Source: an uncultured Candidatus Saccharibacteria bacterium (GTDB lineage: Bacteria; Patescibacteriota; Saccharimonadia; CAILAD01; JADZBC01). From it: a stretch of DNA of 64,000 bases. The stretch covers positions 616 to 64,615 of the forward strand of contig CAYTBW010000002.1 in assembly GCA_964436255.1 (NCBI GenBank). Reading direction: 5' to 3'. Made by a program: the position numbers and the translations under genes. The notes beneath the pieces were generated by a model. The model did no database searches and was not told where the DNA came from. It saw only the letters and a list, made by a program, of their open reading frames with translations. This document shows, in pieces, positions 1 through 64,000 of the stretch (its first letter is position 1; the number at the start of each line of letters is the position of its first letter).

Positions 1-31
1 CATCAGGATAATATTACTTAAGGGGACTTAT

Positions 32-2089
32 ATGACAAACAAAAAACATTCGGCAGGTAGTAGTACTTTGCTTCAATCACCACGTAAGCGTAGCAAGTGG
101 CTACTAGCTCCGTTCATTGCTCTTTTTGCACTCTTCGGGGCTGTAATAATCTTGCGCAGTTTTGCTTCTACTCCCCCAACAGATCCTAACGACGTTGTGC
201 GTGGCGGTTTTAGCACTGCTAGCACGAAGGCTGCACAAGACGACATGATCAGAAAGCTGAACAGTAGCGCACCAGAAAATAAGGGGGCCAAGCAGCTCTT
301 CGCTTACTTCGGTATTACCGATGCTGAGATTCGAGCATCCAGGTTGATCCCTGGGATCAACCCCCAAACTTCTGGTTACGCAAACTGGCTTTCATTCGGG
401 CGTACACAGCGTCCAGGCTCGACACCACTAACTGTCGGTGGCGCAACTTTTTGGTCTAAGCCCGTCAAGAACGCCTGGGTAGCAGGTACAACGCAGACTC
501 AACCGGTCTTAAAGGGTAAAACAAAGGATGGTCGCGAGTTCATTGTACATGCAGAATGTGGCAACTTGGTTATGCCAAGCCTGCGACCCTTCCAGGCGAA
601 TCCTAATGCCACTATTGTAAAGAAGGCCATCTCTCCTGCGAACGGAGCTACGGTAAAGCCTAATGACGTCGTTAAGTACCAGTTGATCGCAAAAAGCACC
701 GGCAACACCAACGCCTATGTGGTTGTGGCAGACAGGCTACCAATCGGCACTACGTATGTAAGTGCGACCGTAGACACTGGTAACGCATTGCCATTAGAGA
801 CGAAAGTGGAGAACAACCGAACGGTATACAGATGGGCAAATTATGGCTTAGCTCCAGGGAGTGAAATTCGAATTACGTTGACGGTGAAAGTGAACGCAGA
901 TGTGAAAAGTGGGTTCTGCAACACGGCATATGTTACGTGGGTTCAGGGCCAAACTTTACCTGCCAAATCTGCTGATATTTGCCATAACTTAGGGACGCCA
1001 ATCCTAAAGGTAGAAAAGAGCTCTGATGTGCCTGCAGGCAACCCTGTAAAGACTGGCGATGTAATTACTTACAATGTAGTTGGTAGTAACACCGGAGTTG
1101 CAAACTCACTTAATGCAGCAATATGGGATGGTGTTCAGGATAATGGCTGGTACGAGTTTGTCGAAATAGGCCCACTAAAGCGCGGGAATACTGTAGTGCC
1201 TGACTCGGAGATTGCAGAAAAGGTTGTTGCTAAGCCTAGCCAAGGCTACAAGTACTGGGGCTACACCCTCAAGGCATTGAAGCCACAAGAGAGCGTAGGA
1301 TTCACGATTAAGTTCCGCATTAAGCAGGCTGAAAACACCGCACTCAAGATGTGCAACTTGGCAATAATTGCTGACAGCCGACCATCGCCATTTGGGGTCT
1401 GGGGCTACGATGAGGTTTGTCATACCTCCGAAGGTGTAGAAAAGTCAAAATCTGCCATCTTCTTAAATCGCAAAGGTACTGACGGAAAGCCTCTTCCTGC
1501 AGACGGGAAGAACGTGGCAAAAGCCGGGGATGAGATCCAATATATCTTGAATACTAAGAATCTAGGGACCAAAAAGCTAACAGGGTATGAAATTGTAGAA
1601 GATCTGAAGGATGTTCTCGAGTACGCTGATGTTACCGACAATGGCGGTGGAACGCTTGCTGACGGAATACTGAAGTGGAAAATAGACATAGATGCTGGCA
1701 AGACAGACGTGCGCATGTTCAAAGTCAAGGTCAAGAGCCCAATTCCAAACTTAGCTCCAAAAACTAGCTCTCCTGGATCTTACGATTATAAAATGATCAA
1801 TATCTACGGCAATACTGTAGAGATTCCAGTAGATAAGCCGCTTACCCAAACGATCATAGACACTCTGCCGCAAACCGGGGCTCTAGGATTCCTCATGATA
1901 CCCCTTGTGCTGGCAACCCTAATGCTCCTTGCCTATACGAGTGGGGTGTTTGGCCACGGAAGGGCTAAGAGCACTTCGTCTAACACCCAGACAGCCGGGC
2001 AACCGTCTTCAGTGCACCAGCCGGGTGATCAGTTCCATCCTGAAGAAAAGGCTACAAAGGATGCACGCACGAATCATCCAAAAGCATAA
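32..2089 (+). CDS. Cell-wall-anchored surface protein with DUF11 (TIGR01451-like) repeats and a C-terminal LPQTG sortase sorting signal
   Basis: N-terminal TM/signal helix. Repeated 'VxDxLPxGxxYVS' / 'GDxIxYxL' DUF11-type motifs. C-terminal LPQTG followed by a hydrophobic stretch and a charged tail. RBS AAGGGG upstream of ATG 32. Confidence 0.6.
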   Translation: MTNKKHSAGSSTLLQSPRKRSKWLLAPFIALFALFGAVIILRSFASTPPTDPNDVVRGGFSTASTKAAQDDMIRKLNSSAPENKGAKQLFAYFGITDAEIRASRLIPGINPQTSGYANWLSFGRTQRPGSTPLTVGGATFWSKPVKNAWVAGTTQTQPVLKGKTKDGREFIVHAECGNLVMPSLRPFQANPNATIVKKAISPANGATVKPNDVVKYQLIAKSTGNTNAYVVVADRLPIGTTYVSATVDTGNALPLETKVENNRTVYRWANYGLAPGSEIRITLTVKVNADVKSGFCNTAYVTWVQGQTLPAKSADICHNLGTPILKVEKSSDVPAGNPVKTGDVITYNVVGSNTGVANSLNAAIWDGVQDNGWYEFVEIGPLKRGNTVVPDSEIAEKVVAKPSQGYKYWGYTLKALKPQESVGFTIKFRIKQAENTALKMCNLAIIADSRPSPFGVWGYDEVCHTSEGVEKSKSAIFLNRKGTDGKPLPADGKNVAKAGDEIQYILNTKNLGTKKLTGYEIVEDLKDVLEYADVTDNGGGTLADGILKWKIDIDAGKTDVRMFKVKVKSPIPNLAPKTSSPGSYDYKMINIYGNTVEIPVDKPLTQTIIDTLPQTGALGFLMIPLVLATLMLLAYTSGVFGHGRAKSTSSNTQTAGQPSSVHQPGDQFHPEEKATKDARTNHPKA

Positions 2090-2101
2090 GGGTACTACGT
2101 T

Positions 2102-3289
2102 ATGCCAAGACCAACACAAAAACAAAAAACAATAAAGCCAAGAATTGCGCCTAAGGCCGCGGGCCTTGCTGCCGCAAAAAAGTCCATAAAGTTCCGCTTA
2201 CCCTCCGCACTACTTGCGGCCGCTGTATTGGCGATTGTCGGGATAGCCTATGTTTTATTAACAAATGCCAGTACTAAGCCATACTCCAGGCTAGACTGCA
2301 CCTATGCAAAAGCCTATATGGGCGCAAAAGGCGATAGTAACTTAGAAAAGAAGAATGCTTGTCTAGATAAGAGTGCCGAAGCCATGGTGGCGAAGATACA
2401 CACAGCTATTTTCGGGCGTGATATCGCAGCTAATCAGGCTAGTTATAAGAAGTGGTCTGAGGTTTACATCGGTTTGCGTAAGGCCCCAGCAACGGAGTTC
2501 GCCAATAAATTACTGACAACCCCAGAGGCGAAAAGTGGTTACTGGAAGCTTTCAAATGGCGGGAAGATTGACAGATTATACCTGAACTTACTTGGACGTT
2601 CGGTCGACACGAAGGGAAGAGAGTTCTGGCTCAATTATCTGTTGCGGAACAAGTCCTCTAAGACAATCGCCGCGTTTGTAAGTTCTCCTGCCGTTGTTGC
2701 CAAACAGAGGCCAAGCGTAGCCGCAAGTTTAGCTACATTGCCTACGACATATCGACCCGAAGCTAGTCCATGCAAGAACGGCTTGAATGCGGCAGAGTGC
2801 AAAGCATTTGTGCAGGCAGTCCAGAGGTCAAAGGGCGAGAGGTGCAAACAGTATCCTTTGGGTGGTAATACCACTCCACTTTGCAAGCCAGGTTCAGCTG
2901 GAGCTGTGGGCGATGTGCTCGTTGAGCGCGGGATCGATGGCAGCAATGTTAATCTAAATAAGGCTGCAGCTGATAAATTCAAGGCCATGCGGCAGGCTGC
3001 CCGCCGCGAAGCTGGTATCTCTATTGAAGCTGCTGATGAGCTGGGAGGAGGGTATGGGAGTTATCGTACTCAAGCTATGCAGACCGAGCTAGTACGCAGA
3101 GGCTATCCTGCTGCCCCTGTAGGCCGCTCAATGCATCAATGGGGGCTAGCAATCGACTTTGCGTGCAATGGTAAGAAGTTTAACTCCTCTGGGGCTACGT
3201 GTCAGAATTGGATCAAGCGTAATGCTGGTAGATTTGGGTTTTATAACTTGCCTAGTGAACCTTGGCATTATTCTACTAACGGCAAGTAG
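2102..3289 (+). CDS. Membrane-anchored protein with a DUF4214 domain and a C-terminal M15 (VanY-like D-Ala-D-Ala carboxypeptidase) peptidase domain
   Basis: N-terminal TM anchor. 'DRLYLNLLGRSVDTKGREFWLNYLL' is a DUF4214-like motif. C-terminal 'SMHQWGLAIDF...EPWHY' is typical of LAS/M15 zinc peptidases. Confidence 0.5.
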   Translation: MPRPTQKQKTIKPRIAPKAAGLAAAKKSIKFRLPSALLAAAVLAIVGIAYVLLTNASTKPYSRLDCTYAKAYMGAKGDSNLEKKNACLDKSAEAMVAKIHTAIFGRDIAANQASYKKWSEVYIGLRKAPATEFANKLLTTPEAKSGYWKLSNGGKIDRLYLNLLGRSVDTKGREFWLNYLLRNKSSKTIAAFVSSPAVVAKQRPSVAASLATLPTTYRPEASPCKNGLNAAECKAFVQAVQRSKGERCKQYPLGGNTTPLCKPGSAGAVGDVLVERGIDGSNVNLNKAAADKFKAMRQAARREAGISIEAADELGGGYGSYRTQAMQTELVRRGYPAAPVGRSMHQWGLAIDFACNGKKFNSSGATCQNWIKRNAGRFGFYNLPSEPWHYSTNGK

Positions 3290-3292
3290 GCC

Positions 3293-3799
3293 TTAATCCC
3301 GGGGTTGTGCAAGTGCGTATAAGGCAATAGCACCCGCTACGCTAACATTGAGAGAGTTTTTTTGCCCACGCATCGGAATTTCTATAATGTGATCTGCAAG
3401 CGACAAGACGTCACTGCTAAGACCATCAACCTCGCTACCCAAGACCAGTGCTGCGTCCTTGCCACAAGTGGCCTCATTTAGTCTTTCCGTGTCCGGAACG
3501 TTGTTTTCCAAGCAGTAGATTTCATACCCTCGTGCCTTCAGTTCTCGAACGATTGAGCTAGCATCGTCCCGGTGCTCAAAAGAGACACCATCTTCTGCCC
3601 CAAGCGCTGTTTTACGTATCTCTTTAACATTTGAGCGGATAACGTGCTCAGGACGGGGGTCATTGTCTGTTCTTGGGTAGGGAGTGATTCCACACACATA
3701 TATCATATCAATACCAAGTCCATCGCAGGTTCGCATGAGCGACCCTACATTGTGTCCAGAACGAATATTATCTAGAACGAGTACCAACCTAGCCTTCAT
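3293..3799 (-). CDS. SpoU/TrmH-family RNA 2'-O-methyltransferase
   Basis: 'LVLDNIRSGHNVGSLMRTCDGLG' SpoU motif 1; ~168 aa SPOUT fold size. Confidence 0.6.
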   Translation of the reverse strand: MKARLVLVLDNIRSGHNVGSLMRTCDGLGIDMIYVCGITPYPRTDNDPRPEHVIRSNVKEIRKTALGAEDGVSFEHRDDASSIVRELKARGYEIYCLENNVPDTERLNEATCGKDAALVLGSEVDGLSSDVLSLADHIIEIPMRGQKNSLNVSVAGAIALYALAQPRD

Positions 3800-3864
3800 A
3801 GCAATATTGTCTCATATTGACGCGCAATAGGAAAAAGGTTATGCTGTAGGCAAGAACTAACCTT

Positions 3865-5082
3865 ATGGCAACAAAGCAAACAAAAAAGAAGAAGAAGACC
3901 TCGAAAAAGACTCCTTTGCTCGCAAAGAATAGGTTTAATTTACCAACTCTCATCGCTCTTGTTGGGGTGCTCTCGATGGTCGGTTACTATGTGCTCACTA
4001 CGTTTGCTGCCGGACCTGCTAGATTAAGCCCGAATTGCCCCGCAAGCGTCAGTAACGACACTGGGTATGCTTGTTATAGAGACAGTGCCGAAGGGTGGGC
4101 CACCAGGCTATTTATGACAATGTATGACCGGTCCCCTGATGGGACCAAGACTGCCGCGGGCGTTGCTACTGGGGGAGGGTACAAGTATTGGTCTGAGCAG
4201 ATAAGCGCTAAAGGGGTTGGCGCCTCCGCGGTGTCCATGTACACCGTTGCAGGAACTACTGACAAGGCCAGATTTAACAATTACACGCCCGAGCAAAAAG
4301 CTCAGGTGTTGTATACGCGTGCATTGGGGAGGAACGCTGACGCTGCGGGTATTGCATACTGGAAGCAACGTTTTGCCTCCGAACCTGCGGGAAATGTTGT
4401 TGTGGCGTTCTTGTCGCAAAACGAACCTAAAACTTTCAATAAAACTCTGAGCGTTAAGGTTTTGAATTTTATGAGGCCTGGCTGGAATACCACCACTACC
4501 CAGCCCCCTGTTGTTGTGAACCCACCGCAGCCGCCGGAAGAACCGGAGGAGCCGGAAGAGCCAGCATACAACCCAGCACCCGAGCAACCTCAATATGGGG
4601 GAGTCGATAATCCAGACTACAGCTTCGTGATACCAGATGACGGGTCAATTGGCGGAGGAACAGATGCTTTGCCGGAGCTGGGAGAGGTTAGCCTGGATGA
4701 CCTGTCAGGAGCCAGCGAAGATGACATAAGCAAGATCATTGAAGAGAAGACGCAATCGAGCGGAGACGGCCTTGATAGCGAAGCTGCAGCTAGGTCGTAT
4801 GGCGGAAAGCTCAAGATTCTGCCCCCCGAAGAGGCCATTGCTAATGGCGCGAATGAACTGCGCTACTACATAAACGGTAAACTCAAAGCTACCGTTAAAA
4901 AGGCTCCATATGCCTACACGCTTGATTCTACCCGAATGAAGAATGGGCGCTACGTTCTCTCGATCGTCCCATATCAGGATGGCGAGAAGCTGGATGAATA
5001 TAGCTACGTACTGAGCGTGAAGAATACGCTGACCTTCTGGCAGAAGATCTACAACCTCATTAGCTCACCATTTGCCAAATAG
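3865..5082 (+). CDS. Membrane-anchored/secreted DUF4214 protein with a Pro/Glu-rich linker and a C-terminal beta-rich domain (N-terminal paralog of 2102..3289)
   Basis: Lys-rich N-terminus plus TM helix. 'AQVLYTRALGRNADAAGIAYWKQRF' DUF4214 motif. PPQPPEEPEEPEEP linker encoded by 9-bp tandem repeats at 4534-4560. Confidence 0.45.
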   Translation: MATKQTKKKKKTSKKTPLLAKNRFNLPTLIALVGVLSMVGYYVLTTFAAGPARLSPNCPASVSNDTGYACYRDSAEGWATRLFMTMYDRSPDGTKTAAGVATGGGYKYWSEQISAKGVGASAVSMYTVAGTTDKARFNNYTPEQKAQVLYTRALGRNADAAGIAYWKQRFASEPAGNVVVAFLSQNEPKTFNKTLSVKVLNFMRPGWNTTTTQPPVVVNPPQPPEEPEEPEEPAYNPAPEQPQYGGVDNPDYSFVIPDDGSIGGGTDALPELGEVSLDDLSGASEDDISKIIEEKTQSSGDGLDSEAAARSYGGKLKILPPEEAIANGANELRYYINGKLKATVKKAPYAYTLDSTRMKNGRYVLSIVPYQDGEKLDEYSYVLSVKNTLTFWQKIYNLISSPFAK

Positions 5083-5102
5083 AAAAGCAAGCACAAAAGG
5101 TA

Positions 5103-5131
5103 TTGACTTTATAAGCATAAGCTGCTAGAAT
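5103..5131 (+). promoter_or_regulatory. sigma70-like promoter (TTGACT-N17-TAGAAT) for the KGG stress-protein gene
   Basis: TTGACT at 5103-5108, 17-nt spacer, TAGAAT at 5126-5131, ~90 nt upstream of ATG 5223. Confidence 0.5.
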
Positions 5132-5222
5132 AACAAAGTTATAATAACCTTGAGTTTAATGAAGCGTTATTGGTAGGGTTAACCTTTGTTCAAACTCCAA
5201 CTGTAACAAGAAGGAGAAAACA

Positions 5223-5414
5223 ATGGCAGGAACGAAATTAGGCGGTGTATTGGCCGCAGAGACCAACAAGAAGCGTTACGGTAGCGAATTCTACCGTGAA
5301 ATCGGTCGTAAGGGTGGCCAGAAAAGCCGTAATGGTGGATTTGCTGCCAACCCTGCACTAGCTCGTGAAGCTGGTCGTAAGGGCGGCTTGAGCAAAAAGA
5401 AGAAGACCGCTTAA
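5223..5414 (+). CDS. KGG-repeat general stress protein (YciG/Con-10-like)
   Basis: 63 aa with repeated 'GRKGG' and 'KGG' motifs. RBS AAGGAG upstream. Strong terminator follows. Confidence 0.55.
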   Translation: MAGTKLGGVLAAETNKKRYGSEFYREIGRKGGQKSRNGGFAANPALAREAGRKGGLSKKKKTA

Positions 5415-5430
5415 CCAAGTAGTCTATACC

Positions 5431-5457
5431 AAAAAAGGACCCTCGGGTCCTTTTTTG
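5431..5457. terminator. Bidirectional rho-independent terminator
   Basis: AAAAAAGGACCCTCGGGTCCTTTTTTGG: perfect GC-rich hairpin flanked by an A-run and a T-run, between convergent genes. Confidence 0.8.
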
Positions 5458-5467
5458 GTATGCAGAA

Positions 5468-5917
5468 TTAGCCTAGAACAGTAAGGGTGATGGCGTCGTG
5501 CGGGTTGGAGCTCGCCTGCCATTTGCAGCCACATAGGAAGCAGCGGAAGTTGTGAGGATCTTTTGCGCCTGGTAGGCAGAAGTTTTTACAGTGCGGGCAT
5601 GATGATCGCGCACTAAGCCAGTGATCATAGGTGTCGATACAGGATTGGATATATGCATCATTCACCTGCACGCCATGCTCGATACATAAGCGCTTCGTTA
5701 AGTGCCAGGCCTGCGCTTCCATGATGAGAAGCTCAAAGTCGTTCGCAAAGGTAAAATGTCCAAGTTCTGCATGGCTAATTTCGTGGAGCAGGGATAATCT
5801 GCCTTCGTTTGATCTCAGCTCGTTTTCGTCATAATGAATCAGCTCCTCGCTTGCGTCAAATGCGAAGTAGCCAGATGGCACAAAGCTGTAGTTTGGATAA
5901 CTCTGAATAATATCCAT
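5468..5917 (-). CDS. ImmA/IrrE-family (COG2856-like) HExxH metallopeptidase with a C-terminal Cys-rich zinc ribbon
   Basis: 'LLHEISHAELGH' HExxH motif in ImmA/IrrE context. C-terminal CPHC...CFLCGC. Start moved to internal ATG 5917, which has a GGAGGG RBS 6 nt upstream (the ORF-track start at 5950 lacks an RBS). Confidence 0.45.
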   Translation of the reverse strand: MDIIQSYPNYSFVPSGYFAFDASEELIHYDENELRSNEGRLSLLHEISHAELGHFTFANDFELLIMEAQAWHLTKRLCIEHGVQVNDAYIQSCIDTYDHWLSARSSCPHCKNFCLPGAKDPHNFRCFLCGCKWQASSNPHDAITLTVLG

Positions 5918-6155
5918 GCTCACCCTCCGTTTGTAGCTATTATGCGCCAAGGGCTACAGGGCTGCAAGCTACAAAGGCCATGAGTTTGCCCAGGAAAGGG
6001 TAAAATGTACCACAATCCCGAGCAAGCTCACGACCTTTTATATATAGTATCATCATGAGCATAAATTGTCAATACTGATCGAGCCTACCAGTCCAATCGG
6101 GTACTTGCACAAGCGCCCCCCTAGTACTACACTAGCGGCAAAGGGGAGAAAGTGT

Positions 6156-6536
6156 ATGAATCGTTCACCGGCCATTAGGTTTTTAGCGGCAGCGCTACTT
6201 ATAGTATTTATTGTGGTTGCAACGTTTATGTATGGAAACGCTCAACGTGCTAAGCAGGAGCAGTCCAAGGAACAGGCAAAAGTAGAGGAAGTACAGAAGC
6301 AAAGTGAGCAGAAGCGAGAGGATCAGAAAGACCAGGGCCAGCAGGCCACTCAGACACTTCCGGCTGAGAGCCTAGAGCCAACTTCTTTGCCATCCGCAAG
6401 TACTTCGACAGTCGTTCCAGAGGTAACTCAGATCCCTACTACTGGTGGATCGGGCTCACTAAGCTTCGTACTGGCCGTTCTGGTACTATCGGCTCTTGGG
6501 TGCCTAGCGCGCCGCAGGCGGCTGGTTGCTGCATAG
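6156..6536 (+). CDS. Small surface protein with an N-terminal TM/signal, a Gln/Glu/Lys-rich region and a C-terminal sortase-like sorting signal (IPTTG + hydrophobic + RRRR)
   Basis: Start chosen at ATG 6156 with RBS AAGGGGAG. C-terminus 'IPTTGGSGSLSFVLAVLVLSALGCLARRRRL' has the tripartite architecture of a cell-wall sorting signal with a non-canonical motif. Confidence 0.35.
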   Translation: MNRSPAIRFLAAALLIVFIVVATFMYGNAQRAKQEQSKEQAKVEEVQKQSEQKREDQKDQGQQATQTLPAESLEPTSLPSASTSTVVPEVTQIPTTGGSGSLSFVLAVLVLSALGCLARRRRLVAA

Positions 6537-6555
6537 GCTGCAAGTGCTGCTTGTC

Positions 6556-6584
6556 TTTACACTCTCCCGTATTTAAGGTATAAT
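6556..6584 (+). promoter_or_regulatory. sigma70-like promoter (TTTACA-N17-TATAAT) upstream of rpsA
   Basis: TTTACA at 6556-6561, TATAAT at 6579-6584. Confidence 0.5.
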
Positions 6585-6667
6585 TCTTAGGAAATTTGGC
6601 CGTGAATCGGTCAAGGCCAGGCTCTGCGCGTTAGCGTAAATCCAAATGTCTGGTAAAGGAGAATATA

Positions 6668-7759
6668 GTGTCAACAAACAACCAAATCATGGCTGATCTT
6701 TTAGCCACTCATGAAATTAAAAACTTAACCCAAGGCGAACTTGTAGAAGGAACAGTCATTACTGCTGAAAAGCACGAAGTGTGGCTTGACCTCGGCATGT
6801 ACGGTACTGGCGTGGTTATGGGCCGCGAGCTCGAACAAGGCGCAGGGTCTATCAAAGAGGGTGATGTGCTAAGCGTTTCAGTTCTAGAGCCAGAGGCGCC
6901 AGAGGGGTATGCTATTCTGAGCCTCAAGAAAGTTGCTAAAGAAAAGGGCTGGGAATTGCTCGAAGAACGCTTCAAGGAAGGCGAAGTCTTTGGAATCATT
7001 CCATTCGACGCCAACAAGGGTGGCCTTCTGATCGAAATCGAAGGTATTCGAGGCTTCCTGCCCGTTTCTCAACTATCTGCAGAGAACTACCCACGCGTAA
7101 CCGGTGCAGATAAAGATGAAATCCTACACCGACTAAACAGCATCGTAAGTCGTACCCTGATGGTCCGCATCCTTGATCTAGACCGTAAGCAGAACAAGCT
7201 GATCGTGTCTGAAAAGGCAGCTCAACGCGAATTCACTGAAAGCAAGATTGCTAACTTCAAGGCTGGCGACAAGGTTAAGGGCGTCGTGACTGGCGTAGTG
7301 GACTTTGGTATCTTCGTGAATGTTGAGGGTATCGAAGGGCTTGTTCATATCTCCGAGATCGCTTGGGACCGTGTGGATAATCCTTCTAAGTACGTAAAGG
7401 TTGGCCAAGAAGTCGAAGCCCTAATAATCTCAATTGACCAGGAAAAGCTATCGCTTTCTATGAAGCAGCTTACGCCAGACCCATGGGTTAAAGAGATTGC
7501 TCAGTACAAAGTCGGCGATAAGGTAGACGGTAAGATTACCCGCATAACGCCATTTGGCGCGTTCGTGCAGGTTACTCCGGTAATCGAAGCCCTCGTGCAT
7601 ATCTCTGAGCTCGCAGATGAACACGTAGCAGATCCTGCTAGCCACGTTGAGCTAGGCGAGACGAAGCAGTTCACTATCATCGGCATTGACGAGGCTCAGC
7701 ACAAGTTGTCTTTAAGCCTCAAGGCCAAGGCCGCTAAAGCTAGCACCAAAGAGGACTAA
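6668..7759 (+). CDS. rpsA: 30S ribosomal protein S1 (short 4-domain form)
   Basis: Four S1 domains. GTG start with an AAAGGAGAA RBS. Confidence 0.8.
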   Translation: MSTNNQIMADLLATHEIKNLTQGELVEGTVITAEKHEVWLDLGMYGTGVVMGRELEQGAGSIKEGDVLSVSVLEPEAPEGYAILSLKKVAKEKGWELLEERFKEGEVFGIIPFDANKGGLLIEIEGIRGFLPVSQLSAENYPRVTGADKDEILHRLNSIVSRTLMVRILDLDRKQNKLIVSEKAAQREFTESKIANFKAGDKVKGVVTGVVDFGIFVNVEGIEGLVHISEIAWDRVDNPSKYVKVGQEVEALIISIDQEKLSLSMKQLTPDPWVKEIAQYKVGDKVDGKITRITPFGAFVQVTPVIEALVHISELADEHVADPASHVELGETKQFTIIGIDEAQHKLSLSLKAKAAKASTKED

Positions 7760-7762
7760 GCC

Positions 7763-7981
7763 GTGGCCGAGACTCGTCATACTCCGTTAAGGACATGTCG
7801 AGTCTGCCGGGCGAAGAAGCCCAAGGCCGAGCTGGAGCGGTGGGTGATCGCACCTGACGGGCTTACCCTCGATAGCACGAAGACTTTGCCAGGCCGAGGG
7901 CACTACAGTTGTCGCAGCGGTTGTAGCACGCAAATCCACACTAAAGTGAGAATCACGCAGAAGAAAGACAAGAGGACATAG
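7763..7981 (+). CDS. ylxR: YlxR/RnpM-family (DUF448) RNA-binding protein
   Basis: 'PLRTCRVCRAKKPKAELERWV...GRGHYSC' matches the YlxR signature. Conserved position immediately upstream of infB. Confidence 0.6.
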   Translation: MAETRHTPLRTCRVCRAKKPKAELERWVIAPDGLTLDSTKTLPGRGHYSCRSGCSTQIHTKVRITQKKDKRT

Positions 7982-9754
7982 ATGGAGCAAGACGACAAGA
8001 AGCAGATTGAGATTCCAGAAGTAGTGGCGGTAAGCGATTTTGCGCAGCGGCTCGGCTTGGGCGTTGCCCAGGTGGTGGGTGAACTTATGAAGAATGGCGT
8101 AATGGCCACCGTGAATGAAAATATTGATTTCGATACTGCCTCGATCATCGCAGGAGAGCTTGGTTTTGACATTGTTCCAGAGCCAAAGGAGGCCGAGGCT
8201 CGTCCTAGCCAATCGCTTGAGCAAACTGAAGAAAAGTCAGACGAGGAGGTGCGCCCGCCGATCGTAGCTGTAATGGGGCACGTTGACCACGGAAAGACGT
8301 CCCTATTGGACGCTATCCGTGAGAGCGATGTGGCATCTTCTGAGGCCGGTGGCATCACTCAGCATATCGGTGCCTACCAGGTGACGAAAAACGATCGTAG
8401 AATTACCTTCCTTGATACCCCAGGGCACGAAGCCTTCTCGGCTATTCGCGCTCACGGTGCTCGTATGACCGACGTTGCAATTATTGTAGTGGCCGGGGAC
8501 GACGGTGTTAAGCCTCAGACCAAAGAAGCCATTAACCATGCCAAGGATGCCGGTGTGGCGATCGTGGTTGCAATTAACAAGATGGATAAAGCTGATGCCG
8601 ACGTCAACCGCGTTAAGCAGGAGCTGAGCGAGATTGGTATTTTGGCTGACGACTGGGGCGGAGACGTGCCATGCGTAGAAGTCTCTGCTAAAACGCACGA
8701 TGGCATCACGAAGCTCCTGGACGTTGTTTTGCTTGTAGCCGATATCGCCGACCAAAAGGCCATTTTTACTGGCGCGGCAAGCGGTGTGGTTATTGAATCT
8801 CATCTTGAAACAGGTCGCGGCCCTGTAGTAACACTTTTGATCCAGAAGGGTACGTTGCGCACGGGAGACAGTTTGGTCGTAGGTACTACATATGGGAAGG
8901 TACGTAGCTTAGAAGACTATCGTGGGCGTAAGCTCAAAGAAGCGACTCCGGCTATGCCAGTAGTTGTTTCCGGTATCCGCGAAGTACCGAACTTCGGCGA
9001 GTGGTTCGAAGTAGTTTCTTCCGAGAAGGTAGCCAAGGACTGGGTTGCAAAGCAGGCTCGTAAGCAAAGTATTAAGAGTCTTACCAACACAAAGACGGTT
9101 ACGTCGCAAGACCTTAATCGGGCTGTAGTCGATGGTCAGGTAAAAGAGCTGGCAGTGCTGGTAAAGGCTGACGTACAGGGGTCGCTCGAGTCGTTGATTG
9201 ATAGCTTGAACCAGATTGGTAACGAAGAAGTCCGCGTCAAAGTAGTTTCGTCTGGTGTGGGTGACATTTCAGAGAGCGACGTTAACGCAGCCGATGCTGG
9301 TAACGCGATTATCCTTGGCTTTAATGTTAGTATTAAGGCCGCAGTAAACCAGCTCGCCAAGCGTAGCAAGGTGGATTTCCACCTATACAAAGTGATCTAT
9401 GAGTTGCTCGATGATATTCGTGATTGGCTTTCGAGCTTACTCCCGCCAGAGATCATCGAGATTGAACTCGCTCGCCTTGAGGTACTAGGGATCTTCAAGA
9501 CAACTAAAACCCAGATTATTACCGGGGGACGGGTGACTAGTGGTCAGCTACAATCAGGCATGACTGCCCGTATTTTACGTAAAGGCGAAGAAGTCGGTGC
9601 CGGTAAGGTTTCAAACCTACAGAAGGAAAAGCAGATAGCCCGTGAGGCCAACGAGGGTGATGAGTGTGGAATATCGCTTGATACTACCGACGCGCTTGAG
9701 CTTGGTGACGAACTCGTGTTCTACCGAATAGAAGAAAAGGCTCGCAAACTCTAA
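7982..9754 (+). CDS. infB: Translation initiation factor IF-2
   Basis: G domain 'AVMGHVDHGKTSLLD', DTPGH, NKMD; C-terminal IF2 domains. 590-aa short form. Confidence 0.9.
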   Translation: MEQDDKKQIEIPEVVAVSDFAQRLGLGVAQVVGELMKNGVMATVNENIDFDTASIIAGELGFDIVPEPKEAEARPSQSLEQTEEKSDEEVRPPIVAVMGHVDHGKTSLLDAIRESDVASSEAGGITQHIGAYQVTKNDRRITFLDTPGHEAFSAIRAHGARMTDVAIIVVAGDDGVKPQTKEAINHAKDAGVAIVVAINKMDKADADVNRVKQELSEIGILADDWGGDVPCVEVSAKTHDGITKLLDVVLLVADIADQKAIFTGAASGVVIESHLETGRGPVVTLLIQKGTLRTGDSLVVGTTYGKVRSLEDYRGRKLKEATPAMPVVVSGIREVPNFGEWFEVVSSEKVAKDWVAKQARKQSIKSLTNTKTVTSQDLNRAVVDGQVKELAVLVKADVQGSLESLIDSLNQIGNEEVRVKVVSSGVGDISESDVNAADAGNAIILGFNVSIKAAVNQLAKRSKVDFHLYKVIYELLDDIRDWLSSLLPPEIIEIELARLEVLGIFKTTKTQIITGGRVTSGQLQSGMTARILRKGEEVGAGKVSNLQKEKQIAREANEGDECGISLDTTDALELGDELVFYRIEEKARKL

Positions 9755-10083
9755 TGTCACGCCGGCTCGAAAAAGTGGCAGCGCTTTTGCAGCAATATGC
9801 CGCTACTGTCCTGAACCAAGAGTTTGCTTTCCCAGGCCTTGCCACTTCCGTTACCAAGGTGGACGTAAGCCCAGACCTTAAGAACGCACGAGTGTATGTT
9901 GGCATGGTGGGCCGTGGGCGGGAAGAGGCAAAACCCCGTATAGAGAAGGCAGCGCCAGGGGCAATTGCTGCTTACCTCGCAACCCGCACCGATCTTCGCA
10001 CAGTGCCTCATATTAGGATAGTGTTTGATGACTCAGGTGAGTACGCAGAGCACATATCACAACTGATCGACGGCATAGAATAA
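9754..10083 (+). CDS. rbfA: Ribosome-binding factor A
   Basis: RbfA-like sequence in conserved position after infB; start overlaps the infB stop. Confidence 0.8.
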   Translation: MSRRLEKVAALLQQYAATVLNQEFAFPGLATSVTKVDVSPDLKNARVYVGMVGRGREEAKPRIEKAAPGAIAAYLATRTDLRTVPHIRIVFDDSGEYAEHISQLIDGIE

Positions 10084-10120
10084 GATTGACGGCGTCAGCA
10101 TAAGCGTCTATCATAGCTGT

Positions 10121-10486
10121 ATGAGTAAAGTAGTTTTACTAGCCGAGGATAACGATTTTATCCGCAATATGTATCAGCTTAAGCTTTCCAAGGCAGGCCT
10201 GACTGTCGAAGAAGCAGTTGATGGCAAAATGGCCCTCGAAAAGATTAAAGCAAAGAAACCAGACTTATTGTTGTTAGATATGATGATGCCAAACATGAGC
10301 GGTATTGACGTGCTTAAGCAGCTCAACAAAGACAAGGTGATTCCAGACTTACCGGTAATCGTCCTTACTAACATCATGAACTCACAGGCGATTACGGAAG
10401 CTCGTGATCTTGGGGCTCGAGACTACATCATCAAGACCGACCTAACCCCTAGCCAAGTAATCGATAAGCTCAAGCCTTACCTATAA
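10121..10486 (+). CDS. Stand-alone response-regulator receiver (CheY-like) domain protein
   Basis: 'LLLDMMMPNMSGIDVLKQL' with phospho-acceptor Asp context. 121 aa, no output domain. Confidence 0.75.
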   Translation: MSKVVLLAEDNDFIRNMYQLKLSKAGLTVEEAVDGKMALEKIKAKKPDLLLLDMMMPNMSGIDVLKQLNKDKVIPDLPVIVLTNIMNSQAITEARDLGARDYIIKTDLTPSQVIDKLKPYL

Positions 10487-10505
10487 AATATTGCAGTATC
10501 ACGGC

Positions 10506-10533
10506 TAAAAAGCGCCCAGACGGGCGCTTTTTA
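10506..10533. terminator. Bidirectional rho-independent terminator
   Basis: AAAAAGCGCCCAGACGGGCGCTTTTTAG between convergent receiver gene and fmt. Confidence 0.75.
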
Positions 10534-10535
10534 GC

Positions 10536-11471
10536 TTAACTTATTAGGTTTCTGTATCCGTTGGCGAAGCCCAGCGCGTCCATAGGCTTTTTGCCAGCTG
10601 GCTGGATTGAGTCAATCTGTAAACTCCCCTGCTTGCAGCCAAGCAGGAGCGTCTTGCCATCGCGGTTGATTTTGCCGATTGGGGTGGTTTTGCTAGTAGC
10701 TCTGGCCGACTTAACTGCAAGGAGAGTGCCTTGAACTGTAATGTAGCTACCTGGCCAGCCCTGGAACGCCCGTACTTGCCGTTCTAGTTCTAGGGCAGTC
10801 TTTTCGGCTGGTTTTAGTTCGCCCATCTCCTTATTGATCTTGCTACTATACGAGGCCGCTTCGTGGTTCTGCACCCTTGGCTTCATCTCTCCGCGAAGGT
10901 AGTCTGGGATTGCGTTGATGAGCATATCATTGCTGAGCCCTACTAGCTTGGGGGTAAGGCTGGCTACAGTTTCGTCGGGCGCAAGTTCGATCTCTTCTTG
11001 AACAAGAATGCCCCCCGTATCCATGCCTTCATCTACAAGCATTACGCTGACTCCTGTGGTGGTGTCTCCGGCTAGGATTGTCCACGTGATTGGATCGGCA
11101 CCACGCCATCTAGGCAGAAGGGAGAAGTGGCTGTTGAGAATGCCTTGCCTGAACCCCTGTATGACGCTCGCAGGGATGATGATTCCGTAGTCGACGACGA
11201 GACCTACAGGAGACTTGAATGCTTGCTTGTTGCATAGCTCTGCAAGCTCAGCCTTGTTCGCCGGCTGATAACAGGGCACGCCTTTTGCTTGAGCCCACAC
11301 TTTCACATTCGGGCTGACTGTGTGCCCTGAGCTGGTTACCAGGTCTGGTTTGGTAATTACGGCTTCGACCGAGATGTTGTCAGCGATACCTTCGAGTGTG
11401 GCGAGGCTAACTTCTCCGGTGCCGAAGAATACAATACTAGTGGCTATGGCCGAGTTCGTCATGGATGTCAT
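10536..11471 (-). CDS. fmt: Methionyl-tRNA formyltransferase
   Basis: Fmt N- and C-terminal domains. Overlaps def in the conserved def-fmt order. Confidence 0.85.
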   Translation of the reverse strand: MTSMTNSAIATSIVFFGTGEVSLATLEGIADNISVEAVITKPDLVTSSGHTVSPNVKVWAQAKGVPCYQPANKAELAELCNKQAFKSPVGLVVDYGIIIPASVIQGFRQGILNSHFSLLPRWRGADPITWTILAGDTTTGVSVMLVDEGMDTGGILVQEEIELAPDETVASLTPKLVGLSNDMLINAIPDYLRGEMKPRVQNHEAASYSSKINKEMGELKPAEKTALELERQVRAFQGWPGSYITVQGTLLAVKSARATSKTTPIGKINRDGKTLLLGCKQGSLQIDSIQPAGKKPMDALGFANGYRNLIS

Positions 11472-12003
11472 TAGGGATTTCCTTCATTGGTTTAAGCTGA
11501 CCGTGCTTGTCGACCGCCAGCAGCTTAGAGCTGTCCGTGACGTGGTCGAGGAATATAATGCCGTTCATATGGTCAATTTCGTGTTGGAACACGCGTGCAG
11601 GGAAGCCTTCGAGGGTCAGTCGAACCTGGTTGCCATCTACGTCTTGAGCTTTGACCTTGATTTTTAAGTGGCGCTTAACTTTGCCGTAAATCCCAGCTAC
11701 ACTCATGCAGCCTTCGACATCCTCGACCATCTCGTCGCTGGCCTTAACAATCTCGGGATTAATGTAGGTACTGAAGGCCTCGCCGTCACCGTGCTCGTAA
11801 TCATCGCGTACGACCGTGAGCCGCAGCAGTTCGCCAATCTGCACGGCCGCAAGCGCGGCACCGATTTCGCTTTCTTTGTCGTAATCAAGCGTGGTCTGGA
11901 TCATTTCTTCAGCCAGGGCTCGAATCGAGTCATCGACAAAACCAATCTTCTTTGACTTCATTCGGAGGACGCTATTGGGTATGTTGATAAGGTTACGGGG
12001 CAT
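11437..12003 (-). CDS. def: Peptide deformylase
   Basis: 'EGCMS' and 'QHEIDH' metal-binding motifs. Confidence 0.85.
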   Translation of the reverse strand: MPRNLINIPNSVLRMKSKKIGFVDDSIRALAEEMIQTTLDYDKESEIGAALAAVQIGELLRLTVVRDDYEHGDGEAFSTYINPEIVKASDEMVEDVEGCMSVAGIYGKVKRHLKIKVKAQDVDGNQVRLTLEGFPARVFQHEIDHMNGIIFLDHVTDSSKLLAVDKHGQLKPMKEIPNDIHDELGHSH

Positions 12004-12005
12004 GG

Positions 12006-13946
12006 CTATAGAAGGTTAATTGGGTCCAGGTCGTGCTTCCAGCCATTCTTGGCTTGGCGTGCAATCTCCACGAGGCTTTGCCTCTTGAGGGACTTTAAAA
12101 TGATTTGATACTGGTATTGGCCAGCGGTGCGCTTGACTGTCCGCTCGACCGGTCCGAGTACCGTTACTCCTGGGTAGGTCGTGCGGATTTCCTGTGCCAT
12201 TCGGCCAGCTTCGGCCACGGCCTTACTGGCATTACGATGACTATAGGATAATTTTACCAGATATGCGAAGGGCGGGTAAGCATGAGTTTTGCGATTCTTG
12301 ATCTCCCAGTCGTAAAAGGCTGCATAATCGTGCTTTGCGGCGGCCGCTACGGCAGGGTGGCCTGGCGAATGCGTCTGAATAATCACGCTACCCGTATGCT
12401 TGCCACGGCCCGCCCTGCCCGCAACCTGAGTGAGCAGATCAAAGGTTCGTTCACTCGAACTGAAGTCGGGTATCGCAAGCATGCTCTCGGTAAGAACGAC
12501 TCCTACTGTTGTGACATTGGGCAAATCCAGCCCGCGGGCAATCATTTGAGTGCCAATTACGATATCAATCTCGCCATTACGCAACTGCTCGTACACGGTA
12601 GTTAAATACTCCAGGGTTGCATTGTCGCTATCGAGCCGGCAGATATTGCTGTCTGGAAACAGACTTATAACCTCTTGCTCGATACGCTTGGTGCCCGTTC
12701 CTACAAAGTGCATGTGGTGGTTATTGCAGTCGGGGCAGGTGTTGGGCGGGAGCTCGCTGAATCCGCAGTAATGACACAGGAGTCGAGCCAAGTCGGCGTG
12801 GAAGGTCAGACTCGTGTCGCAGCGTAGGCACGTCTGAATGTGCCCACAGTCTTCGCACAGCATAGCACTGGCGCTACCACGACGGTTTAGGAATAGAATG
12901 GTCTGCTTGCCGGCCTTAAGCGTAGCTTTCATTTTGTTCACCAGCTGGGGGCTTAAGCTCATGCCCGGATCAAGTTTAATAATATCTACACCAGGTAGTT
13001 CGGCGCCCAGGGCCCGATCATTGAGCTGTATGTAGTCTATACGCCCGGCTTCGGCGGCATGGCGAGCATAGATTGACGGCGTTGCGCTTCCAAGCACAAA
13101 CGGCGCCTTCGTAAGGCGGGATAGCTGGGCTACAACGGTATTTACCTGGTAGGTAGGGGCATTATCCTGTTTGTAGCTCGATTCGTGCTCTTCATCTACA
13201 ATAATTACTCCAAGGTTGTGAATAGGCAGGAATAGGGCCGACCGTGGGCCCAAATACACCTGCGGCCGATCAGCCGCCAGAGCCTCGTGCCATATCTTTT
13301 TACGGCGGGCAGGCGTGAGTTTGGAGTGGCTCACTACAAGTCGATCGCCAAAATGCACCCCAAGCCTTTCGACCATTTGTGGGGTGAGGGCGATTTCAGG
13401 GACGAGCACAATGGCCGACTTGCCTTCATTTATGATCTTCTTGATAAGCTCAATGTAGACCTCAGTCTTTCCTGAGCCCGTGATGCCGTGCAGTAGGTAG
13501 CCTGAATGGTTGCGCTTAAGGATTCGGGCAAGCGCCTGCTCTTGGTCCTTGTTTAGGGTAATGGCCTGCTCGGCGTGTTCGGAGCCCTTGGCTACCGACT
13601 TTAGCTCGGGGGCTTGGGCAAGCCCAGAGGGTAGGATGGTTCGCCACACCGAGCTGGCACTCGCTGCATAGTATCCCATCATCCAGCTCGCAAGCTTGAG
13701 AATGTGTGCGGGGAGCGGTTTCGCCTCCAGCCTGCCAACTATCGTTAATGTACTTGCGGTTGGCCGGTCATTGCTGTCGTCTGCTGTTGGGATTTCCATG
13801 ACTACCCCAAGCGTTTCTTTGCTACCAAATGACACCTTGACTACTTGCCCTGTCATTGTGTTACCGTCATCTAGGTCGTAATAGTCAAAGAGTTTTGGGG
13901 CTTTGCCGGGGTAGGATGCAACAGATATGGATAGGAGTTTTTTCAT
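12006..13946 (-). CDS. priA: Primosomal protein N' (replication restart helicase)
   Basis: Walker A 'GITGSGKTEVY', DEEH box, Cys4 zinc-binding insertion (CEDCGH...CLRCD...CHYCG...CPDC). Confidence 0.85.
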   Translation of the reverse strand: MKKLLSISVASYPGKAPKLFDYYDLDDGNTMTGQVVKVSFGSKETLGVVMEIPTADDSNDRPTASTLTIVGRLEAKPLPAHILKLASWMMGYYAASASSVWRTILPSGLAQAPELKSVAKGSEHAEQAITLNKDQEQALARILKRNHSGYLLHGITGSGKTEVYIELIKKIINEGKSAIVLVPEIALTPQMVERLGVHFGDRLVVSHSKLTPARRKKIWHEALAADRPQVYLGPRSALFLPIHNLGVIIVDEEHESSYKQDNAPTYQVNTVVAQLSRLTKAPFVLGSATPSIYARHAAEAGRIDYIQLNDRALGAELPGVDIIKLDPGMSLSPQLVNKMKATLKAGKQTILFLNRRGSASAMLCEDCGHIQTCLRCDTSLTFHADLARLLCHYCGFSELPPNTCPDCNNHHMHFVGTGTKRIEQEVISLFPDSNICRLDSDNATLEYLTTVYEQLRNGEIDIVIGTQMIARGLDLPNVTTVGVVLTESMLAIPDFSSSERTFDLLTQVAGRAGRGKHTGSVIIQTHSPGHPAVAAAAKHDYAAFYDWEIKNRKTHAYPPFAYLVKLSYSHRNASKAVAEAGRMAQEIRTTYPGVTVLGPVERTVKRTAGQYQYQIILKSLKRQSLVEIARQAKNGWKHDLDPINLL

Positions 13947-14110
13947 AGTAATTGTATAAAATTAGTATTCAGTATGACAAGATGTTGTTATGCTAGGCTT
14001 TATGTACTCAGCGGTCTGGATTAATGTGTTCAGGCTTTGGGTCGTATTGTGTTTTTGTCTTAGTCCGGCTAGTATCGAATATATATGTTCGCAACCAAAC
14101 AACTACACTC

Positions 14111-15427
14111 ATGAACATCAGAACGAAATTCTATCTCATTATAGCACTGACCCTATTTGCTGCCGTGATTGCTTTGCCGCGGGAGGATAGAGTGTTTTCT
14201 GCATTAGGTATAAAGGACGGGGCTTTGAAGGTGCGTCAGGGCCTAGATCTACAAGGCGGCGCGAGCCTTACCTATCAAGCCGACCTCTCGAAGCTGAAAG
14301 CCGAAGAGAAGCAAAAGGCTATAGCCGGCGTGATTGATGTAGTAAATAAACGTGTAAACCCAAGTGGTACCAGCGAGGTAGTAATTCAGACCAGCGGCAG
14401 TGACCGCGTGTCGGTACAGCTACCAGGTGTGACCGATGTAAACCAGGCAATTGCACTCATAGGCAAGACAGCAAAATTGGAATTTTACCGCGTCCCTTCT
14501 GGCAGCACCACCCCTGTGCCGACTCAGATAAGCGGTAAAGACCTCGCGAGCGTAGCAGTCGATTTTGATCCGCAGAGCGCTCAGCCGGTCGTAAGCTTTG
14601 AGTTGAAAGGCGGGGATGCTACGAAGAAGTTTGCCGAACTAACCACGCAGATCAATAAAGAGAGCGGCCGCTTGGCAATCGTGCTTGACGGCCAGGCGCT
14701 GTTTAACGGTACGGTTTCGACGCCAATCACTGATGGCCGAGGTCAACTCCAAGGCTTCGAGAGCTTAAAGGTAGCTCAGGAAACCTCAGTGCTCCTAAAC
14801 GCCGGAGCTTTGCCAGTGCCCGTTAAACTCGTAGAACAGCGCACTGTGGGCGCCACTCTCGGTTCAGAATCAATCACCAAGAGCTTAGTGGCGGGCTTAA
14901 TCGGCATCTTGGCCGTTATGACCTTTATGATCGCTTACTACCGTCTGGCCGGCGTTGTGGCTAGTATCGCCCTGGTAATCTATACGCTCATTAACCTCGC
15001 GTACTTTAAGTTTAGTGCCTTCATGCCTGGCTTCTTTATCTTTAGTCCTATCGTGCTTACTCTGGCAGGTATAGCGGGCTTCATCTTGAGTGTGGGTATG
15101 GCGGTGGATGCCAACATTTTGATCTTTGAGCGTATGAAGGAAGAAGTGCGTAATGGTAAAGACATGTCTGCGGCACTTAAGGCCGGCTTCAGCCGTGCGT
15201 GGGACAGTATTCGTGATTCGAACATATCTACGTTGATTACGTGTTTAATTCTGTACTGGTTCGGCGTACCGATCATTAAGGGCTTTGCAGTAACGCTAGG
15301 TCTTGGGGTAATCATCAGCATGTTTACAGCCATCACCGTATCCAGGACTCTCATGGGCATGCTCATTACCACCAAAGTTGGCCAGAACCCTCGTAATTAT
15401 GGCTATACAGAGGAGGGCAAATCATGA
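14111..15427 (+). CDS. secD: Protein translocase subunit SecD
   Basis: SecD periplasmic and TM domains. Start set at ATG 14111 (MNIRTKFYLIIALTLF signal-anchor); the longer ORF-track start is unlikely. Confidence 0.85.
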   Translation: MNIRTKFYLIIALTLFAAVIALPREDRVFSALGIKDGALKVRQGLDLQGGASLTYQADLSKLKAEEKQKAIAGVIDVVNKRVNPSGTSEVVIQTSGSDRVSVQLPGVTDVNQAIALIGKTAKLEFYRVPSGSTTPVPTQISGKDLASVAVDFDPQSAQPVVSFELKGGDATKKFAELTTQINKESGRLAIVLDGQALFNGTVSTPITDGRGQLQGFESLKVAQETSVLLNAGALPVPVKLVEQRTVGATLGSESITKSLVAGLIGILAVMTFMIAYYRLAGVVASIALVIYTLINLAYFKFSAFMPGFFIFSPIVLTLAGIAGFILSVGMAVDANILIFERMKEEVRNGKDMSAALKAGFSRAWDSIRDSNISTLITCLILYWFGVPIIKGFAVTLGLGVIISMFTAITVSRTLMGMLITTKVGQNPRNYGYTEEGKS

Positions 15428-16338
15428 ATATAGTTGGTCGACGTAAGCTGTGGTTTACCATCTCGCTGGTAATGATAATCCCAGGTATGATTTCGCTTGC
15501 GCTTTGGGGACTAAAGCTTGGCATTGATTTCCGGGGTGGTCAGGAAATGGAGCTACGCGGCGGTCAGGATCAGGCAAAGGTCCGAACTATATTCGTGAGT
15601 TCTGGTGCTGATGACGTGACAGTAACTACTACGGGCAATGGTGGACTACTCATTCGCTACCGCAGTGATGAAAAGGATGCTAAGAAGTCAGACGAAAAGA
15701 TTAAGCAAGACCTGAGTAAGGCCGGCTACGTCCAGGTATCGTTTAGCTCAGTCGGGCCGTCTGTGAGTAAGGACATCACTCGCAATGCGCTTATTAGTAT
15801 CTTCTTGGCCTCACTCGCTATCTTGCTCTACATTGCCTTTGCCTTCCGCAATGCGCCACCACCAGTGAGCCCTTGGAGCTTTGGTGGATCCGCGATTATC
15901 GCCATGCTTCATGACGCATTACTCTTGATTGGTCTGTTTTCGATCCTCGGCCACTTCTTTGGCGTACAGGTGGATAGCTTGTTTGTAACTGCAGTACTTA
16001 CGGTAATTGGATTCTCTGTGCACGACACCATCGTGGTGTTTGACCGTGTGCGCGAGAACTTGCGGCGCTATAACAAGCCATTTGACGAAGTAGTGAATCT
16101 GAGCGTGAACGAAACGCTGGCTAGGTCTCTGAACACCTCCATTACCGTCATCCTGACCCTAACGGCACTCTTGCTGTTCGGTGGTGAATCAATCCGACTC
16201 TTCGTACTCGCTTTGCTGGTAGGAATTATTTCTGGGACGTTCTCATCAATCTTCAACGCGTCACCAATGCTGGTAGTTTGGAACAACCGAAAACTCAAGC
16301 AAAAAGCTAAAAGAGAGCAAGCAGCCAAGAAGAAGTAG
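15424..16338 (+). CDS. secF: Protein translocase subunit SecF
   Basis: SecF TM domain; overlaps the secD stop. Confidence 0.85.
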   Translation: MNIVGRRKLWFTISLVMIIPGMISLALWGLKLGIDFRGGQEMELRGGQDQAKVRTIFVSSGADDVTVTTTGNGGLLIRYRSDEKDAKKSDEKIKQDLSKAGYVQVSFSSVGPSVSKDITRNALISIFLASLAILLYIAFAFRNAPPPVSPWSFGGSAIIAMLHDALLLIGLFSILGHFFGVQVDSLFVTAVLTVIGFSVHDTIVVFDRVRENLRRYNKPFDEVVNLSVNETLARSLNTSITVILTLTALLLFGGESIRLFVLALLVGIISGTFSSIFNASPMLVVWNNRKLKQKAKREQAAKKK

Positions 16339-16348
16339 GGCAAATCTA

Positions 16349-16843
16349 GTGAAAGATAGTCTCAGCGTTTATATCGGCCCAGGCAGATTGGCCGGTAGAG
16401 CTGTTTATGCGGCTCGGGACTTTCAAGAAGGCGAGATGGTGAAGAGCTGGGACTTGCGGGAGCTAAACCAGGCCGAGTATGATGCGCTCCCACAAAATGA
16501 GCGCATGTTCGTGCATTCATTCTGGGGCAAGATGTATTTATTCCCAGAGCCATCGCGCTATACCAACCACTCTGCGGATCCGAATACACATGCAGATATG
16601 GGGAAGATGTGCGATTATGCTTTGCGCCCGATAGCGAAGGGGGAGATGATTACCACGAATGCAACTCTCGAGATCTGGAATGAACTCAAGACGTTCGTTG
16701 GGGCTCTTGAGGGCACACGAGTATCTGAATTCGAGTGGATAACGGGCGGATATAGGAATGCCGCGGTACGTTACATGGTTAGCGGGAAAGCTAAAAGTCT
16801 CCGCCTACGAAGAGTGGATGGTAATTGGCGTGTGGTCGATTAA
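16349..16843 (+). CDS. SET-domain protein (putative lysine methyltransferase)
   Basis: 'RYTNHSADPN' resembles the SET 'NHSCxPN' motif, followed by 'GEMITTN'. GTG start. ~160 aa minimal SET size. Confidence 0.45.
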   Translation: MKDSLSVYIGPGRLAGRAVYAARDFQEGEMVKSWDLRELNQAEYDALPQNERMFVHSFWGKMYLFPEPSRYTNHSADPNTHADMGKMCDYALRPIAKGEMITTNATLEIWNELKTFVGALEGTRVSEFEWITGGYRNAAVRYMVSGKAKSLRLRRVDGNWRVVD

Positions 16844-16849
16844 CAGCTT

Positions 16850-18046
16850 CTATTTACTACGGACAATGTAGTAGCCGTCTTGAGCGTCAGGGTCGGCGCT
16901 GTCTTCTAGCTTGGCAGCTATGGTGAAGGTTGATCCATCGGACTTATATGCGTATTTGATCTTGGTTTCCGGAGTGCTGGATGGATCGTAGTTGATTATC
17001 GTGATGTAGGGAGGGGTAGTGTACTGCAACGGGTAAATGACCTTGATGTCATCGCCAGCTGGATATGTGCCCTGCTGCTGCTTGTAAACCTCTAATGCTG
17101 CCGAGATGGTATTTAGGTCGTCTTTACGCTTTTGATCGCGTGCGGTGGCCTCTGGTGACGCCTCAGGGGGTCCGGGGACTTGCGGCTGATTGGCGTTCGT
17201 CGCAGCTGGCACTACCTGGTTCCTGTTTTGGCGAGAGAGCATCCATACCCCAATTGCGGCCACAAGTGCTAAGCATAGAATGGTTCCAATCAGCAGGGTC
17301 GCTTGTTTGCCCTTGGGTTTCTTTGAGGCCGAGTCAGTTTTGGCCGCCTGCTCATCCCTGGCCATAGGTGGCTTGACTTGTGGTTCTGGGGCTTTCTCTG
17401 CTTGGTTCTGGTTAACTGCAGTACTACTCGCTGAATCTGCCGGGCTGGTCTGGTCAACACCTCGCTCCGCGATCTCTTCGGCTAGCTCATAGGCCATGGT
17501 GTGCTTTGAGGCCTCGACTTCTTCCTGCGTAAATGGCACAGGTGTCGGGGGTTTTTCGACGAGCTCTTGCTGGGGCAGCTCTGGGCGGTCAAGTTTCGAG
17601 AGCAGGGCTGCTTGGCTTAACTCCGAGTCGAGATTAGGTTGTTCGATTGGGCTTTTTAGCTCAGGGCCAGAGAATGAGTTTGGCAATTCTGGACCATCGA
17701 GCTTGCTTGGTAGTTCAGGGACAACCAGGCGCTTTAGGCGTGCTTTGAGCCGATGCCGGAAGCGCAAGGCGTCTTGCTTAGTTACTGTCTGTGTCATTGG
17801 GACGTTCTGAGCCGGGTCGGGCACTTGTGCTGGTGTGTGCTCAGTAGTGGGGGTGGGCGGGAACGGATCTTCCGAAAGGGTTGGCGTTGCATGAACTGCA
17901 GCGTGGGTATGCATGGGCTGTGAGGGGATAGGGTGCTCGTGTTTAACCAGGGTCCCGCACTCCATACAGACGTCACCAACGGCAGTATGAACCATTGGCT
18001 GCTTGCAGGTCGGGCAGGGTGGAGGGGTGTGTGGGTCTTCGATCAT
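16850..18046 (-). CDS. Membrane protein: cytoplasmic N-terminal zinc ribbon, Pro-rich region, single TM, extracytoplasmic type IV pilin/pseudopilin-like C-terminal domain
   Basis: 'CPTCKQ...CMECG' zinc ribbon. TM 'LLIGTILCLALVAAIGVWML'. Post-TM 'RDQKRKDDLNTISAALEVYKQ' resembles the pilin N-terminal helix continuation, and 'TFTIAAKLE' is pilin-like. Start set at internal ATG (MIEDPH). Confidence 0.4.
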   Translation of the reverse strand: MIEDPHTPPPCPTCKQPMVHTAVGDVCMECGTLVKHEHPIPSQPMHTHAAVHATPTLSEDPFPPTPTTEHTPAQVPDPAQNVPMTQTVTKQDALRFRHRLKARLKRLVVPELPSKLDGPELPNSFSGPELKSPIEQPNLDSELSQAALLSKLDRPELPQQELVEKPPTPVPFTQEEVEASKHTMAYELAEEIAERGVDQTSPADSASSTAVNQNQAEKAPEPQVKPPMARDEQAAKTDSASKKPKGKQATLLIGTILCLALVAAIGVWMLSRQNRNQVVPAATNANQPQVPGPPEASPEATARDQKRKDDLNTISAALEVYKQQQGTYPAGDDIKVIYPLQYTTPPYITIINYDPSSTPETKIKYAYKSDGSTFTIAAKLEDSADPDAQDGYYIVRSK

Positions 18047-18103
18047 GATAATTCTTACGTTTATTATACCGATTATTAGGTTATTTGCCCAGAAACATAA
18101 CAA

Positions 18104-18213
18104 TAAAGAAAAAAATTGTTCAAAAAACTGTTGTGTTTTAGACTGTTGTAGATTTATACTAAGTAGTAAGTAATTTAAGTTATAAACAAAGAAAAAGTTG
18201 ATAAAAAAACAAT
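18104..18213. promoter_or_regulatory. AT-rich divergent promoter region with direct repeats (ACTGTTGT x2, 15-nt spacing) and TATACT-like -10 elements
   Basis: 110-nt, ~75% AT intergenic region between divergent genes. Direct repeat at 18127-18134 and 18142-18149. Confidence 0.35.
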
Positions 18214-18486
18214 ATGCTAAAGCTCTTCATAACATCAAAAACAAGACGAAAAATCATCACGATTTACAGTAAATATCCTGACTACCGGGTGCACGTACGT
18301 GGCCTGGCAAAGATTTTGCGTGAAGACCCGGGCAACATCCAACGCGAGCTTGCTCGCATGGAGAAGATTGGCTATGTAAAGTCTGCCAAAGAAGGCAACG
18401 CCAAGGTTTACTGGGTAAATCAGCAGTTCCTCCTCTTTAAAGAGCTGCAAAGTATGGTTCTAAAAACATCAAGGAAGAAGTCATAA
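18214..18486 (+). CDS. Small winged-helix DNA-binding protein (MarR/ArsR/TrmB-like)
   Basis: 'GLAKILREDPGNIQRELARMEKIGYV' HTH plus wing pattern. 90 aa. Confidence 0.4.
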   Translation: MLKLFITSKTRRKIITIYSKYPDYRVHVRGLAKILREDPGNIQRELARMEKIGYVKSAKEGNAKVYWVNQQFLLFKELQSMVLKTSRKKS

Positions 18487-18489
18487 ACA

Positions 18490-18675
18490 ATGAGTATCCT
18501 CGTAAAAATCAAAAATCAATTCACCAAACAAGACATATACCGACAAAAGGCAGAGAAGATGGCTCAAACACAACAGTTTTTGCACGCTCACCGTCAGGCC
18601 TATCGTTCGGAAGCGCCGCTAGGGTTTAAGACTCGATCGGAAAGTAGCTACCACTTAGCTCGCGCTAGCAGGTAG
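18490..18675 (+). CDS. Hypothetical small basic protein
   Basis: ORF begins 4 nt after the wHTH gene; no recognisable domain. Confidence 0.2.
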   Translation: MSILVKIKNQFTKQDIYRQKAEKMAQTQQFLHAHRQAYRSEAPLGFKTRSESSYHLARASR

Positions 18676-18715
18676 ACCTGTTTAGCGCAGGTAGATAATC
18701 CTCTATACTGAGGAC

Positions 18716-20434
18716 ATGTCGACCGAACCAAAACCAGTCAAAACAGAAAACGCCAAGTCGTATACGTGGCGTTTTTTGTCTGGATCAGATCGGGCGGTTA
18801 CGAGTGCAGCCAGGCTGCGTGAGCTCATTTTACGTCAGCGTGGCGTGGAGCCAGAGCAGCAAGAGGCCTTCGTGTCGCCTGACTATAATGGGCTTCACGA
18901 CGCTGGACTTTTGAGTGGTGTGGGGTTGGCTGTAGAGCGTATTAACCACGCATTGGCGAATGGGCAAAAGATTGTTGTGTATGGGGATTATGATATTGAC
19001 GGCATAACAGCTACTGCTCTGCTGGTAGACGTACTCTCTCAGCTTGGGGCTCAAGTAAGCCCCTACATTCCAGACCGGTTTGAAGAGGGGTACGGTTTGA
19101 ATTTGGCTGCACTTAAGGCGCTCAAGTCAGACGGTGCCGATCTCCTCATTAGTGTGGATTGCGGTATTACCGCAGCGCACGAGGTGGCAGAAGCCGCGAA
19201 GTTTGGACTCGACATTATCGTAACCGATCATCATACAGTGCCAGAAGAAACTCCCGAAGCTGCAATAGCCTGCATAAATCCCCGCCTACCGGGCGACGAG
19301 TATCCATTCAAGGATCTAGCCGGTGTGGCCGTAGCATTTAAATTGGCCGTTGCCTTGGTCGCGGTACACCCTGACAAAGTAAAACCTGGTCGCGAAAAGT
19401 GGTTACTCGACCTGGTAGCGCTCGGCACGGTATGCGATGTGGTGCCCCTCGCGGGGGAAAACCGCGCATTAGTGCAGTTCGGGCTGACGGTGTTGCGCAA
19501 GAGCCCGCGGCCGGGACTCAGGGCATTAGCCGAAGCGAGTGGAGTGGAGCTCGCTAGCGTTCAGGCCTCGGATTTGGGTTTCCGGTTCGGCCCGCGACTG
19601 AATGCCGCAGGGCGCCTAGAGCACGCAGCTAAGGCACTGGAACTCATTACCACGACAGATACCGACCGGGCCAAAGAGCTGGCGGAGGGACTGAACGAAC
19701 TCAACCGCGAGCGACAAGACGAAACAGCGCGTGTGTTCGCGGAGGCAATGCAGCAATCCGAAGGCTATCTAGACGATGCCATTTTGGTACTTTCTGGCCA
19801 GGATTGGTCACATGGCATAGTCGGACTGGTTGCCAGCAGAGTTAGTGAGGCTCGGCATAAACCGACGATTATTTTGCAACAACTCGGCAAGACTACCAAG
19901 GGCTCTGCGCGTAGTGTTGGTACTTTTAATATTATCGAGGCGATTACGAGCGCAAAGCAACACTTAGAGCGTTACGGCGGGCATGCTTTTGCTGCTGGCA
20001 TGACACTCAAGACGAGTAAAGTGGTCGATTTGCGCAAAGCGCTCAATGCATACGCTGCCCAACACGAGTCAGAACTTAGTACGCAAAAGGAGCTCGTCGT
20101 TACCTGTCAGCTCGACGGGGGGATTTTGAATACCCAGTTGCTGACGCAGCTCGAGGCCTTGGAGCCGTATGGCAACGCCAACCCTCAGCCAATATTTGCG
20201 TCCAAGCTTAAATTGGTGCGCATGCGTCCAGTCGGTGCAGATCAAAAGCATTTGCAGATGAATTTCGAGGCTTCAGTGGGGCAGCTCGGCGCCATTGCCT
20301 TCAGCGCCGCTGGGCGCTGGCCCTGGCTTGAATTAGGGCAGCTGGTCGAAGTGGCCTACAGGGCGTCCAAAAACGTCTGGCAGGGGGTTGAGAGCCTCCA
20401 GCTCGAAGTGGTCGACATTCGACCGCTCCAGTAA
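18716..20434 (+). CDS. recJ: Single-stranded-DNA-specific exonuclease RecJ
   Basis: DHH 'VVYGDYDIDGITATALL', DHHT motif, DHHA1 domain, C-terminal OB-like region. Confidence 0.85.
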   Translation: MSTEPKPVKTENAKSYTWRFLSGSDRAVTSAARLRELILRQRGVEPEQQEAFVSPDYNGLHDAGLLSGVGLAVERINHALANGQKIVVYGDYDIDGITATALLVDVLSQLGAQVSPYIPDRFEEGYGLNLAALKALKSDGADLLISVDCGITAAHEVAEAAKFGLDIIVTDHHTVPEETPEAAIACINPRLPGDEYPFKDLAGVAVAFKLAVALVAVHPDKVKPGREKWLLDLVALGTVCDVVPLAGENRALVQFGLTVLRKSPRPGLRALAEASGVELASVQASDLGFRFGPRLNAAGRLEHAAKALELITTTDTDRAKELAEGLNELNRERQDETARVFAEAMQQSEGYLDDAILVLSGQDWSHGIVGLVASRVSEARHKPTIILQQLGKTTKGSARSVGTFNIIEAITSAKQHLERYGGHAFAAGMTLKTSKVVDLRKALNAYAAQHESELSTQKELVVTCQLDGGILNTQLLTQLEALEPYGNANPQPIFASKLKLVRMRPVGADQKHLQMNFEASVGQLGAIAFSAAGRWPWLELGQLVEVAYRASKNVWQGVESLQLEVVDIRPLQ

Positions 20435-20457
20435 GCTGCTTATGCTAAAATGGCTGT

Positions 20458-23067
20458 ATGGAAAAACAAGGCGCTCAGTTTCTACACTCCAAGCAGCCGA
20501 GTCTACATGTTGGGGCTGCTGTAGAGCACGAGCAAGCTCGCCGCGAGCGCTCAGCTGGAGAGACGAGCCAGAAGCCTTCGGAAAAGATAGCTGCTTGGCT
20601 TGAGATATTAGAGCGCACCCATGGGCACTCAGATTCAAGAGTTAATGACAGGATTAAGTCTTCGTACCACAAAGAATACGTTATTAAACCCGAAAACGTA
20701 CCAGAATCAACCTTTCAACTAGAGCAGCGTATAGCCCGTAATCTTGGTCACGGCGATATCCCTATTACCGACGAATTCAGGGCAGCTAAGACCAGGGAGA
20801 TTATTGAGAACCAAGAAGCCAGTTTGGATAAATGGATTGATTACTTAACCTCTGACGACGCCACTTATCCTACATGGGCCAAGTACTGGGCTTTTACGTC
20901 TATTGTAAAGATGGGCAAGATAGAAAAGAAAACCGTCGAGCTTGAAGATGGCACCGAGCGGGAAACGGCACGCTTTGGAACACGTACGCGTGATACTACG
21001 GCACCATTCCCACCCCTTAACCCCAGGGCGCTAGCAATGGCAGTTGGAGTCATGGAGCGGCATTTAGCTTGGAAGGCATTACCCAAAGACGCGCGAAAGA
21101 CGAATCCACTTGCTAATGAGAGTAAACGACTTAGTGATGAGGAGTTTAGAAGGCTACTAACCACTGAAAGTTTTGATGACCTCTATACCCAATTCCTAAT
21201 TGAGTTACCCGAATATTCTACCGAAGGCCTGAGGGAAACCCGGGGTGAGTGGCGCAAATACGATCAAGGGAGCGACCCAGCTCCACTCGTTGATTCACTT
21301 GATGGCCACCCGTTGGAATGGTGTACTGCCAACTTTAGTACGGCATTAACCCATTTGCAGGGAGGAGACTTTTTTGTTTATTATTCGATAGATCAGGAGG
21401 GTAGCCCGACGGTTCCAAGGGTGGCCATTCGAATGGCTGGGGATAGTATTGCTGAGGTAAGAGGAATCGCACCAGATCAGCAGCTCGATCCATATATCGC
21501 CGATGTGGTAAGTGAGAAGATGGCTGAATTCCCCGATGGAGAAGGTTACCAAAAGAAGGCTGCCGACATGGCGAGGCTTACAGAGATAGAGGACACTATT
21601 CAGCAGGGAGCCGAAATAAGTAGGGAGGATTTGCAGTTTCTATATGAAATTCAACATCCAATAGAAGGTTTTGGATACCACCGTGATCCACGAATAGATC
21701 TCTTGAGGCAGGGAAGAGATGTGCGGAGTGACCTGGTAAAGGCACTCGACTGCCGACCTGAGCAGATTAGCTTGACTGCAGCGGAGGCAACTCATGGTAC
21801 TTCCGAAAACCCCATTTTATTTCATTATGGGGATCTACTTTTAACCAGCCTAAGTTCAGCTCCGGGTCTTAGATTGCCAGATGTGGTCGGCGGGAAGCTT
21901 GATCTAAGTAGTCTAGAAGCCCCTAACGGGCTGACTTTGCCTAAGGAGGTTCGTGGGACTCTCGACCTGTCCAGTCTCGAAAGTGCAGATGGGCTTGATT
22001 TGCCATATTATGTGGGAGGAAATCTCAATCTTGGTGGGATAATACTCCCGTTTGGACTTCGCTTGCCGGCGGCGGTTGGCGGGAGTATTGGGCTTCAGTC
22101 GCTGGAAAGCGCAAAAGGTATTGTTTTTCCAGCTTCAAGCGGGGGTATAGAACTACAGAGTCTGAAGAGTGCAAAAGGTTTAGTATTGCCGAGCGAGGTT
22201 CACGGGACCCTTGATCTAACCGGACTTCTAGATGGCGAAGGGCTAATATTGCCAACATTTATTGGGGAGTATTTGTTTCTTGATAGCTTGCAGAAAGCAG
22301 ATGGATTAAGGCTGCCAGAGTCTGTAAAGGACATCATTCAATTGCCAGCGCTTAAGAGCGCGGAGGGCCTTAGTATCCCTCGCAATATTAAATGTGCCTT
22401 ACTAGATCTTAGTGGTCTTACGAATGCCGACGGTCTGGTTTTACCTCCGGAAGAACTAGATGCTAGCTTGGATCTCTCTGGCCTAACAGATGCTAAGGGG
22501 CTCACTTTACCACGTATTATTCGTGGTGAGCTTAACATGAGCCAGCTAAAGAGCGCCGATGGATTGATACTACCAGAGGTAATCAATGAAGGGCTCTACC
22601 TCGAAAACTTAGCGAGTGCTAAGGGCTTAAATTTACCGCGAATAATTAAGGGAGATCTTGATCTTAATGGGCTTCTTGACGCAACAGACTTCGTTTTTCC
22701 TGAGGGGTTGGAGTGTTCTGGCATCTATCTTCCGAGTCTTGTTCGGGCTAGTGGTCTCGTATTTCCGCATCGTGTCAGTGGCCAGTTGATCATGGACCGA
22801 CTTAGCTCCGCGCAGGGGGTAGTAATGCCTCGGGTGGTTGGTAGTCTCGACCTATCCGGCCTAGAAAGTACAGAAGGCCTTATGCTGCCCTCTCAAATTG
22901 ATAGCTCCCTTATACTTTGTCGTTACGAAGGCGGCGGGGCGGGTGGTTATGTCAGGGTCTCGGGCTTAACGGGTGAACAAATTCGCGAGGTACTATCGCA
23001 GCGGCCTGATTTGCGTGAAAAACTCAGGGGTGCACCACCATGGATACTCGGCGAACCAGCAGACTAG
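20458..23067 (+). CDS. Large protein: ~470-aa unknown N-terminal domain plus ~16 tandem 21-aa LRR-like repeats (GLxLPxxVxGxLDLSxLxSAx)
   Basis: No signal peptide or TM. Repeats occupy ~21.86-22.92 kb; consensus is reminiscent of BspA/TpLRR-type 'LPxxV..G' leucine-rich repeats. Confidence 0.5.
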   Translation: MEKQGAQFLHSKQPSLHVGAAVEHEQARRERSAGETSQKPSEKIAAWLEILERTHGHSDSRVNDRIKSSYHKEYVIKPENVPESTFQLEQRIARNLGHGDIPITDEFRAAKTREIIENQEASLDKWIDYLTSDDATYPTWAKYWAFTSIVKMGKIEKKTVELEDGTERETARFGTRTRDTTAPFPPLNPRALAMAVGVMERHLAWKALPKDARKTNPLANESKRLSDEEFRRLLTTESFDDLYTQFLIELPEYSTEGLRETRGEWRKYDQGSDPAPLVDSLDGHPLEWCTANFSTALTHLQGGDFFVYYSIDQEGSPTVPRVAIRMAGDSIAEVRGIAPDQQLDPYIADVVSEKMAEFPDGEGYQKKAADMARLTEIEDTIQQGAEISREDLQFLYEIQHPIEGFGYHRDPRIDLLRQGRDVRSDLVKALDCRPEQISLTAAEATHGTSENPILFHYGDLLLTSLSSAPGLRLPDVVGGKLDLSSLEAPNGLTLPKEVRGTLDLSSLESADGLDLPYYVGGNLNLGGIILPFGLRLPAAVGGSIGLQSLESAKGIVFPASSGGIELQSLKSAKGLVLPSEVHGTLDLTGLLDGEGLILPTFIGEYLFLDSLQKADGLRLPESVKDIIQLPALKSAEGLSIPRNIKCALLDLSGLTNADGLVLPPEELDASLDLSGLTDAKGLTLPRIIRGELNMSQLKSADGLILPEVINEGLYLENLASAKGLNLPRIIKGDLDLNGLLDATDFVFPEGLECSGIYLPSLVRASGLVFPHRVSGQLIMDRLSSAQGVVMPRVVGSLDLSGLESTEGLMLPSQIDSSLILCRYEGGGAGGYVRVSGLTGEQIREVLSQRPDLREKLRGAPPWILGEPAD
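21860..22925 (+). repeat. Tandem ~63-bp coding repeats (21-aa LRR-like units) within the 20458..23067 gene
   Basis: Periodic 'GGxxTxxxxTTxCC' pattern encoding GL.LP..V.G.L.LS.L.SA. Confidence 0.55.
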
Positions 23068-23096
23068 TGCTCAGGGCCCCGTGGTGGTCCTGGGGC

Positions 23097-23125
23097 TTGA
23101 AGAAGTCATGGTTTTAGCGTATAAT
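23097..23125 (+). promoter_or_regulatory. sigma70-like promoter (TTGAAG-N17-TATAAT) upstream of rpsU
   Basis: TTGAAG 23097-23102, TATAAT 23120-23125. Confidence 0.45.
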
Positions 23126-23172
23126 CGCTTCTGAAATTGATTTATTAGCTAGTAGAAAAACAAGGAGTTAGT

Positions 23173-23382
23173 TTGATTCAAGTAACAGCCAAAGAAAAAG
23201 AGTCAGCAGAGAGCTTGCTGAGACGCTTTAATAAGAAGGTAATCCAGTCTGGCGTATTAGGAGAAGCTCGTCGTAAACGTTACTTCGAAAAGCCAATCTC
23301 GAAGACGGAAGCGCGTAGCGTAGCAATCCGCAAGGCTCGTCGCAAAGAGCAAAAAGCTCGCGAAATCCTAGGAATCAAGTAA
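23173..23382 (+). CDS. rpsU: 30S ribosomal protein S21
   Basis: 'LLRRFNKKVIQSGVLGEARRKRYFEKP...RKARRK'. TTG start with AAGGAG RBS. Confidence 0.8.
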   Translation: MIQVTAKEKESAESLLRRFNKKVIQSGVLGEARRKRYFEKPISKTEARSVAIRKARRKEQKAREILGIK

Positions 23383-23822
23383 TGCACGTTCTCGAGCAGC
23401 TGGAACAAGACCTCGCAGCTGCGATGCGAGAGCGAGACCAGATTCGCCTCCAAGTGCTGAGGCTGCTTAAGAGCGCCCTTAAAAACTACCAGATCGAAGT
23501 TGGCCATGAACTTAGCCCGCAGGAGATGATGCAAGTCCTCCAAAAGGAAGCCAAAAAGCGTCGTGACTCGATTGAAGCTTATGAAAAAGCCGGTCGAGAC
23601 GACCTAGTCGCCGAAGAGTCAGCGGAGCTCAAAGAGATCCAGCACTATCTGCCAGCACAATTGGGTGATGACGAAGTTCGCGCGATAGTCCGCGAGGTGG
23701 TTGCTGCTAGCCCTGACGCCCAGATGGGCCAAATAATTGGACAAGTACTGGCAAAAACCAACGGCCAGGCGGACGGCGGGCTTGTAAGCCGTATCGTTCG
23801 TGAAGAACTTGATAATAAATAA
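23382..23822 (+). CDS. yqeY: GatB/YqeY-domain protein
   Basis: YqeY-like sequence in the conserved rpsU-yqeY arrangement. Confidence 0.7.
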   Translation: MHVLEQLEQDLAAAMRERDQIRLQVLRLLKSALKNYQIEVGHELSPQEMMQVLQKEAKKRRDSIEAYEKAGRDDLVAEESAELKEIQHYLPAQLGDDEVRAIVREVVAASPDAQMGQIIGQVLAKTNGQADGGLVSRIVREELDNK

Positions 23823-23828
23823 CGAACT

Positions 23829-24305
23829 ATGGCACTCAGTCTAGAGTTCGCAACCGATGTTCCTTCCTCTCTAAATAAAGACGATTTGCATATGGCGCTT
23901 GACCTGGTCCAGGTGGCGGCAGACGCCGGGCTTAACGGCAAAATTAGCCTCGTCTTTACCGATGAGCCGACGGCACGCCAGCTCAACCTGCAGTATGCAG
24001 GCAATGATTATGCTACAGACGTACTCAGCTTTAACTACTTTGAGGGCGAAGACGACGAACCAGGCCCAGACGATACTTTGGGAGAGGTGGTGGTGTGCGT
24101 TCCGGTTGCGCAGAAGCAAGCCGAGGAGCATGGTCAAGATATGCGCTCGGAGCTACTCTTGCTGGTGGTGCACGGTATGATGCACGTGCTAGGCTACGAC
24201 CACGCTGGCCAGGCGGAGCAGACTAGCTTCGCGCATGCGCAAAGTGCTATATTAAGTAAGCTTAAGGTTGATGCAAGGGGTATATTCAATGGTAACACTC
24301 GGTAG
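23829..24305 (+). CDS. ybeY: Endoribonuclease YbeY (rRNA maturation)
   Basis: 'HGMMHVLGYDH' zinc-binding motif. Confidence 0.8.
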   Translation: MALSLEFATDVPSSLNKDDLHMALDLVQVAADAGLNGKISLVFTDEPTARQLNLQYAGNDYATDVLSFNYFEGEDDEPGPDDTLGEVVVCVPVAQKQAEEHGQDMRSELLLLVVHGMMHVLGYDHAGQAEQTSFAHAQSAILSKLKVDARGIFNGNTR

Positions 24306-24648
24306 TTTTAGGCACGCATTTAAGGGTCTTCGGGCAGTCGTTAGTCGCGAACGCAATGCTCGTATTCATTTGGCTTTTGCCTTGCTAGCTGTCGTAGCGA
24401 GTTGGTTCTTTAAGATCTCAATCTTCCAACTCTCACTAGTTATTTTGGCAATTATCTTAGTTTTCTTTGCAGAAATTACCAATACCGCCATAGAGCGCAC
24501 GCTTGATTTGATTTCTACCGAGCGAAACCAAGTAGTCCAGCTCGTAAAGGACATGACGGCTGGTGGTGTGCTGGTTTGCGCACTTGGAGCCTTTGCAATC
24601 GGTGTTTGTATCTTCGGGCCACGCATTTACGAGATGCTGGTGCGATGA
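24289..24648 (+). CDS. dgkA: Diacylglycerol/undecaprenol kinase family membrane protein
   Basis: DgkA-like 3-TM protein ('FRHAFKG', 'NTAIE'). Start at ATG 24289 overlapping the ybeY end. Confidence 0.65.
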   Translation: MVTLGSFRHAFKGLRAVVSRERNARIHLAFALLAVVASWFFKISIFQLSLVILAIILVFFAEITNTAIERTLDLISTERNQVVQLVKDMTAGGVLVCALGAFAIGVCIFGPRIYEMLVR

Positions 24649-25193
24649 GGCGACATATTATCGTCTTGGGCATGCCCGGCGCTGGCAAAGACACGCAGTG
24701 CGATATGCTTGCTAAAGCCTTGGGGGCAGTAATAGTTAAGACTGGGGACATCGCACGCGAGCTAGCTAAAACGAACACAGATATTGCACGAGTGTTGCAA
24801 AAAGGTGGCTTGGTGGACGACGATATCATCAATACGAAATTGGCTGAAAAACTCCAAGAGATACCTGCCGAATCTGATATTCTCTTTGATGGCTTTCCCC
24901 GCAGGGTAGAGCAGGCCCAGTGGCTAGATAGCCAATTGGGCGAAAATGAAGCCCAGAATTTGCATGTATATTATTTAAAGATTAGCCAAGATTCGGCCCT
25001 CAAGCGACTTTTGCAGCGCGGCAGAGGGGACGATACCGAGTCAATAATCCGTAACCGTCTCCGCGTATTTGCAGACCAAACCGAACCTGTATTGGGCTAC
25101 TACCGAAGTGGTGATCGCTTGGTGGAAATTGATGGTGAGCCCAGCCCAGATATTATTCAGTCCGAGTTACAACGCAAAATAAAGGAACAATAA
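24645..25193 (+). CDS. adk: Adenylate kinase
   Basis: P-loop 'GMPGAGKDTQC'. Start ATG 24645 forms an ATGA overlap with the dgkA stop. Confidence 0.85.
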   Translation: MRRHIIVLGMPGAGKDTQCDMLAKALGAVIVKTGDIARELAKTNTDIARVLQKGGLVDDDIINTKLAEKLQEIPAESDILFDGFPRRVEQAQWLDSQLGENEAQNLHVYYLKISQDSALKRLLQRGRGDDTESIIRNRLRVFADQTEPVLGYYRSGDRLVEIDGEPSPDIIQSELQRKIKEQ

Positions 25194-25194
25194 G

Positions 25195-25947
25195 ATGAAG
25201 ACACAAGTTAAAACAGCGGCAGAAATTGAAGCTATGCGATATGGCGGAAAGATACTTGGCCAAACTCTGCAGGTGCTCAAGGCAAAGACGATACCTGGGA
25301 TGAAAACGCAGCAGATTGATGTGCTTGCTCGCGAACTGCTGGCAGACCGGGGAGTAGAGCCGGCCTTTTTGGGCTTTGATGGCTTTCCTGCCTCAATATG
25401 TATTTCAGTTAACGAAGAGATTGTTCACGGCCTACCAGGAGATAGGGTTTTGCACGACGGGGATCTCGTAAAATTCGATTTTGGTGTCAAACATGAGGGG
25501 ATGATTACCGATAGCGCTATCAGCTTTATTCTCGGCCCTAGCACCAACCCAAAAGCCGAAAAGCTTATAAAAGCTACAGAGGAAGCCCTTAGCAGAGCGA
25601 TAAACAGTCTGCATGATGGCGTTCGTGTAGGAGACATCGGCGCGGTTATCGGTTCTACTATCCAAAAGCATGGTTTTTATGTGCTGCAGACTCTTGGCGG
25701 GCACGGCGTTGGTCATAGGTTGCACGAAGATCCTTGGATTGGGAATGACGGGGTGGCTGGCACCGGGCAGACACTTAAGGCCGGCATGACAATCGCGTTA
25801 GAGCCAATTGCGTCAATTGGCACCGAGGACCTCGTAATGGCCGATGATGGATGGACATGCATTACTGACGACGGTTCACTAGCGGCCCAGAGCGAACACA
25901 CAATTTTAATTACTGAGTCGGGCGCCGAAATACTAACGCTGCCATAG
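25195..25947 (+). CDS. map: Methionine aminopeptidase type I
   Basis: MetAP metal-ligand context (D, D, H, E, E), e.g. 'HGVGHRLHEDP'. Confidence 0.85.
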   Translation: MKTQVKTAAEIEAMRYGGKILGQTLQVLKAKTIPGMKTQQIDVLARELLADRGVEPAFLGFDGFPASICISVNEEIVHGLPGDRVLHDGDLVKFDFGVKHEGMITDSAISFILGPSTNPKAEKLIKATEEALSRAINSLHDGVRVGDIGAVIGSTIQKHGFYVLQTLGGHGVGHRLHEDPWIGNDGVAGTGQTLKAGMTIALEPIASIGTEDLVMADDGWTCITDDGSLAAQSEHTILITESGAEILTLP

Positions 25948-26015
25948 GCGATTGCACCAATAGTTTGCGCAACCAGGGTGTGCATGTATATAATGAGATA
26001 CATTAAGGCAGGGTT

Positions 26016-27248
26016 ATGGCGGCAAAAAACGAATCAACATTTGTAGGGTTAGACATCGGCACAAGCAAAGTTGCTTGTGTGGTTGGTTTACATCAGGAGG
26101 ATATGGCCGAGCCGAGCATTATTGGGCTTGGTGTGTCCCCAACTACGGGCCTTAGGCGCGGCACAGTATCTGACGTAGAGGAAACGGTGGCTTCAATTAC
26201 TGCAGCCCTGGAAGAGGCGGAGCGTATGAGTGGCGTTACGATTGAACACGCCACCATCAGTGTAGATGGCGCCCACATTCAGAGTCTAAACTCACGTGGC
26301 GTAATCGCGGTGAGTAGGGCAGATCATGAGATTTCTCGTGAGGATCTAGTTCGAGTCGAAGAAGCCGCAGCAGCCATCCAGATGGACAGCAACCGTCAGA
26401 TCTTGCAGGTTATTCCAAAGAGCTATACGGTCGATGGTCAAACGAATGTAACAGATCCAGTAGGCATGAACGGCGTTCGACTCGAGATCGACACCCATAT
26501 CATCACCGCCGCTTCTCCGGCCATGAAGAACCTTACGAATGCAGTTTTCCGAGCAGGGATTACCATTGATGACCAACTCCTTGTCCCATTGGCAGCGGCA
26601 CGGGCAGTTCTGACAAAGCGTCAGTTCGAGCTTGGCGTAGTTCTGCTAGATATCGGCGCCGAAACCACTGGCATCGTTGTATTCGAAGAAGGCAGCATCG
26701 CATTCACTACCATCCTTCCTGTCGGCTCAAATCATATAACAAAGGACTTGGTATATGGTCTGCGTACTAATATAGATGTGGCCGAGAAGCTTAAACTAGC
26801 CAAAGCTAGTGCTATCAAGGAGAAAGGCCGACCAAACGAAAAAATCGATTTGGTGGACTTTGGTGGTAACGGAGTGGTTAGCCAGAGTGAAGTTGACAAG
26901 ATTGTTAATTCCAGATGTGAAGAAATCCTCGGCATGGTAGCCACAGAGCTTAGGAAAGCCGGTAAAGACTCTATGCTGGCTGGCGGCGCAGTGCTAACTG
27001 GCGGTGGAGCGAAACTTCCAGGTATAGATAAGCTAGCTCAGGATGTCCTTAAGCTCAACACAACCGTAGCATCTCCTCGCGGCTTCGGCGGTATAAGCGA
27101 TAAAGTGAAAGACCCTGCCTATGCAGCAGCAGTCGGACTCATGCTCGAAGACATGCATCACGCCCCAACAGGCCATGGAGGCATCAATTCTGCTATCAGT
27201 AACGCCGTGTCTCAAATAAAAGGCGTCTTCAAGAATTTTCTACCTTAA
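26016..27248 (+). CDS. ftsA: Cell division protein FtsA
   Basis: Actin-like ATPase ('GLDIGTSKVAC') in the conserved ftsA-ftsZ order. Confidence 0.85.
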   Translation: MAAKNESTFVGLDIGTSKVACVVGLHQEDMAEPSIIGLGVSPTTGLRRGTVSDVEETVASITAALEEAERMSGVTIEHATISVDGAHIQSLNSRGVIAVSRADHEISREDLVRVEEAAAAIQMDSNRQILQVIPKSYTVDGQTNVTDPVGMNGVRLEIDTHIITAASPAMKNLTNAVFRAGITIDDQLLVPLAAARAVLTKRQFELGVVLLDIGAETTGIVVFEEGSIAFTTILPVGSNHITKDLVYGLRTNIDVAEKLKLAKASAIKEKGRPNEKIDLVDFGGNGVVSQSEVDKIVNSRCEEILGMVATELRKAGKDSMLAGGAVLTGGGAKLPGIDKLAQDVLKLNTTVASPRGFGGISDKVKDPAYAAAVGLMLEDMHHAPTGHGGINSAISNAVSQIKGVFKNFLP

Positions 27249-27377
27249 CGAAATTTATTGTGATTCGGTTTAAAAAAGAGCTCCGAATTCCGGGGTTCTT
27301 TTGCTGTATACATTCTTTCGGGGAACGAACACATTATTTATAGCAAGCATCTGTGCTGATAATTCCGAGTAAAATAT

Positions 27378-27406
27378 TTGCATTACTTGCGCAATTTGGT
27401 TATACT
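27378..27406 (+). promoter_or_regulatory. sigma70-like promoter (TTGCAT-N17-TATACT) upstream of ftsZ
   Basis: TTGCAT 27378-27383, TATACT 27401-27406, in a 276-nt ftsA-ftsZ intergenic region. Confidence 0.45.
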
Positions 27407-27524
27407 TCTGGCTATACCGGTTGAGTAGCGGTATGTGTGTGGCAAGGACTCCCACTAGGTTGGGAAAGCCTAGATTACTCCCCGAGAGTAATCGACGCAA
27501 TTATATAAAGGAGTCACAAACAGC

Positions 27525-28925
27525 ATGGCAGAAATTCGCCCAGAAATTGAAACGTTCGCACGCATCAAGGTAGTTGGTGTGGGCGGCGGTGGCAACAACG
27601 CACTCAACCGAATGATTCAATCAAGCATTCGTGGCATCGATTTTGTAGCAGTCAACACTGATGCTCAGGCTCTTCATTATTCTCAGGCCGCCAAGAAAGT
27701 CCACATTGGTAAAGAAGCTACTCGTGGCCTAGGGGCAGGCGCCAACCCTGAAGTGGGAAAGATCGCTGCTGAAGAGAGCGAAGAAGACATCTTCGAGTCT
27801 CTAAAGGGTAGTGAGATGGTATTTATTACCGGCGGATGCGGCGGTGGTACTGCTAGTGGCGCCGCACCAGTGATCGCTCGAATTGCTCGAGAGATTGGCG
27901 CACTTACCGTAGCCATCATGACAAAGCCTTTTGCATTCGAAGGCGACAGACGTCGTAAAATTGCCGAGGCTGCAATTGAGGAGCTTCGCGACAAGGTCGA
28001 TACCCTTATCATTATTCCGAATGACCGCATCTTGCAGATTATTGACCGTAAAACGTCACTTCTTGATGCTTTTGGAGCTGTCGACAACGTACTTCGACAA
28101 GGCGTCCAGGGCATTTCTGACCTCATTACCGTGAACGGTTTAGTAAACCTAGATTTTGCTGACGTTAAGTCAATCATGAGCAATGCCGGCAGTGCCTTGA
28201 TGGGAATTGGTCATGGCTCAGGAGACAACAGGGCGGTAGAGGCCGTTAAGCAGGCTATGGACTCGCCGCTACTCGAAGTCTCTATACAGGGAGCCAAGGG
28301 TGTACTTATTAACTTCACTGGCGGCAGAGATATGGGGATGCATGAGATTGAGGAGGCCGCCAAGCTTATTCATGATTCAGTGGATCCTGAAGCAAATATC
28401 ATTTGGGGTACGGTACTAGATGAAAACACCACAGGGGAAATCAAGGTTACTTTGGTCGCTACCGGATTTGATGCAACTCGCTCGCCAGCATCACACGCCA
28501 CGGGCTTTACCGGCTTTGGTAACAGCCAGAACATTAGTACTCAAGCAAACTACAATCAGCCAGTTCACGCCGCTGAAGAGGTCTACACTGCACCCGAGCC
28601 AGAGGAGATACCCTACATTCGCGAGCAGCCACGTCCGGTTTTCCAATCAGACGATCTTGAGCCGTTGGTTAAGGCTGAGCCAGAAGCTCCCCGAACAATT
28701 ATGGATGATCCTATTGCCGGATTCGACCTAGAGGAGCCAATGGAGCCAGAGTCTGTCGTTGAGCCGTCTCAGCCAGCAGTACCAGCACAACCCATTATTG
28801 AGCGCGCAGTTGGTTTTAGTGGCGACGAAGATGATCTGGATAAGCCAGCTTACTTGCGTCAAGGAGTGCAGCTAGAGCAAGATACGGATGATGATATCCC
28901 GAGTTTCGTAAAGAAAAAAATGTAG
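27525..28925 (+). CDS. ftsZ: Cell division GTPase FtsZ
   Basis: 'GGGGNNA', 'TGGCGGGTASGAAPVIA' tubulin signature. Acidic C-terminal tail with conserved terminal 'DIPSFVKKK' peptide. Confidence 0.9.
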   Translation: MAEIRPEIETFARIKVVGVGGGGNNALNRMIQSSIRGIDFVAVNTDAQALHYSQAAKKVHIGKEATRGLGAGANPEVGKIAAEESEEDIFESLKGSEMVFITGGCGGGTASGAAPVIARIAREIGALTVAIMTKPFAFEGDRRRKIAEAAIEELRDKVDTLIIIPNDRILQIIDRKTSLLDAFGAVDNVLRQGVQGISDLITVNGLVNLDFADVKSIMSNAGSALMGIGHGSGDNRAVEAVKQAMDSPLLEVSIQGAKGVLINFTGGRDMGMHEIEEAAKLIHDSVDPEANIIWGTVLDENTTGEIKVTLVATGFDATRSPASHATGFTGFGNSQNISTQANYNQPVHAAEEVYTAPEPEEIPYIREQPRPVFQSDDLEPLVKAEPEAPRTIMDDPIAGFDLEEPMEPESVVEPSQPAVPAQPIIERAVGFSGDEDDLDKPAYLRQGVQLEQDTDDDIPSFVKKKM

Positions 28926-28946
28926 TTCCGTCGGAGGGTTAAGATA

Positions 28947-29417
28947 ATGAAGTGCCCACGCTGCAGATCTCAAGACAGTAGAGTACTCGAATCACGCGAG
29001 GTAGAGCAGGACAATGTAATTCGTCGTCGTCGAGAATGTTTGAGCTGCCAACATAGATTTACCACGTATGAACGCATTGAGGCTGCTCACTTAATGATTA
29101 TAAAAAAGAGTGGCGAGCGCGAGTTGTTTGATCGCACCAAGCTTGCGAGCGGTATTTATAGCGCTTTCCAGAAGCGCCCTGTATCCGCAGATCAAATTGA
29201 GGGTATTATTACCGCTGTAGAACAAGAGCTTAAGTCTACCGGAGACCATGAGATTGCGAGTAGCAAGATCGGAGAGCTGGTCATGGACAAGTTGCGCGAG
29301 AGTGACGATGTCGCCTATGTGCGCTTCGCTAGTGTCTACCGTAGCTTTGCGGACATCAAGAGCTTCGAGGCAGAGCTCAATAGGCTTAAGAACGAGGCCA
29401 AGAAGAGGGTCGATTAA
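28947..29417 (+). CDS. nrdR: Transcriptional repressor NrdR
   Basis: 'MKCPRCRSQDSRVLESRE' zinc ribbon plus ATP-cone. Confidence 0.85.
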   Translation: MKCPRCRSQDSRVLESREVEQDNVIRRRRECLSCQHRFTTYERIEAAHLMIIKKSGERELFDRTKLASGIYSAFQKRPVSADQIEGIITAVEQELKSTGDHEIASSKIGELVMDKLRESDDVAYVRFASVYRSFADIKSFEAELNRLKNEAKKRVD

Positions 29418-29443
29418 GCGCGGCTCCATGCTATACTCAAAGC

Positions 29444-29674
29444 ATGAGAATTATCCTTTTATATAGAGGCAGTAAGCCCGAAGACCTGGCCGAATTTGGC
29501 CCCGAGGTGGTTGATGTTGATAGTAGGGATGGGCAGGACTTGGCTAGACTTTATGCCGCCACTACGTACCCCGCGGTTATAGTTGCGCAGGGGGATGGTT
29601 CGCTCGTAGAGATTTGGCAGGGCAAAATTCCATCTCGTGGCGAACTTTTGCATGCCTATAGTCCGCTTTCCTGA
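29444..29674 (+). CDS. Hypothetical small protein
   Basis: 76-aa ORF with plausible spacing; no recognisable motif. Confidence 0.25.
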   Translation: MRIILLYRGSKPEDLAEFGPEVVDVDSRDGQDLARLYAATTYPAVIVAQGDGSLVEIWQGKIPSRGELLHAYSPLS

Positions 29675-29722
29675 TCTGATAACTGACTAAAATGAACAAA
29701 ATAAGTGTTCATTAAGAATTCT

Positions 29723-31273
29723 TTATTCAACTTTTAGAATTCGAACCGTATCGGTCCCTCCGGCCACGCTATGATGCTTACCAAAAGCACTTACGACATA
29801 GTCGCCTTTGCGGATGCTACCGCGCTTTTTATATTCATCAAGGATTAATTCGCTAATCGCCTGCTGCTTGGGAACGAGGGTTGGCTTGCCCCCCCAGACT
29901 ATGGATAGTTTGTTGCAGACATGCCTATCGGGGCTTGCCATAATAATCGGGGCACTTGGTCGCAGGCTCGATATACTGTAGGCAGTGTGTCCAGTAAGGG
30001 TTTCTGCCACGATTAGCTTGGCAGGGATTTGCTCGGCCAGGGTGATGGCGGCAAGTGATACGCTAGCGGCAATTCTGTCTCCATCTCTTGCTTTTCGGTT
30101 TGATTCGGTTTGGTGCTGTTCAAACACAATGCGAGTCGTGTCGTGGATTTTTTGTAAGTTCGGCTTGCTCGAGACTGGTGTGCTTATTTCTGCAGCACCT
30201 GTATCCGAGGACGTGAAGTTAAGGTTAATTGTCCCCGAAGTGGCGTATTGTTCCGCCTTTAGAATAATGCGCTTCATCATTTGTACGGTTTCAACCGGAA
30301 ACTTGCCGATTGCTGTTTCCCCAGATAGCATTACACAGTCTACACCCAGGAGTACTGCCGTCGAGACGTCATTAGCCTCTGCCCGGGAGGGTTGAGTAGA
30401 GGTCATCATACTTTCGAGCATCTGCGTGGCCATTATGACCGGCTTATGCGCTGCCCGCGCCAGCTCAATAATACGTCGGCCGACAATTGGTACGTTTTCG
30501 GCGCCAATTTCAACCCCCAAATCACCACGAGCGATCATGACGGCATCAGCTGCCGCTATGATCTCTTCGATATTCTCTATGGCCGCCTTTGTTTCAATCT
30601 TCGCAATAATATGGACTGGTTGCAGCGCAGGCTTAAGCAGTCTGCGAAGCTCTTTAATGGTACTGGCGGATTGAATGAAGGAAAGCGCAACATAATCTAC
30701 GTCTTCGTGTATGGCAAAAGCGATGTCCTCGCGGTCCTTGGGAGTGATCACAGAGCGTTTGAATTTCGTATCGGGCAGATTGATGCCGTGATGACTCATG
30801 ACCGTCCCGCCATTTAGGGCTTTAGCCGTTACGATGCCACCTCGCACCGACTTTACGACGAGTTTGATCTGCCCGTCACGAAGAAAAATATGCTCACCGG
30901 TGGATACATCATTTGCAAAGTCGTACTGCGAGGGCAGTATCCCAAGCTCAGAATCATAATCATCGCTATAGCTAATGCCAACCATGTCCCCACGACTGAT
31001 CTTAATGCCGTCCTCTGGCAGCTCACCTAGGCGTATTTTGGGTCCGGATAAGTCCTGGATAATAGCCAGCCCGCGCTCAAGATCACGTGATGCTTTGCGT
31101 GCAATGGTAAGGTTCTTTTTATGCGTGGCGTAGTCGCCGTGCGAAAAGTTTAGCCGAACACCATTTACCCCTGAGCGCAGGAGCGACTCAATGTAGGGTT
31201 CACTCGCCGGACCAATAGTGGCAATAATCTTGGTCTTTTTATATGTGGTCGCGTCGCGCTTCATAGCTATCAT
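29723..31273 (-). CDS. pyk: Pyruvate kinase
   Basis: 'KIIATIGPAS', 'MIARGDLGVEI', C-terminal regulatory domain. Confidence 0.85.
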   Translation of the reverse strand: MIAMKRDATTYKKTKIIATIGPASEPYIESLLRSGVNGVRLNFSHGDYATHKKNLTIARKASRDLERGLAIIQDLSGPKIRLGELPEDGIKISRGDMVGISYSDDYDSELGILPSQYDFANDVSTGEHIFLRDGQIKLVVKSVRGGIVTAKALNGGTVMSHHGINLPDTKFKRSVITPKDREDIAFAIHEDVDYVALSFIQSASTIKELRRLLKPALQPVHIIAKIETKAAIENIEEIIAAADAVMIARGDLGVEIGAENVPIVGRRIIELARAAHKPVIMATQMLESMMTSTQPSRAEANDVSTAVLLGVDCVMLSGETAIGKFPVETVQMMKRIILKAEQYATSGTINLNFTSSDTGAAEISTPVSSKPNLQKIHDTTRIVFEQHQTESNRKARDGDRIAASVSLAAITLAEQIPAKLIVAETLTGHTAYSISSLRPSAPIIMASPDRHVCNKLSIVWGGKPTLVPKQQAISELILDEYKKRGSIRKGDYVVSAFGKHHSVAGGTDTVRILKVE

Positions 31274-31325
31274 TGTAGCCGCAAGGCGGGCTTCCCGTAA
31301 AGCTTATGCTAATCTCCTCGGAGTA

Positions 31326-31354
31326 TTGTCTGATTGCCGACACCATGGTATTAT
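31326..31354 (+). promoter_or_regulatory. Candidate promoter (TTGTCT-N17-TATTAT) for the ileS leader
   Basis: TTGTCT 31326-31331, TATTAT 31349-31354, ~230 nt upstream of ileS ATG. Confidence 0.35.
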
Positions 31355-31379
31355 TAGCCTCAAGATGCACTTTGCTCGA

Positions 31380-31587
31380 TCTGATTGTTCAGTAGAGTAA
31401 ATGAGTGGCCATCAACCACGAAGCAGCAGAAAGAACGGCCCAGCCTAGTAGAATCTGCCGGACAATCAGCCCGTTAGCTGTAATTAAGCGCCATAGAGAT
31501 GCCTCTCTTGGAAACTGGATGGTACCGTCCGCATAGATGCGGATTCCAGTAGCCAAGAGAGGTATTTGCGTAAAAAGAGGAACATCA
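31380..31587 (+). promoter_or_regulatory. T-box-like leader for ileS (probable translational type, no terminator)
   Basis: Antiterminator-like fold CUGGA-[UGGUACC 7-nt bulge]-GUCCGCAU..AUGCGGAU-UCCAG at 31516-31549, with UGGU matching discriminator A73 of tRNA-Ile. F-box-like CCGUUA at 31471-31476. AUC-A specifier candidate at 31411-31414. Anti-SD CCUCUCUU at 31503-31510 is complementary to AAGAGAGG at 31554-31561. No U-tract terminator. Confidence 0.45.
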
Positions 31588-34518
31588 ATGACCAGCCAGC
31601 CACAACAGCCCGAAAAATCCCAGCATGCGAAGATAGAAGAACAAGTCTTAGAGTTATGGTCGAAAGAAGGTACGTTCGAGCAGTCTTTGGCTCAGCGTGA
31701 GGGAGGTTCGACATACAGCTTTTATGATGGTCCGCCGTTTGCAAACGGTTTGCCGCACTTTGGACACTCGCTGGTGACCAGCATTAAAGACTCCATGCTG
31801 CGCTATAAGACCATGCAGGGCTATTACGTACCACGGCGCAATGGCTGGGACTGCCACGGACTGCCGGTCGAGTTTGCTATCGAGAAAGAGTTTGGCGTTA
31901 GTGGTAAAAAGCAGATCCTTGAGCTGGGTATCGAAAAGTTCAATGCTGCCTGTAATGATTCGGTCTTTAAGTACAAGGGTGAGTGGGAGAGCCTGCTTAA
32001 AAGGCTTGGCCGCTGGAGTGAGTACGACAATTACTACGCTACGGTGGACAGTAACTATACCGAGAGTGTTTGGTGGGCTTTGGCTCAAGTGCACAAAAAA
32101 GGCCTGCTCTATAAAGGCTACAAGAGCACGCCGTATTGCCCGCGCTGCGAGACGCCACTCTCCAACTTTGAAGTGAATGATGGCTATAAGGATAATGTGC
32201 CGGACCCAAGTTTGTACGTCATGTTCAAGTTGGCGAACGAGGATGCCTACATGCTCGGCTGGACAACGACGCCATGGAGTTTACCTGGCAATGCCGCGAT
32301 TGCTGTTAACCCCGCTGAACAGTACGTATATGTGGAGCTTACTGATGAGCCAGCGGCGGGCAAAGTAGTTGTACTGGCCAAGAAGCGACTCGAAGCACTG
32401 GGGCACGATAACTATACGGTTATCAAAGAAGTGAGTGGACAAGACTTGGTTGGCAAAAGCTACCTTCCAGTCTTCGAGGTAAGTGGGCTAGACGGCCTGG
32501 AGGGCTCCGACAATTTATACAGGACCTGGCCAGCTGATTTTGTAAGCATTGAGGACGGCACTGGCGTGCTGCACGTTGCGCCGGCTTTTGGTGAAGACGA
32601 TCTTAACCTTGGCTTGCAAGAGGGCATCCCGGTATTACAAACTATTGACGCGAGCGGTAAGGTGACGGAGCAGGCAGGTGTACCGGAGGCAACAGGTAAG
32701 TTCTTTAAGGGTGCTGACAAGATAATTATCGAAAACCTTACTGAAAAGGGTTTGGTATATTTGGCTGAGACCAAAGAGCACACCTACCCATTCTGCTGGC
32801 GCTGTGAAACTCCGCTCATGTATTACGCCATTTCGAGCTGGTTCATTCGGGTATCAAGCATTCGGGATCAGCTTATGAAAACAGCCGAAGAAATTAACTG
32901 GACACCTGCCCATATCAAGTCAGGACGCTTTGGGCAGTGGATAGAGGGTGCTCGGGATTGGGCAATTTCTCGCAATAGGTATTGGGGCGCGCCAATGCCA
33001 ATTTGGGTTAACGTGGTCGATGAAACTGACTATATTGTCGTGGAGAGTTACGAGGAACTACGCAAACTAACGGGCAACAGCGAGCTGGATACGAGTGACG
33101 TGCACCGGCCGATCATTGATGACGTCGTGATCGAGCGCGATGGCAAAGCTTACAGGCGTGTTGAAGAAGTCTTGGACTGCTGGTTTGAATCGGGCACTAT
33201 GAGCCTCGCCCAGCATCACTACCCGTTTGAGAATAAAGAAGCTTTTGACCAGGCATTCCCGGCCGACTTCATCATCGAAGGCTTAGACCAGACACGGCTG
33301 TGGTTCTATGTGCAGCATGTGGTAAATACTATTCTGTTTGACGCGCCAGCCTACAAGAACGTGATCGTAAACGGCATGATTATGGCTGCTGATGGTCAAA
33401 AGTTGAGTAAGCGTCTGCAGAACTATCCGCCAGTTGATGAAGTATTCAATCAAGAAGGAGCAGATAGTTTGCGCTTGTACTTGCTCTCAAGCCATCAGGC
33501 GAGCGAGACGGCCGAGTACATTCGATTTAATAGGGATGCTATGCGTGACATTCAGCGCAACGTGCTTGGCACACTCCTTAACTCACAGCGCTTCTTTACC
33601 ATGTATGCCGACATCGACGGCTGGAAGCCAGCCCAGGCTGGTACTCGACCCCAGAGTGATAACGTACTAGACCAATGGATGCTGGCACGCATTGATCAGA
33701 CGGTCGTTGAAGCTACCAAAGAAGCCGATGGCTACCAAATAGCCCATGCGATTACCCCGGTATTTAGCCTGATTGATGATATGAGCAATTGGTACATCAG
33801 GCGTTCGCGCAGAAGGTTCTGGAAAAGCGAAGACGACGGTGACAAGGCAATGGCCTACGAGACGCTGTGGTATGCGCTCATTCGTATTTGCCAGCTTCTA
33901 GCGCCTTGGGCACCGTTCGTAAGCGACTATGTATGGCGCGAGCTTGTTCGTGGCACCGACATGCCGGCTTCGGTTCATTTGAGTGACTGGCCAGCGGCTG
34001 ACACAACAGATACTTCGGTGGTCATAAATATGGCCCTGGTGCGCGAAACGATTAAGGAGGCCCTAGCCCTGCGAGCTGAAGCGGGTATTAAAGTCCGCCA
34101 ACCATTATCTAGGCTGGTAGTGACCGCAAAAGCCGAGCTTGACCTCCAGTACAGCGATATCATTCGTGATGAAGTGAATGTTAAGCAGGTCGAAGTCCGA
34201 TTGAGCGACGAAGCCCACGCGCCTCAACTTGATACGAAGGTCACGCCAGAGCTTCAGCGCGAAGGCATTATGCGTGATGTGGTGCGTCTCGTACAGAATG
34301 CGCGTAAGCAAGCGGGCTTAGATGTCGATGACCGCATAGAGCTCGGCCTTACAAGTACAAGCACAGAAATAGTGCAGGCGATTACTGAACACAGCGGCGT
34401 AATCAAAGCGGAAACCTTGGCTGCAGTGCTGACCGAAACCGTAGAAGGCCATAGTACGCAGGCTAAGGTTGGAGAGGCAGAAGTTACGATTAGCCTCCGC
34501 AAGCACGAATCCCTATAA
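31588..34518 (+). CDS. ileS: Isoleucyl-tRNA synthetase (short form lacking the C-terminal zinc-finger domain)
   Basis: HIGH-region 'PPFANGLPHFGHSL', KMSKS variant 'KLSKR', CP1 editing domain. Start set at ATG 31588 with RBS AAAAAGAGG. Confidence 0.9.
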   Translation: MTSQPQQPEKSQHAKIEEQVLELWSKEGTFEQSLAQREGGSTYSFYDGPPFANGLPHFGHSLVTSIKDSMLRYKTMQGYYVPRRNGWDCHGLPVEFAIEKEFGVSGKKQILELGIEKFNAACNDSVFKYKGEWESLLKRLGRWSEYDNYYATVDSNYTESVWWALAQVHKKGLLYKGYKSTPYCPRCETPLSNFEVNDGYKDNVPDPSLYVMFKLANEDAYMLGWTTTPWSLPGNAAIAVNPAEQYVYVELTDEPAAGKVVVLAKKRLEALGHDNYTVIKEVSGQDLVGKSYLPVFEVSGLDGLEGSDNLYRTWPADFVSIEDGTGVLHVAPAFGEDDLNLGLQEGIPVLQTIDASGKVTEQAGVPEATGKFFKGADKIIIENLTEKGLVYLAETKEHTYPFCWRCETPLMYYAISSWFIRVSSIRDQLMKTAEEINWTPAHIKSGRFGQWIEGARDWAISRNRYWGAPMPIWVNVVDETDYIVVESYEELRKLTGNSELDTSDVHRPIIDDVVIERDGKAYRRVEEVLDCWFESGTMSLAQHHYPFENKEAFDQAFPADFIIEGLDQTRLWFYVQHVVNTILFDAPAYKNVIVNGMIMAADGQKLSKRLQNYPPVDEVFNQEGADSLRLYLLSSHQASETAEYIRFNRDAMRDIQRNVLGTLLNSQRFFTMYADIDGWKPAQAGTRPQSDNVLDQWMLARIDQTVVEATKEADGYQIAHAITPVFSLIDDMSNWYIRRSRRRFWKSEDDGDKAMAYETLWYALIRICQLLAPWAPFVSDYVWRELVRGTDMPASVHLSDWPAADTTDTSVVINMALVRETIKEALALRAEAGIKVRQPLSRLVVTAKAELDLQYSDIIRDEVNVKQVEVRLSDEAHAPQLDTKVTPELQREGIMRDVVRLVQNARKQAGLDVDDRIELGLTSTSTEIVQAITEHSGVIKAETLAAVLTETVEGHSTQAKVGEAEVTISLRKHESL

Positions 34519-34527
34519 TAGGGGTAT

Positions 34528-35634
34528 ATGTTTGGACTTCGCTTTTTACGCAAACTTGATTTAGTATTGGCTGCCAGCACGTTGGTGCTGTTAGTTATCG
34601 GTTTAACGGTGCTTTATTCCTCCGGGATTAAACCGGCAATTGTAGCCACCGAGATCGATCCGAGTCGACAGTTTCTGTACGGCGGCGTTGGGCTCATGGT
34701 CATGCTGTTCTTTGCCCGGCTTGACTACCGTATACTTCGCAGTTATGGCCTGGCTCTCTATATTCTGTCGATTATTACACTCTTATACGTAGACCTAGCA
34801 GGTGCTACCAGGCTTGGGGCAACTCGCTGGATTGACATTGGATTCTTCCAGTTCCAACCATCAGAGTTTGCCAAACCGATACTAGCAATTATGCTCGCTC
34901 AGCACTTTTCTCGTCACTACGACAACATCAACGAATGGAAGTACTGGCTCGGGTCTCTCGCTTACGTGGCAGCCCCAATGCTTTTGGTGCTCGCTCAGCC
35001 AGACTTAGGCACAGGCATGGTGTTCGGTACTATTTGGTTTTCTATGGCAATTGCTGCTCGCGTGCGCTGGCAGTATCTAGTGGGATTGGTGGCGAGTGTG
35101 GCGGCCATGGTGCCACTCATTATTCCTCGACTACAACCATACCAGCAGCAGCGCATTACGACGTTCTTGAACCCTGCAGCCAATCCAGCCACGACTGGAT
35201 ACAACGTGAACCAAGCTATCATTGCAGTGGGCAATGGGGGATGGTTTGGTCAAGGACTTGGTTCGGGCTCTCAGAGCCAGGGTAACTTTTTACCTTCACA
35301 GCAAACGGACTTTATTTTTGCGGTACTGGCTGAAAAGCTAGGCTTTTTCGGCGGGCTACTTACCCTCACAGCCTTCCTGGCGCTCGTACTACGCGCATAT
35401 TGGATCACGAAGCTGGCGGCCGATAAGTTCGGTGGCTTACTTGGCGTGGGGCTTGCGAGTATGCTCTTGTTCCATCTATTCATTAACGTCGGTATGAACT
35501 TGGGTATCATGCCAGTTACGGGCATTCCTCTACCATTCATTTCTGCCGGTGGGTCAAGCATGATTGTCACTATGTTTGCTGTCGGCGTCATCCAGAGTAT
35601 CTACATTCGCCGCAAAAAGCGAGAGTTCGCATGA
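34528..35634 (+). CDS. SEDS-family peptidoglycan glycosyltransferase (FtsW/RodA)
   Basis: 10-TM SEDS pattern with a conserved C-terminal region. Confidence 0.8.
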   Translation: MFGLRFLRKLDLVLAASTLVLLVIGLTVLYSSGIKPAIVATEIDPSRQFLYGGVGLMVMLFFARLDYRILRSYGLALYILSIITLLYVDLAGATRLGATRWIDIGFFQFQPSEFAKPILAIMLAQHFSRHYDNINEWKYWLGSLAYVAAPMLLVLAQPDLGTGMVFGTIWFSMAIAARVRWQYLVGLVASVAAMVPLIIPRLQPYQQQRITTFLNPAANPATTGYNVNQAIIAVGNGGWFGQGLGSGSQSQGNFLPSQQTDFIFAVLAEKLGFFGGLLTLTAFLALVLRAYWITKLAADKFGGLLGVGLASMLLFHLFINVGMNLGIMPVTGIPLPFISAGGSSMIVTMFAVGVIQSIYIRRKKREFA

Positions 35635-36191
35635 GCCGCAAAAAGCGCCTGGGCATCTTAATGGCCATCGTGTTTGCTTGTCTGAGTATATATCGCGGCT
35701 TGGCCATGCAGCAGCAGTCGTCAGCCAATCAGACCCCAACTGCATTGGGAGAATATAGGGTGTCGAAGGTAGTAGATGGCGACACGATTGAAGTCAGCAT
35801 GGACGGGCGGCTGCAGAAAGTGCGCTTGATAGGCATGGATACACCAGAGGTAGTTGATCCGCGTAAGGCCGTGCAGTGCTTCGGGCGCGAGGCCTCTGCC
35901 GAAGCCAAGCGAAGATTAAGTGATAAAGTAATTCGCCTGGAGTACGACGTGCAGGTGGGAGAGCAGGATAAGTATGGCCGCCGCCTGGCTTATGTATACT
36001 TACCCGATGGGTCGAATTACGCTGAGGGGATGATCCGCGATGGCTTTGCCAAGGAGTACACCTATCAGGGGCAAGTGTATAAATACCAAGTGAACTTTAA
36101 CCAGGCCGAAGCAGAGGCCGAGCAGACAGCCCGCGGCCTATGGTCGCCAACTACATGCAATGGCGACACAAAGCAGCCTGCGGCGAGGTAA
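35631..36191 (+). CDS. Secreted thermonuclease (staphylococcal nuclease/SNase homolog)
   Basis: N-terminal signal/TM. 'VVDGDTIEV...VRLIGMDTPE' SNase catalytic-core motifs. Confidence 0.7.
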   Translation: MSRKKRLGILMAIVFACLSIYRGLAMQQQSSANQTPTALGEYRVSKVVDGDTIEVSMDGRLQKVRLIGMDTPEVVDPRKAVQCFGREASAEAKRRLSDKVIRLEYDVQVGEQDKYGRRLAYVYLPDGSNYAEGMIRDGFAKEYTYQGQVYKYQVNFNQAEAEAEQTARGLWSPTTCNGDTKQPAAR

Positions 36192-36268
36192 ATAGCGCTT
36201 AGACAATCGAAGTGTTGGCTTTATTGGTCGATAGGTCCATAATTAAAGATTAGAAAGGTATAAATTTA

Positions 36269-37258
36269 ATGCTCAATAAAATCAAAGTTGATGGCAAATT
36301 AACCTTGATGTGGACAGAAGCTCTACGAGCCTTGATATGTATGCTCCCTATGTTTGTGGCTACAGGAATGGGGAAAACGAGCTTCTTGGTTTCCTTAGGA
36401 CAAGGTGGCTTTTTCTTTAGCACCTTGTTCTTGCCCAAAAAAATTAGCGGTCGAGCAGTTATGGGCTCTTTGATACTCGCGCTTGGCTTGGGCTTTTATT
36501 TAATCGGCGGTGCAGTTGCCCCCAATCCATGGATGGCTGTTGTGTTCACCTTTATGGTGTGTCTTAACCTCAGTTTTCTAAGTGGTTGGACAATTGGAGG
36601 GCCGCTCGCGCTGACGTTGGTTATGATCTATACCGCCGGACTGAATACTGGCTCGCCAGAAAAAGCATCAGCAAACTTTTTGGCATTTGCATTCGTAATG
36701 GGCTGGTCGGCTCTTGTGTCCCTCTTACCATTCTGGAAGCCAGTTGAGCCGCCCAAAGTTGACACTACACAATCTAATGGCGCACTTGCCGAGCAAGGGT
36801 TAAGAATGGCCATTGGCGCATCGCTGGCACTTATGATTTCTTACGGCGCAGGATTCGCAAAACTTGGCTGGGCCCCTAGCGCAGTCGGGAATGTCATAAG
36901 GTATGATCCGAAGTTATCAAAGATGCGGGCCATGGCTAGGCTTGCTGGAACTATAGCAGGCGCGCTGCTTGCTGCTATCGCCCTGGCATCTATATCAAGC
37001 GTTTCTGTGCTGGTCCTTGTTGGCGGCCTCTTTGCAGTACTAAATGGCTTGTTTAAAAAGACAAAACTTGGCATGATGCCGTTTTTCTATACAGCTACGA
37101 TTTTGTTATTATATTCTGCCAATGATTTATCGTCCGGGACTTCTAACATATGGCAGCGTGTTGCGTATAATTTGGTTGGCGTAATTGTCGCAATAATCGT
37201 GGTTGTGTATCCGTTCCCGATCCTTATGAAGAAAGTTAATCCCGCAAAAGTCGCATAG
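36269..37258 (+). CDS. Polytopic integral membrane protein (possibly FUSC/ArAE-like)
   Basis: ≥6 predicted TM helices; weak resemblance to the FUSC family. Confidence 0.35.
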   Translation: MLNKIKVDGKLTLMWTEALRALICMLPMFVATGMGKTSFLVSLGQGGFFFSTLFLPKKISGRAVMGSLILALGLGFYLIGGAVAPNPWMAVVFTFMVCLNLSFLSGWTIGGPLALTLVMIYTAGLNTGSPEKASANFLAFAFVMGWSALVSLLPFWKPVEPPKVDTTQSNGALAEQGLRMAIGASLALMISYGAGFAKLGWAPSAVGNVIRYDPKLSKMRAMARLAGTIAGALLAAIALASISSVSVLVLVGGLFAVLNGLFKKTKLGMMPFFYTATILLLYSANDLSSGTSNIWQRVAYNLVGVIVAIIVVVYPFPILMKKVNPAKVA

Positions 37259-37263
37259 TAGCA

Positions 37264-37758
37264 TTGGTGATGAACCGAATCCTAATAGTTGGAAGGGGTA
37301 GTGCAGGTAAGTCTACTTTTGCGAAGGCTCTGGGTAAGAAGCTGAGCTTGCCAGTATATCACTTGGACCAACATTTTTGGAAAGCCGGCTGGGAGCATCA
37401 TGAGGATATTCATGCTATACACTCAAAGCTTATTGCTAAGGATAAGTGGATAATTGAAGGTAGTACGGAATATTTAGAAGAACGTGCCGAGCGAGCTGAT
37501 CTGTGTATTGTATTGGCTCTTCCTCCGCACAAAACTATACCTAATTGGCTTGGGAGACTTTGGAAATATAGGGGAGTATCTCGTCCGGATATTGCAAAAG
37601 GTAATGTGGAAAAGTTCAATCTAGAATATATCCGGTGGCAGCTTGACTGGAAGAGCAATAAACGCAAAATTAAGCGCTTACGTGCTGTCTGTCCCGCACA
37701 GAAGCTCATTATTCTCAAGAGTCGTAAGCAGTTCAAAAAGTATCTGGCAGGATTGTAG
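37264..37758 (+). CDS. P-loop NTPase of the adenylate-kinase/topology-modulation (FlaR-like) family
   Basis: 'ILIVGRGSAGKSTFAKALGKKLSLPVYHLDQHFW' is typical of FlaR-like kinases. Confidence 0.5.
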   Translation: MVMNRILIVGRGSAGKSTFAKALGKKLSLPVYHLDQHFWKAGWEHHEDIHAIHSKLIAKDKWIIEGSTEYLEERAERADLCIVLALPPHKTIPNWLGRLWKYRGVSRPDIAKGNVEKFNLEYIRWQLDWKSNKRKIKRLRAVCPAQKLIILKSRKQFKKYLAGL

Positions 37759-37813
37759 CCAATAGGTAGCACTATAGTTGGTAACAACTTTCCAAGATTG
37801 CTATAATAGACTG

Positions 37814-38737
37814 ATGAGTAAAATCTACGACGTAATCATAATCGGAGCGGGACCGGCTGGCTATACGGCTGCTATATATACCTCTCGCGCCAGCTTGAGC
37901 ACGCTGATGATCGCTGGCGATACGCCAGGCGGCCAGCTGCTGTTAACGGGCGAAGTCGAGAACTTCCCTGGATTCAAAGAGGGTATTACCGGCCCTGCAC
38001 TGATGGATGAAATGAAGGCGCAGGCCAAGCGCTTCGGCACCGAGCTAATAAGCGAATTCGTAACCAAAGTAGAGCTCGACGGCGACGTAAAGAAGGTTTA
38101 CGTGGGCGAGGAAACGTATGAAGCGAAAACTGTAATTATTTCTACCGGCGCATCTGCTAACTGGTTGGGGCTTAAGAATGAACAACGCCTTATGAGCCAC
38201 GGCATAAGCGCCTGTGCTACCTGCGATGCATTCTTCTTCCGCGATAAAGAAGTGGTAGTTGTGGGCGGCGGCGACGTTGCAATGGAAGAGGCTCACGCGC
38301 TCACAAAGTTCGCTAGTAAGGTTTACATTGTTCACCGGCGCGACACGTTGCGGGCTAGTAAGATTATGCAAAAGCGCGCCATGGATGACCCTAAGATTGA
38401 TTTTATATGGAACACCGAAGTAATTGATGTACTCGGTAAAGACAACGTAGAGGGCGTTCGACTGAAAGATACCAAAGACGGCAGTGAGCGGGACTTTGCT
38501 TGTCAGGGTATGTTTGTGGCGATTGGCCACACCCCTGCTACTAGTTTATTCAAAGAATCTTTGGAATTGGACGAAAAAGGATACATTAAGGCCAAGGACT
38601 CAGTACTAACGGACATTCCAGGGGTCTTTGCAGCTGGCGACGTAGTTGATGCGCGCTACCGACAAGCCATTACGGCTGCGGGCGATGGTTGCCGTGCTGC
38701 ACTCGAAGTTGAACATTACCTCGCAAGTAAAGAGTAG
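37814..38737 (+). CDS. trxB: Thioredoxin reductase
   Basis: FAD 'GAGPAGYTAAIY', redox-active 'CATCDAFF', NADPH 'VVGGGD'. Start at ATG 37814. Confidence 0.85.
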   Translation: MSKIYDVIIIGAGPAGYTAAIYTSRASLSTLMIAGDTPGGQLLLTGEVENFPGFKEGITGPALMDEMKAQAKRFGTELISEFVTKVELDGDVKKVYVGEETYEAKTVIISTGASANWLGLKNEQRLMSHGISACATCDAFFFRDKEVVVVGGGDVAMEEAHALTKFASKVYIVHRRDTLRASKIMQKRAMDDPKIDFIWNTEVIDVLGKDNVEGVRLKDTKDGSERDFACQGMFVAIGHTPATSLFKESLELDEKGYIKAKDSVLTDIPGVFAAGDVVDARYRQAITAAGDGCRAALEVEHYLASKE

Positions 38738-38738
38738 T

Positions 38739-39332
38739 ATGGCCCAGGACGAAGCTTACAAGGCCCAAATAGAACGGCTCAAGCGCCGCGTTGCCGAGCT
38801 AGAACAGCAGGCGCATACCGATGAGCTAACGAGCATTATGAATCGTCGTGGTTTGATGCAGATGCTCACCGCCTTCACCCAAGAAGTAGACTTTCAGCTC
38901 AAGAATCCCGACCGAAGGCAGTTCCTTATCATTAAGTCGCTTAGCATACTATTTGTAGACGTAGATGATTTCAAAAAGATTAATGACCAATACGGCCACG
39001 GCATAGGCGATAAAGTATTATGCGAGATTGCGGCTTCGATTCGCGGTTCACTGCGAGGAATTGATGTGGTTGGTCGCTATGGCGGGGAGGAGATTGTGGT
39101 TGGCCTGATTGGGGCAGATCTGGATAGAGCTGCTAAGATTGCAGAAGACTTGCGAAGAAAGATTGAGGCCTTGCGATTTGATGGAGAAGCAGATGGACTG
39201 GGTGTCACCGCGTCATTTGGAGTTGCAAGCATGGCGGCTGGTTTAAGCGTTCAGGAATTATTGGGGCGTGCGGATGCGGCATTAAGCTCCGCTAAGGCAA
39301 ATGGCAAAAACAGGGTAGAGCTGCATGGCTAA
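38739..39332 (+). CDS. GGDEF-domain diguanylate cyclase (GGEEI variant) with an N-terminal coiled coil
   Basis: 'RYGGEEIVV' A-site with an RxxD I-site ('RGID') 5 residues upstream. Start ATG 38739 is 1 nt after the trxB stop. Confidence 0.75.
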   Translation: MAQDEAYKAQIERLKRRVAELEQQAHTDELTSIMNRRGLMQMLTAFTQEVDFQLKNPDRRQFLIIKSLSILFVDVDDFKKINDQYGHGIGDKVLCEIAASIRGSLRGIDVVGRYGGEEIVVGLIGADLDRAAKIAEDLRRKIEALRFDGEADGLGVTASFGVASMAAGLSVQELLGRADAALSSAKANGKNRVELHG

Positions 39333-39819
39333 GCGTCTTGATGGCCCGTATCGCCTTGGCTATATTAGGCCGTACCACAGCCCGGCTTTAGCTCGACTGT
39401 TTCAGTCTGCGCTCGATCAAGATTTTAGCTATTACAGCGATTCATATTTGGACCAGACGCGCCGTCAGAATACTGCGCCTAAGCTTGCTCTGGGTAGTTT
39501 GCGCCCTGATAGGATGCTGATTGGCCTATGGAGTGATGATTCTCTAGTGGGATATATTATTGGGGCTACGCGACCGGGCGAAGACAGTGGTGATATATTT
39601 TGGCTTTATGTCGAGCCCGAGCATCGTGGTCGCGGCCTGGGGGCCGATCTGCTCATGGAGTCAGTTGGCTGGTTGCAGCAGAAAGGCCTCAAGAGCGTTG
39701 AGCTTGTAACGTATGACCATGCAGAGTTTTATAAAAAGCATAACTTCAATCTGGAGCGAGTAGCCAAGGGCTTTATTGGCGGCCAAGATGTGTATATTAT
39801 GAAGAGGTCACTATTATGA
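39325..39819 (+). CDS. GNAT-family N-acetyltransferase
   Basis: 'LYVEPEHRGRGLGADLL' acetyl-CoA binding motif. Confidence 0.7.
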   Translation: MAKRLDGPYRLGYIRPYHSPALARLFQSALDQDFSYYSDSYLDQTRRQNTAPKLALGSLRPDRMLIGLWSDDSLVGYIIGATRPGEDSGDIFWLYVEPEHRGRGLGADLLMESVGWLQQKGLKSVELVTYDHAEFYKKHNFNLERVAKGFIGGQDVYIMKRSLL

Positions 39820-41219
39820 ACAAGTCTCATCCTAAAAAGAAACCCACAGCCCGCCACAAGGAGCCTGTGTACATGCCACCACTTCCGCGTCGAGCAAGCG
39901 CGAAACGGAAGATCAACTGGCCGAGATTCGCTGCTTGGTTGGCAATTACCCTGGGCCTTATGGCTGTTGCGTATTTTACGTATGCATACATTATGGCCGG
40001 CAGTACTCCGCAGACTCGGGATTTATTGACTCGTCTCGTAAACCCCCAGCAACCAAAGCCGAAGTTCGGCAAAGTTATTACCACCGAGCCAGTCGTTAGT
40101 TACGATGTGAATTCTACCAAAGCACTTATTCTGCAGGCCAATAAGGGCTACGTGCTGCCTGTGCAATCGGGAATCAATAAACAGGTGGTTCGCTACACGT
40201 CGTCAGACGAGGAGGGTCGAGAGGTGCCAGTGTATGCGCGCGTATATACTCCGGCAGGAACTACGGCGAACTCTGATTTACCTGTTTTCGCATTCGCTCC
40301 AGGGACTACCGGCATAGATGACAGGTGTGCTGCGAGCTTAGAGAAGCCAGCTGTCGCCAACTGGGCGAACTATGATTCCTTAATGGCTGCTTATGCGGCT
40401 CAGGGGTACGCTGTGGTAATTACTGACTACCAGGGCATGCGCGACCCAGATCGAACCCACCATTATATGGTTGGTGCCCAGGAGGGCCGCGCTGTGCTGG
40501 ATAGTATTCGCGTGCTGGAGAATTTGCCCGCCACAAAGGGGGCTATTGATGCGGAGAATATATTCGTAGCTGGCTACTCACAGGGTGGGCATGCTGCACT
40601 CTGGGCAGACATGATTGCCGATGATTATGCCCCTGAGCTGGACATAAAGGGCCTCGTTGGTTTTGGCCCTGTTAGCGATGTACAGACAACGCTCGCCGAC
40701 ATAACACGCGGAGCAAACATAAATTGGTTCGGACCTTTCATACTTACAGCGTACCAAGACTACTACCGTAGCAATTACGACCTGAGCTCATATTTGCTGC
40801 CAAAGTGGCAACAAGGCATTAAGTCGGATATCGCCACGCAGTGTATAAACACCGTGATCCCGCACTGGGGCAAAAACTCAGCCGCCATATACCAGCCTGC
40901 GTTCTTGAGCGCATTGTTGCGCGGAGACCTGTCTGGCAATTATAGTGATTTGGCTCGCGACCTCGCTAAGAATCGTGCGGGTACAATCTCTACCCCTACC
41001 GCTAAGTTAATTAACCATGGTCAAAAGGATAACGTTGTATTGCCGAGCCAGTCCGAGGCATTGCGACAAAGGCTGTGCCGCTTGGGCGGCGGCCAGGTCA
41101 CCGTCAAGTATTACCCCACGGCTACTCATTACGATACCATGGCCCAGAGTTTCAATGACACGATGAATTGGATGTCGGCCGTACGGTCAGGCCAGCCTAC
41201 TACTTCAAGTTGCCAATGA
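39816..41219 (+). CDS. Membrane-anchored secretory lipase/esterase (alpha/beta hydrolase, LIP family-like)
   Basis: N-terminal TM. 'GYSQGGHAALWA' GxSxG nucleophile elbow. Size and layout match secretory lipases. Confidence 0.55.
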   Translation: MNKSHPKKKPTARHKEPVYMPPLPRRASAKRKINWPRFAAWLAITLGLMAVAYFTYAYIMAGSTPQTRDLLTRLVNPQQPKPKFGKVITTEPVVSYDVNSTKALILQANKGYVLPVQSGINKQVVRYTSSDEEGREVPVYARVYTPAGTTANSDLPVFAFAPGTTGIDDRCAASLEKPAVANWANYDSLMAAYAAQGYAVVITDYQGMRDPDRTHHYMVGAQEGRAVLDSIRVLENLPATKGAIDAENIFVAGYSQGGHAALWADMIADDYAPELDIKGLVGFGPVSDVQTTLADITRGANINWFGPFILTAYQDYYRSNYDLSSYLLPKWQQGIKSDIATQCINTVIPHWGKNSAAIYQPAFLSALLRGDLSGNYSDLARDLAKNRAGTISTPTAKLINHGQKDNVVLPSQSEALRQRLCRLGGGQVTVKYYPTATHYDTMAQSFNDTMNWMSAVRSGQPTTSSCQ

Positions 41220-41617
41220 ACTTCTTTGTTTCAGGCCGAATCGATGACATAGAGGATGTTCGCGCGGTGATGCGCAAGATTGTTGCCTCAGGCCACAAGA
41301 TTACTCACGATTGGACTAAGACCGATACATTTTTGGGGAGCACTACAGACAAGCTGAATGATGTTGCCGAGTCAGGTTTACGCGCGTCTAATGACATCCA
41401 GGGAGTACTTGATGCAGATGTTTATGTACTCGTGAGCAGTAACGCTACAGTTGGCAAGGGAATGTATGTAGAGCTCGGCGCAGCCCTCGCAGCCCAGCAA
41501 TTAGGCGGTAAGACGAAGGTCTATATCATCGGCCCCATGAACCATCTCTCGGTCTTCTATTTGCACCCCGCAGTTTTACACAAGGACACAATCGAAGATG
41601 TGTTCGACTCTTTATGA
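41216..41617 (+). CDS. Nucleoside 2-deoxyribosyltransferase-like (NDT family) protein
   Basis: 'ADVYVLVSSNATVGKGMYVELGAALAAQQLGGKTKVYIIGP' matches the NDT-fold core with a conserved Glu. ATG 41216 overlaps the lipase stop (ATGA). Confidence 0.4.
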   Translation: MNFFVSGRIDDIEDVRAVMRKIVASGHKITHDWTKTDTFLGSTTDKLNDVAESGLRASNDIQGVLDADVYVLVSSNATVGKGMYVELGAALAAQQLGGKTKVYIIGPMNHLSVFYLHPAVLHKDTIEDVFDSL

Positions 41618-42139
41618 AGCTAGCAGCAATAGATACATTTGCAAGTAGAATAAATTCGTGTTGAACAGCTGAATAGTCCAAAAGTATCTATAAGGCAAGA
41701 CCCCAGAGACCGGGTACCCTGCGATGATAATGGCCTCGGTAATGATGAGTGCAAGCCTAGCCTGGCTCGGCAGTGATAGTGTGAAGATGGCGACGACTCC
41801 CATTGCAACCACGAAGAAGCTCATAACATAAGCGAGCGCTGTGTGAGCTGGCAGGTACCTGCCCCTCGCCGGTACAACCGCTTGTAGCCACTCGGTTATG
41901 ATGCCTGCAATGGCTAGGGAAAAGAGGATTTTACTATCGTAGTAGATGTAGAACAGTCCGTAGCTGAAGACGGCGAAAGCGAGCCCGCCAATGAAGTGGG
42001 CGGCGACATATATGGAAAGCGATAGGTCGTCTTCAACGGCACGCTCGCTGATTGTGGGCCTGCCCTTGCCGCGGTGGCGGAGCAGTAGGTATCCGTGAGT
42101 GAGGTTTGTGGCTAGAAAAGAGATAAGGAGGGCTTGCAT
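41612..42139 (-). CDS. Hypothetical polytopic membrane protein
   Basis: 4-5 hydrophobic helices; no recognisable family. Confidence 0.3.
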   Translation of the reverse strand: MQALLISFLATNLTHGYLLLRHRGKGRPTISERAVEDDLSLSIYVAAHFIGGLAFAVFSYGLFYIYYDSKILFSLAIAGIITEWLQAVVPARGRYLPAHTALAYVMSFFVVAMGVVAIFTLSLPSQARLALIITEAIIIAGYPVSGVLPYRYFWTIQLFNTNLFYLQMYLLLLAS

Positions 42140-42192
42140 GGTACTATTTTACATCAAAACAAAAACCGCCCTGAGTATTGGACGGAAATGTT

Positions 42193-42498
42193 TTAGGCCT
42201 TGATATCAGTGATAGTGAGTTCAGCGTACTTTTGGCGATGGCCAGTCTTGGTGCTTTGTCGCTTCTTGGCTTTGTATTTCAAGATAACAACTTTTTTGCC
42301 CTTAACTTGATCTTCGGCAACGGTGGCTTTAACCACGGCGTTTTCTAGAACCGGCTTGCCAACCTGTACGTTATCTCCATCAATAATCATGAGTGGCTTA
42401 AACTCAACAGCCTTCTCGTCGCCAAGAAGTTCGGTCTGGATCTTTTGACCCTTTTCTACGATGTACTGCTTTGAGCCAGCTTCAATTACTGCAATCAT
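42193..42498 (-). CDS. rplU: 50S ribosomal protein L21
   Basis: 'MIAVIEAGSKQYIVEKGQKI...GHRQKYAEL'. Confidence 0.8.
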   Translation of the reverse strand: MIAVIEAGSKQYIVEKGQKIQTELLGDEKAVEFKPLMIIDGDNVQVGKPVLENAVVKATVAEDQVKGKKVVILKYKAKKRQSTKTGHRQKYAELTITDIKA

Positions 42499-42634
42499 AT
42501 GATTCCTCGTTTTTTGTTAGTCAATAAACAATCTTAGCAGATTCGGTAGTGTTTGTAAACGTCTTGGGGCTGATGAAATTGGCTGGCTGTATCTGTTGAT
42601 GCATGCTAGAATAGGTAAGACAAAGGAGGGTGAA

Positions 42635-43396
42635 GTGTCTCATATTATTGCTATAGCCAATCAAAAAGGCGGGGTAGGGAAAACCACGACCAGTATCAAC
42701 CTGGGCGCTTATTTGGCAAAGCAAGGGCAAAAGGTCCTGATAGTTGATCTTGACCCTCAGGGCAATAGCTCGAGCGGGCTGGCGATAGCTAAGAATCAGC
42801 TACCTTCAACCGCGTACAATGTGCTGGTAGAAGACGCACCAGCAGTAAGCGCCATCCAGCCTACTGGTGTACCGAAGCTAGATGTGCTGCCCGCCAACTC
42901 TGTCTTGGCTGCCGCCGAGCTAGAACTGTCGAACATACAACAGCGCGAATACCAATTAAGGAAGGCTCTCGGGAATTTGGAATACGACTATATACTGATT
43001 GACTGCCCGCCATCCCTTGGCTTATTAACTCTAAATGGCCTTGTGGCGGCTACCCACCTACTCATCCCCGTTCAATCCGAGTTCTACGCCCTTGAAGGCC
43101 TTGGGCAACTATTGGCTACCGTCAAGCGTGTTCGACAGGGTCTTAATCCGCAGCTGACCCTACTTGGTGTAGTGATTACTATGCATTCGTCCCGCACCAG
43201 CCTGGCCACCCAGGTACAAAAGGAACTCAAACATCACTTTCCAGATACATTGTTTGATACGATAATTCCGCGTAATATTAGGTTAGCAGAGGCGCCAAGC
43301 CATGGCCGGCCGATTAGTCAGTACGACCGGTTCTCAAAAGGCGCCCAGAGTTACAAAAAGTTAGCCAAGGAGGTAATGCAACGTGTCAGCAAGTAG
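42635..43396 (+). CDS. parA: Chromosome partitioning ATPase ParA/Soj
   Basis: Deviant Walker A 'KGGVGKTT'. GTG start at 42635 with AAAGGAGGG RBS. Confidence 0.85.
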   Translation: MSHIIAIANQKGGVGKTTTSINLGAYLAKQGQKVLIVDLDPQGNSSSGLAIAKNQLPSTAYNVLVEDAPAVSAIQPTGVPKLDVLPANSVLAAAELELSNIQQREYQLRKALGNLEYDYILIDCPPSLGLLTLNGLVAATHLLIPVQSEFYALEGLGQLLATVKRVRQGLNPQLTLLGVVITMHSSRTSLATQVQKELKHHFPDTLFDTIIPRNIRLAEAPSHGRPISQYDRFSKGAQSYKKLAKEVMQRVSK

Positions 43397-44279
43397 TCAA
43401 GGAAGCAGCCGTTTAGGTCGAGGCTTAGATAGTCTGATACCTACGGACATCGATGAGTTTGCAGCACCATCCATGCCGAAGGAGTTGGTCAAGGAAGGCG
43501 CGCGCGTCGAAGACTTAGGGATCAACGACATCGTCCCAAACCCAAACCAGCCCCGCTCGAACTTTTCCGATGAACAGTTGGGAGAGTTGGCCCAGTCGAT
43601 CAAGGAGCACGGGATTGTTCAGCCGTTGGTAGTCGTGCGTGAAGGTGGCACTTACCAGCTCATTGCCGGTGAACGTAGGCTGCGTGCCGCTAAGTTAGTT
43701 GGCCTCAAGACAGTGCCTGCAATTGTGCGAAGCTTTTCGCAGCAGGAGCAGCTAGAAGTCGCTTTGATAGAAAACATACAGCGAAGCGAGCTCAATGCAC
43801 TCGAACTAGCAAGTGCCTACGCTAAGTTGGCAGATCAGTTTAGTATGACGCTCGAGCAGATATCTCAGCGTGTGGGCAAGGCTGTATCCACCGTGGGTAA
43901 CATCATGAGGCTGCTGAATCTACCCCACGAAGCCAAGCAGGCGTTAAACGATGGCGTTATTACCGAAGGGCATGCCAGACAGATCCTTGCTGTAACTGGC
44001 CCAGAAGACCAGTTGCTATTCTTAGATATGATTATTAAGGGTGGACTGAATGTGCGTCAAGCCGAAGAGCTTGCTCGCAACTTTAAGAAAGAAGGCAAGG
44101 AGGCCGTTAAGAAGGTTGTAGAGAAGCAGACATACAACGCTCAACTGACTGCCGACCTTGGTAAGTACTTAGGCACCAAAGTTGATGTTCATAAGACCGC
44201 CAAAGGCGGCAAGCTCGTAATTGAATTCTATTCCGACGAAGAACTTGGCCGTTTGTACCACCAGATTCTCGGCGAGTAG
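43383..44279 (+). CDS. parB: Chromosome partitioning protein ParB/Spo0J
   Basis: 'GERRLRAA' ParB box plus HTH. Confidence 0.85.
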   Translation: MSASSQGSSRLGRGLDSLIPTDIDEFAAPSMPKELVKEGARVEDLGINDIVPNPNQPRSNFSDEQLGELAQSIKEHGIVQPLVVVREGGTYQLIAGERRLRAAKLVGLKTVPAIVRSFSQQEQLEVALIENIQRSELNALELASAYAKLADQFSMTLEQISQRVGKAVSTVGNIMRLLNLPHEAKQALNDGVITEGHARQILAVTGPEDQLLFLDMIIKGGLNVRQAEELARNFKKEGKEAVKKVVEKQTYNAQLTADLGKYLGTKVDVHKTAKGGKLVIEFYSDEELGRLYHQILGE

Positions 44280-44309
44280 TTGAAAGTATGGCGCCAAACT
44301 TTTGAGGCC

Positions 44310-44338
44310 TTGACATATAGCCACAAGCGGTATACAAT
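44310..44338 (+). promoter_or_regulatory. Strong sigma70 promoter (TTGACA-N17-TACAAT) driving the T-box leader
   Basis: Consensus -35 TTGACA at 44310-44315, 17-nt spacer, TACAAT at 44333-44338. Confidence 0.7.
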
Positions 44339-44345
44339 ATTTTCA

Positions 44346-44640
44346 GTTCTTTGCAATATTTCAAAACCCATATTTGATTCCTGCACATATTTGTCGCAGG
44401 GTTGGGGTCAGATTTTCACTTAAGTGAAGGGTGGTTACTGCGTTAGTGGTAGCCCGGGTTCCTCCGTAATCATAGGATAGCTGTTGTCGTCTACGGTATG
44501 TAGAGTCTGAGTCAGCGAAGAGGTCTTTTTTCGTACAAGAAAGTACAGTCAAGACAAAGCAAGGTGGCACCGCGGTTTCATAGAATACCGCCCTTGTTGC
44601 ATATCTATTTAGGTATGCAATGAGGGCGGGATTTTTGTTT
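44346..44640 (+). promoter_or_regulatory. T-box riboswitch (tRNA-Trp-responsive, transcription-termination type) upstream of the AstE/AspA-family gene and trpS
   Basis: T-box sequence AAGGUGGCACCGCGG at 44561-44575 folds as a canonical antiterminator: AAGG-[UGGCACC bulge]-GCGGU...ACCGC-CCUU, with UGGC matching discriminator G73 of tRNA-Trp. F-box GCGUUA at 44440-44445. Mutually exclusive terminator CCGCCCUUGUUGCAUA...UAUGCAAUGAGGGCGG plus U-run at 44588-44640. Confidence 0.8.
44588..44640 (+). terminator. Intrinsic terminator of the T-box leader
   Basis: Long GC-rich hairpin followed by GAUUUUUGUUU; shares ACCGCCCUU with the antiterminator. Confidence 0.8.
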
Positions 44641-44695
44641 CCCGCAGACCCAATCCATGAAAGGAGAGCCTGATGGACTGGTGAGAAATGGGTAC

Positions 44696-44758
44696 GGCAC
44701 CCTTATGCCGACTAACGGTGCCCCGGGAGTTTACGCTCTCGGGGCACCACCCCCAAAG
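44696..44758 (+). promoter_or_regulatory. Two consecutive stable hairpins immediately upstream of the RBS of the AstE/AspA-family gene
   Basis: GGCACCC..GGUGCC, then a 13-bp stem GGUGCCCCGGGAG-UUUACG-CUCUCGGGGCACC ending 7 nt before RBS AAAGGAAG. No U-tract. Confidence 0.4.
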
Positions 44759-44765
44759 GAAGAAT

Positions 44766-45488
44766 ATGAAAGTTATACAAAACAATAATCCGTCAAAGTA
44801 CAAGGTTACACTTGTCGGTTGCGTCCATGGTAATGAACGTTTCGGCAAGGTAGCTTTTGAGTACTTTGAAAAAGAACTGTCCAGGTTCCCCGGGCTGACG
44901 ATAATATTGGCTAACGAGGAAGCTATGGCGCTGCGTAAGAGGTGTGTGGACGCTGACCTTAACAGGTCGTTCCCTGGGAACCCGCTAGGGAATACAGAGG
45001 AGAGGTTAGCTCACGAACTTTTGTCTGTGATTGATCCTGCCAGCTTTGTTCTAGATATTCATTCAACTCGATCGGAGATGAAAATGATACCAATAGTAAC
45101 GAACCTGTCTGGCCGGACTCGCAAGATCATGAACCATCTCGCTGAAACTGATGTCGTCTACATGAAAGGTGGTTTCGGCTCGCTTATAAGTCAGTTTAGA
45201 GCGGCCGTCTCGCTCGAATACAACGATGCGTACTCCAAAGAATCTCGTAATATTCCACAACTAGATAAACTGGTCTCAGCGCTCTTGTCTGGTGGTCATA
45301 AGCCGACTAAGACCCACCGTGTATTTGAGTGCCTTGGAAAGATCCCCCTGGATGTGCCAGTGTCTGCTGCCGCAAAGAATTTTGAGGTGATGGAGGGCAC
45401 GAATATTATCCCGTTCTTGCCAAGGCGGGTGCCGTTTCGTGGTTCAAAGGGCTTCTACTTGAGCAAGCCGAAAGCATTAAAGTGTTAA
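44766..45488 (+). CDS. Succinylglutamate desuccinylase/aspartoacylase (AstE/AspA, M14-like) family protein
   Basis: 'VGCVHGNERFG' zinc-binding motif, 'DLNRSFPG', 'DIHST'. Start ATG 44766 with RBS. Confidence 0.65.
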   Translation: MKVIQNNNPSKYKVTLVGCVHGNERFGKVAFEYFEKELSRFPGLTIILANEEAMALRKRCVDADLNRSFPGNPLGNTEERLAHELLSVIDPASFVLDIHSTRSEMKMIPIVTNLSGRTRKIMNHLAETDVVYMKGGFGSLISQFRAAVSLEYNDAYSKESRNIPQLDKLVSALLSGGHKPTKTHRVFECLGKIPLDVPVSAAAKNFEVMEGTNIIPFLPRRVPFRGSKGFYLSKPKALKC

Positions 45489-45499
45489 GGAGAAACAAC

Positions 45500-46519
45500 A
45501 TGAAAGCTAAAACTATACTTACAGGCGACCGTCCTACGGGCAAACTACACCTTGGTCATTACTTGGGCACGTTAGAGAATCGCGTGAAGCTACAGGATGA
45601 TTACGAATCACTCATCATGCTTGCGGATGTCCAAGCTTTGACTGATAACTTTGATAACCCCAAAAAAGTTCGCGAAAGTGTCTACGAGGTTGCTCTGGAC
45701 AACTTAGCAGTCGGTCTAGACCCGGCAAAGTCCCACCTGTTTATACAGTCTATGGTCCCGGAGATTGCAGAGCTGACGGTATATTTCATGAACTTAGTTA
45801 CGCTCGCGCGACTGAAGCGAAATCCGACAGTTAAGTCCGAGATGGAGCAGAAAGGCTTTGGGAGCAACGTTCCTGTTGGGTTCTTGAATTACCCAGTTTC
45901 TGAAGCTGCAGATATCTTGGCGTTTGGCACAGACCTGGTGCCCGCGGGGGAAGACCAGCAGCCGATGGTTGAGCAGACTCGTGAGATTGTGCGAAAGTTC
46001 AATCGTACATATGGCGTGACGTTTAAGGTTCCTGAGATACTTGTAGGCAGAATAGCGCGTCTTGTCGGTACAGATGGTAGCGCGAAGATGAGTAAAAGCC
46101 TAGGGAACGTGATCTATCTATCTGACGATGCGGCCGCAGTAGAGAAGAAGGTTATGGGTATGTACACAGATCCAAATCGCCTAAAAGCGGACGATGCAGG
46201 GAGTATACAGAACAACCCCGTGTTTATATATCTTGATGCCTTTGCGACCACAAACCATCTCGATACACTCGGGAAACTCAAGGAGCGATATATCCGGGGC
46301 GAAGTGGGGGACGTTGAGGTGAAGCGCTACCTTGCACTCGTACTTAATGAATTCCTTGACCCTATAAGAGAGAGGAGAGCATTCTATGAAGCCCGGCCAG
46401 AATTGGTCCAACAGATCCTTAAGGATGGCACCAAGGCAGCTAGGGAGTTAGCAGCTGAGACATTGGTTAAGGTGAAAAGTGCAATGCAACTCGATTACGA
46501 TAAAGACGGAATTATGTGA
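45500..46519 (+). CDS. trpS: Tryptophanyl-tRNA synthetase
   Basis: 'TGDRPTGKLHLGHYLG' HIGH region and 'KMSKSLGN'. Start ATG 45500 with AAGGAG RBS, 11 nt after the upstream gene's stop. Confidence 0.9.
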   Translation: MKAKTILTGDRPTGKLHLGHYLGTLENRVKLQDDYESLIMLADVQALTDNFDNPKKVRESVYEVALDNLAVGLDPAKSHLFIQSMVPEIAELTVYFMNLVTLARLKRNPTVKSEMEQKGFGSNVPVGFLNYPVSEAADILAFGTDLVPAGEDQQPMVEQTREIVRKFNRTYGVTFKVPEILVGRIARLVGTDGSAKMSKSLGNVIYLSDDAAAVEKKVMGMYTDPNRLKADDAGSIQNNPVFIYLDAFATTNHLDTLGKLKERYIRGEVGDVEVKRYLALVLNEFLDPIRERRAFYEARPELVQQILKDGTKAARELAAETLVKVKSAMQLDYDKDGIM

Positions 46520-46579
46520 AACATCGCAGTGTGAGTGCTTTCTTTGTGCCCCTTGCAGCACAGACTGGATGTTTAGTTA

Positions 46580-47428
46580 CTAGTACGTAGGGTGCTTAAG
46601 CGGGCCGAGCTCGTTAATAGGCAAGAGTCGGGCTGTGGCGACCCCTACGATATCAAACCTAGGTAGCTGCCCCCACTCCCGTGAATCAAAGCTGCCGTTT
46701 GGCGCACGGTTGTCACCGACTACAAAATATTTCCCTTCTTCTACTACTTCGTCAATTTCGCCCTGGGTGGTAAGTGACTGGTCGATGTAGGGCTCGTTGA
46801 GCTCTAGGCCGTCTGGGTTGGCATCGTTATATATCGTAAACTTCCCGTTCTTCAGGACAACACGTTCACCAGGTAGCCCAATCAGGCGCTTAATGAAGAA
46901 AGTACCAGGACTATTTGGGTAGCGGAATACCAGTACGTCTCCTCGTTTCAGGTCTAGGCTCGTGTCCATGCCTAGGCCGGCTTTGATTGTGGTAAGCGTA
47001 AAACCAACCTTGTCGATAATAAGGTAGTCGCCGTCTTGGAAGCCTGGGTTCATACTGCTGCCGGAAACATAGAAGGCCTGGAAGACGAAACTGTGCAAGA
47101 ATAAAACTATAAGTCCCGGCAGAACGATCCAGCTGAATATCGTTTTTAGGACTCCAAGTATTGCGCTCGGCGCTCGTTCTTCCTCGAACTCCTCTTCGCT
47201 CGCGTCGGCCTGGTCTGCTTCTTGCTCTGCAGCTGGCTTCAGGGGTGGAGCGAGCTTAGGGTGAGTTTGTGGCTTGTCTGCCGGCGCCGCTTGAGCTGTC
47301 GCAGGAGCATGAGGGCTAGCAGGCGGCACAGCGTGGTCGTGCCGGGGCTGAGGTGGCGTGGTTCCTGGGTGAAGGCTAGGGGCTACTGGCTCAGTGCTGT
47401 TGTGCGGGTCTTGTTGCATGCTCATCAT
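46580..47428 (-). CDS. lepB: Signal peptidase I with a long Pro/Ala-rich N-terminal cytoplasmic extension
   Basis: 'SGSSMNP' catalytic Ser box, 'KRLIGLPGE', 'GDNR' box. ~110-aa low-complexity N-terminus before the TM. Confidence 0.8.
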   Translation of the reverse strand: MMSMQQDPHNSTEPVAPSLHPGTTPPQPRHDHAVPPASPHAPATAQAAPADKPQTHPKLAPPLKPAAEQEADQADASEEEFEEERAPSAILGVLKTIFSWIVLPGLIVLFLHSFVFQAFYVSGSSMNPGFQDGDYLIIDKVGFTLTTIKAGLGMDTSLDLKRGDVLVFRYPNSPGTFFIKRLIGLPGERVVLKNGKFTIYNDANPDGLELNEPYIDQSLTTQGEIDEVVEEGKYFVVGDNRAPNGSFDSREWGQLPRFDIVGVATARLLPINELGPLKHPTY

Positions 47429-47503
47429 TATAGCTGGGCATAAGTGCTATTGGAAGAGCCATAAGCTTTACGAAGATAGTACCGAGCCATTATAATAACC
47501 TAA

Positions 47504-48985
47504 ATGGGCCTGAAGAAAACTACAAAGGGGGTGAGTGTTTCGTCGAGTCGCAACAGTGGAGGTGGCGACCCGGCTTTTATTTACGATCCAAAGAGTCGTA
47601 AAGTGAAGGGTAAACATAGGTTCAGGAGTGCAATAATCGTTCTTGCCCTCGTACTACTCGCAGGAGGCAGCGCGTTTGCTGCTAAGAGTTACCTTTCCTT
47701 GGGTAAGGTCATCCAGCGGAATACTGGGGTTAGTGCCGCTGGGCTGAAGGGCAAACTACAGTTATCTCAGCTTAAAGGCGAGGGCGAAGGGCGCATTAAT
47801 ATTCTACTGTTGGGGGTTGGGGATAGTACGCACTCGGGCGCAAAGCTGAGCGACACTATGATGGTTTTGAGCATTGACCCCCAGACGAACGATGTAGCCA
47901 TGCTTGGCATCCCAAGGGACTTATGGGTAAATGTGCCAGGATTTGGTTATAGCAAGATTAATGCAGCGCATGCCTATGGAGAGCAGCTTAAGAAGGACGG
48001 CGGACCAGATATGGCAAAGAAGGTAGTTAGTTCTGCACTTGGTGTACCGATCCACTATTTTTTTAGAACGGACTTCACGGCCTTTAAGCAGGCGGTTGAT
48101 TCTGTAGGTGGCGTTACAATTGACGTCAAGCAGGCACTATACGACGTCGAGTACCCTTGCGAAAAGAACCCTAATTTGTCATGTGGTTTTAAGCTGAAGG
48201 CTGGCGTACAGAAAATGGATGGCGCAACTGCTCTTAAGTACGTCAGGTGCCGTAAGGGAAACTGTGGCGATGATTTTGGTCGCGCACAGCGGCAACAGCA
48301 GGTTCTGGTTGCGCTTAAGGCCAAGGCTCTGAGCGCAAAGACTCTCCTGGATCCGGCCAAGCTCTCTGGCTTGATTGATACCGTAGGGAATAACATCCGC
48401 CTCGACTTACAGATAGGGGAAATCCAGCGCCTTATTGATATTAGCAAGAAAGTAGATAGCACAAAGATGGTTAATGCCGTCCTGGATAATGATGAGGCTA
48501 AGGGTACAAACTTGGTTCGCACTACAAATATTGGCGGGGCTAGTGTGGTTGTGCCTGCTGCTGGAATAGGCAATTATGCTCAGATTCAGAAGTTCGTTAA
48601 ATCCATATTTGTGGATGGGTATATCAAGCAAGAGAACGCACCAATCGAGGTACAGAACGGCACGACTCGACCAGGCCTGGCTCTGAGCGCAACAAACCTG
48701 CTTAAGGGATACAGCTATAACGTTATAAGTACTGTCTCTGCGGATCGCACTACGTATGCCAAGACACAGATCGTCGATTATAGTAATGGCAAGAATCCCT
48801 ACACTTTGCGATACTTAGAAAAGCGTTTTGGGGTAAAAGCAACGAAAGCTCAGAGCGTAGCGCCAAAGTCTATTCCACAAGCTTCTCCCGGCGCATCTCA
48901 GCCAAATATTACGGGCCAGGTATCGACGCAACCACAGATTACCATTACAATTGGAGCTGACTACAAGCCAACCAATTTATACTAA
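47504..48985 (+). CDS. LytR-CpsA-Psr (LCP) family cell-envelope phosphotransferase with a C-terminal LytR_C-like domain
   Basis: N-terminal TM. 'INILLLGVGDS...SDTMMVLSIDP...GIPRDLWVNVPG' LCP core. Confidence 0.8.
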   Translation: MGLKKTTKGVSVSSSRNSGGGDPAFIYDPKSRKVKGKHRFRSAIIVLALVLLAGGSAFAAKSYLSLGKVIQRNTGVSAAGLKGKLQLSQLKGEGEGRINILLLGVGDSTHSGAKLSDTMMVLSIDPQTNDVAMLGIPRDLWVNVPGFGYSKINAAHAYGEQLKKDGGPDMAKKVVSSALGVPIHYFFRTDFTAFKQAVDSVGGVTIDVKQALYDVEYPCEKNPNLSCGFKLKAGVQKMDGATALKYVRCRKGNCGDDFGRAQRQQQVLVALKAKALSAKTLLDPAKLSGLIDTVGNNIRLDLQIGEIQRLIDISKKVDSTKMVNAVLDNDEAKGTNLVRTTNIGGASVVVPAAGIGNYAQIQKFVKSIFVDGYIKQENAPIEVQNGTTRPGLALSATNLLKGYSYNVISTVSADRTTYAKTQIVDYSNGKNPYTLRYLEKRFGVKATKAQSVAPKSIPQASPGASQPNITGQVSTQPQITITIGADYKPTNLY

Positions 48986-49758
48986 TGACAAAGACACAGC
49001 GAACCATACTTTTTTCCTTGCCATTTCAGGCATTGATAATATTTCTGTTCTATTACCTAACCCGGTACTGGCTTGTTGGGCTGTTCCTTCAAGCGGGCTT
49101 AATACTCTTTATGATGAGGCGTCTGCTCACTGGCGGTAATCGATCGGTCGTGATCGCAAAGTCCTTGCAGCCGTTCATATTTGTTGCGACCGCCTCGCTT
49201 TATAGTATGCTCTTGGTCCAGATATATGGCATCAACATTCCGTCTTTCGTGCTATATACCACGGTCGTCACTGTCCTGTTTGGCGTAGTTAGTTTGGCTA
49301 CATTGCGCACACAGCTGCCAGTCTGGTCTTCGAGCTCACTAGCTTTGTTGCAAATTGGCTTAGTGGTCAATTTTGCCGTATTAAGCATGGCTTATTGGCG
49401 AGTCCCAAGCTTCATTGTGTTACCCCTCGTATTTATTGTATTAGGCTATGTGGCGCTGTGGTGGATTATCGAGGTTGGTAAGGCGGATGATACGCCTACC
49501 CTCTATGCCTCGGTGTTTGGCCTGCTTGGCGCTCAGCTCGTATGGGCTTATTCGCACTGGGTGCTGGTATATCAATTGCCTCGATTGAACATTATCATCG
49601 CTCAGGCAGCGATCATTATTGGCGCACTGGCATACAGCTTGGGGGGAATTCATCGTAGTCGTAGCAGTAAGCCTTTGCGTATTCAGTTGGCAGTAGAGTA
49701 TATGGCTGTGTTTGTTGTTATATTCGTGGCAACCTTCCTGACCACTAAGTGGTTTTAG
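48985..49758 (+). CDS. Hypothetical 8-TM membrane protein (start overlaps the LCP gene stop)
   Basis: ATGA overlap with the LCP gene; highly hydrophobic. Confidence 0.35.
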   Translation: MTKTQRTILFSLPFQALIIFLFYYLTRYWLVGLFLQAGLILFMMRRLLTGGNRSVVIAKSLQPFIFVATASLYSMLLVQIYGINIPSFVLYTTVVTVLFGVVSLATLRTQLPVWSSSSLALLQIGLVVNFAVLSMAYWRVPSFIVLPLVFIVLGYVALWWIIEVGKADDTPTLYASVFGLLGAQLVWAYSHWVLVYQLPRLNIIIAQAAIIIGALAYSLGGIHRSRSSKPLRIQLAVEYMAVFVVIFVATFLTTKWF

Positions 49759-49813
49759 ATCCTATTAAGGCAGTCTTCAGTTTTTTCGCTATAATAGGTA
49801 ATAAAGGAGTACT

Positions 49814-51019
49814 ATGCAGGACAATATAAAAACTGAAACTAAGTCGTCAGCGGTACCTCCCGCCGTACCGAAGCTACCAAAGAAGGGTGGCAACGTGGGG
49901 CTTAAAACAAAGAAGCAGGGGCCAAGGAGCCCGTTCCTGCTGGGTCTTGGCCTCGTGGTGCTTTGCATCGTTGCAGGCTTTTTTGGGGCTTGGCTGCAGT
50001 CTAGCGTGCTTGGTGGTGCCACGCGGCTGGTAGAGGAGCGCAAGAGCTTACTGGTGAAGGAAGACTCGGCAGTCATAAGCGTTGCCAAGGAGGTTTCTCC
50101 GAGTGTCGTTAGTATTACTACCAACAGTAGCAGCGTGGACTTCTTTGGCCAGAGCCAAACGGAAGCCTCGTCGGGTACAGGAATTATATTGAAGTCAGAC
50201 GGCCTAATTCTCACAAACAAACACGTGGTCGAAGGAGGTGAGAGCTTTACGGTCATAACGAGTGACGGCAAGGAGTATAGTGATGCAAAGGTCGTCGCGA
50301 AAGACCCAAGTAACGACATTGCGTTCCTGAAGATCGCCGCGAAGGATTTAGTCGCAGCAAAACTAGGTGATTCCTCCAAGGTTCAGGTGGGTCAGCGAGT
50401 AATTGCAATCGGCAACGCCTTGGGTCAATTCCAGAATACAGTCACTACGGGCGTGATATCGGGCAAGAGTCGACCAATAACGGCTACGGGCGGTAATGGC
50501 ACCGAGAGTTTGCAGAATCTCTTTCAGACCGATGCCGCCATAAACCCAGGTAATTCTGGTGGGCCACTCGTGAATATCGCTGGTGAAGTAATTGGTATTA
50601 ATACTGCTGTTGCCGGTGATGGGGCTGAAAATATAGGGTTTGCCATTCCGATTAATGAGGCCAAGAAGGACATCGCGACCGTTGCCCAGAGCGGGAAGAT
50701 TACACGTGCCTATCTAGGGGTGCGCTATGTCGCAGTTACCCAGGATATCGCAGCAAGGAACAATATACTGGCCAAAGCTATCGGTGGGGCTTTGATTTCT
50801 GGAGAAGGTAGCGTGCTGTCTGGTAGTCCGGCTGATAAGGCTGGTGTCCAAGCAGGAGATGTTATTATTCGCTTGAACGACACAGACTTAAGTGAAAACA
50901 ATTCGCTTGCATCAACAATCGGCAAATTCGAAGTTGGCGAGACAATCAAAGTAACGTTGCTGCGTGACGGCAAGGAGCGAGTTCTGAAAGTGAAGTTGGC
51001 TGAAGCACCAGCCCAATAA
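49814..51019 (+). CDS. htrA: HtrA/DegP-family serine protease with a PDZ domain
   Basis: N-terminal TM. Catalytic triad context including 'GNSGGPLVN'. C-terminal PDZ. Confidence 0.85.
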   Translation: MQDNIKTETKSSAVPPAVPKLPKKGGNVGLKTKKQGPRSPFLLGLGLVVLCIVAGFFGAWLQSSVLGGATRLVEERKSLLVKEDSAVISVAKEVSPSVVSITTNSSSVDFFGQSQTEASSGTGIILKSDGLILTNKHVVEGGESFTVITSDGKEYSDAKVVAKDPSNDIAFLKIAAKDLVAAKLGDSSKVQVGQRVIAIGNALGQFQNTVTTGVISGKSRPITATGGNGTESLQNLFQTDAAINPGNSGGPLVNIAGEVIGINTAVAGDGAENIGFAIPINEAKKDIATVAQSGKITRAYLGVRYVAVTQDIAARNNILAKAIGGALISGEGSVLSGSPADKAGVQAGDVIIRLNDTDLSENNSLASTIGKFEVGETIKVTLLRDGKERVLKVKLAEAPAQ

Positions 51020-51022
51020 TGC

Positions 51023-51826
51023 CTAGTTGGCCTGAAAGCCGAGTATAAAGTAATCTTCTTCAATAAGATCAAGGCCTGCGCGTTTAGCTTCTTCTATCAG
51101 TCCTTCTTGCTGCCACGGATCACATTCGGTAAAAAGGAGGCCATTGGGCTTAAGGTGGCTAGGGAGGTCTTTGAGGAACCGGCGGTATATATCAAGGCCA
51201 TCTGGTCCTCCAAATAGGGCCACTCCTGGCTCATTCTTCACCTCCGGCATTAAGTCCGCCGTGTCTGATAAATAGGGTAAATTGCAAACTACAATATCAA
51301 AGGTTTCGTTTATTCCATCGAACAGGTCTGCTGGCATAAGGTGGATGTTGAGTCCAGCGTTTTTTACGTTCTTTTTGGCAACCTCTAGGGCTTCAGGGCT
51401 GACTTCCGTTGCAAATACATCGATGTCGGGCCTGTGCTTCGCAATAGAAATAGCAATAGCTCCACTGCCAGTACCCATGTCGATAAGCTTTCCGTTCTTT
51501 GGCGCATGCTTGATCGCAAAATCAACCATCTTTTCTGTCTCCACCCTGGGGGTGAGTACCTTGTCGTTGATATACAGTTCAACGCCGTAAAACTCACGCT
51601 TGTTAGTAAGGTGCACTACGGGTGCATGGTTTGAGCGTTTACGAATGATTTCTTGGTATTGGCTTAGCTGCTCCGCGGTAAGCGTTTCCTGGTCGTGGGC
51701 TAGGAGCCAGGTGCGGTCCTTGTCGAGTATATGGCAAAGGAGTAGTTCGCTATCCAGGCGAACTGAGTTTACCTGGGCGGCTTCTAGTTCCCGCTGTGCC
51801 GATTGCAGCGCATCACGGACTTTCAT
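51023..51826 (-). CDS. prmC: Release factor glutamine N5-methyltransferase PrmC/HemK
   Basis: SAM motif 'DMGTGSGAIAI', 'NLPY' (NPPY variant). Immediately downstream of prfA. Confidence 0.8.
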   Translation of the reverse strand: MKVRDALQSAQRELEAAQVNSVRLDSELLLCHILDKDRTWLLAHDQETLTAEQLSQYQEIIRKRSNHAPVVHLTNKREFYGVELYINDKVLTPRVETEKMVDFAIKHAPKNGKLIDMGTGSGAIAISIAKHRPDIDVFATEVSPEALEVAKKNVKNAGLNIHLMPADLFDGINETFDIVVCNLPYLSDTADLMPEVKNEPGVALFGGPDGLDIYRRFLKDLPSHLKPNGLLFTECDPWQQEGLIEEAKRAGLDLIEEDYFILGFQAN

Positions 51827-52888
51827 TTATTGTTGGCTCTCTAGGGCTTTCGTAATGTCTGCTTCGCGCAGCTGCTCGAGCATGTCGTCGATGTCGCCAT
51901 CCATGAATCCAGGGAGGTTATGACGTGTATAGCCGATCCGGTGATCAGTCACTCTGTCCTGGGGGAAGTTGTAAGTGCGTATCTTTTCACTCCTATCTCC
52001 AGTGCCAATCTGGGAAAGTCGCGCCTCGCCGAGTTCTTTTCGTTTCTGTTCTTCCTGCACGGCAAGTAGGCGGGAGCGCAGTATGCTCATGGCTTTGAGC
52101 TTGTTTTTGAGCTGGGACTTTTCATCTTGGCACGTGACTACGGTATTGGTTGGGATGTGAGTTAGTCGTACTGCACTGTCGGTTGTATTCACGCTCTGTC
52201 CGCCATTGCCGCTGGAGCGATATACGTCAACTCGTAGATCGTTAGGGTCAATCTCTATTTCATTTTCCTCTGCCTCGGGGAGCACGGCAACAGTAACAGT
52301 GGAGGTATGAATACGCCCAGCTGACTCGGTCGCAGGGATGCGCTGGACTCTATGCACTCCGGATTCGTATTTCATGACGCCATAGGCGTTTGGCCCCGTT
52401 ACCTCGGCTATAAATTCTTTATACCCTCCAGATGTGCCCGGGTTATCATTCATGATGGACATCTTGAGGCCATGCTGTTCAGTAAAGCGAGCATACATTC
52501 TTGCCAACTCGCCCGTAAATAGGCTCGACTCGTCGCCGCCTGCCCCGGCACGGATTTCTAGGATGGCATCCTTGGTGTCATGAGGGTCCTTGGGCACGAG
52601 CGCAGCTCGAACCTTCGATTTGAGCTTTTCGAGGGCTGCCTCGAGCTCTGGGATTTCTGCTTTGGCAAGGTCGGCCATCTCAGGATCGTTCAGGAGGTCC
52701 TGAGATTCACGGAGCTCACGTTCTGTTCGGATAACCTTCTCAAATAACTCAAGCCTGCTTTGGAGCTCGCGCTGTTCGGTTACGAGCTTGGCAGACCGTG
52801 GCGAGGCATAGACTGCCGGATCACTTAGCTCTTCGCTAAGTTCTTTGATCCTCATATTGAGCTGGTCGATGGTTGACTGGTCTATCAT
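51827..52888 (-). CDS. prfA: Peptide chain release factor 1
   Basis: 'SGNGGQSVNTTDSAVRLTHIPT' GGQ motif. Confidence 0.9.
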   Translation of the reverse strand: MIDQSTIDQLNMRIKELSEELSDPAVYASPRSAKLVTEQRELQSRLELFEKVIRTERELRESQDLLNDPEMADLAKAEIPELEAALEKLKSKVRAALVPKDPHDTKDAILEIRAGAGGDESSLFTGELARMYARFTEQHGLKMSIMNDNPGTSGGYKEFIAEVTGPNAYGVMKYESGVHRVQRIPATESAGRIHTSTVTVAVLPEAEENEIEIDPNDLRVDVYRSSGNGGQSVNTTDSAVRLTHIPTNTVVTCQDEKSQLKNKLKAMSILRSRLLAVQEEQKRKELGEARLSQIGTGDRSEKIRTYNFPQDRVTDHRIGYTRHNLPGFMDGDIDDMLEQLREADITKALESQQ

Positions 52889-52899
52889 TGGTTGATTCC

Positions 52900-52945
52900 T
52901 AAATACAAAACAGCGCTTCTGCCATTATAGCAAAGGAGCGCTGTT
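52900..52945 (-). terminator. Candidate terminator hairpin after rpmE (minus strand)
   Basis: ACAGCGCT...AGCGCTGT 8-bp stem with a 19-nt loop, flanked by an A-run and a T-run. The loop contains a TATAAT on the minus strand that could serve prfA. Confidence 0.3.
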
Positions 52946-52956
52946 TGGATGAGTAA

Positions 52957-53286
52957 TTACTGATCTTGCTTAGTAGTATCTGTATCGACGGTAGATTCAA
53001 CGATCTCGTCTTTGATTTCCGCAAGCTTGGCTTTAGCGTCTTTTTCCTCGCTTGGCTTGGCTTTTTTGACGACTTTTCCAGGATTGGCCTTTTCCTGTTT
53101 AGCACGGAATCGGTCGACGCGTCCTGCTGTGTCGATCAGCTTCTGCTTGCCAGTGTAGAATGGATGACATTTTGAGCACAACTCAACATCCATCTTCTCT
53201 ACGGTCGACATTGTGTCGAAGGTGGTTTTGCAGCCAAGGCACGTAACCTTGGTTTTGGTGATGTCTGGGTGAATTCCGGCTTTCAT
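52957..53286 (-). CDS. rpmE: 50S ribosomal protein L31 with a Lys/Ala/Glu-rich C-terminal extension
   Basis: 'MKAGIHPD...CLGCKTTF...CSKCHPFYTGKQK' Zn-ribbon L31 core of ~70 aa, plus a ~40-aa charged tail. Confidence 0.75.
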   Translation of the reverse strand: MKAGIHPDITKTKVTCLGCKTTFDTMSTVEKMDVELCSKCHPFYTGKQKLIDTAGRVDRFRAKQEKANPGKVVKKAKPSEEKDAKAKLAEIKDEIVESTVDTDTTKQDQ

Positions 53287-53355
53287 AACCTGAATATGGT
53301 ATCACTTTTACGCTAGTTGGTCAACTCCCGACTGGGAGTCGCCAGGTTGGTCGGT

Positions 53356-53802
53356 CTAGGACTCTAGGTCGGCTTCAGGCTTACCCATTTTGGCAGTTAG
53401 CACAACCTGCCTTGTTTCGCCTTCATTGTCCTTTATCTGCATTTTTTGCGTCTCATTATAGTAGGTTACCAGGTAGTGACTCATGATCTCTTGCAGGTCC
53501 TTGAGCTTTGCCCGGTAATCGTCAACGTCAGCACTAACTTTCTGGTAATCAACATCTGCTTGTAGGAGCTTCTTGGCGGTCTGGCGCTTTGTAGTAAGTT
53601 CACTAATCTCGTCTTTGAGCTGCTGGTATTCTTCGTTTTGCTGCTCGACGTCCTTGAGTTGCTCACGTACAGTTTTGAGCTTGTCCTTAGTTTCACGAAT
53701 TTCTGGCAGGAGGCGATGTATTGCCTCGAGGGTATTACGGTCTTCAATTGGCTTTTCCGGGGTTGCGGGTGTTTTTACTTGATCTACTGATTCGTCAGCC
53801 AT
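53356..53802 (-). CDS. Hypothetical coiled-coil protein
   Basis: Charged, heptad-rich sequence; co-directional downstream of the helicase. Confidence 0.3.
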   Translation of the reverse strand: MADESVDQVKTPATPEKPIEDRNTLEAIHRLLPEIRETKDKLKTVREQLKDVEQQNEEYQQLKDEISELTTKRQTAKKLLQADVDYQKVSADVDDYRAKLKDLQEIMSHYLVTYYNETQKMQIKDNEGETRQVVLTAKMGKPEADLES

Positions 53803-53872
53803 TTGTTGGTTTCCTTATTTATCTTGATTGGGGTATGGAATAGATTATAGAGCTTATGGTCTGATCTGCCAA

Positions 53873-55051
53873 TTACCTTGTGCCGATAATAGTGAGCTCG
53901 GTTTCGGCCCGGGTTACGGCGGTGTAGAGCCAGCGGTTCCAGTCTTCGTCGCTCATCTTGCTAAAGCGCTCTTCGAATAGTAGAACACGGGGTGACTGAG
54001 AGCCCTGGGCCTTGTGTACAGTCAGGGCGTAACCGAAGTCAAATAGTGCCCCCGTGCTGTCGCCGGGTGCCTTGGGCGGTCGCTTGATAGTCTCCTTGGC
54101 CCCGAACTGTTCGCGTAGGGTGTAGCCAGAGAAGGTCATATTTTCATTATCAAAGTAGATTTCAGTCCAATACCACTGGTCGGTTTCGTCATCTGGTGCT
54201 GGTTCGATACTTACAATTGTGCCAATCAGCCCGTTATAGAGGTGCTCGCTTCGCATGTTGCGCAAGCAAACGACGACATCCCCGACGGTTGGCTCTTCAA
54301 CCTCAATATCTCGTAATGATCGAATGTGCTTGTTGAGCGACACGCGAGTATGATTGTAGCCACATAGCACCATGAGGTCGCCACGCCATGCTCCGAGCAT
54401 CTCCTCGACGGCCTGGCCGGTCTCGGAATCGTACTTATTGAGCTTTGTTACTCCAGGGCCAAAGTCCTGTATGGGTATCGCACCATTAGTCCTCGCCAGC
54501 TGGGCCACTTGGATGATTGGGCTTTCGGCCTCTTGTCGAAATATTTGCTCGAGTTTCAATTGAGGTTCGGCCATTAAATTAAAACTAGAGTTGATTGGTG
54601 GCAACTGGCCGTGATCTCCTACTGCGAGCACTGGTATTTGGAAGCTGAGCAAATCGTTCCAAATATATTCATCAACCATGCTGGCTTCGTCTACGATGAT
54701 AATGTTGTAGGCGAGTTCTTTTTTTAAGTCCCAGCTGGTGTGGCCTTCGGAATTCGTTGAGCTGTTATATATGAGTGAGTGAATCGTGGACACGTTGTCT
54801 CCTCTCCGCAAGGTCTTTTGCTCGCGCAGTTTCTGCCGCAGGACTTGCGATGCTTTGCCGGTATAGGCGCAGAATGCGACCTTTGTGTCCTTATCGTATT
54901 CGTGGAGGGCTTGGCGCAGGAGGGCAATCATCGTGGTCTTGCCTGTACCCGCGTAGCCGCCTAGAGTAATGAACGGTGCCTGCTTTTCGCGGTACCACGC
55001 GCCAATTGCCCCGAGCGCCTTTGCTTGGTCTTGTGATAGGGTGTATGCCAT
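53873..55051 (-). CDS. RecD-like (Dda/PIF1-like superfamily 1B) DNA helicase, short form
   Basis: Walker A 'GGYAGTGKTT', 'IIIVDEASM' Walker B, C-terminal 'LTVHKAQGSQ...YTAVTRA' (UvrD_C_2). Confidence 0.7.
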   Translation of the reverse strand: MAYTLSQDQAKALGAIGAWYREKQAPFITLGGYAGTGKTTMIALLRQALHEYDKDTKVAFCAYTGKASQVLRQKLREQKTLRRGDNVSTIHSLIYNSSTNSEGHTSWDLKKELAYNIIIVDEASMVDEYIWNDLLSFQIPVLAVGDHGQLPPINSSFNLMAEPQLKLEQIFRQEAESPIIQVAQLARTNGAIPIQDFGPGVTKLNKYDSETGQAVEEMLGAWRGDLMVLCGYNHTRVSLNKHIRSLRDIEVEEPTVGDVVVCLRNMRSEHLYNGLIGTIVSIEPAPDDETDQWYWTEIYFDNENMTFSGYTLREQFGAKETIKRPPKAPGDSTGALFDFGYALTVHKAQGSQSPRVLLFEERFSKMSDEDWNRWLYTAVTRAETELTIIGTR

Positions 55052-55086
55052 GAACTACTATTGTAGCATCGGTGTTATTAGCAAAG

Positions 55087-55803
55087 CTATTTGGCCGAGG
55101 TAGTGTGTCGCTTAGGTAGGGAGGTGGCGAGCTCCAGAATGTCATCTTCATCGTCGATGATTTGGAATATACCTAGATCGCTTGGGACGATTGTACCAAA
55201 GTCTTCGAGGAAGGTGGTGCGCAGCACCCTCTCCATAGGCCGCCAAAAGTGCGAGCCAACACAAACAATTGGGATCTGAGGTATTTTATGCTCTTGCTTT
55301 AGGGTAACGAGCTCAAAGAATTCATCCATGGTGCCGAAGCCGCCAGGGAACACGATGTAGAGCCGTGCCGCGAAAGCCAGCATGACTTTGCGTGCGAAGA
55401 AATAATGAAAATCAACTTGGTCGGTTAAGTATTGATTCGGCTTCTGATGGTGGGCTTCAAGCTCGATCGTAAAGCCGACGGATTTTCCGCCAGCTTCGAA
55501 TGCGCCTCTATTCGCAGCCTCCATTATGCCAGGGCCTCCGCCTGTCACTACGGTATAACCTTGTTCCGACACGAGCCTGCTGGCGAGGTTCTGGGCTTTT
55601 TGATAGAGCTTATCATCTTCCTTGATCTGCTTGGAGCCAAAGAATGACACGACCTTATTCATGTTCTCAACGACGCTGAACCCATCATTGAGCTCCTGCG
55701 TGATCTCGCACATCCGCGCGTCGTCGGCCGTGCCATTCGCTTTGCAGACATTCCGAACTTCCTGTAGCGTCCATGGTTTTTGCATGCGTCTAGTATACGG
55801 CAA
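55087..55803 (-). CDS. LOG-family protein (cytokinin riboside 5'-monophosphate phosphoribohydrolase/PpnN-like nucleotide nucleosidase)
   Basis: 'PGGFGTMDEFFE' (GGxGTxxE) and 'TGGGPGIMEA' LOG signatures. Confidence 0.75.
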   Translation of the reverse strand: MPYTRRMQKPWTLQEVRNVCKANGTADDARMCEITQELNDGFSVVENMNKVVSFFGSKQIKEDDKLYQKAQNLASRLVSEQGYTVVTGGGPGIMEAANRGAFEAGGKSVGFTIELEAHHQKPNQYLTDQVDFHYFFARKVMLAFAARLYIVFPGGFGTMDEFFELVTLKQEHKIPQIPIVCVGSHFWRPMERVLRTTFLEDFGTIVPSDLGIFQIIDDEDDILELATSLPKRHTTSAK

Positions 55804-55843
55804 AATACTTATGCTCTACCATAGCCCGTGGTACTATTTATGT

Positions 55844-57640
55844 ATGAAGAGGCTTCTACAGATAGTTTTGAGTGCCAGCATGTTGGTTCTTGCCTTTGTT
55901 GCGGTGCTTCTACCGCAGTCTGCTCGAGCCAGTGTCGACGACTTTAGCTTTAAGAGCTTCGAGGCAGACTACTACTTGTCGCGCGACGACCAAAAGGTTG
56001 CAAGAGTGAAGGTGGTCGAAAAGCTCGTACCGATCTTCCCGGACTATGACCAGAATCGAGGATTACGTCGCGTATTACCTAAGACATACAAAGGTCGTAG
56101 TCTGGACGTTCAAGTCCAATCTGTTACTGATGATGGGGGTGTTGGGCGGCCATACACTACCGTTAGCGCGAATGGAAATTTAGAGCTACTTATTCGCAGT
56201 GATGAGTATGTGCGTGGTGAGCAGACGTACCTTATAACCTACACCCTGCGCGACGTCATGACCTTCTACGACGATCATGACGAGTGGTACTGGGACACAA
56301 ATGGTGATCAGTGGCGGCAGCCGTTCGGCAGTGTTGCTGCACGCGTACATGTGCCAAACTACTTGGCAGGAGAGCTGAAACAGCAGCAAGAATGCTTTAC
56401 TGGTTCCTATGGGTCCAATCAGCAGGACTGCACGATTATACGTAGTGCGTCGGGCGACGACACGGTAATTAGTGTCGCTGCCAACAGAACCCTGCTGGCA
56501 GGAGAGAATCTTAGTTTTGTTTTGGCGTTCAATAAAGATACCTTCGCGGCCTACAAGATGCCCGCAGGGCTTATTGCTTTATTCCTGCTCGGTGGTTTTG
56601 TGGTCTTTGTTGTGCCGCCATTGATTGCCCTGATAGTAATGATGAGACTATGGCGCAAGAGCGGTCGTGATCCAAGGGGTAAAGGCGTGATTATTGCCCA
56701 ATACACACCTGAGGATTCTATGCACCCAATGCTTGCCAGTACTATTCTGGATCAGGCAATGAGTCCGAATGCAGTGTCGGCCGCCATGATTGATTTGTGC
56801 ATTCGGGGTTATTTGCGACTCTATGAGGTCAAGCACAAAAAACTTATAGGAAGCGACGAGAAGTACGAGATCGAGCAAGTTAAGGCAGATCTTTCTGAGC
56901 TCCGAGGGGAAGAGCGGCGGGTTATCAGCATGATCTTTAAGGGTCACAAAGTTGGTCAAAGAGTTGCCTTAGATGATTTATCAGAAACACTCTATTCTCA
57001 GGTCGCAAAGCTTGGCGAGGATCTGGGTACACTTGCGGCTGGCTCGGGCTACTTCGTAGAGGATCCCGGGAAGGTTCGTAAGCATTATGTTTCTAGGGGG
57101 ATGTTTCTGGTGATTCCGGCAGCGGTGCTTATGTTTATGCCGTTTACGTTCTTTTTGACGGGTGGCATATTGGCGGCAGGACTGATTGTGTGTGCCTTTG
57201 GTTGGGGTATGCCTGCCCGTACACCAAAGGGAGTTACGAGCCTAGAACATCTGAAGGGCATGAAGCTGTATATGCAGATGGCAGAGGCAGATCGAATCAA
57301 GATGTTGCAGAGCCCGGAAGGCGCTGAGAAAGCCAGCGTTAATCCGAATGATAAGGCTCAGTTGGTAAAGCTATACGAAAAGCTCCTGCCGTACGCAATG
57401 CTTTTTGGGATAGAAAAGCAATGGGCCAAGCAGTTCGCTGCGCTGTACACTCAGCCGCCCGATTGGTATAGCGGCAACAGCACCTTTAACGCTGTAGCGT
57501 TTTCGAACTCTGTAAATGGCTTTGGTAGCACCGCATCAAGCAGCTTTAGCCCGCCATCGAGTTCTGGCTCAAGTGGTTTTTCTGGCGGCGGCGGTTTTTC
57601 TGGCGGCGGCGGTGGCGGTGGTGGCGGCGGCGGGCTGTAG
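55844..57640 (+). CDS. DUF2207-family membrane protein with a C-terminal Gly-rich tail
   Basis: Signal peptide, large extracytoplasmic N-domain, central TM cluster, C-terminal 'GGGFSGGGGGGGGGGGL' encoded by a GGC-repeat tract at 57580-57640. Start at ATG 55844. Confidence 0.55.
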   Translation: MKRLLQIVLSASMLVLAFVAVLLPQSARASVDDFSFKSFEADYYLSRDDQKVARVKVVEKLVPIFPDYDQNRGLRRVLPKTYKGRSLDVQVQSVTDDGGVGRPYTTVSANGNLELLIRSDEYVRGEQTYLITYTLRDVMTFYDDHDEWYWDTNGDQWRQPFGSVAARVHVPNYLAGELKQQQECFTGSYGSNQQDCTIIRSASGDDTVISVAANRTLLAGENLSFVLAFNKDTFAAYKMPAGLIALFLLGGFVVFVVPPLIALIVMMRLWRKSGRDPRGKGVIIAQYTPEDSMHPMLASTILDQAMSPNAVSAAMIDLCIRGYLRLYEVKHKKLIGSDEKYEIEQVKADLSELRGEERRVISMIFKGHKVGQRVALDDLSETLYSQVAKLGEDLGTLAAGSGYFVEDPGKVRKHYVSRGMFLVIPAAVLMFMPFTFFLTGGILAAGLIVCAFGWGMPARTPKGVTSLEHLKGMKLYMQMAEADRIKMLQSPEGAEKASVNPNDKAQLVKLYEKLLPYAMLFGIEKQWAKQFAALYTQPPDWYSGNSTFNAVAFSNSVNGFGSTASSSFSPPSSSGSSGFSGGGGFSGGGGGGGGGGGL

Positions 57641-57703
57641 AACGTTCAGCAAATGCCCAGGTGCTTCAGCTATTACTAAGCAAAGATAGGTTATAATAGG
57701 CTA

Positions 57704-57946
57704 ATGATTGATTTTGCTTTTCGGCACACAAAGAAGTTTGCGATAGGCCTAATTGGCGCCACCGTAGTGCTTGTTGGCATAATCTTCTTTGTATTACCCG
57801 GACCGGGTTTCATTTTTGTAATTCTCGGTCTTGCAATCCTGGCGACTGAGTTTGCTTGGGCTAAGGGTCTTCTGGATAGCGCAAAAGAGCGTTACGAGAA
57901 AACGAAACAGAGAATCAAGCAAGGGCGTAAGAATAAGATAGATTGA
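57704..57946 (+). CDS. PGPGW-family small transmembrane protein
   Basis: 'VLPGPGFIFVILGLAILATEF' matches the PGPGW domain. Confidence 0.5.
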   Translation: MIDFAFRHTKKFAIGLIGATVVLVGIIFFVLPGPGFIFVILGLAILATEFAWAKGLLDSAKERYEKTKQRIKQGRKNKID

Positions 57947-57947
57947 T

Positions 57948-58667
57948 ATGATTGAAGTTAAGAATGTTTGTAAGACATATGGGGAGGGTGATAGCGCTTT
58001 TACGGCTTTGTATAAAGTGCACATTGATATTCCCGAGGGCAGCACCACCGCGATTATTGGCAAGAGTGGATCGGGCAAATCTACGCTCATGCACATTATG
58101 AGTGGACTCGATCACCCGACCGAAGGCGGAGTAGTAATCGATGGCAAAAACCTGCAGGAAATGAAGCCCAAGGAGATGGATACTTTTCGGTCTCACAAGA
58201 TGAGTTTTATATTCCAGGCATTCTTTGTAGAGGCGAATCAGACCTGTTATCAGAACGTTATGTTGCCCCTTGAGATCGCAAAGGTGGGGCGCCGAGATCG
58301 TAGAAAACATGTGCTTGAGGCACTCGAGGCAGTTGGTTTGGCTGACAAGGTTAACTCCCTGGCTGCAAACTTATCAGGTGGACAGAAGCAAAGACTCGCC
58401 ATAGCTCGCGCTATTGTGAATACGCCTAAATTAATCTTTGCCGACGAGCCAACAGGGAATCTCGACAGCACCACCGGTGACGTTATTATTAAACTTTTGT
58501 TTGACCTCAACCGAAAGCTCGGCTGCACATTAGTAATCGTAACCCATGATCCAGAGCTGGCTGATAGGTGCGGCATCCAGATACATATGAAGGACGGCGA
58601 AATTAGTAAGACCATGGGGCTCGAGACGGCTAAAAAGCCAGCGAAGAAGAAGGTAGGTACCAAATGA
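57948..58667 (+). CDS. ABC transporter ATP-binding protein (MacB/LolD/FtsE-like)
   Basis: Walker A 'GKSGSGKST', 'LSGGQKQR' signature, 'LIFADEPT' Walker B. Confidence 0.85.
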   Translation: MIEVKNVCKTYGEGDSAFTALYKVHIDIPEGSTTAIIGKSGSGKSTLMHIMSGLDHPTEGGVVIDGKNLQEMKPKEMDTFRSHKMSFIFQAFFVEANQTCYQNVMLPLEIAKVGRRDRRKHVLEALEAVGLADKVNSLAANLSGGQKQRLAIARAIVNTPKLIFADEPTGNLDSTTGDVIIKLLFDLNRKLGCTLVIVTHDPELADRCGIQIHMKDGEISKTMGLETAKKPAKKKVGTK

Positions 58668-60046
58668 TTCTGCGCGACCAAATAGCTCGATCGGGCCGGA
58701 ACTTACGGAACGCAAAAGCGCGGACGCTCCTTACAGCTGCCGCAATTGCAGTGGGCACATTTGCCCTGACTCTTACCTTGGCAGCTAGCAATGGCGCTAC
58801 GGCGTTCGTGAATAAGATTATAGCTGAGAACTTCGATCCAGCAGAGCTGATTGTTGCAAAAGATAAGTCAATTTTTGGCGGCAATGGCAGCAACACGAAG
58901 CCGCGCGAGTACGACCCAAGCTTCGGTACCGGGGTGTCGAATTCTGGTGCTACCACACAAATTAAGCGCGTGACCGACGAAGACATCGCAGTAATTAAGA
59001 GCGTGGATGGTGTAGTTAACGTTCGCGAAGACATCACGGTAAACTTGCGCTACATTACCCGCCCTGATCAAAAGAAGTACGTGGCGTCACTAGCAGCCTT
59101 TAGTCCCGCGCAGAAGCCTACCTTGCTAGCTGGTAGCATCGGTGAAGGTGGAGTGGTCGGCAAGGATGCTATCCTGCTGCCCGAAGGCTACGTTAAGGCA
59201 CTCGGCTTCAAGGATGCGCAGGATGCCATCGGCAAGGACATAACAGCTTCAGTTACAAAATCACTTACTGCCGGCGCAGCGGATATTGCCAGTTTAAGTG
59301 CGAGCGTAAATTCGCCAGCTGATTTGGCCAAACTGAGTGAGCAGGCAAGCGTGGAGCGAACGCTTAAGGTGGCAGCCGTCACCAAGAAGCCAACCACGGC
59401 TCAGCCTGGCACAGAGCTCTACCTGTATGCCGACGCCGATACGGCTCGTGAGCTGAATGACATTACTACCGAGGGCACCGCTAACTACCGCAAATACAAC
59501 TACGTATTCGCCAAAGTCGAGGGCGGTGAGAACGAGGCTACACTCAAAGCCGCTCAGGATGAGCTTAAAGAGAAGGGCTTCGCCGTACAGAGCGTTAAGG
59601 AAGCCCAAGAGTTCCTGACCAGCATCATCTCGATCCTGCAGGGGATTGTGGCGGCCTTTGCGGCAATTGCTATCATCGCCTCGGTCTTCGGCATCGTGAA
59701 CACCATGTACATTAGCGTACTACAGCGTACACGAGAGATTGGCCTTATGAAGGCGCTCGGCATGCGTAAGCGCGATATTGGTAGACTGTTTCGTTTTGAG
59801 GCGGCATGGATCGGGTTCATCGGAGGGGTTGTCGGCTCTCTATTAGCGGTTGGCTTGGGCGTAGCCTTAAACCCTTGGATTACCAAGTCGCTTGACCTTG
59901 GTACGGGCAATTCACTGCTCATATTTAAGCCATTCGAGGTCGTGCAGCTCGTGGTCGCACTGATGATCGTGGCAATCTTGACAGGGTGGCTGCCATCGCG
60001 CAAGGCTGCCAAGCTCGACCCAATTGAAGCGCTAAGGACAGAATAG
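58664..60046 (+). CDS. ABC transporter permease, FtsX/MacB-like (4 TM plus a large extracytoplasmic domain)
   Basis: MacB_PCD-like N-terminal region and FtsX C-terminal TM bundle; start overlaps the ATPase gene. Confidence 0.75.
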   Translation: MILRDQIARSGRNLRNAKARTLLTAAAIAVGTFALTLTLAASNGATAFVNKIIAENFDPAELIVAKDKSIFGGNGSNTKPREYDPSFGTGVSNSGATTQIKRVTDEDIAVIKSVDGVVNVREDITVNLRYITRPDQKKYVASLAAFSPAQKPTLLAGSIGEGGVVGKDAILLPEGYVKALGFKDAQDAIGKDITASVTKSLTAGAADIASLSASVNSPADLAKLSEQASVERTLKVAAVTKKPTTAQPGTELYLYADADTARELNDITTEGTANYRKYNYVFAKVEGGENEATLKAAQDELKEKGFAVQSVKEAQEFLTSIISILQGIVAAFAAIAIIASVFGIVNTMYISVLQRTREIGLMKALGMRKRDIGRLFRFEAAWIGFIGGVVGSLLAVGLGVALNPWITKSLDLGTGNSLLIFKPFEVVQLVVALMIVAILTGWLPSRKAAKLDPIEALRTE

Positions 60047-60054
60047 GAGACGAT

Positions 60055-60312
60055 ATGTTAATTGATGTACGTACGCCAGAGGAATATGCAGAAGCCCATA
60101 TAGACGGGGCTGTTAACGTGGAGCTAGCTGAGGGTATGGCCTCTAAACTGCCGGCTGATGCAGCCGGCCAAACACTCGAAATTTATTGCAGGAGTGGCGG
60201 TAGGGCTACGGCAGCAGAGCAGATTCTGCGCCGGGCTGGTTATGAGGTAAAGAACTTAGGCGGCGTAGATGACGTTCTGGCACTAGGGCGTACGTTGTCG
60301 GTAGGAGAATAG
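60055..60312 (+). CDS. Single-domain rhodanese-like sulfurtransferase
   Basis: 'MLIDVRTPEEYAEAHIDGAVN...YCRSGGRA' active-site Cys loop. Confidence 0.75.
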   Translation: MLIDVRTPEEYAEAHIDGAVNVELAEGMASKLPADAAGQTLEIYCRSGGRATAAEQILRRAGYEVKNLGGVDDVLALGRTLSVGE

Positions 60313-60334
60313 AGCAAAGCCACTAAAACGAAAA

Positions 60335-60365
60335 GGACCCCCGAACGAATCGGGGGTCCTTTTCG
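60335..60365. terminator. Bidirectional rho-independent terminator
   Basis: AAAAGGACCCCCGA-ACGAA-TCGGGGGTCCTTTTCG: 10-bp GC stem, A-run upstream and T-run downstream, between convergent genes. The 3' arm is directly repeated (CGTTCGGGGGTCG) at 60365-60377. Confidence 0.8.
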
Positions 60366-60393
60366 TTCGGGGGTCGGGTGGTGCGGGCTGGGT

Positions 60394-60813
60394 TTAGCTG
60401 ATCGGCTTGAGCTCCAGGCCGAGCTTGGCCAGCTTCTCCTTGACCAGGTCGAGGCTCTTCTGGCCGAAGTTCGTGATCGCGAGGAGGTCATCCTCGGTCT
60501 TCTCGACCAGCTGGCCGACGGTCTCGATCTGGGCACGACGCAGGCTGTTGCGAGCCCGTTCGACGCGGTTGTCGTCGGGGGGTGGCGAACCACCCTCGTC
60601 GTAGCCGAGGAACTCCTCGGTGGTCATCTCCACCGGCGGCTTCTGTCCGATGTACTCGACGCTCGAGACCTGGGTCTGGATGCGCGCGCTGAGCTTCAGG
60701 CCGGGGTAGTCCTGCTCCATGCGCAGGATGGCGGCCTTGGCAGCCAGGATCTGGTCCGCGGGGCCCGTCATGACGAGCTCGGCGGAGATGCTGTTGGGTT
60801 CGGGGTCGGTCAT
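60394..60813 (-). CDS. Stand-alone RNA polymerase alpha-subunit C-terminal-domain (alphaCTD)-like protein, high-GC, probably horizontally acquired
   Basis: C-terminal '[51 protein letters not shown]' matches the RpoA alphaCTD helix-hairpin-helix, especially actinobacterial '[24 protein letters not shown]'. The N-terminal half resembles the RpoA linker region. ~65-70% GC with GC3-rich codons against a ~50% GC genome. Own RBS AGAGG plus ATG at 60813. Confidence 0.6.
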
Positions 60814-60961
60814 CTGATACCTCTGTTCTCTAGTGACCGTGAGACGCCCTTCTGGGCGATTAAGGCATAATAGCATAATATAGCTTATTTGTCAATATAC
60901 TTTGACATTTTGTTACTCTACTGACTTTCCGTTATACTTGAACCAATATAAAGGAGCCACT

Positions 60962-62281
60962 ATGGCACGGGTTACACCACGAATTCTCAGCGGTTTTGTA
61001 GAACTACTACCCGAGGATCAAATCCAGTTCAATAAGATGTTCGATACTATTCGTGGCGTATACGAGAGCTACGGCTATGCGCCGATTGAAACTCCTGCAA
61101 TTGAGCTGGGCGAGGTACTGCTTGCCAAAGCGGGCGGAGAAACTGAAAAGCAGATATACAAAATCGCTCGCGATAAAGACGACAAAGACATGGCGTTGCA
61201 CTTTGACCTAACCGTGCCATTGGCGCGTTACGTGGCCCAACACGAGGGTGAATTGGTGTTTCCGTTCCGCAGGTACCAGATGCAAAAGGTATGGCGCGGC
61301 GAGCGCAGCCAAGCGGGCCGATATAGAGAATTCTATCAGTGTGACATTGATGTAATCGGTAGTAATAGTGTTCTGTATGATGCCGAGATGCCTGCGGTTA
61401 TTTCCAGTGTGTTTCGTAAACTCAGCATCGGCAGTTTTACTATCCGTGTAAACAACCGCAAGATCCTGCAAGGCTACCTGGAGAGCATTGGTGCACATCA
61501 CATTTCTGCAGAAGTTCTGCGTGTAATTGATAAGCTAGAAAAGATCGGCGAAGCCGCAGTGGTCTCTGAGCTCGTTAAACTCGGCGTTGAAGAGCAAGTA
61601 ACCCAAAAGCTACTGGCATTCTTAAGTACGGCAGGAACTGTGGACGAGGTCCTTGAGCAGCTTGGACAAGTAGATACGCAGAATACCCGTTACCTAGCTG
61701 GCTTAGAAGAGCTACGTGGCGTGGTTGACGGTATGCGCCGCCTTGGTTTGCCAGACGAAGATTATGTGATTGATCTTAAAATTGCCCGTGGCTTGGATTA
61801 CTACACCGGTACTGTTTACGAAACGAACCTCGATGACTTCCCGGGCGTAGGTAGCGTATGCTCCGGCGGGCGTTATGATGATTTGGCAAGTTATTACACC
61901 AAAAGCAAGCTCCCTGGAGTGGGTGTTTCCATAGGTCTAACACGGCTCTTTATGCAGCTCAAAGAGATCGGGCTTGTGAGCGCTGGCGCTAAGACCATGA
62001 GTAGGGCTGTGATCTTGCCTCTTACCACTGATGCGACTGCACGAGCGCTAGAAGTTGCTACCCAGTTGCGGGCTGCCGGCATCGCAGTTGAAACATACAT
62101 GGAGCAGTCGCAACCAAGCAAGATGATGCGCTATGTGGATCGACTCGGCGCTCCGTACGCGATCGTGATTGGCGAAGACGAGCTGGCAAGTGGGCAAGTA
62201 GTGCTCAAGAACATGGAAACTGGCGAGCAGCCCGTCATGGGCGTCCAAGAAGTCATCAAGCGCCTTAGTGCTGACAACTAG
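60962..62281 (+). CDS. hisS: Histidyl-tRNA synthetase
   Basis: Class II motifs, HisA/HisB and anticodon-binding domain. Start ATG 60962 with AAAGGAG RBS. Confidence 0.9.
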   Translation: MARVTPRILSGFVELLPEDQIQFNKMFDTIRGVYESYGYAPIETPAIELGEVLLAKAGGETEKQIYKIARDKDDKDMALHFDLTVPLARYVAQHEGELVFPFRRYQMQKVWRGERSQAGRYREFYQCDIDVIGSNSVLYDAEMPAVISSVFRKLSIGSFTIRVNNRKILQGYLESIGAHHISAEVLRVIDKLEKIGEAAVVSELVKLGVEEQVTQKLLAFLSTAGTVDEVLEQLGQVDTQNTRYLAGLEELRGVVDGMRRLGLPDEDYVIDLKIARGLDYYTGTVYETNLDDFPGVGSVCSGGRYDDLASYYTKSKLPGVGVSIGLTRLFMQLKEIGLVSAGAKTMSRAVILPLTTDATARALEVATQLRAAGIAVETYMEQSQPSKMMRYVDRLGAPYAIVIGEDELASGQVVLKNMETGEQPVMGVQEVIKRLSADN

Positions 62282-62313
62282 CCTCGAATCTGCTATAATA
62301 TTGAGCGAAAGAT

Positions 62314-62352
62314 ACGCGCCACATTGTGTGTCAATGTAGGCGCATTTATTTT
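62314..62352 (+). terminator. Hairpin plus U-rich tract downstream of hisS (terminator, or a typA leader element)
   Basis: GCGCCACATTG-TGTGT-CAATGTAGGCGC followed by ATTTATTTTG. Confidence 0.45.
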
Positions 62353-62388
62353 GCTCAAATCTAACATAATCACTCAGAAAGGCACCAT

Positions 62389-64000
62389 ATGGAAGCTGCT
62401 CAAAAAACAGAGAATATTCGTAACATTGCAATTATTGCCCACGTAGACCATGGTAAAACTACCCTAGTAGACGGATTGCTCAAACAGTCTAAGACATTCC
62501 GTGAAAACCAAGCCGAAATGGCTCAGGACCTCATTATGGACAGTGGCGACCAGGAAAAAGAACGAGGCATTACCATTACCGCCAAAGTAACTGCCGTACA
62601 GCACGGTGACTACCGTGTAAACATTATTGATACTCCGGGGCACGCTGATTTTTCTGGCGAAGTTGAGCGTACGCTCAACATGGCCGATGGCTGTTTGCTG
62701 ATTGTGGACGCGCAGGAAGGCCCAATGCCTCAGACCAAGTTTGTACTTACTAAAGCACTTGCTGGCGGTCTTAAGCCGATTGTAGTTATTAACAAGATTG
62801 ATAAGCCAGGCAGCCGAATCGCCGAAGTAGAAGAAGAGCTGGCCGATCTGTTCCTAGAGCTCGCCGTGCATGAAGATCAGCTTCATTACCCTGTTTACTA
62901 CGCAATTGGACGCGAAGGAAAAGCCTGGAAGGACGCGCCAAGTGACCCGAGTGCAGCAGGGGACTTAGAATGTATTTTTGACGCAATAATTAGTGACGTA
63001 CCTGCTCCAGACGTAGAGCTCGATGCGCCATTCCAGATGCTCGTAACAGCCTTAGCCCACGATACCTATAAGGGCAAGTACGCTGTTGGTCGCATTAACC
63101 GCGGATCCGTGAAGCCAGGAGACACCGTTGCGCTTTGCCAAAAAGACGGCAAAATCTCCAAGGCGCGCGTTGAAGCAGTATTCATGAGCCACGGAGTCAG
63201 TAAGTTTGAAGTTCCGGGTGGAATCGCTGGCGATATCGTACAACTTACTGGAATCAGCGCTGTGCAGATTGGCGAAACAATCGCTGACGCCGAAAAGCCA
63301 GAGGCACTGCCGGTGCTCGAAGTAGAAGCACCAACACTCAAGATCTACATTGGTCCAAACACAAGTCCACTTAAGGGCCTAGAGGGTGAGTTTACAACCA
63401 GTCGACAGATAGATGAGCGTTTGTATAAAGAGCTTGAAACAAACATAGGTTTGCGTGTTGAAGACGGTGGTCTTGGGTTCTTGGTCTCAGGCCGTGGAGA
63501 ACTCCACTTAAGTGTACTTATCGAGACATTGCGCCGAGAAGGCTTCGAGCTCGAGGTAGGTAGACCACAGGTTGTGACCAAGGAAGAAGACGGCAAGACT
63601 ATGGAGCCGCTCGAAGAGCTAATTATTGAAGTCCCTGCCGAGCACGTAGGCGCGGTACAGATGGAACTTGGCGCTCGTCGCGCAACGCTGAAGGAGCAGT
63701 TTGCGAGCCCTAAGGGCGTCACGAAGCTCGTTTATGAATTACCAACTCGCGTTCTGCTTGGTTTGCGCAATATTCTACTTACCAACACAAAAGGCACAGT
63801 GATTATGAACAGCCTCATGATCGGCTACCAGCCACTAGGCCCTGCTATGCAGCAGCTCCGTAGTGGCGTACTCATCGCTTTTGAGGCCGGCTCGACCACT
63901 CCATATGCTCTTCAGACTGTTGAGCAGCGCGGTACATGTTTTGTTGGTCCGGGCGAAAAGGTATACGCCGGGCAGATTATTGGTCTGAACGCGCGTTCCG
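62389..64000 (+). CDS. typA: Translational GTPase TypA/BipA (5' portion; continues beyond the window end)
   Basis: '[19 protein letters not shown]', '[10 protein letters not shown]', 'NKID'. No stop before position 64000. Confidence 0.85.

Follow-up and report, generated by a model that had tools for sequence, protein, structure and literature searches.

A bitopic Saccharibacteria protein predicted to join a putative cytoplasmic zinc ribbon to an extracytoplasmic pilin-like head

ZitP of the alphaproteobacterium Caulobacter crescentus is a bitopic protein with a cytoplasmic zinc_ribbon_5 domain, one transmembrane (TM) helix and a periplasmic DUF3426 domain. Its cytoplasmic and periplasmic halves are functionally separable, and it ties a zinc finger to pilus biogenesis (PMC5182063). 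Another relevant case is FlaF (ArlF), which PMC4425475 describes as a membrane-anchored archaellum protein that does not become part of the filament, with a soluble domain that anchors the machine to the S-layer. In Saccharibacteria type IV pili are nearly universal (PMC11623550). Saccharibacteria attach to other bacteria, which makes surface proteins central to their biology, and most of these proteins are unannotated. Here we analyze one such protein, encoded in a 64-kb stretch of Saccharibacteria DNA (the window). Literature searches returned no description of an architecture made of zinc ribbon, TM helix and pilin head, and a preprint on a “novel CPR pilus” proved to be unrelated, as it concerns Ig-fold Pam pilins.

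The gene is located on the minus strand at 16850..18046 and encodes 398 amino acids plus a stop codon, starting from an ATG at 18046, in agreement with the preliminary description. A longer reading frame from a TTG at 18103 is not supported: the homologues begin at the ATG equivalent to 18046; the promoter-like match of the gene (see below) falls within the TTG extension. From the N-terminus the protein comprises a C4 zinc ribbon, a disordered region, a single TM helix, a Pro-rich linker and a pilin head. The domain order claimed before, with a pilin-fold ectodomain after zinc ribbon, disorder and TM helix, is thus borne out by AF2 modelling, Foldseek and family comparison. The product is modelled as a bitopic Saccharibacteria membrane protein with a predicted cytoplasmic N-terminus. 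The full-length AF2 model (18 sequences) reached a pLDDT of 53 and served for secondary-structure hints only, and a domain-only model was used instead. PADLOC and PHROGs gave zero matches for the protein.

The TM helix covers residues 247-270 (17237..17308, minus strand), with a hydropathy of 2.55 over residues 249-267 and an AF2 helix at 247-274, and the sequence KKPKGK stands N-terminal to it. It is followed by an extracytoplasmic Pro/Ala-rich linker of about 27 residues (271-297; 17156..17236, minus strand), placed from composition and low pLDDT: the region 276-302 contains 22% Pro and 22% Ala, and the AF2 confidence is low over 277-290. Both the length and the sequence of the linker vary between family members. 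The remaining residues 298-398 (16853..17155, minus strand) make up a GspG-type pilin head according to AF2, Foldseek, profile and sequence matches. The extracytoplasmic domain had been given as about 120 residues; such a domain is present, but its size is about 100 residues, and the larger figure had counted the linker.

The head, modelled as a separate domain at a pLDDT of 95 and a pTM of 0.86, combines a three-stranded sheet with the upper half of the pilin helix and one further, short helix. In a Foldseek search against the PDB the best 23 matches of the head were all pilins or pseudopilins, led by PulG 1t92 and EpsG 3gn9, 4lw9 and 3fu1 with TMq values of 0.60-0.65 and a probability of 0.99-1.0 for the best chains. 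Structure prediction therefore gives a pilin head, as suspected from the sequence earlier, and not an unrelated fold. The family profile matched EpsG among PDB sequences at E 2e-7, and a phmmer search of 1.84 billion proteins with the head recovered 26 GFTLIE-type true prepilins at E values from 1e-8 to 2e-5. Against the curated models the head stayed below threshold, with 13.6 bits for PF08334 T2SSG (cut-off 21) and 14 bits for TIGR01710 GspG (cut-off 88.85).

It is clear that the head lacks the features by which pilins are assembled. The class III signal peptide (a basic leader, a Gly cut site and F/M-T-L-I-E) is absent from the 398-aa protein. The prepilin pattern G[FMLIVYW][TS][LIVMF][LIVMFA]E found no match in the protein or its relatives P0001-P0047, and the same pattern recovered the 26 true prepilins among the other head matches. 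Gly(-1) and Glu5 are not conserved across the alignment of the zinc-ribbon/head family. The continuous N-terminal helix with a hydrophobic lower half and Glu5 is likewise missing: a TM helix at 247-270 is followed by the Pro-rich, low-confidence linker, and only then by the head helix at 298-325. Since class III signal, Glu5 and continuous hydrophobic helix are all lacking, it appears very unlikely from the sequence that the protein is cut by a prepilin peptidase or built into a pilus fibre.

With 46 invariant columns, the head belongs to the best-conserved portions of the protein. In comparison with the P0012 lineage the identity is 72% for the head and 38% for the whole protein, against 85% for SecF and 67% for RecJ, so that, judged by sequence identity, the pace of change of the head would be close to that of SecF and RecJ from the same genomes. 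Such slow evolution suggests that the head may recognize a conserved ligand belonging to the envelope of the cell itself and not a variable receptor on a host.

The cytoplasmic part begins with a putative zinc ribbon, a C4 module at residues 9-37 (17936..18022, minus strand; CPTC-x12-CMEC) that is predicted to bind metal. C11, C14, C27, C30 and G24 are invariant in 22 family members, and AF2 models three short strands at a pLDDT of about 80. Pfam returned generic zinc-ribbon matches only, all sub-threshold, with DZR found in 13 of the 22 members. Residues 41-245 (about 205 aa) are disordered, containing 15% Pro, 11% Ala and 10% Glu, with an AF2 pLDDT below 50 over most of the stretch. Conservation and AF2 single out two elements in it. 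One, at residues 90-158 (17573..17779, minus strand), consists of a basic amphipathic helix, RFRHRLKARLKRLVV, and four PEL[PK] motifs at residues 110, 119, 128 and 155. The helix (90-107) is modelled at a pLDDT of about 78, and in the family alignment E111 is invariant and L100, L107 and L112 nearly so. The conserved motif of this stretch is VVPELP, repeated there as PEL[PK], and the motif of the region is common to the head-bearing proteins and the tail-anchored clade described below. The other element is a short acidic helix, AYELAEEIAER, at residues 184-194 (17465..17497, minus strand), where E190 and I192 are invariant and A185, A189, A193 and E194 nearly invariant. A profile running from the zinc ribbon through PELP had no matches in a collection of 5.8 billion proteins, a search that missed the family members too.

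The full architecture is present in about 45 clusters at 50% identity, comprising 17 full-length relatives and some 30 further clusters, and all of them are Saccharibacteria wherever the organism is named. In the loci examined the gene is always located between secDF on one side and the divergent wHTH gene, a small ORF and recJ on the other. The linkage to secDF and recJ was rejected as a functional tie: relA and hisS come after recJ in loci L014 and L017, and since secDF, recJ, relA and hisS are also near one another in Bacillus subtilis, the backbone order looks ancestral.

At the same locus a sister clade (about 20 loci) encodes proteins of 164-251 aa with zinc ribbon, VPELP and a C-terminal TM anchor but no ectodomain. 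In BLASTP the segment from the zinc ribbon to VPELP relates these tail-anchored proteins to the head-bearing ones at E values of 6e-8 and 2e-6. A SecF+RecJ tree, computed by neighbour-joining with midpoint rooting and carrying no support values, places them as a single clade among the head-bearing lineages, and by parsimony the head would have been lost once in this clade. Because the sister clade keeps only zinc ribbon, motif and TM anchor, we infer that the core of the family is a membrane-held cytoplasmic zinc-ribbon/motif module, and that the pilin head would not be its defining part. Further lineages have no zinc-ribbon gene at the locus and keep the wHTH gene; in such genomes the zinc-ribbon gene may sit elsewhere.

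On the plus strand the 90-aa winged-helix protein (18214..18486, pI 10.4) and, starting 3 nt past its stop codon, a 61-aa basic protein (18490..18675, pI 10.5) are, as had been proposed, both real, and both are conserved. The wHTH gene belongs to the core genes of Saccharibacteria and occupies a fixed locus in single copy; we found it in 632 clusters, with identities of at least 66% for the best 120 of the 632 and 35 invariant columns. The conservation of the wHTH far exceeds that of the zinc-ribbon protein, and it also occurs where the zinc-ribbon gene is missing. Matches to curated models were all sub-threshold (PF01022, 14.4 bits against 22; NF033788, 20 against 55; the best Pfam model, HVO_A0114, 22.9 against 27.6), and the profile had no match among PDB sequences. 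Databases name its relatives wHTH, ArsR or MarR. Its match to the N-terminal wHTH of PADLOC PDC-M05A has an E value of 3e-16 and is at the domain level only, and Csa3 and CasR are matched weakly. A reading as a defence system was rejected, as each of the genes is present in a single copy at a fixed place within a housekeeping block. At 26 of the 32 loci examined the 61-aa ORF comes after the wHTH gene, and it has a conserved C-terminal motif P-[LIV]-G-F-x-x-R-[ST]; searches of family models, PADLOC and PHROGs gave no family match for it.

The divergent start codons are separated by 167 nt with 77% AT. The spacer had been described as 110 nt of about 75% AT; its AT-richness is confirmed, but the length had been counted from the TTG at 18103, an interval with 80% AT. 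On the minus strand a scan placed a promoter-like site for the zinc-ribbon gene, TGGGCA-17-TATAAT, at 18063..18091 (10 of 12 matches), of which TATAAT, together with TGGGCAAA, is conserved within the close clade. On the plus strand a direct repeat, ACTGTTGT-N7-ACTGTTGT, with two GTTGT half-sites occupies 18127..18149, its copies at 18127-18134 and 18142-18149 being 7 nt apart. As an 8-mer repeat alone it is at chance level, since 39% of shuffled spacers contain any 8-mer direct repeat and 12% contain one within 30 nt; its significance by itself was therefore rejected, and the weight comes from conservation. The first copy is conserved in 11 of 11 aligned loci, and 56 of 61 loci have GTTGT upstream of the wHTH gene, where 4.9 would be expected; the sites form direct repeats or TGTTGT-N4-ACAACA palindromes, or lie on either side of the promoter. 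With this core the earlier suggestion of an operator is plausible.

A probable -10 box of the wHTH gene, TATACT, was read from the sequence at 18155..18160 (plus strand) and is conserved as TATACT or TATAAT in both the head and the tail clades. TTGTGT at 18131-18136, 18 nt upstream of TATACT, overlaps the first repeat copy; the promoter scan did not call this promoter, as its -35 matches at 3 of 6 positions. The overlap with the likely -35 hexamer in the clade of the window means that the conservation of copy 1 could partly be that of a promoter. GTTGT sites persist at loci without the zinc-ribbon gene, which shows that the repeat does not link the wHTH to that gene. From this distribution we assign the repeats to the promoter that serves the divergently transcribed operon of wHTH and small ORF, where they are probably an autoregulatory operator of the wHTH; binding of the wHTH to GTTGT is suggested by their co-conservation, and any effect on the zinc-ribbon gene would be secondary. 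A search of 16000-19500 and of locus L017 gave no Rfam match, so the conserved spacer is not explained by a known RNA. Together with the small protein, the wHTH and the GTTGT sites represent a conserved regulatory unit across the sampled Saccharibacteria lineages. The wHTH and its candidate operator may be one of the earliest regulator-operator pairs to be put forward for the phylum, and the unit could guide the choice of promoters for its new genetic tools, of which there are few so far.

The same head subfamily (E 1e-13 to 1e-5) is found in other single-pass CPR proteins, for example P0018, P0050, P0054 and P0131, with a disordered cytoplasmic N-terminus, a TM helix, a linker or ectodomain and a C-terminal head. 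These tethered heads differ from the 398-aa protein in having no zinc ribbon and other cytoplasmic motifs (PDTDEFLKxIL). The four tethered-head genes examined all stand directly after a Ctp S41 protease gene; lemA follows three of them, ftsE, ftsX and a C39_2 gene precede two, and none adjoins secDF, wHTH or pilus genes. Among the 111 non-family head matches listed, 65 are detached pilin heads on single-pass proteins, and the architecture is in this respect less unusual than the preliminary description had it.

Our tentative reading, with a little under an even chance and derived from the architecture and the conservation patterns, is that the protein is a membrane-anchored adaptor fixed by its head to an envelope component. 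The zinc ribbon and the linear motifs would recruit a cytoplasmic partner to the membrane, and the exapted pilin head would fix or position the protein on a conserved extracytoplasmic component. That the two halves of such an adaptor could be independent has a precedent in the separate cytoplasmic and periplasmic functions of ZitP (PMC5182063). An association with pili was suggested before; in such a case the head would dock on type IV pilins or, at the base of the pilus, on the PilMNO alignment complex, and the cytoplasmic part would bring regulators or ATPase-associated factors to the machine. The head is indeed homologous to genuine CPR prepilins and GspG, the pili concerned are nearly universal in the phylum (PMC11623550) and ZitP connects a zinc finger with pilus biogenesis (PMC5182063). 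We nevertheless consider it rather unlikely. Pfam found no PilB/PilC/PilD/PilMNO-type pilus machine or prepilin peptidase gene among about 26 larger ORFs of the window, a scan of the window with the prepilin motif and the head profile found no pilin or prepilin, and no type IV pilus gene was called in the related loci examined. Furthermore, the four tethered-head genes adjoin the Ctp protease gene, two of them also ftsEX, and none of them pilus genes, and the entire tail-anchored clade does without a head. Nor is it likely that the protein is a prepilin of an atypical kind, in which a giant leader of 245 residues would be removed by processing at the TM helix before polymerization. The basic stretch and Gly before the TM helix (KKPKGK-QATLLIG) would suit such processing, but the Gly and Glu5 are not conserved in the family, the prepilin pattern is without match and the linker interrupts the helix required for fibre packing, which leaves this idea hardly credible.

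The divergent pairing, conserved in both head and tail clades, and the candidate operator sites between the genes would fit an anti-sigma-like transmembrane signalling in which the wHTH stays bound to the zinc-ribbon region at the membrane for as long as the head perceives no signal from outside. A signalling role was raised earlier; such a partnership with the wHTH is weakened and now quite unlikely, as the wHTH is much the more conserved of the two and, along with its GTTGT sites, is retained in lineages whose locus lacks the zinc-ribbon gene; moreover there is no HxxxCxxC anti-sigma motif, and the tail-anchored clade has no sensor domain. A surface adhesin, in which the tethered head binds the surface of a host bacterium, would accord with an extracytoplasmic domain carried on a Pro-rich tether and with the use of pilins in host binding by epibiont Saccharibacteria (PMC11623550). 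Against it, the head with its invariant columns evolves as slowly as its housekeeping neighbours, contrary to the behaviour of host-specific adhesins, the tether is short at about 27 aa and one clade is missing the head; we judge it decidedly improbable. An assembly artefact or spurious ORF extension fusing unrelated pieces has nothing in its favour and is refuted, and we give it virtually no weight, since the full-length architecture is seen in about 45 clusters drawn from independent samples and assemblies, and many related genomes share both architecture and neighbourhood.

If the adaptor reading is extended beyond this family, detached heads with motif-bearing disordered cytoplasmic tails may constitute a widespread CPR-specific class of transmembrane couplers, including the zinc-ribbon and the Ctp-adjacent families. 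The exapted head would read or hold the state of the envelope or pilus, and short linear motifs would relay it to cytoplasmic partners. We think it unlikely that this is so; if true, it would be a mode of envelope-to-cytoplasm coupling undescribed in other bacteria. More generally, the pilin fold appears here in a new use, the head of a fibre subunit being re-used as the fixed ectodomain of ordinary membrane proteins. Genes for tethered heads can be mis-annotated as “GspG”, and one tethered-head relative is already so named in NCBI. Finally, the natural head-less clade predicts that the two halves of the protein have separable functions.

How does the locus compare with described systems? The 90-aa wHTH has the winged-helix signature of ArsR/MarR/Csa3-type regulators; unlike these, it is without a sensor or effector domain and is paired with a conserved small protein. 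ZAS anti-sigma factors carry HxxxCxxC and a co-transcribed sigma factor, whereas the 398-aa protein has CxxC-x12-CxxC and no conserved His, and no sigma factor gene adjoins its gene in the window or related loci. FlaF provides a precedent for a membrane-anchored non-filament protein tying a type IV machine to the envelope; it differs in being archaeal, in its N-terminal anchor without a cytoplasmic domain, its archaellum operon and its beta-sandwich.

With GspG, PulG, EpsG and the type IV pilins (PF08334) the protein shares the head, in which the upper N-terminal helix packs on a small antiparallel sheet, and with GspG-type heads the motifs RD..RK.DL..I..ALE.Y....G.YP and DP...Y.Y.SDG; as in GspG, the head has no disulphide. 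It departs from them by carrying the head at the C-terminus of a bitopic protein, after an ordinary TM helix and a Pro-rich linker, with neither class III signal, Glu5 nor hydrophobic lower helix, and with no pilus or secretion genes nearby. To ZitP no sequence relationship was detected; the cysteine spacing is x12 here and x19 in ZitP, a pilin head stands in place of DUF3426, and Zinc_ribbon_5 (PF13719) was not among the listed Pfam matches (the 25 of 96 families matched by most members) of 22 family N-termini. The layout is nevertheless alike, with an N-terminal cytoplasmic CxxC...CxxC ribbon, one TM helix and a small C-terminal extracytoplasmic domain, and the separable halves of ZitP have a parallel in the tail-anchored clade, which retains the cytoplasmic half only.

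The gene of the zinc-ribbon protein occupies 16850..18046 on the minus strand of the window and encodes 398 amino acids from the ATG at 18046. A TTG at 18103, the upstream start proposed by the ORF finder, was discarded because homologues start at the equivalent of the ATG and a promoter match (TGGGCA, 17 nt, TATAAT; 18091..18063, minus strand) lies inside the extension. The protein has six parts: ribbon, disordered region, conserved islands, TM helix, linker and C-terminal domain. The zinc ribbon, CPTC-x12-CMEC, has all four cysteines invariant in 22 family members and is modelled by AF2 as three short strands (pLDDT about 80). Residues 41-245 are disordered (15% Pro, 11% Ala, 10% Glu; AF2 pLDDT below 50 over most of the region) and carry as a conserved island a basic helix RFRHRLKARLKRLVV leading into VVPELPS; copies of PEL[PK] occur at residues 110, 119, 128 and 155, and C-terminal to them lies a short acidic helix, AYELAEEIAER. 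The single TM helix (approximately residues 247-270), with KKPKGK just before it, is followed by a Pro/Ala-rich linker of about 27 residues and a C-terminal domain of about 100 aa, which is by far the best-conserved part and holds nearly all of the 46 invariant columns among 18 aligned sequences. Since basic residues precede the TM helix, zinc ribbons are cytoplasmic and pilin heads extracytoplasmic, we infer an N-in/C-out orientation.

The preliminary description had likened the C-terminal domain to a type IV pilin and named its predicted fold as the test, and the domain indeed comes out as a pilin head. Curated models stayed far below threshold (PF08334 T2SSG, E 0.07; TIGR01710 GspG, E 0.04). 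A phmmer search of 1.84 billion representatives, with the domain as query, yielded 398 matches at E <= 1e-3, and 26 among the 150 listed are textbook prepilins, in which a short basic leader precedes GFTLIE and a hydrophobic helix. Directly after this helix they carry RD.KRK.DL..I..ALE.Y...G.YP, which also opens the C-terminal domain of the zinc-ribbon protein. An AF2 model of the domain alone (48 aligned sequences; pLDDT 95, pTM 0.86) consists of a 28-residue helix, a short helix and a three-stranded sheet. When this model was compared with the PDB by Foldseek, the top 23 matches comprised type IV pilins or pseudopilins only, led by PulG (1t92) and EpsG (3gn9, 4lw9, 3fu1) with TMq 0.60-0.65 and probability about 1. 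The family profile retrieves EpsG/GspG chains from the PDB (E 2e-7 to 1e-3). Because the phmmer prepilins, the AF2/Foldseek model and the profile match are three independent tests that agree, we regard the predicted pilin head as settled.

The zinc-ribbon protein is not itself a pilin. It has no class III signal peptide, and the TM helix of the family has neither a conserved Gly(-1) nor a conserved Glu5. A Pro-rich linker, unstructured in AF2, parts the TM helix from the head helix, and since there is no continuous hydrophobic lower helix the head is unfit for packing into a fibre core, its entry into which is very unlikely. In the 64-kb window no second pilin-like domain and no prepilin motif were found in any plausible gene, and Pfam gave zero pilus machine genes on the approximately 26 larger ORFs; the ORFs scanned are housekeeping (IF2, fmt/def, priA, secDF, recJ, ftsA/ftsZ, ftsW, parAB, ileS, pyk and others). 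At 38646..39332 (+) this small genome also has the gene of a stand-alone GGDEF diguanylate cyclase domain protein (PF00990, E 1e-36).

Architecture and gene neighbourhood both recur in related genomes. The first search gave 17 full-length relatives, and a representative search added about 30 clusters (50% identity) that retain the order zinc ribbon, TM helix, head; the source organism belongs to Saccharibacteria (Saccharimonadia), and the named relatives are all MAGs of this group. In all loci examined the zinc-ribbon gene is convergent with secD-secF and divergent from a wHTH gene of 90-107 aa, downstream of which come a small ORF of 55-65 aa and usually recJ. Even members with head identities of just 34-50% keep the secDF/wHTH neighbourhood. 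Between secF and the zinc-ribbon gene the window encodes a 164-aa SET-domain protein (16349..16843 (+); PF00856, E 4e-8), at whose position the related locus L002 has no gene. Between recJ and rpsU lies the gene of an 869-aa protein (20458..23067 (+)) with many leucine-rich repeats of about 22 aa (LxLPxxVxGxLDLSxLxSAxGL) and no match in Pfam or PADLOC; it is a lineage-specific insertion, since loci L001 and L002 lack it at that position.

The wHTH belongs to the core proteins of Saccharibacteria (632 clusters; identity of at least 66% within the best 120 of the 632), and 80 metagenome loci retrieved with it were sorted by the gene upstream. Proteins in the head state carry a pilin head in addition to ribbon and TM helix. 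In the tail state, found in about 20 loci (for example L019, L031 and L043), the protein has 164-251 aa and ends in the TM helix with no ectodomain, and it shares with head proteins the CPxC...GxxCxxCG ribbon and the KRL[MV]VPELP motif; BLASTP aligns tail proteins with the window's protein from the ribbon through VPELP (E 6e-8 and 2e-6). In the remaining state the zinc-ribbon gene is missing from this locus. SecF and RecJ of 39 loci were concatenated for a neighbour-joining tree (midpoint root, no support values). In it the head lineages are paraphyletic and fall on either side of the root, the tail loci group in a single nested clade, and the loci that lack the gene group in another. The parsimonious reading would be an ancestral head that was lost once, and a gene that was itself lost or moved once. 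On any reading of the tree, the cytoplasmic module and membrane anchor are under selection in a large clade without the ectodomain, so that the family core lies outside the head and the cytoplasmic half must have a function of its own.

Detached pilin heads are found outside this family as well. Among the 111 listed phmmer matches outside it, 65 are single-pass proteins with the head detached from the TM helix (C-terminal in 53 of them), 33 are pilins or pilin-like and 13, which may be fragments, have no TM helix. Judged by sequence style only, the source organisms of most detached-head matches are taken to be CPR. Cytoplasmic motifs such as PDTDEFLKxIL recur in many of the 65. A second family combines a long disordered cytoplasmic N-terminus bearing KSPLE and PDTDEFLKxIL with one TM helix and a C-terminal head (L101 8001-9185, L102 8001-10088, L103 7001-8476, L104 6478-8994). 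In these four loci a Ctp (S41) protease gene lies immediately upstream, lemA lies downstream in three, with an M48 protease gene further on in two of these, and ftsE, ftsX and a C39_2-domain gene lie upstream in two; no pilus genes adjoin in any of the four. So this kind of head is re-used as a general ectodomain, and its known genomic company is envelope/division proteolysis, not pili. The preliminary claims of an unusual architecture and of a pilus association are thereby weakened, the former at least within this group.

The 61-aa basic ORF after the wHTH gene (18490..18675 (+)) is a genuine conserved gene; of the 32 Saccharibacteria loci inspected, 26 have it at this place, with products of 48-64 aa. 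No family matched the 61-aa protein, whose C-terminal motif is P-[LIV]-G-F-x-x-R-[ST]-x-x-x-[YF][FY]; in the clade without the zinc-ribbon gene the motif reads VPELP[IL]GF, like VVPELPS of the zinc-ribbon protein, which may be coincidence. The wHTH (18214..18486 (+)) aligns with the first 90 of the 201 positions in the PADLOC candidate-defence model PDC-M05A (E 3e-16) and, weakly, with the wHTH of Csa3 and CasR. We take this as homology at the domain level only, since the gene is a core gene, single-copy and fixed.

The spacer between the zinc-ribbon and wHTH genes has 167 nt and 77% AT. The direct repeat proposed there as an operator, ACTGTTGT-N7-ACTGTTGT (18127-18134 and 18142-18149), is real, yet by itself not improbable; its weight comes from conservation upstream of the wHTH gene. 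AAAAAACTGTTGT is conserved in 11 of 11 aligned loci, and 56 of 61 loci have GTTGT on the wHTH strand no more than 110 nt ahead of the wHTH start, against 4.9 in shuffles (maximum 12); 8% of random windows contain it. The arrangement of half-sites differs between lineages: GTTGT-N6-GAC-TGTTGT, 4-5 nt upstream of TATACT, in the window and tail clades; a palindrome TGTTGT-N4-ACAACA in some tail loci (L022, L029); and GTTGTAAAAAAGAC-TTGCAT-17-TAGAGT followed by TTAACAACA, with half-sites on both sides of the promoter, in the clade without the zinc-ribbon gene. Because the element persists where that gene is absent, we assign it to the wHTH promoter, and the simplest explanation would be a candidate operator for autoregulation by the highly conserved wHTH. 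Relative to the zinc-ribbon gene promoter, the GTTGT repeats of the window are 36-63 bp upstream of the -35; they may influence that gene, but this is not indicated. Locus L015 (contig shared with L054) has in this spacer, at about 5700-5800, a near-perfect inverted repeat whose arms, about 30 nt each, contain GTTGTCA and TGACAAC, thus GTTGT half-sites within a long palindrome. In L017, from a lineage without the zinc-ribbon gene, the secF-wHTH stretch (2583-4000, 1.4 kb) has no called gene, one 136-aa plus-strand ORF and no match in Rfam.

As to what the head might bind, it evolves slowly: in the P0012 homologue lineage identity is 72% in the head and 38% over the full-length protein, compared with 85% in SecF and 67% in RecJ. 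Its most conserved stretch, G.DI..IYPLQYTTPPYI..NYDPSS, lies between helix and sheet, a region that in pilins is variable and interaction-prone. The slow change argues for a conserved ligand belonging to the cell itself and against an adhesin specific to the host. We tentatively propose a membrane-anchored adaptor, which would recruit a partner in the cytoplasm through the zinc ribbon and linear motifs and would be fixed by its head to a conserved component of the envelope; as worded, this reading may well hold, and is slightly more apt to fail.

A direct role in pili would draw on the fold of the head and is, in our judgement, unlikely, given the gene company of the four other tethered-head loci. 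Signalling linked to the wHTH is more doubtful still. Less credit again goes to three readings: a surface adhesin, against whose host-specific form the slow change of the head argues; an atypical prepilin, set beside the missing prepilin features; and an artefact, set beside the recurrence of architecture and neighbourhood.

We consider the structural claim solid and the evolutionary pattern neat; the feature is restricted to uncultivated Saccharibacteria. All relatives are unnamed or 'hypothetical', and no description of the zinc ribbon/TM/pilin-head architecture was found in the literature searched. The fold and the individual domains were already known; what is new is a tethered pilin head that does not polymerise, carried by a membrane protein with a zinc ribbon. 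Among type IV machines, FlaF offers a precedent for a membrane-anchored protein outside the filament, and it is reported to bind the S-layer (PMC4425475). The nearest worked example of the layout is ZitP of Caulobacter, unrelated in sequence, a bitopic protein whose N-terminal CxxC-x19-CxxC ribbon binds PopZ and whose periplasmic domain is separately required for pilus biogenesis (PMC5182063).

Follow-up and report, generated by a model that had tools for sequence, protein, structure and literature searches.

What signal does the long leader in front of an astE-like/trpS operon of Saccharibacteria (candidate phyla radiation) respond to, and by what means could it pass the signal on to the two genes? 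The leader comprises about 420 nt (44310-44765) of the window, by which we mean the whole 64-kb stretch of DNA analyzed. An earlier description made from the letters alone (the sequence-only reading) had called it a canonical tRNA-Trp T-box riboswitch followed by a second structured element. All sequence features listed there were found again at the same coordinates. The identification as a tRNA-Trp-sensing T-box of the transcription read-through type is well supported, but the element is compact and non-canonical. The features of the locus are collected in Table 1.

Table 1. Sequence and structure features of the leader and of the genes behind it (positions in the window)
Feature	Position	Strand	Remarks
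Promoter, sigma-70 type, TTGACA-N17-TACAAT	44310-44338	+	11/12 positions match; sequence prediction
Truncated Stem I domain	44366-44432	+	11 sequences: cells 100% paired, compensatory changes at 7/17 pairs
Stem I base helix	ACCC 44366-69 / GGGU 44429-32	+	part of the 11-sequence alignment
Stem I lower helix	44372-78 / 44407-13	+	part of the 11-sequence alignment
Stem I upper helix and variable loop	44379-44401	+	part of the 11-sequence alignment
Specifier bulge UUGGG	44402-06	+	UGG codon 44403-05, next base a purine (G)
Small hairpin replacing the K-turn	44415-28	+	covarying; between lower helix and base helix ACCC/GGGU
Stem II	44433-44454	+	6-bp hairpin GGUUAC/GUAGCC, conserved 10-nt loop UGCGUUAGUG; 4/6 pairs covary, 100% paired
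Stem IIA/B pseudoknot	44455-44477	+	IIA CGG/CCG; IIB loop UCCU 44460-63 with AGGA 44474-77
Conserved linker	44480-44516	+	helix GCUG/CAGC around variable hairpin 44490-44504; not present in the Rfam model
Stem III with purine flanks	44518-44557	+	Stem III 44523-55, AAGAG upstream, AA downstream; RRRxG-Stem III-AA motif
T-box sequence and antiterminator	44560-44596	+	A1 44560-64/44592-96; bulge 44565-71; A2 44572-76/44587-91
Intrinsic terminator	44588-44639	+	19-bp hairpin 44588-44629, then GAUUUUUGUU; terminator scan
Mini-ORF module	44654-44684	+	SD AAAGGAG 44660-66; AUG 44673-75, GAC 44676-78, UGG 44679-81, UGA 44682-84
Hairpin A	44695-44710	+	CGGCA-CCCUUA-UGCCG; 54/55 cells canonical
Hairpin B	44717-44748	+	GC-rich, 14 bp, loop UUAC, no U-run after it; 139/139 cells canonical, 11 sequences
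C/A-rich tail and astE-like SD	44749-44765	+	tail ACCCCCAAA; SD AAAGGAAG 44755-62; ACCC or CACCA kept in all lineages
AstE/AspA-family zinc hydrolase-like gene	44766-45488	+	240 aa; PF24827 AstE_AspA_cat, 63.6 bits (cutoff 25)
trpS, tryptophan--tRNA ligase	45500-46519	+	TIGR00233, 273 bits (cutoff 176.75)

Results

Promoter and operon

The near-consensus sigma-70 promoter sequence of the earlier description was confirmed. Its position is kept in homologous leaders, TTGACA-N17-TAnAAT occurring at the equivalent place in L007, L081, L082, L084 and L091, and transcription is predicted to start at about 44345. The proposed gene order, an AstE/AspA-like gene followed after 11 nt by trpS, was borne out by the PF24827 and TIGR00233 matches and by the sequence of the junction, where the TAA stop codon of the astE-like gene (45486-88) is followed by 11 nt including AAGGAG and then by the ATG of trpS.

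Rfam searches and homologous leaders

When the whole window was scanned with the Rfam default settings, no match was obtained, and permissive scans were required to find the element. In the permissive scan of the whole 64-kb window RF00230 (T-box) scored 31.9 bits (E=0.0026) and was the sole Rfam family at E<=0.05; with the local 651 nt the E-value was 2.6e-5. The expected match to the T-box model was thus found, but it falls short of the RF00230 gathering score of 93 bits. Other permissive matches on 44584-44752 (mir-8186, sar, mir-559 and Scr6925) were far under threshold and were rejected as generic hairpin look-alikes. The low score goes together with a truncated Stem I, a small hairpin at the K-turn site, a short Stem II and an insertion of about 60 nt, and the epithet "canonical" had to be dropped.

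To evaluate the proposed structure we used an alignment of 11 leaders, consisting of the window leader and ten Saccharibacteria homologues and representing seven independent lineages. Covariation in the homologous leaders backs every helix, the IIA/B pseudoknot included. In the 11 leaders 92-94% of the proposed pair cells were paired, compared with 38-46% when the partners were slid, and compensatory changes were seen in 25-30 pairs, a number that none of 500 shuffles matched. The proteins encoded behind the compared leaders have diverged to 45-60% identity.

The linkage between the astE-like gene and trpS, for which a check in related genomes had been proposed, does not hold generally. Both the T-box and the astE-like gene are lacking from the five trpS loci that are closest, whereas in other relatives the same leader and an astE-like gene are followed by a gene for a class-II tRNA synthetase (ProRS-like by its Pfam domains) or by nothing.

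Stem I and the specifier

The predicted UGG specifier was located at 44403-05, in the conserved UUGGG bulge of Stem I. UGG and the G behind it are invariant among the 11 family leaders, and 69 of the 70 metagenomic leaders related to them retain UGGG. These leaders precede trp genes: the first genes behind these approximately 70 leaders include TrpA, TrpB-like, TrpD-like, TrpE and trpS. Two other UGG triplets were rejected as specifiers, since the Stem II loop contains 44446-48, and 44432-34 sits in the base helix/Stem II. For the leaders preceding the ProRS-like synthetase gene we also considered UUG, GUU or GGG, which would not specify Trp. They were rejected because the bulge does not vary in sequence, leaders of the related class stand before trp genes, and the discriminator-pairing base of the T-box is only C or U (see below).

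In the family leaders the upper part of Stem I has 5-6 bp and a loop of 6-21 nt without any conserved distal motif; in the RF00230 alignment 87 Stem I model positions shrink to 6 nt. The distal tRNA-elbow platform, which in RF00230 is formed by the AG bulge and the distal loop of a long Stem I, is missing. In the K-turn region the related metagenomic leaders show UGA...UGAGG flanks. In the family leaders the covarying hairpin stands in place of the 3' flank, and no K-turn can be recognized.

From Stem II to Stem III

The consensus of the Stem II loop, UGCRYNAGUG, aligns with the Rfam Stem II in its AGUA region, and the conserved AGUG in this loop only suggests that an S-turn might be present. 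An F-box with the sequence GCGUUA had been proposed. The string is indeed there (44440-45), but it lies in the Stem II loop, and the F-box position of the Rfam model aligns to CCGUAA (44464-69), which falls inside the Stem IIA/B pseudoknot. Helix IIB is paired in 100% of the sequences with compensatory changes at all four pairs (UCCU/AGGA, GCAC/GUGC, GUCU/AGAC and GCCU/AGGC).

Upstream of Stem III about 60 nt are inserted relative to RF00230. The flanks of the linker are almost invariant, and its hairpin covaries at five of five pairs. Stem III carries the RRRxG-Stem III-AA motif described in PMC7583486; the helix itself is variable and could be aligned in part only, with 69-88% of the cells paired.

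Antiterminator and terminator

The T-box motif AAGGUGGCACCGCGG is located at 44561-75, and the exact sequence GGUGGNACCNCG occurs only once within the window. The antiterminator is made up of A1 (CAAGG/CCUUG), the bulge UGGCACC and A2 (GCGGU/ACCGC). A1 is invariant over the 11 sequences and A2 is 80% paired. The terminal A2 pair, which has been described as the G.U steric sensor (PMC7583486), is not G.U but G-C here and in 9 of the 11 leaders.

The terminator overlaps the 3' half of the antiterminator, and the two structures are mutually exclusive. Folding confirmed these alternatives, with energies of -10.6 kcal/mol for the antiterminator and -32.4 kcal/mol for the terminator, and in the terminator 7 of 19 pairs show compensatory changes (97% paired). 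As had been suggested, the UGGC of the bulge fits a G73 discriminator: related T-box loci yielded four tRNA-Trp genes, each with G73, and at these loci the pairing base is C in three cases and U (wobble) in one. Among the 70 related leaders, 39 have C at this position and 31 have U; A and G do not occur. A sequestrator helix of the class II type was not found: the helix that competes with the antiterminator forms a terminator and has a U-run behind it, and the first SD follows after another 24 nt.

A mini-ORF and two hairpins between terminator and first gene

The second structured element that had been noticed before the ribosome binding site is present and conserved in the form of hairpins A (44695-710) and B (44717-748). 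The earlier description had overlooked that the element opens with an SD site and a Met-Asp-Trp-stop mini-ORF. This part was aligned manually by blocks; MAFFT with RNAalifold misaligns hairpin A and is unreliable there.

In all 11 family leaders (seven lineages) the SD of the mini-ORF stands 5-7 nt ahead of an AUG or GUG, and an in-frame mini-ORF of 3-8 codons ends with (Asp/Glu)-Trp-stop (UGA or UAA). The mini-ORFs have 3, 4, 5, 7 or 8 codons and thus differ by whole codons; their peptides are MDW-stop in the window and, for example, MSDW-stop, MSGDW-stop and MRFGDEW-stop in homologues, and in one lineage the stop codon has changed from UGA to UAA. A weak hairpin (UCCAU 44654-58 / AUGGA 44673-77) surrounds the SD. 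When about 52 other Trp T-box leaders were searched for a mini-ORF ending in Trp, none was found. Judged from these sequence comparisons, the mini-ORF/hairpin module is specific to the lineage of the window leader.

The innermost pair of hairpin A is A-U, G-C, C-G or U-A, and the arms of hairpin B have just 3-7 of 11-14 nt in common between most lineages. In single-sequence folds the C/A-rich tail may pair with GGGU (44690-93) or with UGGUG (44679-83), closing a three-way junction. The stop codon of the mini-ORF lies 81 nt from the main ATG. It precedes the SD at 44755-62 by 70 nt, a stretch that holds hairpins A and B, and does not adjoin this SD in the manner of rtpLP. The effect of a ribosome stalled on the mini-ORF was simulated by partition-function calculations. 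The predicted accessibility of the astE-like ribosome binding site remained the same (0.67 vs 0.72 in the window, with comparable values for all 11 leaders), and a model in which the mini-ORF acts by SD sequestration was rejected. No alternative pairing around hairpin B was conserved across lineages.

These properties must be weighed against the possibility that the T-box is functional and the downstream module is RNA structure only (a standby site, a binding site for a protein, or an element that stabilizes the 5' end or bars processing), with the mini-ORF arising as a side effect of RNA sequence conservation. Within the module hairpins A and B have the best support, and GC-rich hairpins stand directly before the astE-like ATG in L213-215 where there is neither T-box nor mini-ORF. 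The AUG-to-GUG change of the start codon can also be explained by the small hairpin, in which the A/G exchange covaries with U/C upstream (UCCAU/AUGGA vs UCCAC/GUGGA), the conserved CACCA tail has its complement in UGGUG, and no effect of stalling on accessibility is predicted. An RNA without coding function leaves unexplained, however, that each of the 11 leaders has a start codon at the right distance from the SD, that the stop is preserved across the UGA-to-UAA change, and that the ORF of a leader sensing tRNA-Trp closes without exception on a Trp codon. Moreover, all five ORF lengths are in frame with UGG-stop, which would happen by chance with a probability of about (1/3)^4 if the start is fixed by the SD. 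Taking these points together, we consider a structural role without translation tenable but doubtful.

The module could also be a second, ligand-binding riboswitch, in which the closing helix and hairpins A and B form a three-way junction that senses tryptophan or a related metabolite. Such a junction appears in single-sequence folds of all lineages, and its strands are partly conserved (ACGGC, GCCGA, ACNUAA and CACCA). On the other hand, the closing helix is inconsistently placed among the lineages, 50 additional nt with further hairpins are tolerated between A and B in two of them, Rfam offers only hairpin look-alikes (sar with 25 bits, miRNA precursors), and an expression platform, either terminator or SD sequestration, is not seen. 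A tandem riboswitch is thus improbable.

A leader peptide with a Trp codon followed by stable hairpins is reminiscent of classical trpL-like attenuation, in which translation of the mini-ORF would control hairpin B as a second terminator. Hairpin B is, however, followed by ACCACCCCCAAAGG and not by a U-run, whereas the T-box terminator of the same leader has one; antiterminator pairings proposed from the window and from L089 fail in L084, leaving none that is conserved, and there is a single Trp codon instead of a tandem. This mechanism is very improbable. Finally, even though the sub-threshold Rfam score and the absence of a T-box from the closest trpS relatives would be compatible with a decayed relic in front of a constitutively expressed operon, it is extremely hard to reconcile such decay with helices all preserved through compensatory changes while the proteins diverged, and with a specifier, a bulge and a terminator that are invariant or maintained.

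The regulated genes

An in-frame ATG at 44688 would extend the first gene to an ORF of 266 aa, in which hairpins A and B would be coding. This start was rejected in favor of ATG 44766, since L007 and other homologs have the extension in another frame or interrupted, and since MKV(I/L)QNN is the conserved N-terminus. The protein has the hallmarks of AstE/AspA zinc hydrolases (aspartoacylase, succinylglutamate desuccinylase and the N-acetyl-DABA deacetylase DoeB; PDB 3cdx, 6twl), namely the PF24827 domain, the HxxE...H ligands, DLNRxFPG and the catalytic Glu; H21-x-x-E24, DLNRxFPG, D97-x-H99 and E151 are invariant in 13 homologs. It differs from the family in having just 240 aa and in scoring far under the NCBIfam equivalog cutoffs (61.2 vs 180 bits for aspartoacylase, 18.7 vs 170 bits for AstE and 27.5 vs 402.7 bits for DoeB). 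The best PDB match (E=1.7e-6) extends across the N-terminal 100 residues.

AstE-like genes behind Trp T-boxes were also found in L044, L095, L105, L158, L163 and L211. At three loci distant AstE-like homologs adjoin a gene of the Trp_repressor family, and in two of the three a GNAT gene adjoins too. The AstE/AspA-like hydrolase gene is at times accompanied by a tRNA-Trp gene, by a neighbor of the TrpR family or, as in L044- and L105-type loci, by an amidoligase-like partner. The label 'GCS2' for a 260-aa protein of L044 and L098 was discarded as sub-threshold (18.3 bits vs cutoff 21). We infer that the AstE-like enzyme, whose gene is intact, would free Trp from acylated or conjugated derivatives or recycle it from them.

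Discussion

Very probably, the operon for the AstE-like enzyme and TrpRS is controlled by a compact tRNA-Trp T-box, to which the mini-ORF would add a further tier. In the envisaged mechanism the CCA anticodon of uncharged tRNA-Trp would pair with the UGG specifier displayed in the 5-nt bulge of the short Stem I. With no elbow-binding platform available, it is probably Stem II together with the IIA/B pseudoknot that stabilizes the specifier-anticodon pairing. The free GCCA 3' end of the tRNA would pair with UGGC (44565-68) and hold the weak antiterminator, thereby blocking the strong terminator at 44588-44639. Charged tRNA would be unable to pair with UGGC, and transcription would stop.

By analogy with the rtpA leader of B. 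subtilis, the mini-ORF may serve as a second, translational reading of tRNA-Trp charging, an idea that we regard as quite possible, though its chances stay a little under even. On read-through transcripts a ribosome would initiate on the mini-ORF (44673-84), and when Trp-tRNA is scarce it would stall with UGG in the A site. The stall would increase the output of the operon through an open junction at hairpins A and B or through protection of the mRNA.

In the rtpA leader the leader peptide RtpLP has 10 codons and its stop adjoins the rtpA SD, so that a terminating ribosome blocks the SD. The resemblance between this anti-TRAP leader and ours lies in the Trp T-box followed, between the terminator and the first gene, by a short ORF with Trp codons, which in the window is a predicted ORF. 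Sequence homology between them is lacking, and the window ORF has one Trp codon, the last of 3-8 in the family, a distant stop and two stable hairpins between the stop and the main ATG. RtpLP, with three Trp codons, modulates translation (PMC2311275). Our leader also shares a short upstream ORF, whose rate of translation could report amino-acid supply, with systems based on leader-peptide attenuation or stalling (E. coli trpL and tnaC, B. subtilis yfmH; PMC7491331). Unlike these, it has neither a terminator behind the hairpins of the mini-ORF nor alternative hairpins that are conserved, and a peptide of 3 codons is too short for tunnel-mediated arrest as in TnaC.

With the class I transcriptional T-boxes of RF00230 (B. 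subtilis tyrS, trpS, glyQS) the leader has in common a specifier matching the regulated aminoacyl-tRNA synthetase, the UGGN bulge, the competition between antiterminator and terminator, the IIA/B pseudoknot with the F-box-like CCGUAA and the purine flanks of Stem III. In contrast to them, it lacks the platform of AG bulge and distal loop, presents the specifier in a 5-nt bulge, has a hairpin for the K-turn and a short Stem II with a conserved loop instead of a long stem with an internal S-turn, and carries the conserved insertion of about 60 nt before Stem III and a terminal A2 pair that is G-C instead of G.U. The actinobacterial ileS T-boxes (M. tuberculosis, N. farcinica; class II, translational) resemble it in their short Stem I without an elbow-binding motif and in keeping Stem II and IIA/B. 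Because the Stem II and IIA/B domain is essential for tRNA binding in class II T-boxes (PMC7583486), the short Stem I of the window leader presumably depends on the Stem II domain as well. The ileS leaders sequester the SD, whereas the window leader has a strong terminator with a U-run, has specificity for Trp rather than Ile and belongs to a Saccharibacteria host.

T-boxes are usually sorted into those with a long Stem I and a terminator and those with a short Stem I and translational control (Actinobacteria); transcriptional T-boxes normally carry the longer Stem I (TBDB, PMC7778990). The window leader and its approximately 70 metagenomic relatives join a minimal Stem I to a terminator. Because they score far below the Rfam threshold, compact Trp T-boxes of this kind are missed by standard annotation. 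Literature searches returned no paper linking T-boxes with Saccharibacteria or Patescibacteria, and nothing relevant on a link between T-boxes and AstE/aspartoacylase was found in the searchable literature.

The most far-reaching interpretation would be that a minimal terminating Trp T-box is used in Saccharibacteria and other candidate-phyla bacteria, that in one lineage tRNA-Trp charging is sensed a second time by a hairpin junction and a Met-Asp-Trp minigene read by ribosomes, and that the two sensors together control TrpRS and a hitherto unrecognized AstE/AspA-like deacylase of Trp salvage, which elsewhere has an amidoligase-like protein as its partner. As a whole, this combination is rather unlikely to be correct in every part. 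If the mini-ORF is translated and regulatory, the leader would represent an independent second case of rtpA-like tandem sensing of tRNA-Trp in transcription and translation, with an unusually small leader peptide. Saccharibacteria are episymbionts with reduced genomes and are thought to draw most of their amino acids from their hosts. The genes under tRNA-Trp control therefore point to how these bacteria get tryptophan, and the recurring AstE/AspA-like hydrolase is a candidate for an unknown Trp-related reaction.

A compact T-box leader

The promoter, T-box fold, terminator and two genes of the sequence-only reading were all confirmed at sequence level. The promoter match, TTGACA-17-TACAAT, extends to 11 of 12 positions. 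In the window the exact GGUGGNACCNCG occurs solely inside the leader, where it folds into helices A1 (CAAGG/CCUUG) and A2 (GCGGU/ACCGC) with the bulge UGGCACC. The 3' half of this fold is taken up by a 19-bp hairpin (44588-44629) followed by GAUUUUUGUU; the predicted energies, -32.4 kcal/mol for the terminator and -10.6 kcal/mol for the antiterminator, differ in the way usual for T-boxes. The terminal pair of A2, which the literature describes as a G.U wobble acting as sensor of the aminoacyl group, is G-C in the window (44572/44591; columns 242/270 of the A1 alignment) and in 9/11 family leaders, with A-U and G.U once each.

The structure model (table) was derived from the A1 alignment, which consists of the window and ten homologous leaders obtained by protein-guided searches (L007, L081, L082, L084, L086, L088, L089, L090, L091 and L212). 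Across these 11 leaders 92-94% of the model pair cells were paired, as against 38-46% in a slid-partner control, and compensatory changes were found in 25-30 pairs, a number reached by none of 500 shuffles. Stem I was 100% paired, with compensatory changes in 7 of 17 pairs, and all four pairs of the IIB pseudoknot covaried. Judged by this comparative evidence, the leader structure is real. It is of the compact kind, having neither an AG-bulge nor a distal-loop platform, and a hairpin occupies the site of the relatives' K-turn flanks.

Features of the leader and its surroundings (window positions; rows from base helix to terminator derive from the A1 alignment; neighbouring genes were examined over 41612-48985)
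Feature	Position	Strand
L21-like ribosomal protein ORF (label from reading translation only)	42193-42498	-
parA, upstream of promoter	42596-43396	
parB, directly upstream of promoter	43383-44279	
Promoter	44310-44338	
Base helix ACCC/GGGU	44366-69 / 44429-32	+
Lower Stem I helix	44372-78 / 44407-13	+
Invariant upper helix, variable loop 6-21 nt	44379-44401	+
Invariant 3' bulge UUGGG	44402-06	+
Small hairpin	44415-28	+
Stem II, loop UGCRYNAGUG	44433-54	+
Stem IIA and IIB pseudoknot (UCCU 44460-63 with AGGA 44474-77)	44455-77	+
Conserved linker helix enclosing variable hairpin	44480-44516	+
Stem III, purine flanks AAGAG...AA	44518-57	+
Antiterminator	44560-96	+
Terminator	44588-44639	+
Mini-ORF (MDW)	44673-84	
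Hairpin A	44695-710	
Hairpin B	44717-48	
astE-like (AstE/AspA-type, 240 aa; PF24827, 63.6 bits)	44766-45488	
trpS (TIGR00233, 273 bits)	45500-46519	
Signal-peptidase-like ORF (label from reading translation only)	46580-47428	-
LCP/LytR-like ORF (label from reading translation only)	47504-48985	

The description of this T-box as canonical did not hold. A default Rfam scan of the whole 64-kb window returned zero matches. With permissive filters RF00230, the T-box model, was the only family with E<=0.05 in the window (31.9 bits, E=0.0026; E=2.6e-5 on the local 651 nt), so that the match anticipated by the earlier reading was found, but below the gathering score of 93. The alignment matched well in the discriminator half, whereas 87 Stem I positions shrank to 6 nt, Stem II was shorter and about 60 nt were inserted ahead of Stem III, which explains the low score. 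GCGUUA (44440-45), previously named as the F-box, sits in the Stem II loop; the F-box of the model aligns to CCGUAA (44464-69). No Rfam family reached its gathering score and ARAGORN found no tRNA gene in window 1-64000. In L049, a further Saccharibacteria MAG, a partial T-box discriminator match (31 bits, E=0.004) was seen 3' of trpS (5443-5501).

The leader thus has the discriminator, specifier, pseudoknot and terminator of a T-box and falls short in Stem I length and gathering score. It would act as a T-box and, on sequence grounds, belongs to a compact variant class of Trp T-boxes as a real and functional-looking member. The truncated-Stem I T-boxes known from Actinobacteria (PMC7583486; TBDB, PMC7778990) share the short Stem I, but act on translation, whereas the present leader is predicted to terminate transcription. 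No publication was found that describes T-boxes from Saccharibacteria or Patescibacteria, or that places AstE-like genes in a T-box regulon.

Specifier and tRNA-Trp

A class-generic pattern (Stem II loop, IIA and F-box) run on metagenomes matched 120 stretches, 74 of them with the T-box motif within about 260 nt; removal of duplicates left 70 T-box-bearing leaders outside the 11-member family. UGGG stands at the bulge position in 69 of the 70, mostly as RUUGGG, the base pairing with the discriminator is C (39) or U (31) and never A or G, and the first genes include TrpA, TrpB-type PALP enzymes, TrpD-type phosphoribosyltransferase, TrpE (Chorismate_bind and Anth_synt_I_N domains) and trpS. For these reasons UGG at 44403-05 is assigned as the specifier that had been expected in Stem I. 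The proposed fit of the UGGC bulge to G73 is likewise supported, because all four tRNA-Trp(CCA) genes within related T-box loci have G73. Leaders ahead of a ProRS-like class-II synthetase gene (tRNA-synt_2b and HGTP_anticodon domains, in some a weak ProRS-C_1 match) retain the UUGGGG bulge and are therefore Trp T-boxes too. In the metagenomic set, Trp T-boxes also precede genes for a protein of the Glu/Leu/Phe/Val-dehydrogenase family (L120 and L187) and for members of two families without a Pfam match (L127/L147 and L185).

A Trp mini-ORF between terminator and astE-like gene

The second structured element proposed before the RBS was borne out by hairpins A and B, with canonical cells in 54/55 and 139/139 cases, respectively. 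The innermost pair of hairpin A appears as four different Watson-Crick pairs, and the arms of hairpin B are mostly unrelated in sequence across lineages. Past the terminator every family leader shows one order of features: a mini-ORF of 3-8 codons, which is preceded 5-7 nt ahead of its AUG/GUG by a Shine-Dalgarno sequence (GAAAGGAG or GGAAAGG) and ends in (Asp/Glu)-Trp-stop, then hairpins A and B, and lastly a C/A-rich tail followed by the start codon. Besides MDW in the window, the peptides are MSDW (UAA stop), MSGDW, MRFGDEW and MRFGGDEW. None of about 52 other Trp T-box leaders had a Trp-ending mini-ORF.

Leaders of the clade with a ProRS-like gene after astE-like (L084, L089, L090, L212) carry an extra covarying hairpin 5' of the mini-ORF Shine-Dalgarno sequence, about 30-60 nt past the terminator (arms GGGUGUCG...CGACACCC or GAGUGUCG...CGACACUC), and an upstream UCACCA complementary to the mini-ORF end UGGUGA. 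Two lineages, L086 (2470-2560) and L088 (2450-2545), have about 50 nt inserted between hairpin A and hairpin B, in which two more small hairpins are found.

We tentatively favour a translated mini-ORF that would sense Trp, with opening of the junction or protection of the mRNA as possible output steps. The nearest known counterpart is the B. subtilis rtpA leader: there a Trp T-box precedes a Trp-rich leader peptide, RtpLP, whose full translation blocks rtpA translation (PMC2311275); the geometry differs, as the mini-ORF stop here lies 81 nt from the main ATG. Single-sequence folds predict a three-way junction closing hairpins A and B (UGG(UG) or GGGU with the ACCC/CACCA tail), whose partners are invariant and give no covariation signal. 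In the models, masking of the mini-ORF by a stalled ribosome left the accessibility of the main RBS unchanged. An element acting purely as RNA is somewhat less probable. A small hairpin (UCCAU/AUGGA, UCCAC/GUGGA or CUCAC/GUGAG) also explains the AUG/GUG variation that translation of the mini-ORF would account for. There is a slight chance of a ligand riboswitch or of a second attenuator. Classical attenuation by the mini-ORF and hairpin B is unlikely, since hairpin B lacks a U-run and conserved alternative pairings were not found in the family leaders.

The AstE-like enzyme and tryptophan

The 11 nt between astE-like and trpS contain AAGGAG. The genome is Saccharibacteria-like, and its TrpRS shares 72-73% identity with the enzymes of Candidatus Saccharibacteria MAGs. 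The suggested linkage of the two genes recurs in L007, L081 and L082/83, but both T-box and astE-like are absent at the five closest trpS loci. The order is leader-trpS-astE-like-ProRS-like in L091 and leader-astE-like-ProRS-like in L084/85, L089, L090 and L212, and in L086-88 astE-like stands alone. What is conserved is therefore the leader together with astE-like, rather than the pairing of astE-like with trpS.

The enzyme retains HxxE...H, DLNRxFPG and the catalytic Glu, and is remote from every equivalog and solved structure. AstE-family genes lie 3' of Trp T-boxes also in L044, L095, L105, L158, L163 and L211. In L044, a Saccharibacteria MAG locus, the T-box is followed by genes for an amidoligase/GCS2-like protein (sub-threshold; 260 aa) and an AstE-like protein (252 aa) and by tRNA-Trp (CCA, G73), all on one strand (1362-3400, minus) and convergent with trpS; this tRNA gene may be part of a unit that tRNA-Trp itself regulates. 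A 240-270 aa family with the motifs GVERE...HVHVG...EFR is a recurrent first gene behind Trp T-boxes (L098, L105, L107, L112, L116, L196), in L105 preceding an AstE-like gene; its Pfam matches were not significant (best GCS2, E=0.0016; Amidoligase_2, E=0.004).

At three loci (L213 1412-3226, L214 1700-3226, L215 1482-3226) distant AstE-like homologs of 38-42% identity lie 3' of a small gene of the Trp_repressor family (PF01371), and at L213 and L215 additionally of one for a GNAT acetyltransferase; no T-box is present at these loci, and a GC-rich hairpin immediately precedes the AstE-like ATG in all three. The link of AstE-like proteins to tryptophan thus recurs independently, and one may reasonably, if only tentatively, infer that the enzyme is a Trp-releasing or Trp-recycling deacylase. 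As read from the sequences, the locus appears to combine a compact Trp T-box, a Trp mini-ORF module specific to its lineage, and a regulated enzyme of interest.

Follow-up and report, generated by a model that had tools for sequence, protein, structure and literature searches.

The closest described counterparts of the locus analyzed here are the minimal mobile elements of Neisseria (Saunders and Snyder 2002; Snyder 2007) which, as far as they are summarized in PMC3787668, comprise alternative genes located between two conserved flanks, differ even among the closest relatives, show atypical composition, lack mobility genes of their own and occur in a naturally competent group of bacteria. All these features recur in the gap between hisS and a rhodanese-domain gene in Saccharibacteria, where the flanks are mosaic, as in the Neisseria elements, consistent with homologous recombination. 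Compared with the elements described in that summary, the Saccharibacteria locus differs in being modular, with tandem single-gene units that are reshuffled singly, each with its own promoter and a common 3' element of about 55 nt; the bacterial group is also different, and we infer exchange by transformation. The locus further resembles integron arrays, in that tandem single-ORF units share one orientation, vary in number and order, and end in a conserved imperfect palindrome, but differs from these in lacking a nearby integrase.

The protein that drew attention to this locus, encoded by the cassette that we denote A, has its closest described relative in the C-terminal domain of the RNA polymerase alpha subunit (RpoA alphaCTD, PF03118), with Acidimicrobiia being closest among the matches listed. 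Cassette A has this domain but, unlike RpoA, lacks the alpha N-terminal domain, has the first segment of the alphaCTD interrupted by an insertion of about 14 aa and an unrelated orphan N-domain joined to it, and is a fast-evolving gene in an accessory islet. Other stand-alone alphaCTDs of Saccharibacteria (the P0055/L030 type, the P0009 type and cassettes D and A3) are likewise of the actinobacterial type, have the same promoter style and, except for P0009, share with cassette A the insertion and the motif LDLV. They differ in that the N-domain is distinct or absent and other loci (adjoining TfoX_N and dprA genes) are involved; their GC3 is 0.58-0.78, and cassettes D and A3, unlike A, lack the DNA-contact residues.

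Because the genomes of Saccharibacteria are tiny and these bacteria rely on actinobacterial hosts, few of their accessory genes have an obvious role. Here, a clade of these bacteria maintains compact, quickly reshuffled single-gene cassettes of foreign composition, one of which carries a domain that appears to have been lifted from an actinobacterial RNA polymerase. We lean, with moderate confidence, toward a reading that joins three components: an islet of exchanged cassettes, capture of an Acidimicrobiia-type alphaCTD, and function of its product as a free alphaCTD.

Content and exchange of the hisS-rhodanese islet

In the 64-kb stretch of Saccharibacteria DNA analyzed here (hereafter, the window), cassette A is the only cassette and lies between the rhodanese-domain gene (60055..60312, plus strand, convergent with the cassette; PF00581, GC3 0.45) and hisS (60962..62281, plus strand, divergent from the cassette; PF13393 and PF03129, GC3 0.53). 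All related loci have these same two neighbors; in every locus, hisS-bipA-relA flanks the gap on one side and rhodanese-FtsX-ABC borders it on the other, and this synteny is shared by ten further loci, which come from other samples. As judged from comparison of these sequences, the gap is, in one Saccharibacteria clade, a hypervariable islet with 1-4 cassettes, each organized as promoter-ORF-terminator and all antisense to the flanking genes; the ORFs are of at least seven types (A, B, C, D, E, A3 and orf159). In the reading that we favor, every cassette comprises a strong promoter of its own, a hairpin in the 5'-UTR, an ORF and the conserved terminator element. Cassette A is the sole content in the window and in L004, L087 and L088, whereas L095 and L096 carry A and C', L100 carries B' and E, L098 carries B, C and D, and L001 carries A, B, C and D; L104 and L007, which belong to one MAG, carry orf159 and A3, and then A. 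Orthologs of cassette A occupy the hisS-rhodanese site in at least nine lineages; the full-length homologs P0002-P0007, all at this locus, are 61-76% identical to the window protein, and divergence between A proteins reaches down to 54% aa identity. Thus, the survey of relatives that the earlier note had suggested shows that the gene is not private to the window genome but is one of several alternative cassettes circulating in Saccharibacteria. The 64-kb window contains no tRNA gene that could serve as an integration site, and the gene calls for 5-8 kb on either side in L001, L004, L095, L098 and L100 include no integrase, transposase or recombinase.

The cassettes turn over much faster than their surroundings. 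The L095 and L100 lineages, with HisS proteins 96.6% identical (dS 0.126), have no cassette in common, and the nine other loci add further combinations. Conversely, cassette A of the window and that of L095 are separated by dS of only 0.08, compared with 1.26 for hisS and 1.42 for rhodanese, and between L001 and L098, dS is 0.03 for B and 0.08 for C compared with 1.75 for hisS and 1.47 for bipA; dS is biased low where GC3 exceeds 0.9, and a composition-corrected test on fourfold sites agrees in direction. A block of about 1.15 kb is 86-100% (mostly 94-100%) identical between L001 and L098, inter-cassette non-coding DNA included, and these two lineages co-occur in sample ERZ27309396; JGI 3300043411 is another sample shared by two lineages. 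The contrast between cassette dS of 0.03-0.08 and flank dS of 1.3-1.8 indicates recent exchange between lineages. The flanks themselves are mosaic: between the window and L100, dS is 0.20 for rhodanese but 1.17 for hisS.

Natural competence and an epibiontic life on Actinobacteria are described for Saccharibacteria (PMC10633639, PMC10187176), competence being known for cultivated members of the group (PMC10633639). Co-occurring lineages would gain, lose and trade cassettes, most likely by taking up DNA through natural transformation and recombining it homologously at the conserved flanks and the repeated modules. An exchange site located between housekeeping genes could serve as a recombination marker; it might also offer a neutral site for insertions in transformable Saccharibacteria.

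Composition and origin of cassette A

The cassette A ORF (60394..60813 on the minus strand, stop included; ATG at 60811-60813, TAA at 60394-60396) encodes a stand-alone alphaCTD-family protein of 139 aa. The high GC content and GC3 bias pointed out in the earlier note are borne out by the numbers: GC is 0.652, GC3 0.914 and GC12 0.521, compared with a mean GC3 of 0.538 (sd 0.048, range 0.418-0.631) and a mean GC12 of 0.488 (sd 0.023) for the 47 other window ORFs of at least 150 aa, so that the GC3 of cassette A corresponds to z = 7.9. The GC maximum of the whole window, calculated per 300 nt, is 0.68 and lies at 60510. The intergenic DNA upstream of the ORF (60814-60961) has a GC content of 0.385; the shift therefore starts at the start codon, as had been noticed previously.

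The C-terminal portion of about 80 aa is closest to RpoA of Acidimicrobiia among the matches listed, in agreement with the actinobacterial resemblance originally proposed. Residues 77-136 are 65-73% identical to Acidimicrobiia RpoA, including one identical run of 18 aa, and the best nucleotide identity to the sampled Acidimicrobiia rpoA genes is 78-81% over 130-166 nt; the best matching solved structures are those of mycobacterial RpoA. Polarized synonymous third-position changes in cassette A comprise 25 from G/C to A/T and 1 from A/T to G/C, compared with 103 and 75, respectively, in hisS. This 25:1 flux toward A/T points to a foreign high-GC gene that is still undergoing amelioration; an ancestral GC3 of about 0.96 would mark a high-GC source, the signature of which is now decaying. 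Under the reading that we favor, the alphaCTD would have been captured from an Acidimicrobiia-type rpoA and is fused to the orphan N-domain.

The compositional anomaly extends beyond cassette A. GC3 is clearly raised in five of the seven ORF types (0.67-0.97), with values of 0.82-0.97 for A, 0.82-0.89 for B, 0.70-0.84 for C, 0.75 for E and 0.67-0.70 for D, and in the other two (0.58, for A3, and 0.61) it falls close to the upper end of the range for the genome. The N-domain of A as well as B, C and E are orphans confined to the hisS-rhodanese locus, and searches for a donor gene with the cassette A architecture in a high-GC context found none, so that we infer a high-GC source from composition alone. 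This unseen reservoir is a compositional puzzle that bears on gene flow from hosts to epibionts. A phage origin was considered and rejected: there were no matches in 50,697 phage records and a single match, at 40% identity, in IMG/VR; PHROGs and PADLOC returned nothing for cassette A.

Origin in situ, that is, duplication of the CTD of the organism's own rpoA, with GC3 driven up locally in all islet ORFs either by gene conversion biased toward GC or by selection acting at synonymous sites, is unlikely. It would account for the raised GC3 across the islet ORFs, most of which are orphans, in a locus with intense recombination, and the related stand-alone alphaCTD P0009 has an ordinary GC3 of 0.59. 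The substitution flux in A runs against it because GC3 is falling, being neither held nor raised; moreover, the flanking genes recombine too and yet retain ordinary GC3 (0.42-0.62), and the best 80 of the 587 confirmed genome matches are dominated by Acidimicrobiia and include no Saccharibacteria rpoA. A native rpoA is absent from the 64-kb window and from every Saccharibacteria locus retrieved; descent of cassette A from it is therefore excluded only indirectly. The idea that selection or biased conversion holds GC3 high arose from the observation of saturated flank dS alongside GC3 above 0.9 in six lineages; as the main cause, it was rejected given the near identity of the non-coding inter-cassette DNA and the 25:1 flux.

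Domains and predicted function of the cassette A protein

The C-terminal half of the protein is indeed an alphaCTD, as read originally from the sequence: PF03118 (RNA_pol_A_CTD) matches residues 87-130 with an E-value of 1.2e-15 and 57.4 bits against a gathering cutoff of 23.8. The alphaCTD core (aa 85-139; 60397..60561, minus strand) is predicted to adopt a compact helical double helix-hairpin-helix fold and keeps the residues of the "265 determinant", namely, R86, N89, G117, K119 and S120, which we take to be equivalent to R265, N268, G296, K298 and S299 of Escherichia coli. Three of these residues (R86, G117 and S120) do not vary within the family; P0003 has S in place of N89, and P0007 has R in place of K119. 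The core is preceded by a variable linker (aa 58-84; 60562..60642, minus strand), delineated by the hhalign alignment gap and the multiple alignment, which holds the start of the alphaCTD (EMTTEEFLG) and an insertion of 8-14 aa not present in RpoA. It is the fastest-evolving part of the protein, with 23-59% aa identity and dN/dS of up to 3.5 (about 25 codons).

The N-terminal domain (aa 1-57; 60643..60813, minus strand), with a conserved core of 16 aa and a predicted helix at residues 19-35, was previously interpreted as the RpoA linker region. Profile-profile alignment with Acidimicrobiia RpoA using hhalign covers residues 58-137 only, with an insertion of about 14 aa, and residues 1-57 align with E-values of 0.16-0.46, giving no support to derivation from the end of the RpoA NTD and the linker. 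The domain is an orphan, without a match outside its own family among 1.84 billion representative proteins; the only hits beyond it, to a TPR protein and, as six repeated weak matches, to a Sushi-repeat protein, were judged spurious. By eye, the domain looks RpoA-like (TDG..P.D.L..A), and Foldseek alignments of the protein to full-length RpoA span about 125 columns. The structural model of the N-domain is weak if it is folded by itself.

In the JGI annotation, the protein is labeled "DNA-directed RNA polymerase alpha subunit". This is an over-annotation because the score against TIGR02027 (RpoA; PRK05182) is 56.1 bits compared with a cutoff of 227.8, with only model positions 246-296 covered, and the alpha N-terminal domain is missing, as there is no Pfam match to the assembly domains PF01000 and PF01193; the database label "RNA polymerase alpha subunit" of this 139-aa protein can be corrected. 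Lacking the alpha N-terminal domain, the protein would not assemble into RNA polymerase and is likely to function on its own, binding DNA or activators as a free alphaCTD outside the polymerase. Such a protein would occupy A/T-rich UP-like DNA or, alternatively, bind factors that normally dock on the alphaCTD, in either case modulating transcription, whereas the N-domain would supply self-association or a contact with a partner. The transcriptional effect of a free alphaCTD protein is measurable.

Two other functional assignments appear unlikely, to about the same extent. The first would place the protein, as a helix-hairpin-helix factor binding DNA, in the DNA-uptake and recombination machinery rather than among modulators of transcription. 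Two other Saccharibacteria stand-alone alphaCTD genes adjoin dprA (in L093) and a TfoX_N gene (in L030), the alphaCTD itself is a double helix-hairpin-helix fold, and there are weak HHH_5 matches in paralogs. However, there are only two such adjacencies, on short contigs, the neighbors in the window are hisS and rhodanese, and the residues that have been kept belong to the surface that contacts UP elements. The second is that the islet is a host-interaction or arms-race locus in which cassette A mimics the alphaCTD of the host RNA polymerase, a reading allowed by the Acidimicrobiia-like CTD, the fast-evolving linker, the presence-absence variation among near relatives and the unexplained high-GC source; no secretion signal was found in the cassette A protein. 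Should this be the case, an epibiont of Acidimicrobiia-type high-GC hosts would keep, diversify and trade a copy of the host alphaCTD to titrate factors of the host or of its phages, or UP elements, with cassettes repeatedly drawn from a host-linked high-GC reservoir.

Cassette signals, the 3' element and proposed modes of insertion

Cassette A has a predicted promoter on the minus strand (60867..60895) consisting of TTGACA, a 17-nt spacer and TATTAT with an upstream TG (11 of 12 consensus positions); the module TTGAC(A/T)...TGCTAATAT is also found upstream of the orthologs and of other cassettes. In the 5'-UTR, a hairpin (CGCCC-AGAA-GGGCG; 60845..60858, minus strand), identified in an alignment, directly follows an invariant AATC. 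Its stem varies compensatorily between lineages (CGCCC/GGGCG, CGTCC/GGACG, CATCC/GGATG), as read from the alignment, without statistics. The Shine-Dalgarno sequence AGAGG lies 6 nt ahead of the ATG (60820..60824, minus strand), as the earlier note had it, and a purine-rich RBS occupies the matching position in all orthologs. The promoter and the RBS, together with a terminator, suggest that the stand-alone ORF of high-GC origin is expressed, as proposed.

The 3' element (about 55 nt; 60327..60382, not assigned to a strand) reads ACCACCCGACCCCCGAACGAAAAGGACCCCCGATTCGTTCGGGGGTCCTTTTCGTT on the minus strand, that is, the half-copy GACCCCCGAACGAA followed by a hairpin. The hairpin and the direct repeat of its arm (TCGGGGGTC at 60350-60358, repeated at 60367-60375) had been recognized correctly, but the hairpin is longer than described, a perfect palindrome of 18-19 bp at 60327-60367. 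It has a 10-bp GC core within the stem, a 5-nt loop and a subsequent T-run (UUUUCGUUUU); the minus strand folds with a dG of -41.3 kcal/mol (z = -6.1), the plus strand with one of -46. A G+C-rich stem-loop with a U-run at the gene end is what defines an intrinsic (Rho-independent) terminator, and this predicted one can, judging by its structure, terminate transcription in both directions. Rfam showed no match at the gathering score in the window; a sub-threshold hit to ctRNA_p42d falls on the hairpin (19 vs 50 bits). Two alternative helices of the element are each 94% paired, and conservation leaves too little covariation to choose between them. The element, half-copy included, follows 18 of 18 cassettes with seven ORF types in 11 loci. 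Within the 64-kb window, it is present in a single copy; it yielded no matches in viral contigs and, in JGI metagenome contigs, one match, a plain terminator from an unrelated organism. A genome-wide uptake or REP-like repeat was rejected on these grounds, namely, the single copy in the window and the near absence from public collections.

That every cassette is closed by one and the same imperfect palindrome, to which an extra half-site is added, in arrays of 1-4 cassettes with a single orientation, might suggest that the 3' element is an attC-type site and that the cassettes are moved by site-specific recombination as in integrons. This is improbable because no integrase or recombinase is found within 8 kb on either side in any locus; the cassettes carry their own -35 and -10 elements, unlike the mostly promoterless ones of integrons; the element has the canonical form of an intrinsic terminator, occurs nowhere else in the 64-kb window and is almost missing from public collections; and the mosaic flanks fit homologous recombination. 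The recombination breakpoints that could be placed lie at the RBS of B and at the start of D, and none at the 3' element, so that a role of this element in exchange is unproven.

Still less probable is the scenario favored in the earlier note, namely, that this genome recently gained the 3' third of a host actinobacterial rpoA by direct insertion, with the duplicated terminator arm as a junction scar. High GC3, the Acidimicrobiia-like CTD and the GC shift at the ATG would all be expected. However, the RpoA-like part is only about 80 aa long and contains a family-specific insertion, the N-domain has no supported match to RpoA, and nucleotide identity to the sampled Acidimicrobiia rpoA genes is 78-81% at best. 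Recent acquisition by one genome is further contradicted by the presence of orthologs at the same site in at least nine lineages, with A proteins diverged to 54% identity, and the presumed scar is retained in all 18 cassettes, with their unrelated ORFs.

Finally, a chimeric assembly or a contaminating actinobacterial fragment, which the abrupt change of composition might bring to mind, is excluded for practical purposes, as a Logan assembly of SRR12712864 (100% identity over 4001 nt for the region 59000-63000) and the JGI assembly 3300043411 (99.97% over 3362 nt), which are independent of each other and derive from different datasets, agree with it without a break through both cassette junctions, and the ten further loci from other samples preserve the synteny. 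The span originally singled out, 60335-60830, corresponds to the cassette A ORF together with part of the 3' element.

Composition and signals of gene A

Gene A (60394-60813, minus strand, 139 aa), located between hisS and a rhodanese gene, has a GC content of 0.652 and a GC3 of 0.914, which lies 7.9 standard deviations away from the other 47 window ORFs of at least 150 aa (range 0.418-0.631, mean 0.538, s.d. 0.048) and bears out the high-GC block described in the earlier note. The peak 300-nt GC of the window (0.68) falls within this ORF, the first two codon positions are mildly enriched in GC (0.521 vs 0.488 ± 0.023 in the other ORFs), and the upstream intergenic DNA has a GC content of 0.385. 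The predicted promoter (TTGACA-17-TATTAT with a TG; 60895-60867, minus strand) matches the consensus at 11 of 12 positions, and AGAGG is found 6 nt ahead of the ATG. An 18-19 bp perfect palindrome separates A from the convergent rhodanese gene (folding energy -41 kcal/mol, z -6.1, on the minus strand and -46 kcal/mol, z -5.2, on the plus strand); one of its arms is partly duplicated alongside, as had been noticed in the earlier note. The 4-kb region reappears in two independent assemblies, continuous over both junctions, at 100% and 99.97% identity, which excludes a chimeric assembly.

Two further stretches of the window exceed 0.60 GC in 300-nt windows: 19268-19804 sits within ORF 18716-20434, and 47105-47469 lies over the signal-peptidase gene (46580-47428) at its 5' end; over their full lengths both genes have ordinary GC3 (0.57). 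The most A/T-rich stretch (17906-18467, GC minimum 0.31 at ~18027) takes in the 5' end of ORF 16850-18103 (minus strand) and extends into the gap ahead of ORF 18716-20434 (plus strand). No tRNA genes (ARAGORN) and no Rfam families at gathering score were detected in the 64-kb window, which opens with two ORFs of the sizes of fusA and tuf.

Relationship between protein A and RpoA

The Pfam domain RNA_pol_A_CTD is recognized at residues 87-130 of A (E 1.2e-15). Only the last ~50 positions of the NCBIfam RpoA models match, far under the cutoff (56 bits vs 228 bits for TIGR02027), so the JGI name for A (P0001), "DNA-directed RNA polymerase alpha subunit", is an over-annotation. In profile-profile alignments against the C-terminal 160 residues of 13 RpoA sequences from Acidimicrobiia, residues 58-137 align at 70% identity, with a ~14-aa insertion in A after EEFLG; for residues 1-57, similarity to the region upstream of the C-terminal domain (CTD) is not significant (E 0.16-0.46). 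When the N-terminal 63 residues were used as the query, an exhaustive HMMER search of 1.84 billion representative proteins yielded no credible relatives outside the family; two repeat proteins that matched were judged spurious. Because residues 58-137 alone are RpoA-like and the N-terminal part is found in the family only, A is best interpreted as a captured alphaCTD joined to an orphan N-terminal domain, rather than the 3' third of an actinobacterial rpoA with an RpoA linker for its N-terminal half, as previously proposed.

The actinobacterial affinity of the CTD, in contrast, held up: the family aside, the top matches in species-representative genomes (among the best 80 of 587 matches) all come from Acidimicrobiia RpoA (65-73% identity), including Microthrixaceae, Iamiaceae and Ilumatobacteraceae. 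Nucleotide identity to Acidimicrobiia rpoA is 78-81% over 130-166 nt, and the solved structures rank by score as mycobacterial RpoA, Streptomyces, Bacillus and E. coli. No rpoA was found in the 64-kb window or in any fetched locus. The DNA-contact residues R86, N89, G117, K119 and S120, the equivalents of E. coli R265, N268, G296, K298 and S299, are kept in the alignment. In the copy of A from locus L001 (GCA_964413715.1, contig CAYPSN010000001.1; 6001-6432), a 9-aa stretch of the N-domain-to-linker region is internally duplicated in tandem (IEFIGDKSR / IEFIGQRP); the GC3 of this copy, 0.97, is the highest observed.

Cassettes at the hisS-rhodanese site

A search of 5.8 billion proteins produced six other full-length homologues of A (61-76% identity), beyond which only the CTD part was matched, to RpoA fragments. 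All homologues with readable contigs share one site, hisS / gene / (small ORF) rhodanese-FtsX-ABC. The survey of related genomes runs counter to the recent acquisition envisaged in the earlier note: an A-type gene occupies the homologous site in at least nine lineages, and alternative contents are found elsewhere. At every locus compared, A is bracketed by an identical module set, namely a predicted promoter, TTGAC(A/T)-N17-TGCTAATAT; a leader with an invariant AATC and a short hairpin with apparently compensatory stem changes, followed by the RBS and the ORF; and a ~55-nt 3' element, CAACCCGACCCCCGAACGAAAAGG(A)CCCCCGATTCGTTCGGGGGTCCTTTTCGTT. This element is present after 18 of 18 cassettes, occurs a single time in the 64-kb window and is essentially absent from viral and JGI metagenome collections.

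In L001, four units lie in tandem between hisS and the rhodanese gene (6001-8215), each with its own promoter and the common 3' element: A (143 aa), B (139 aa), C (a 125-aa membrane protein) and D (147 aa), an alphaCTD paralogue of A with 38% identity. Further genomes, reached via hisS homologues, contain A and C' (L095 and L096), B, C and D without A (L098), B' and E (L100), or orf159, A3 ... A (the MAG of L104 and L007). B, C, E and orf159 gave zero Pfam families above threshold, and neither PADLOC nor PHROGs gave a match with a meaningful E-value for B or C; the protein database contains just five clusters of B, and those whose loci were read sit between hisS and the rhodanese gene.

Some lineages have extra ORFs of ordinary GC3, with the cassette modules absent, between the last cassette and the rhodanese gene, encoding a 152-aa acidic protein (L089:2286-2744) or a conserved 59-aa membrane peptide (L001:8219-8398, L004:6497-6676, L098:3053-3232). 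The FtsX-permease, bipA and ABC-ATPase genes, intact in sister loci, are each called in two pieces (L095:2177-3560 and 6428-8264; L098:710-1444), which could reflect sequencing-error frameshifts or true pseudogenisation. Many hisS proteins 57-59% identical to that of the window carry the NCBI labels "MAG: Lachnospiraceae bacterium" or "Firmicutes bacterium" (for example, P0146, P0182 and P0188); these could be mis-binned Saccharibacteria contigs or genuine between-group hisS similarity.

Between the window and L095, dS is 1.26 in hisS and 1.42 in the rhodanese gene vs 0.08 in cassette A, and between L001 and L098, 1.75 in hisS and 1.47 in bipA vs 0.03 in B and 0.08 in C, where dS is biased low in genes of extreme GC3 and several contigs are short. 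The latter two lineages, which co-occur in one metagenome, share a 1.15-kb block that is 86-100% (mostly 94-100%) identical, non-coding inter-cassette DNA included, and ends near the RBS of B and the start of D. L095 and L100 are nearly identical in hisS (dS 0.126), yet have zero cassettes in common, and the window and L100 differ at dS 0.20 in the rhodanese gene and 1.17 in hisS. Together, the low cassette dS against high flank dS, the content turnover and the mosaic flanks indicate that lineages which are diverged but occur together have recently exchanged cassettes. The pattern matches the one described for naturally competent Neisseria as "minimal mobile elements" (PMC3787668), and natural competence has been reported in cultivated Saccharibacteria (PMC10633639, PMC10187176). 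Movement of the cassettes by an integron-type mechanism is unlikely because no recombinase genes were found near the islet.

Source of the cassettes and possible roles of A

Active maintenance of GC3 in A was first suspected, given that flank synonymous sites are saturated in six lineages while A keeps a GC3 of 0.82-0.97, with fourfold-site identity well over the compositional expectation. However, the near-identity reaches non-coding DNA, so the cassettes are simply younger than the genomes that carry them, and polarised synonymous third-position changes in A run 25 to 1 from G/C to A/T (near balance in hisS, 103 vs 75). The ancestral GC3 of A was probably ~0.96 and is now decaying. This decay, the gradient among cassettes (A 0.82-0.97, B 0.82-0.89, C 0.70-0.84, E 0.75, D 0.67-0.70, orf159 0.61, A3 0.58) and a GC3 that is equally high in all three parts of A (N-domain, linker and CTD) imply that whole cassettes would stem from a high-GC source. 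Among cassette parts, an identifiable relative exists for the CTD only, and no high-GC organism carrying the islet genes was found.

Saccharibacteria contigs contain further stand-alone alphaCTD genes, of the P0055/L030 type (GC3 0.75-0.78; a TfoX_N gene lies on the same 3.5-kb contig, L030:96-2973) and the P0009 type (GC3 0.59; directly downstream of dprA (PF02481), L093:1182-2474), and those of L030 and L093 both have a predicted promoter of the TTGAC..TGCTAATAT type. The insertion and the LDLV motif are common to all types except P0009, which is 67-75% identical to Acidimicrobiia CTDs and shares ERARNCLRRAQI with A. These features may point to a single, old capture of a CTD of the Acidimicrobiia type that later diversified; A, with its very high GC3, would then have to have spent time in a high-GC genome.

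In nine or more lineages A retains an intact ORF and conserved signals; purifying selection acts on its CTD (dN/dS 0.3-0.9), and the linker is fast-changing. With the alpha N-terminal domain absent, A presumably cannot enter RNA polymerase. The alphaCTD fold and the DNA-contact residues are kept, and most likely A would work as a free alphaCTD, with A/T-rich UP-like DNA, or factors docking on alphaCTD, as its binding targets and the N-domain providing self-association or partner contact. Participation in DNA uptake or recombination, to which the helix-hairpin-helix fold and the competence-related dprA and TfoX_N genes near other stand-alone alphaCTD genes might point, is a weaker alternative, and A could conceivably be a host-mimic effector. 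In D and A3 the DNA-contact residues have been lost, and the mode of action of these two proteins may differ from that of A.
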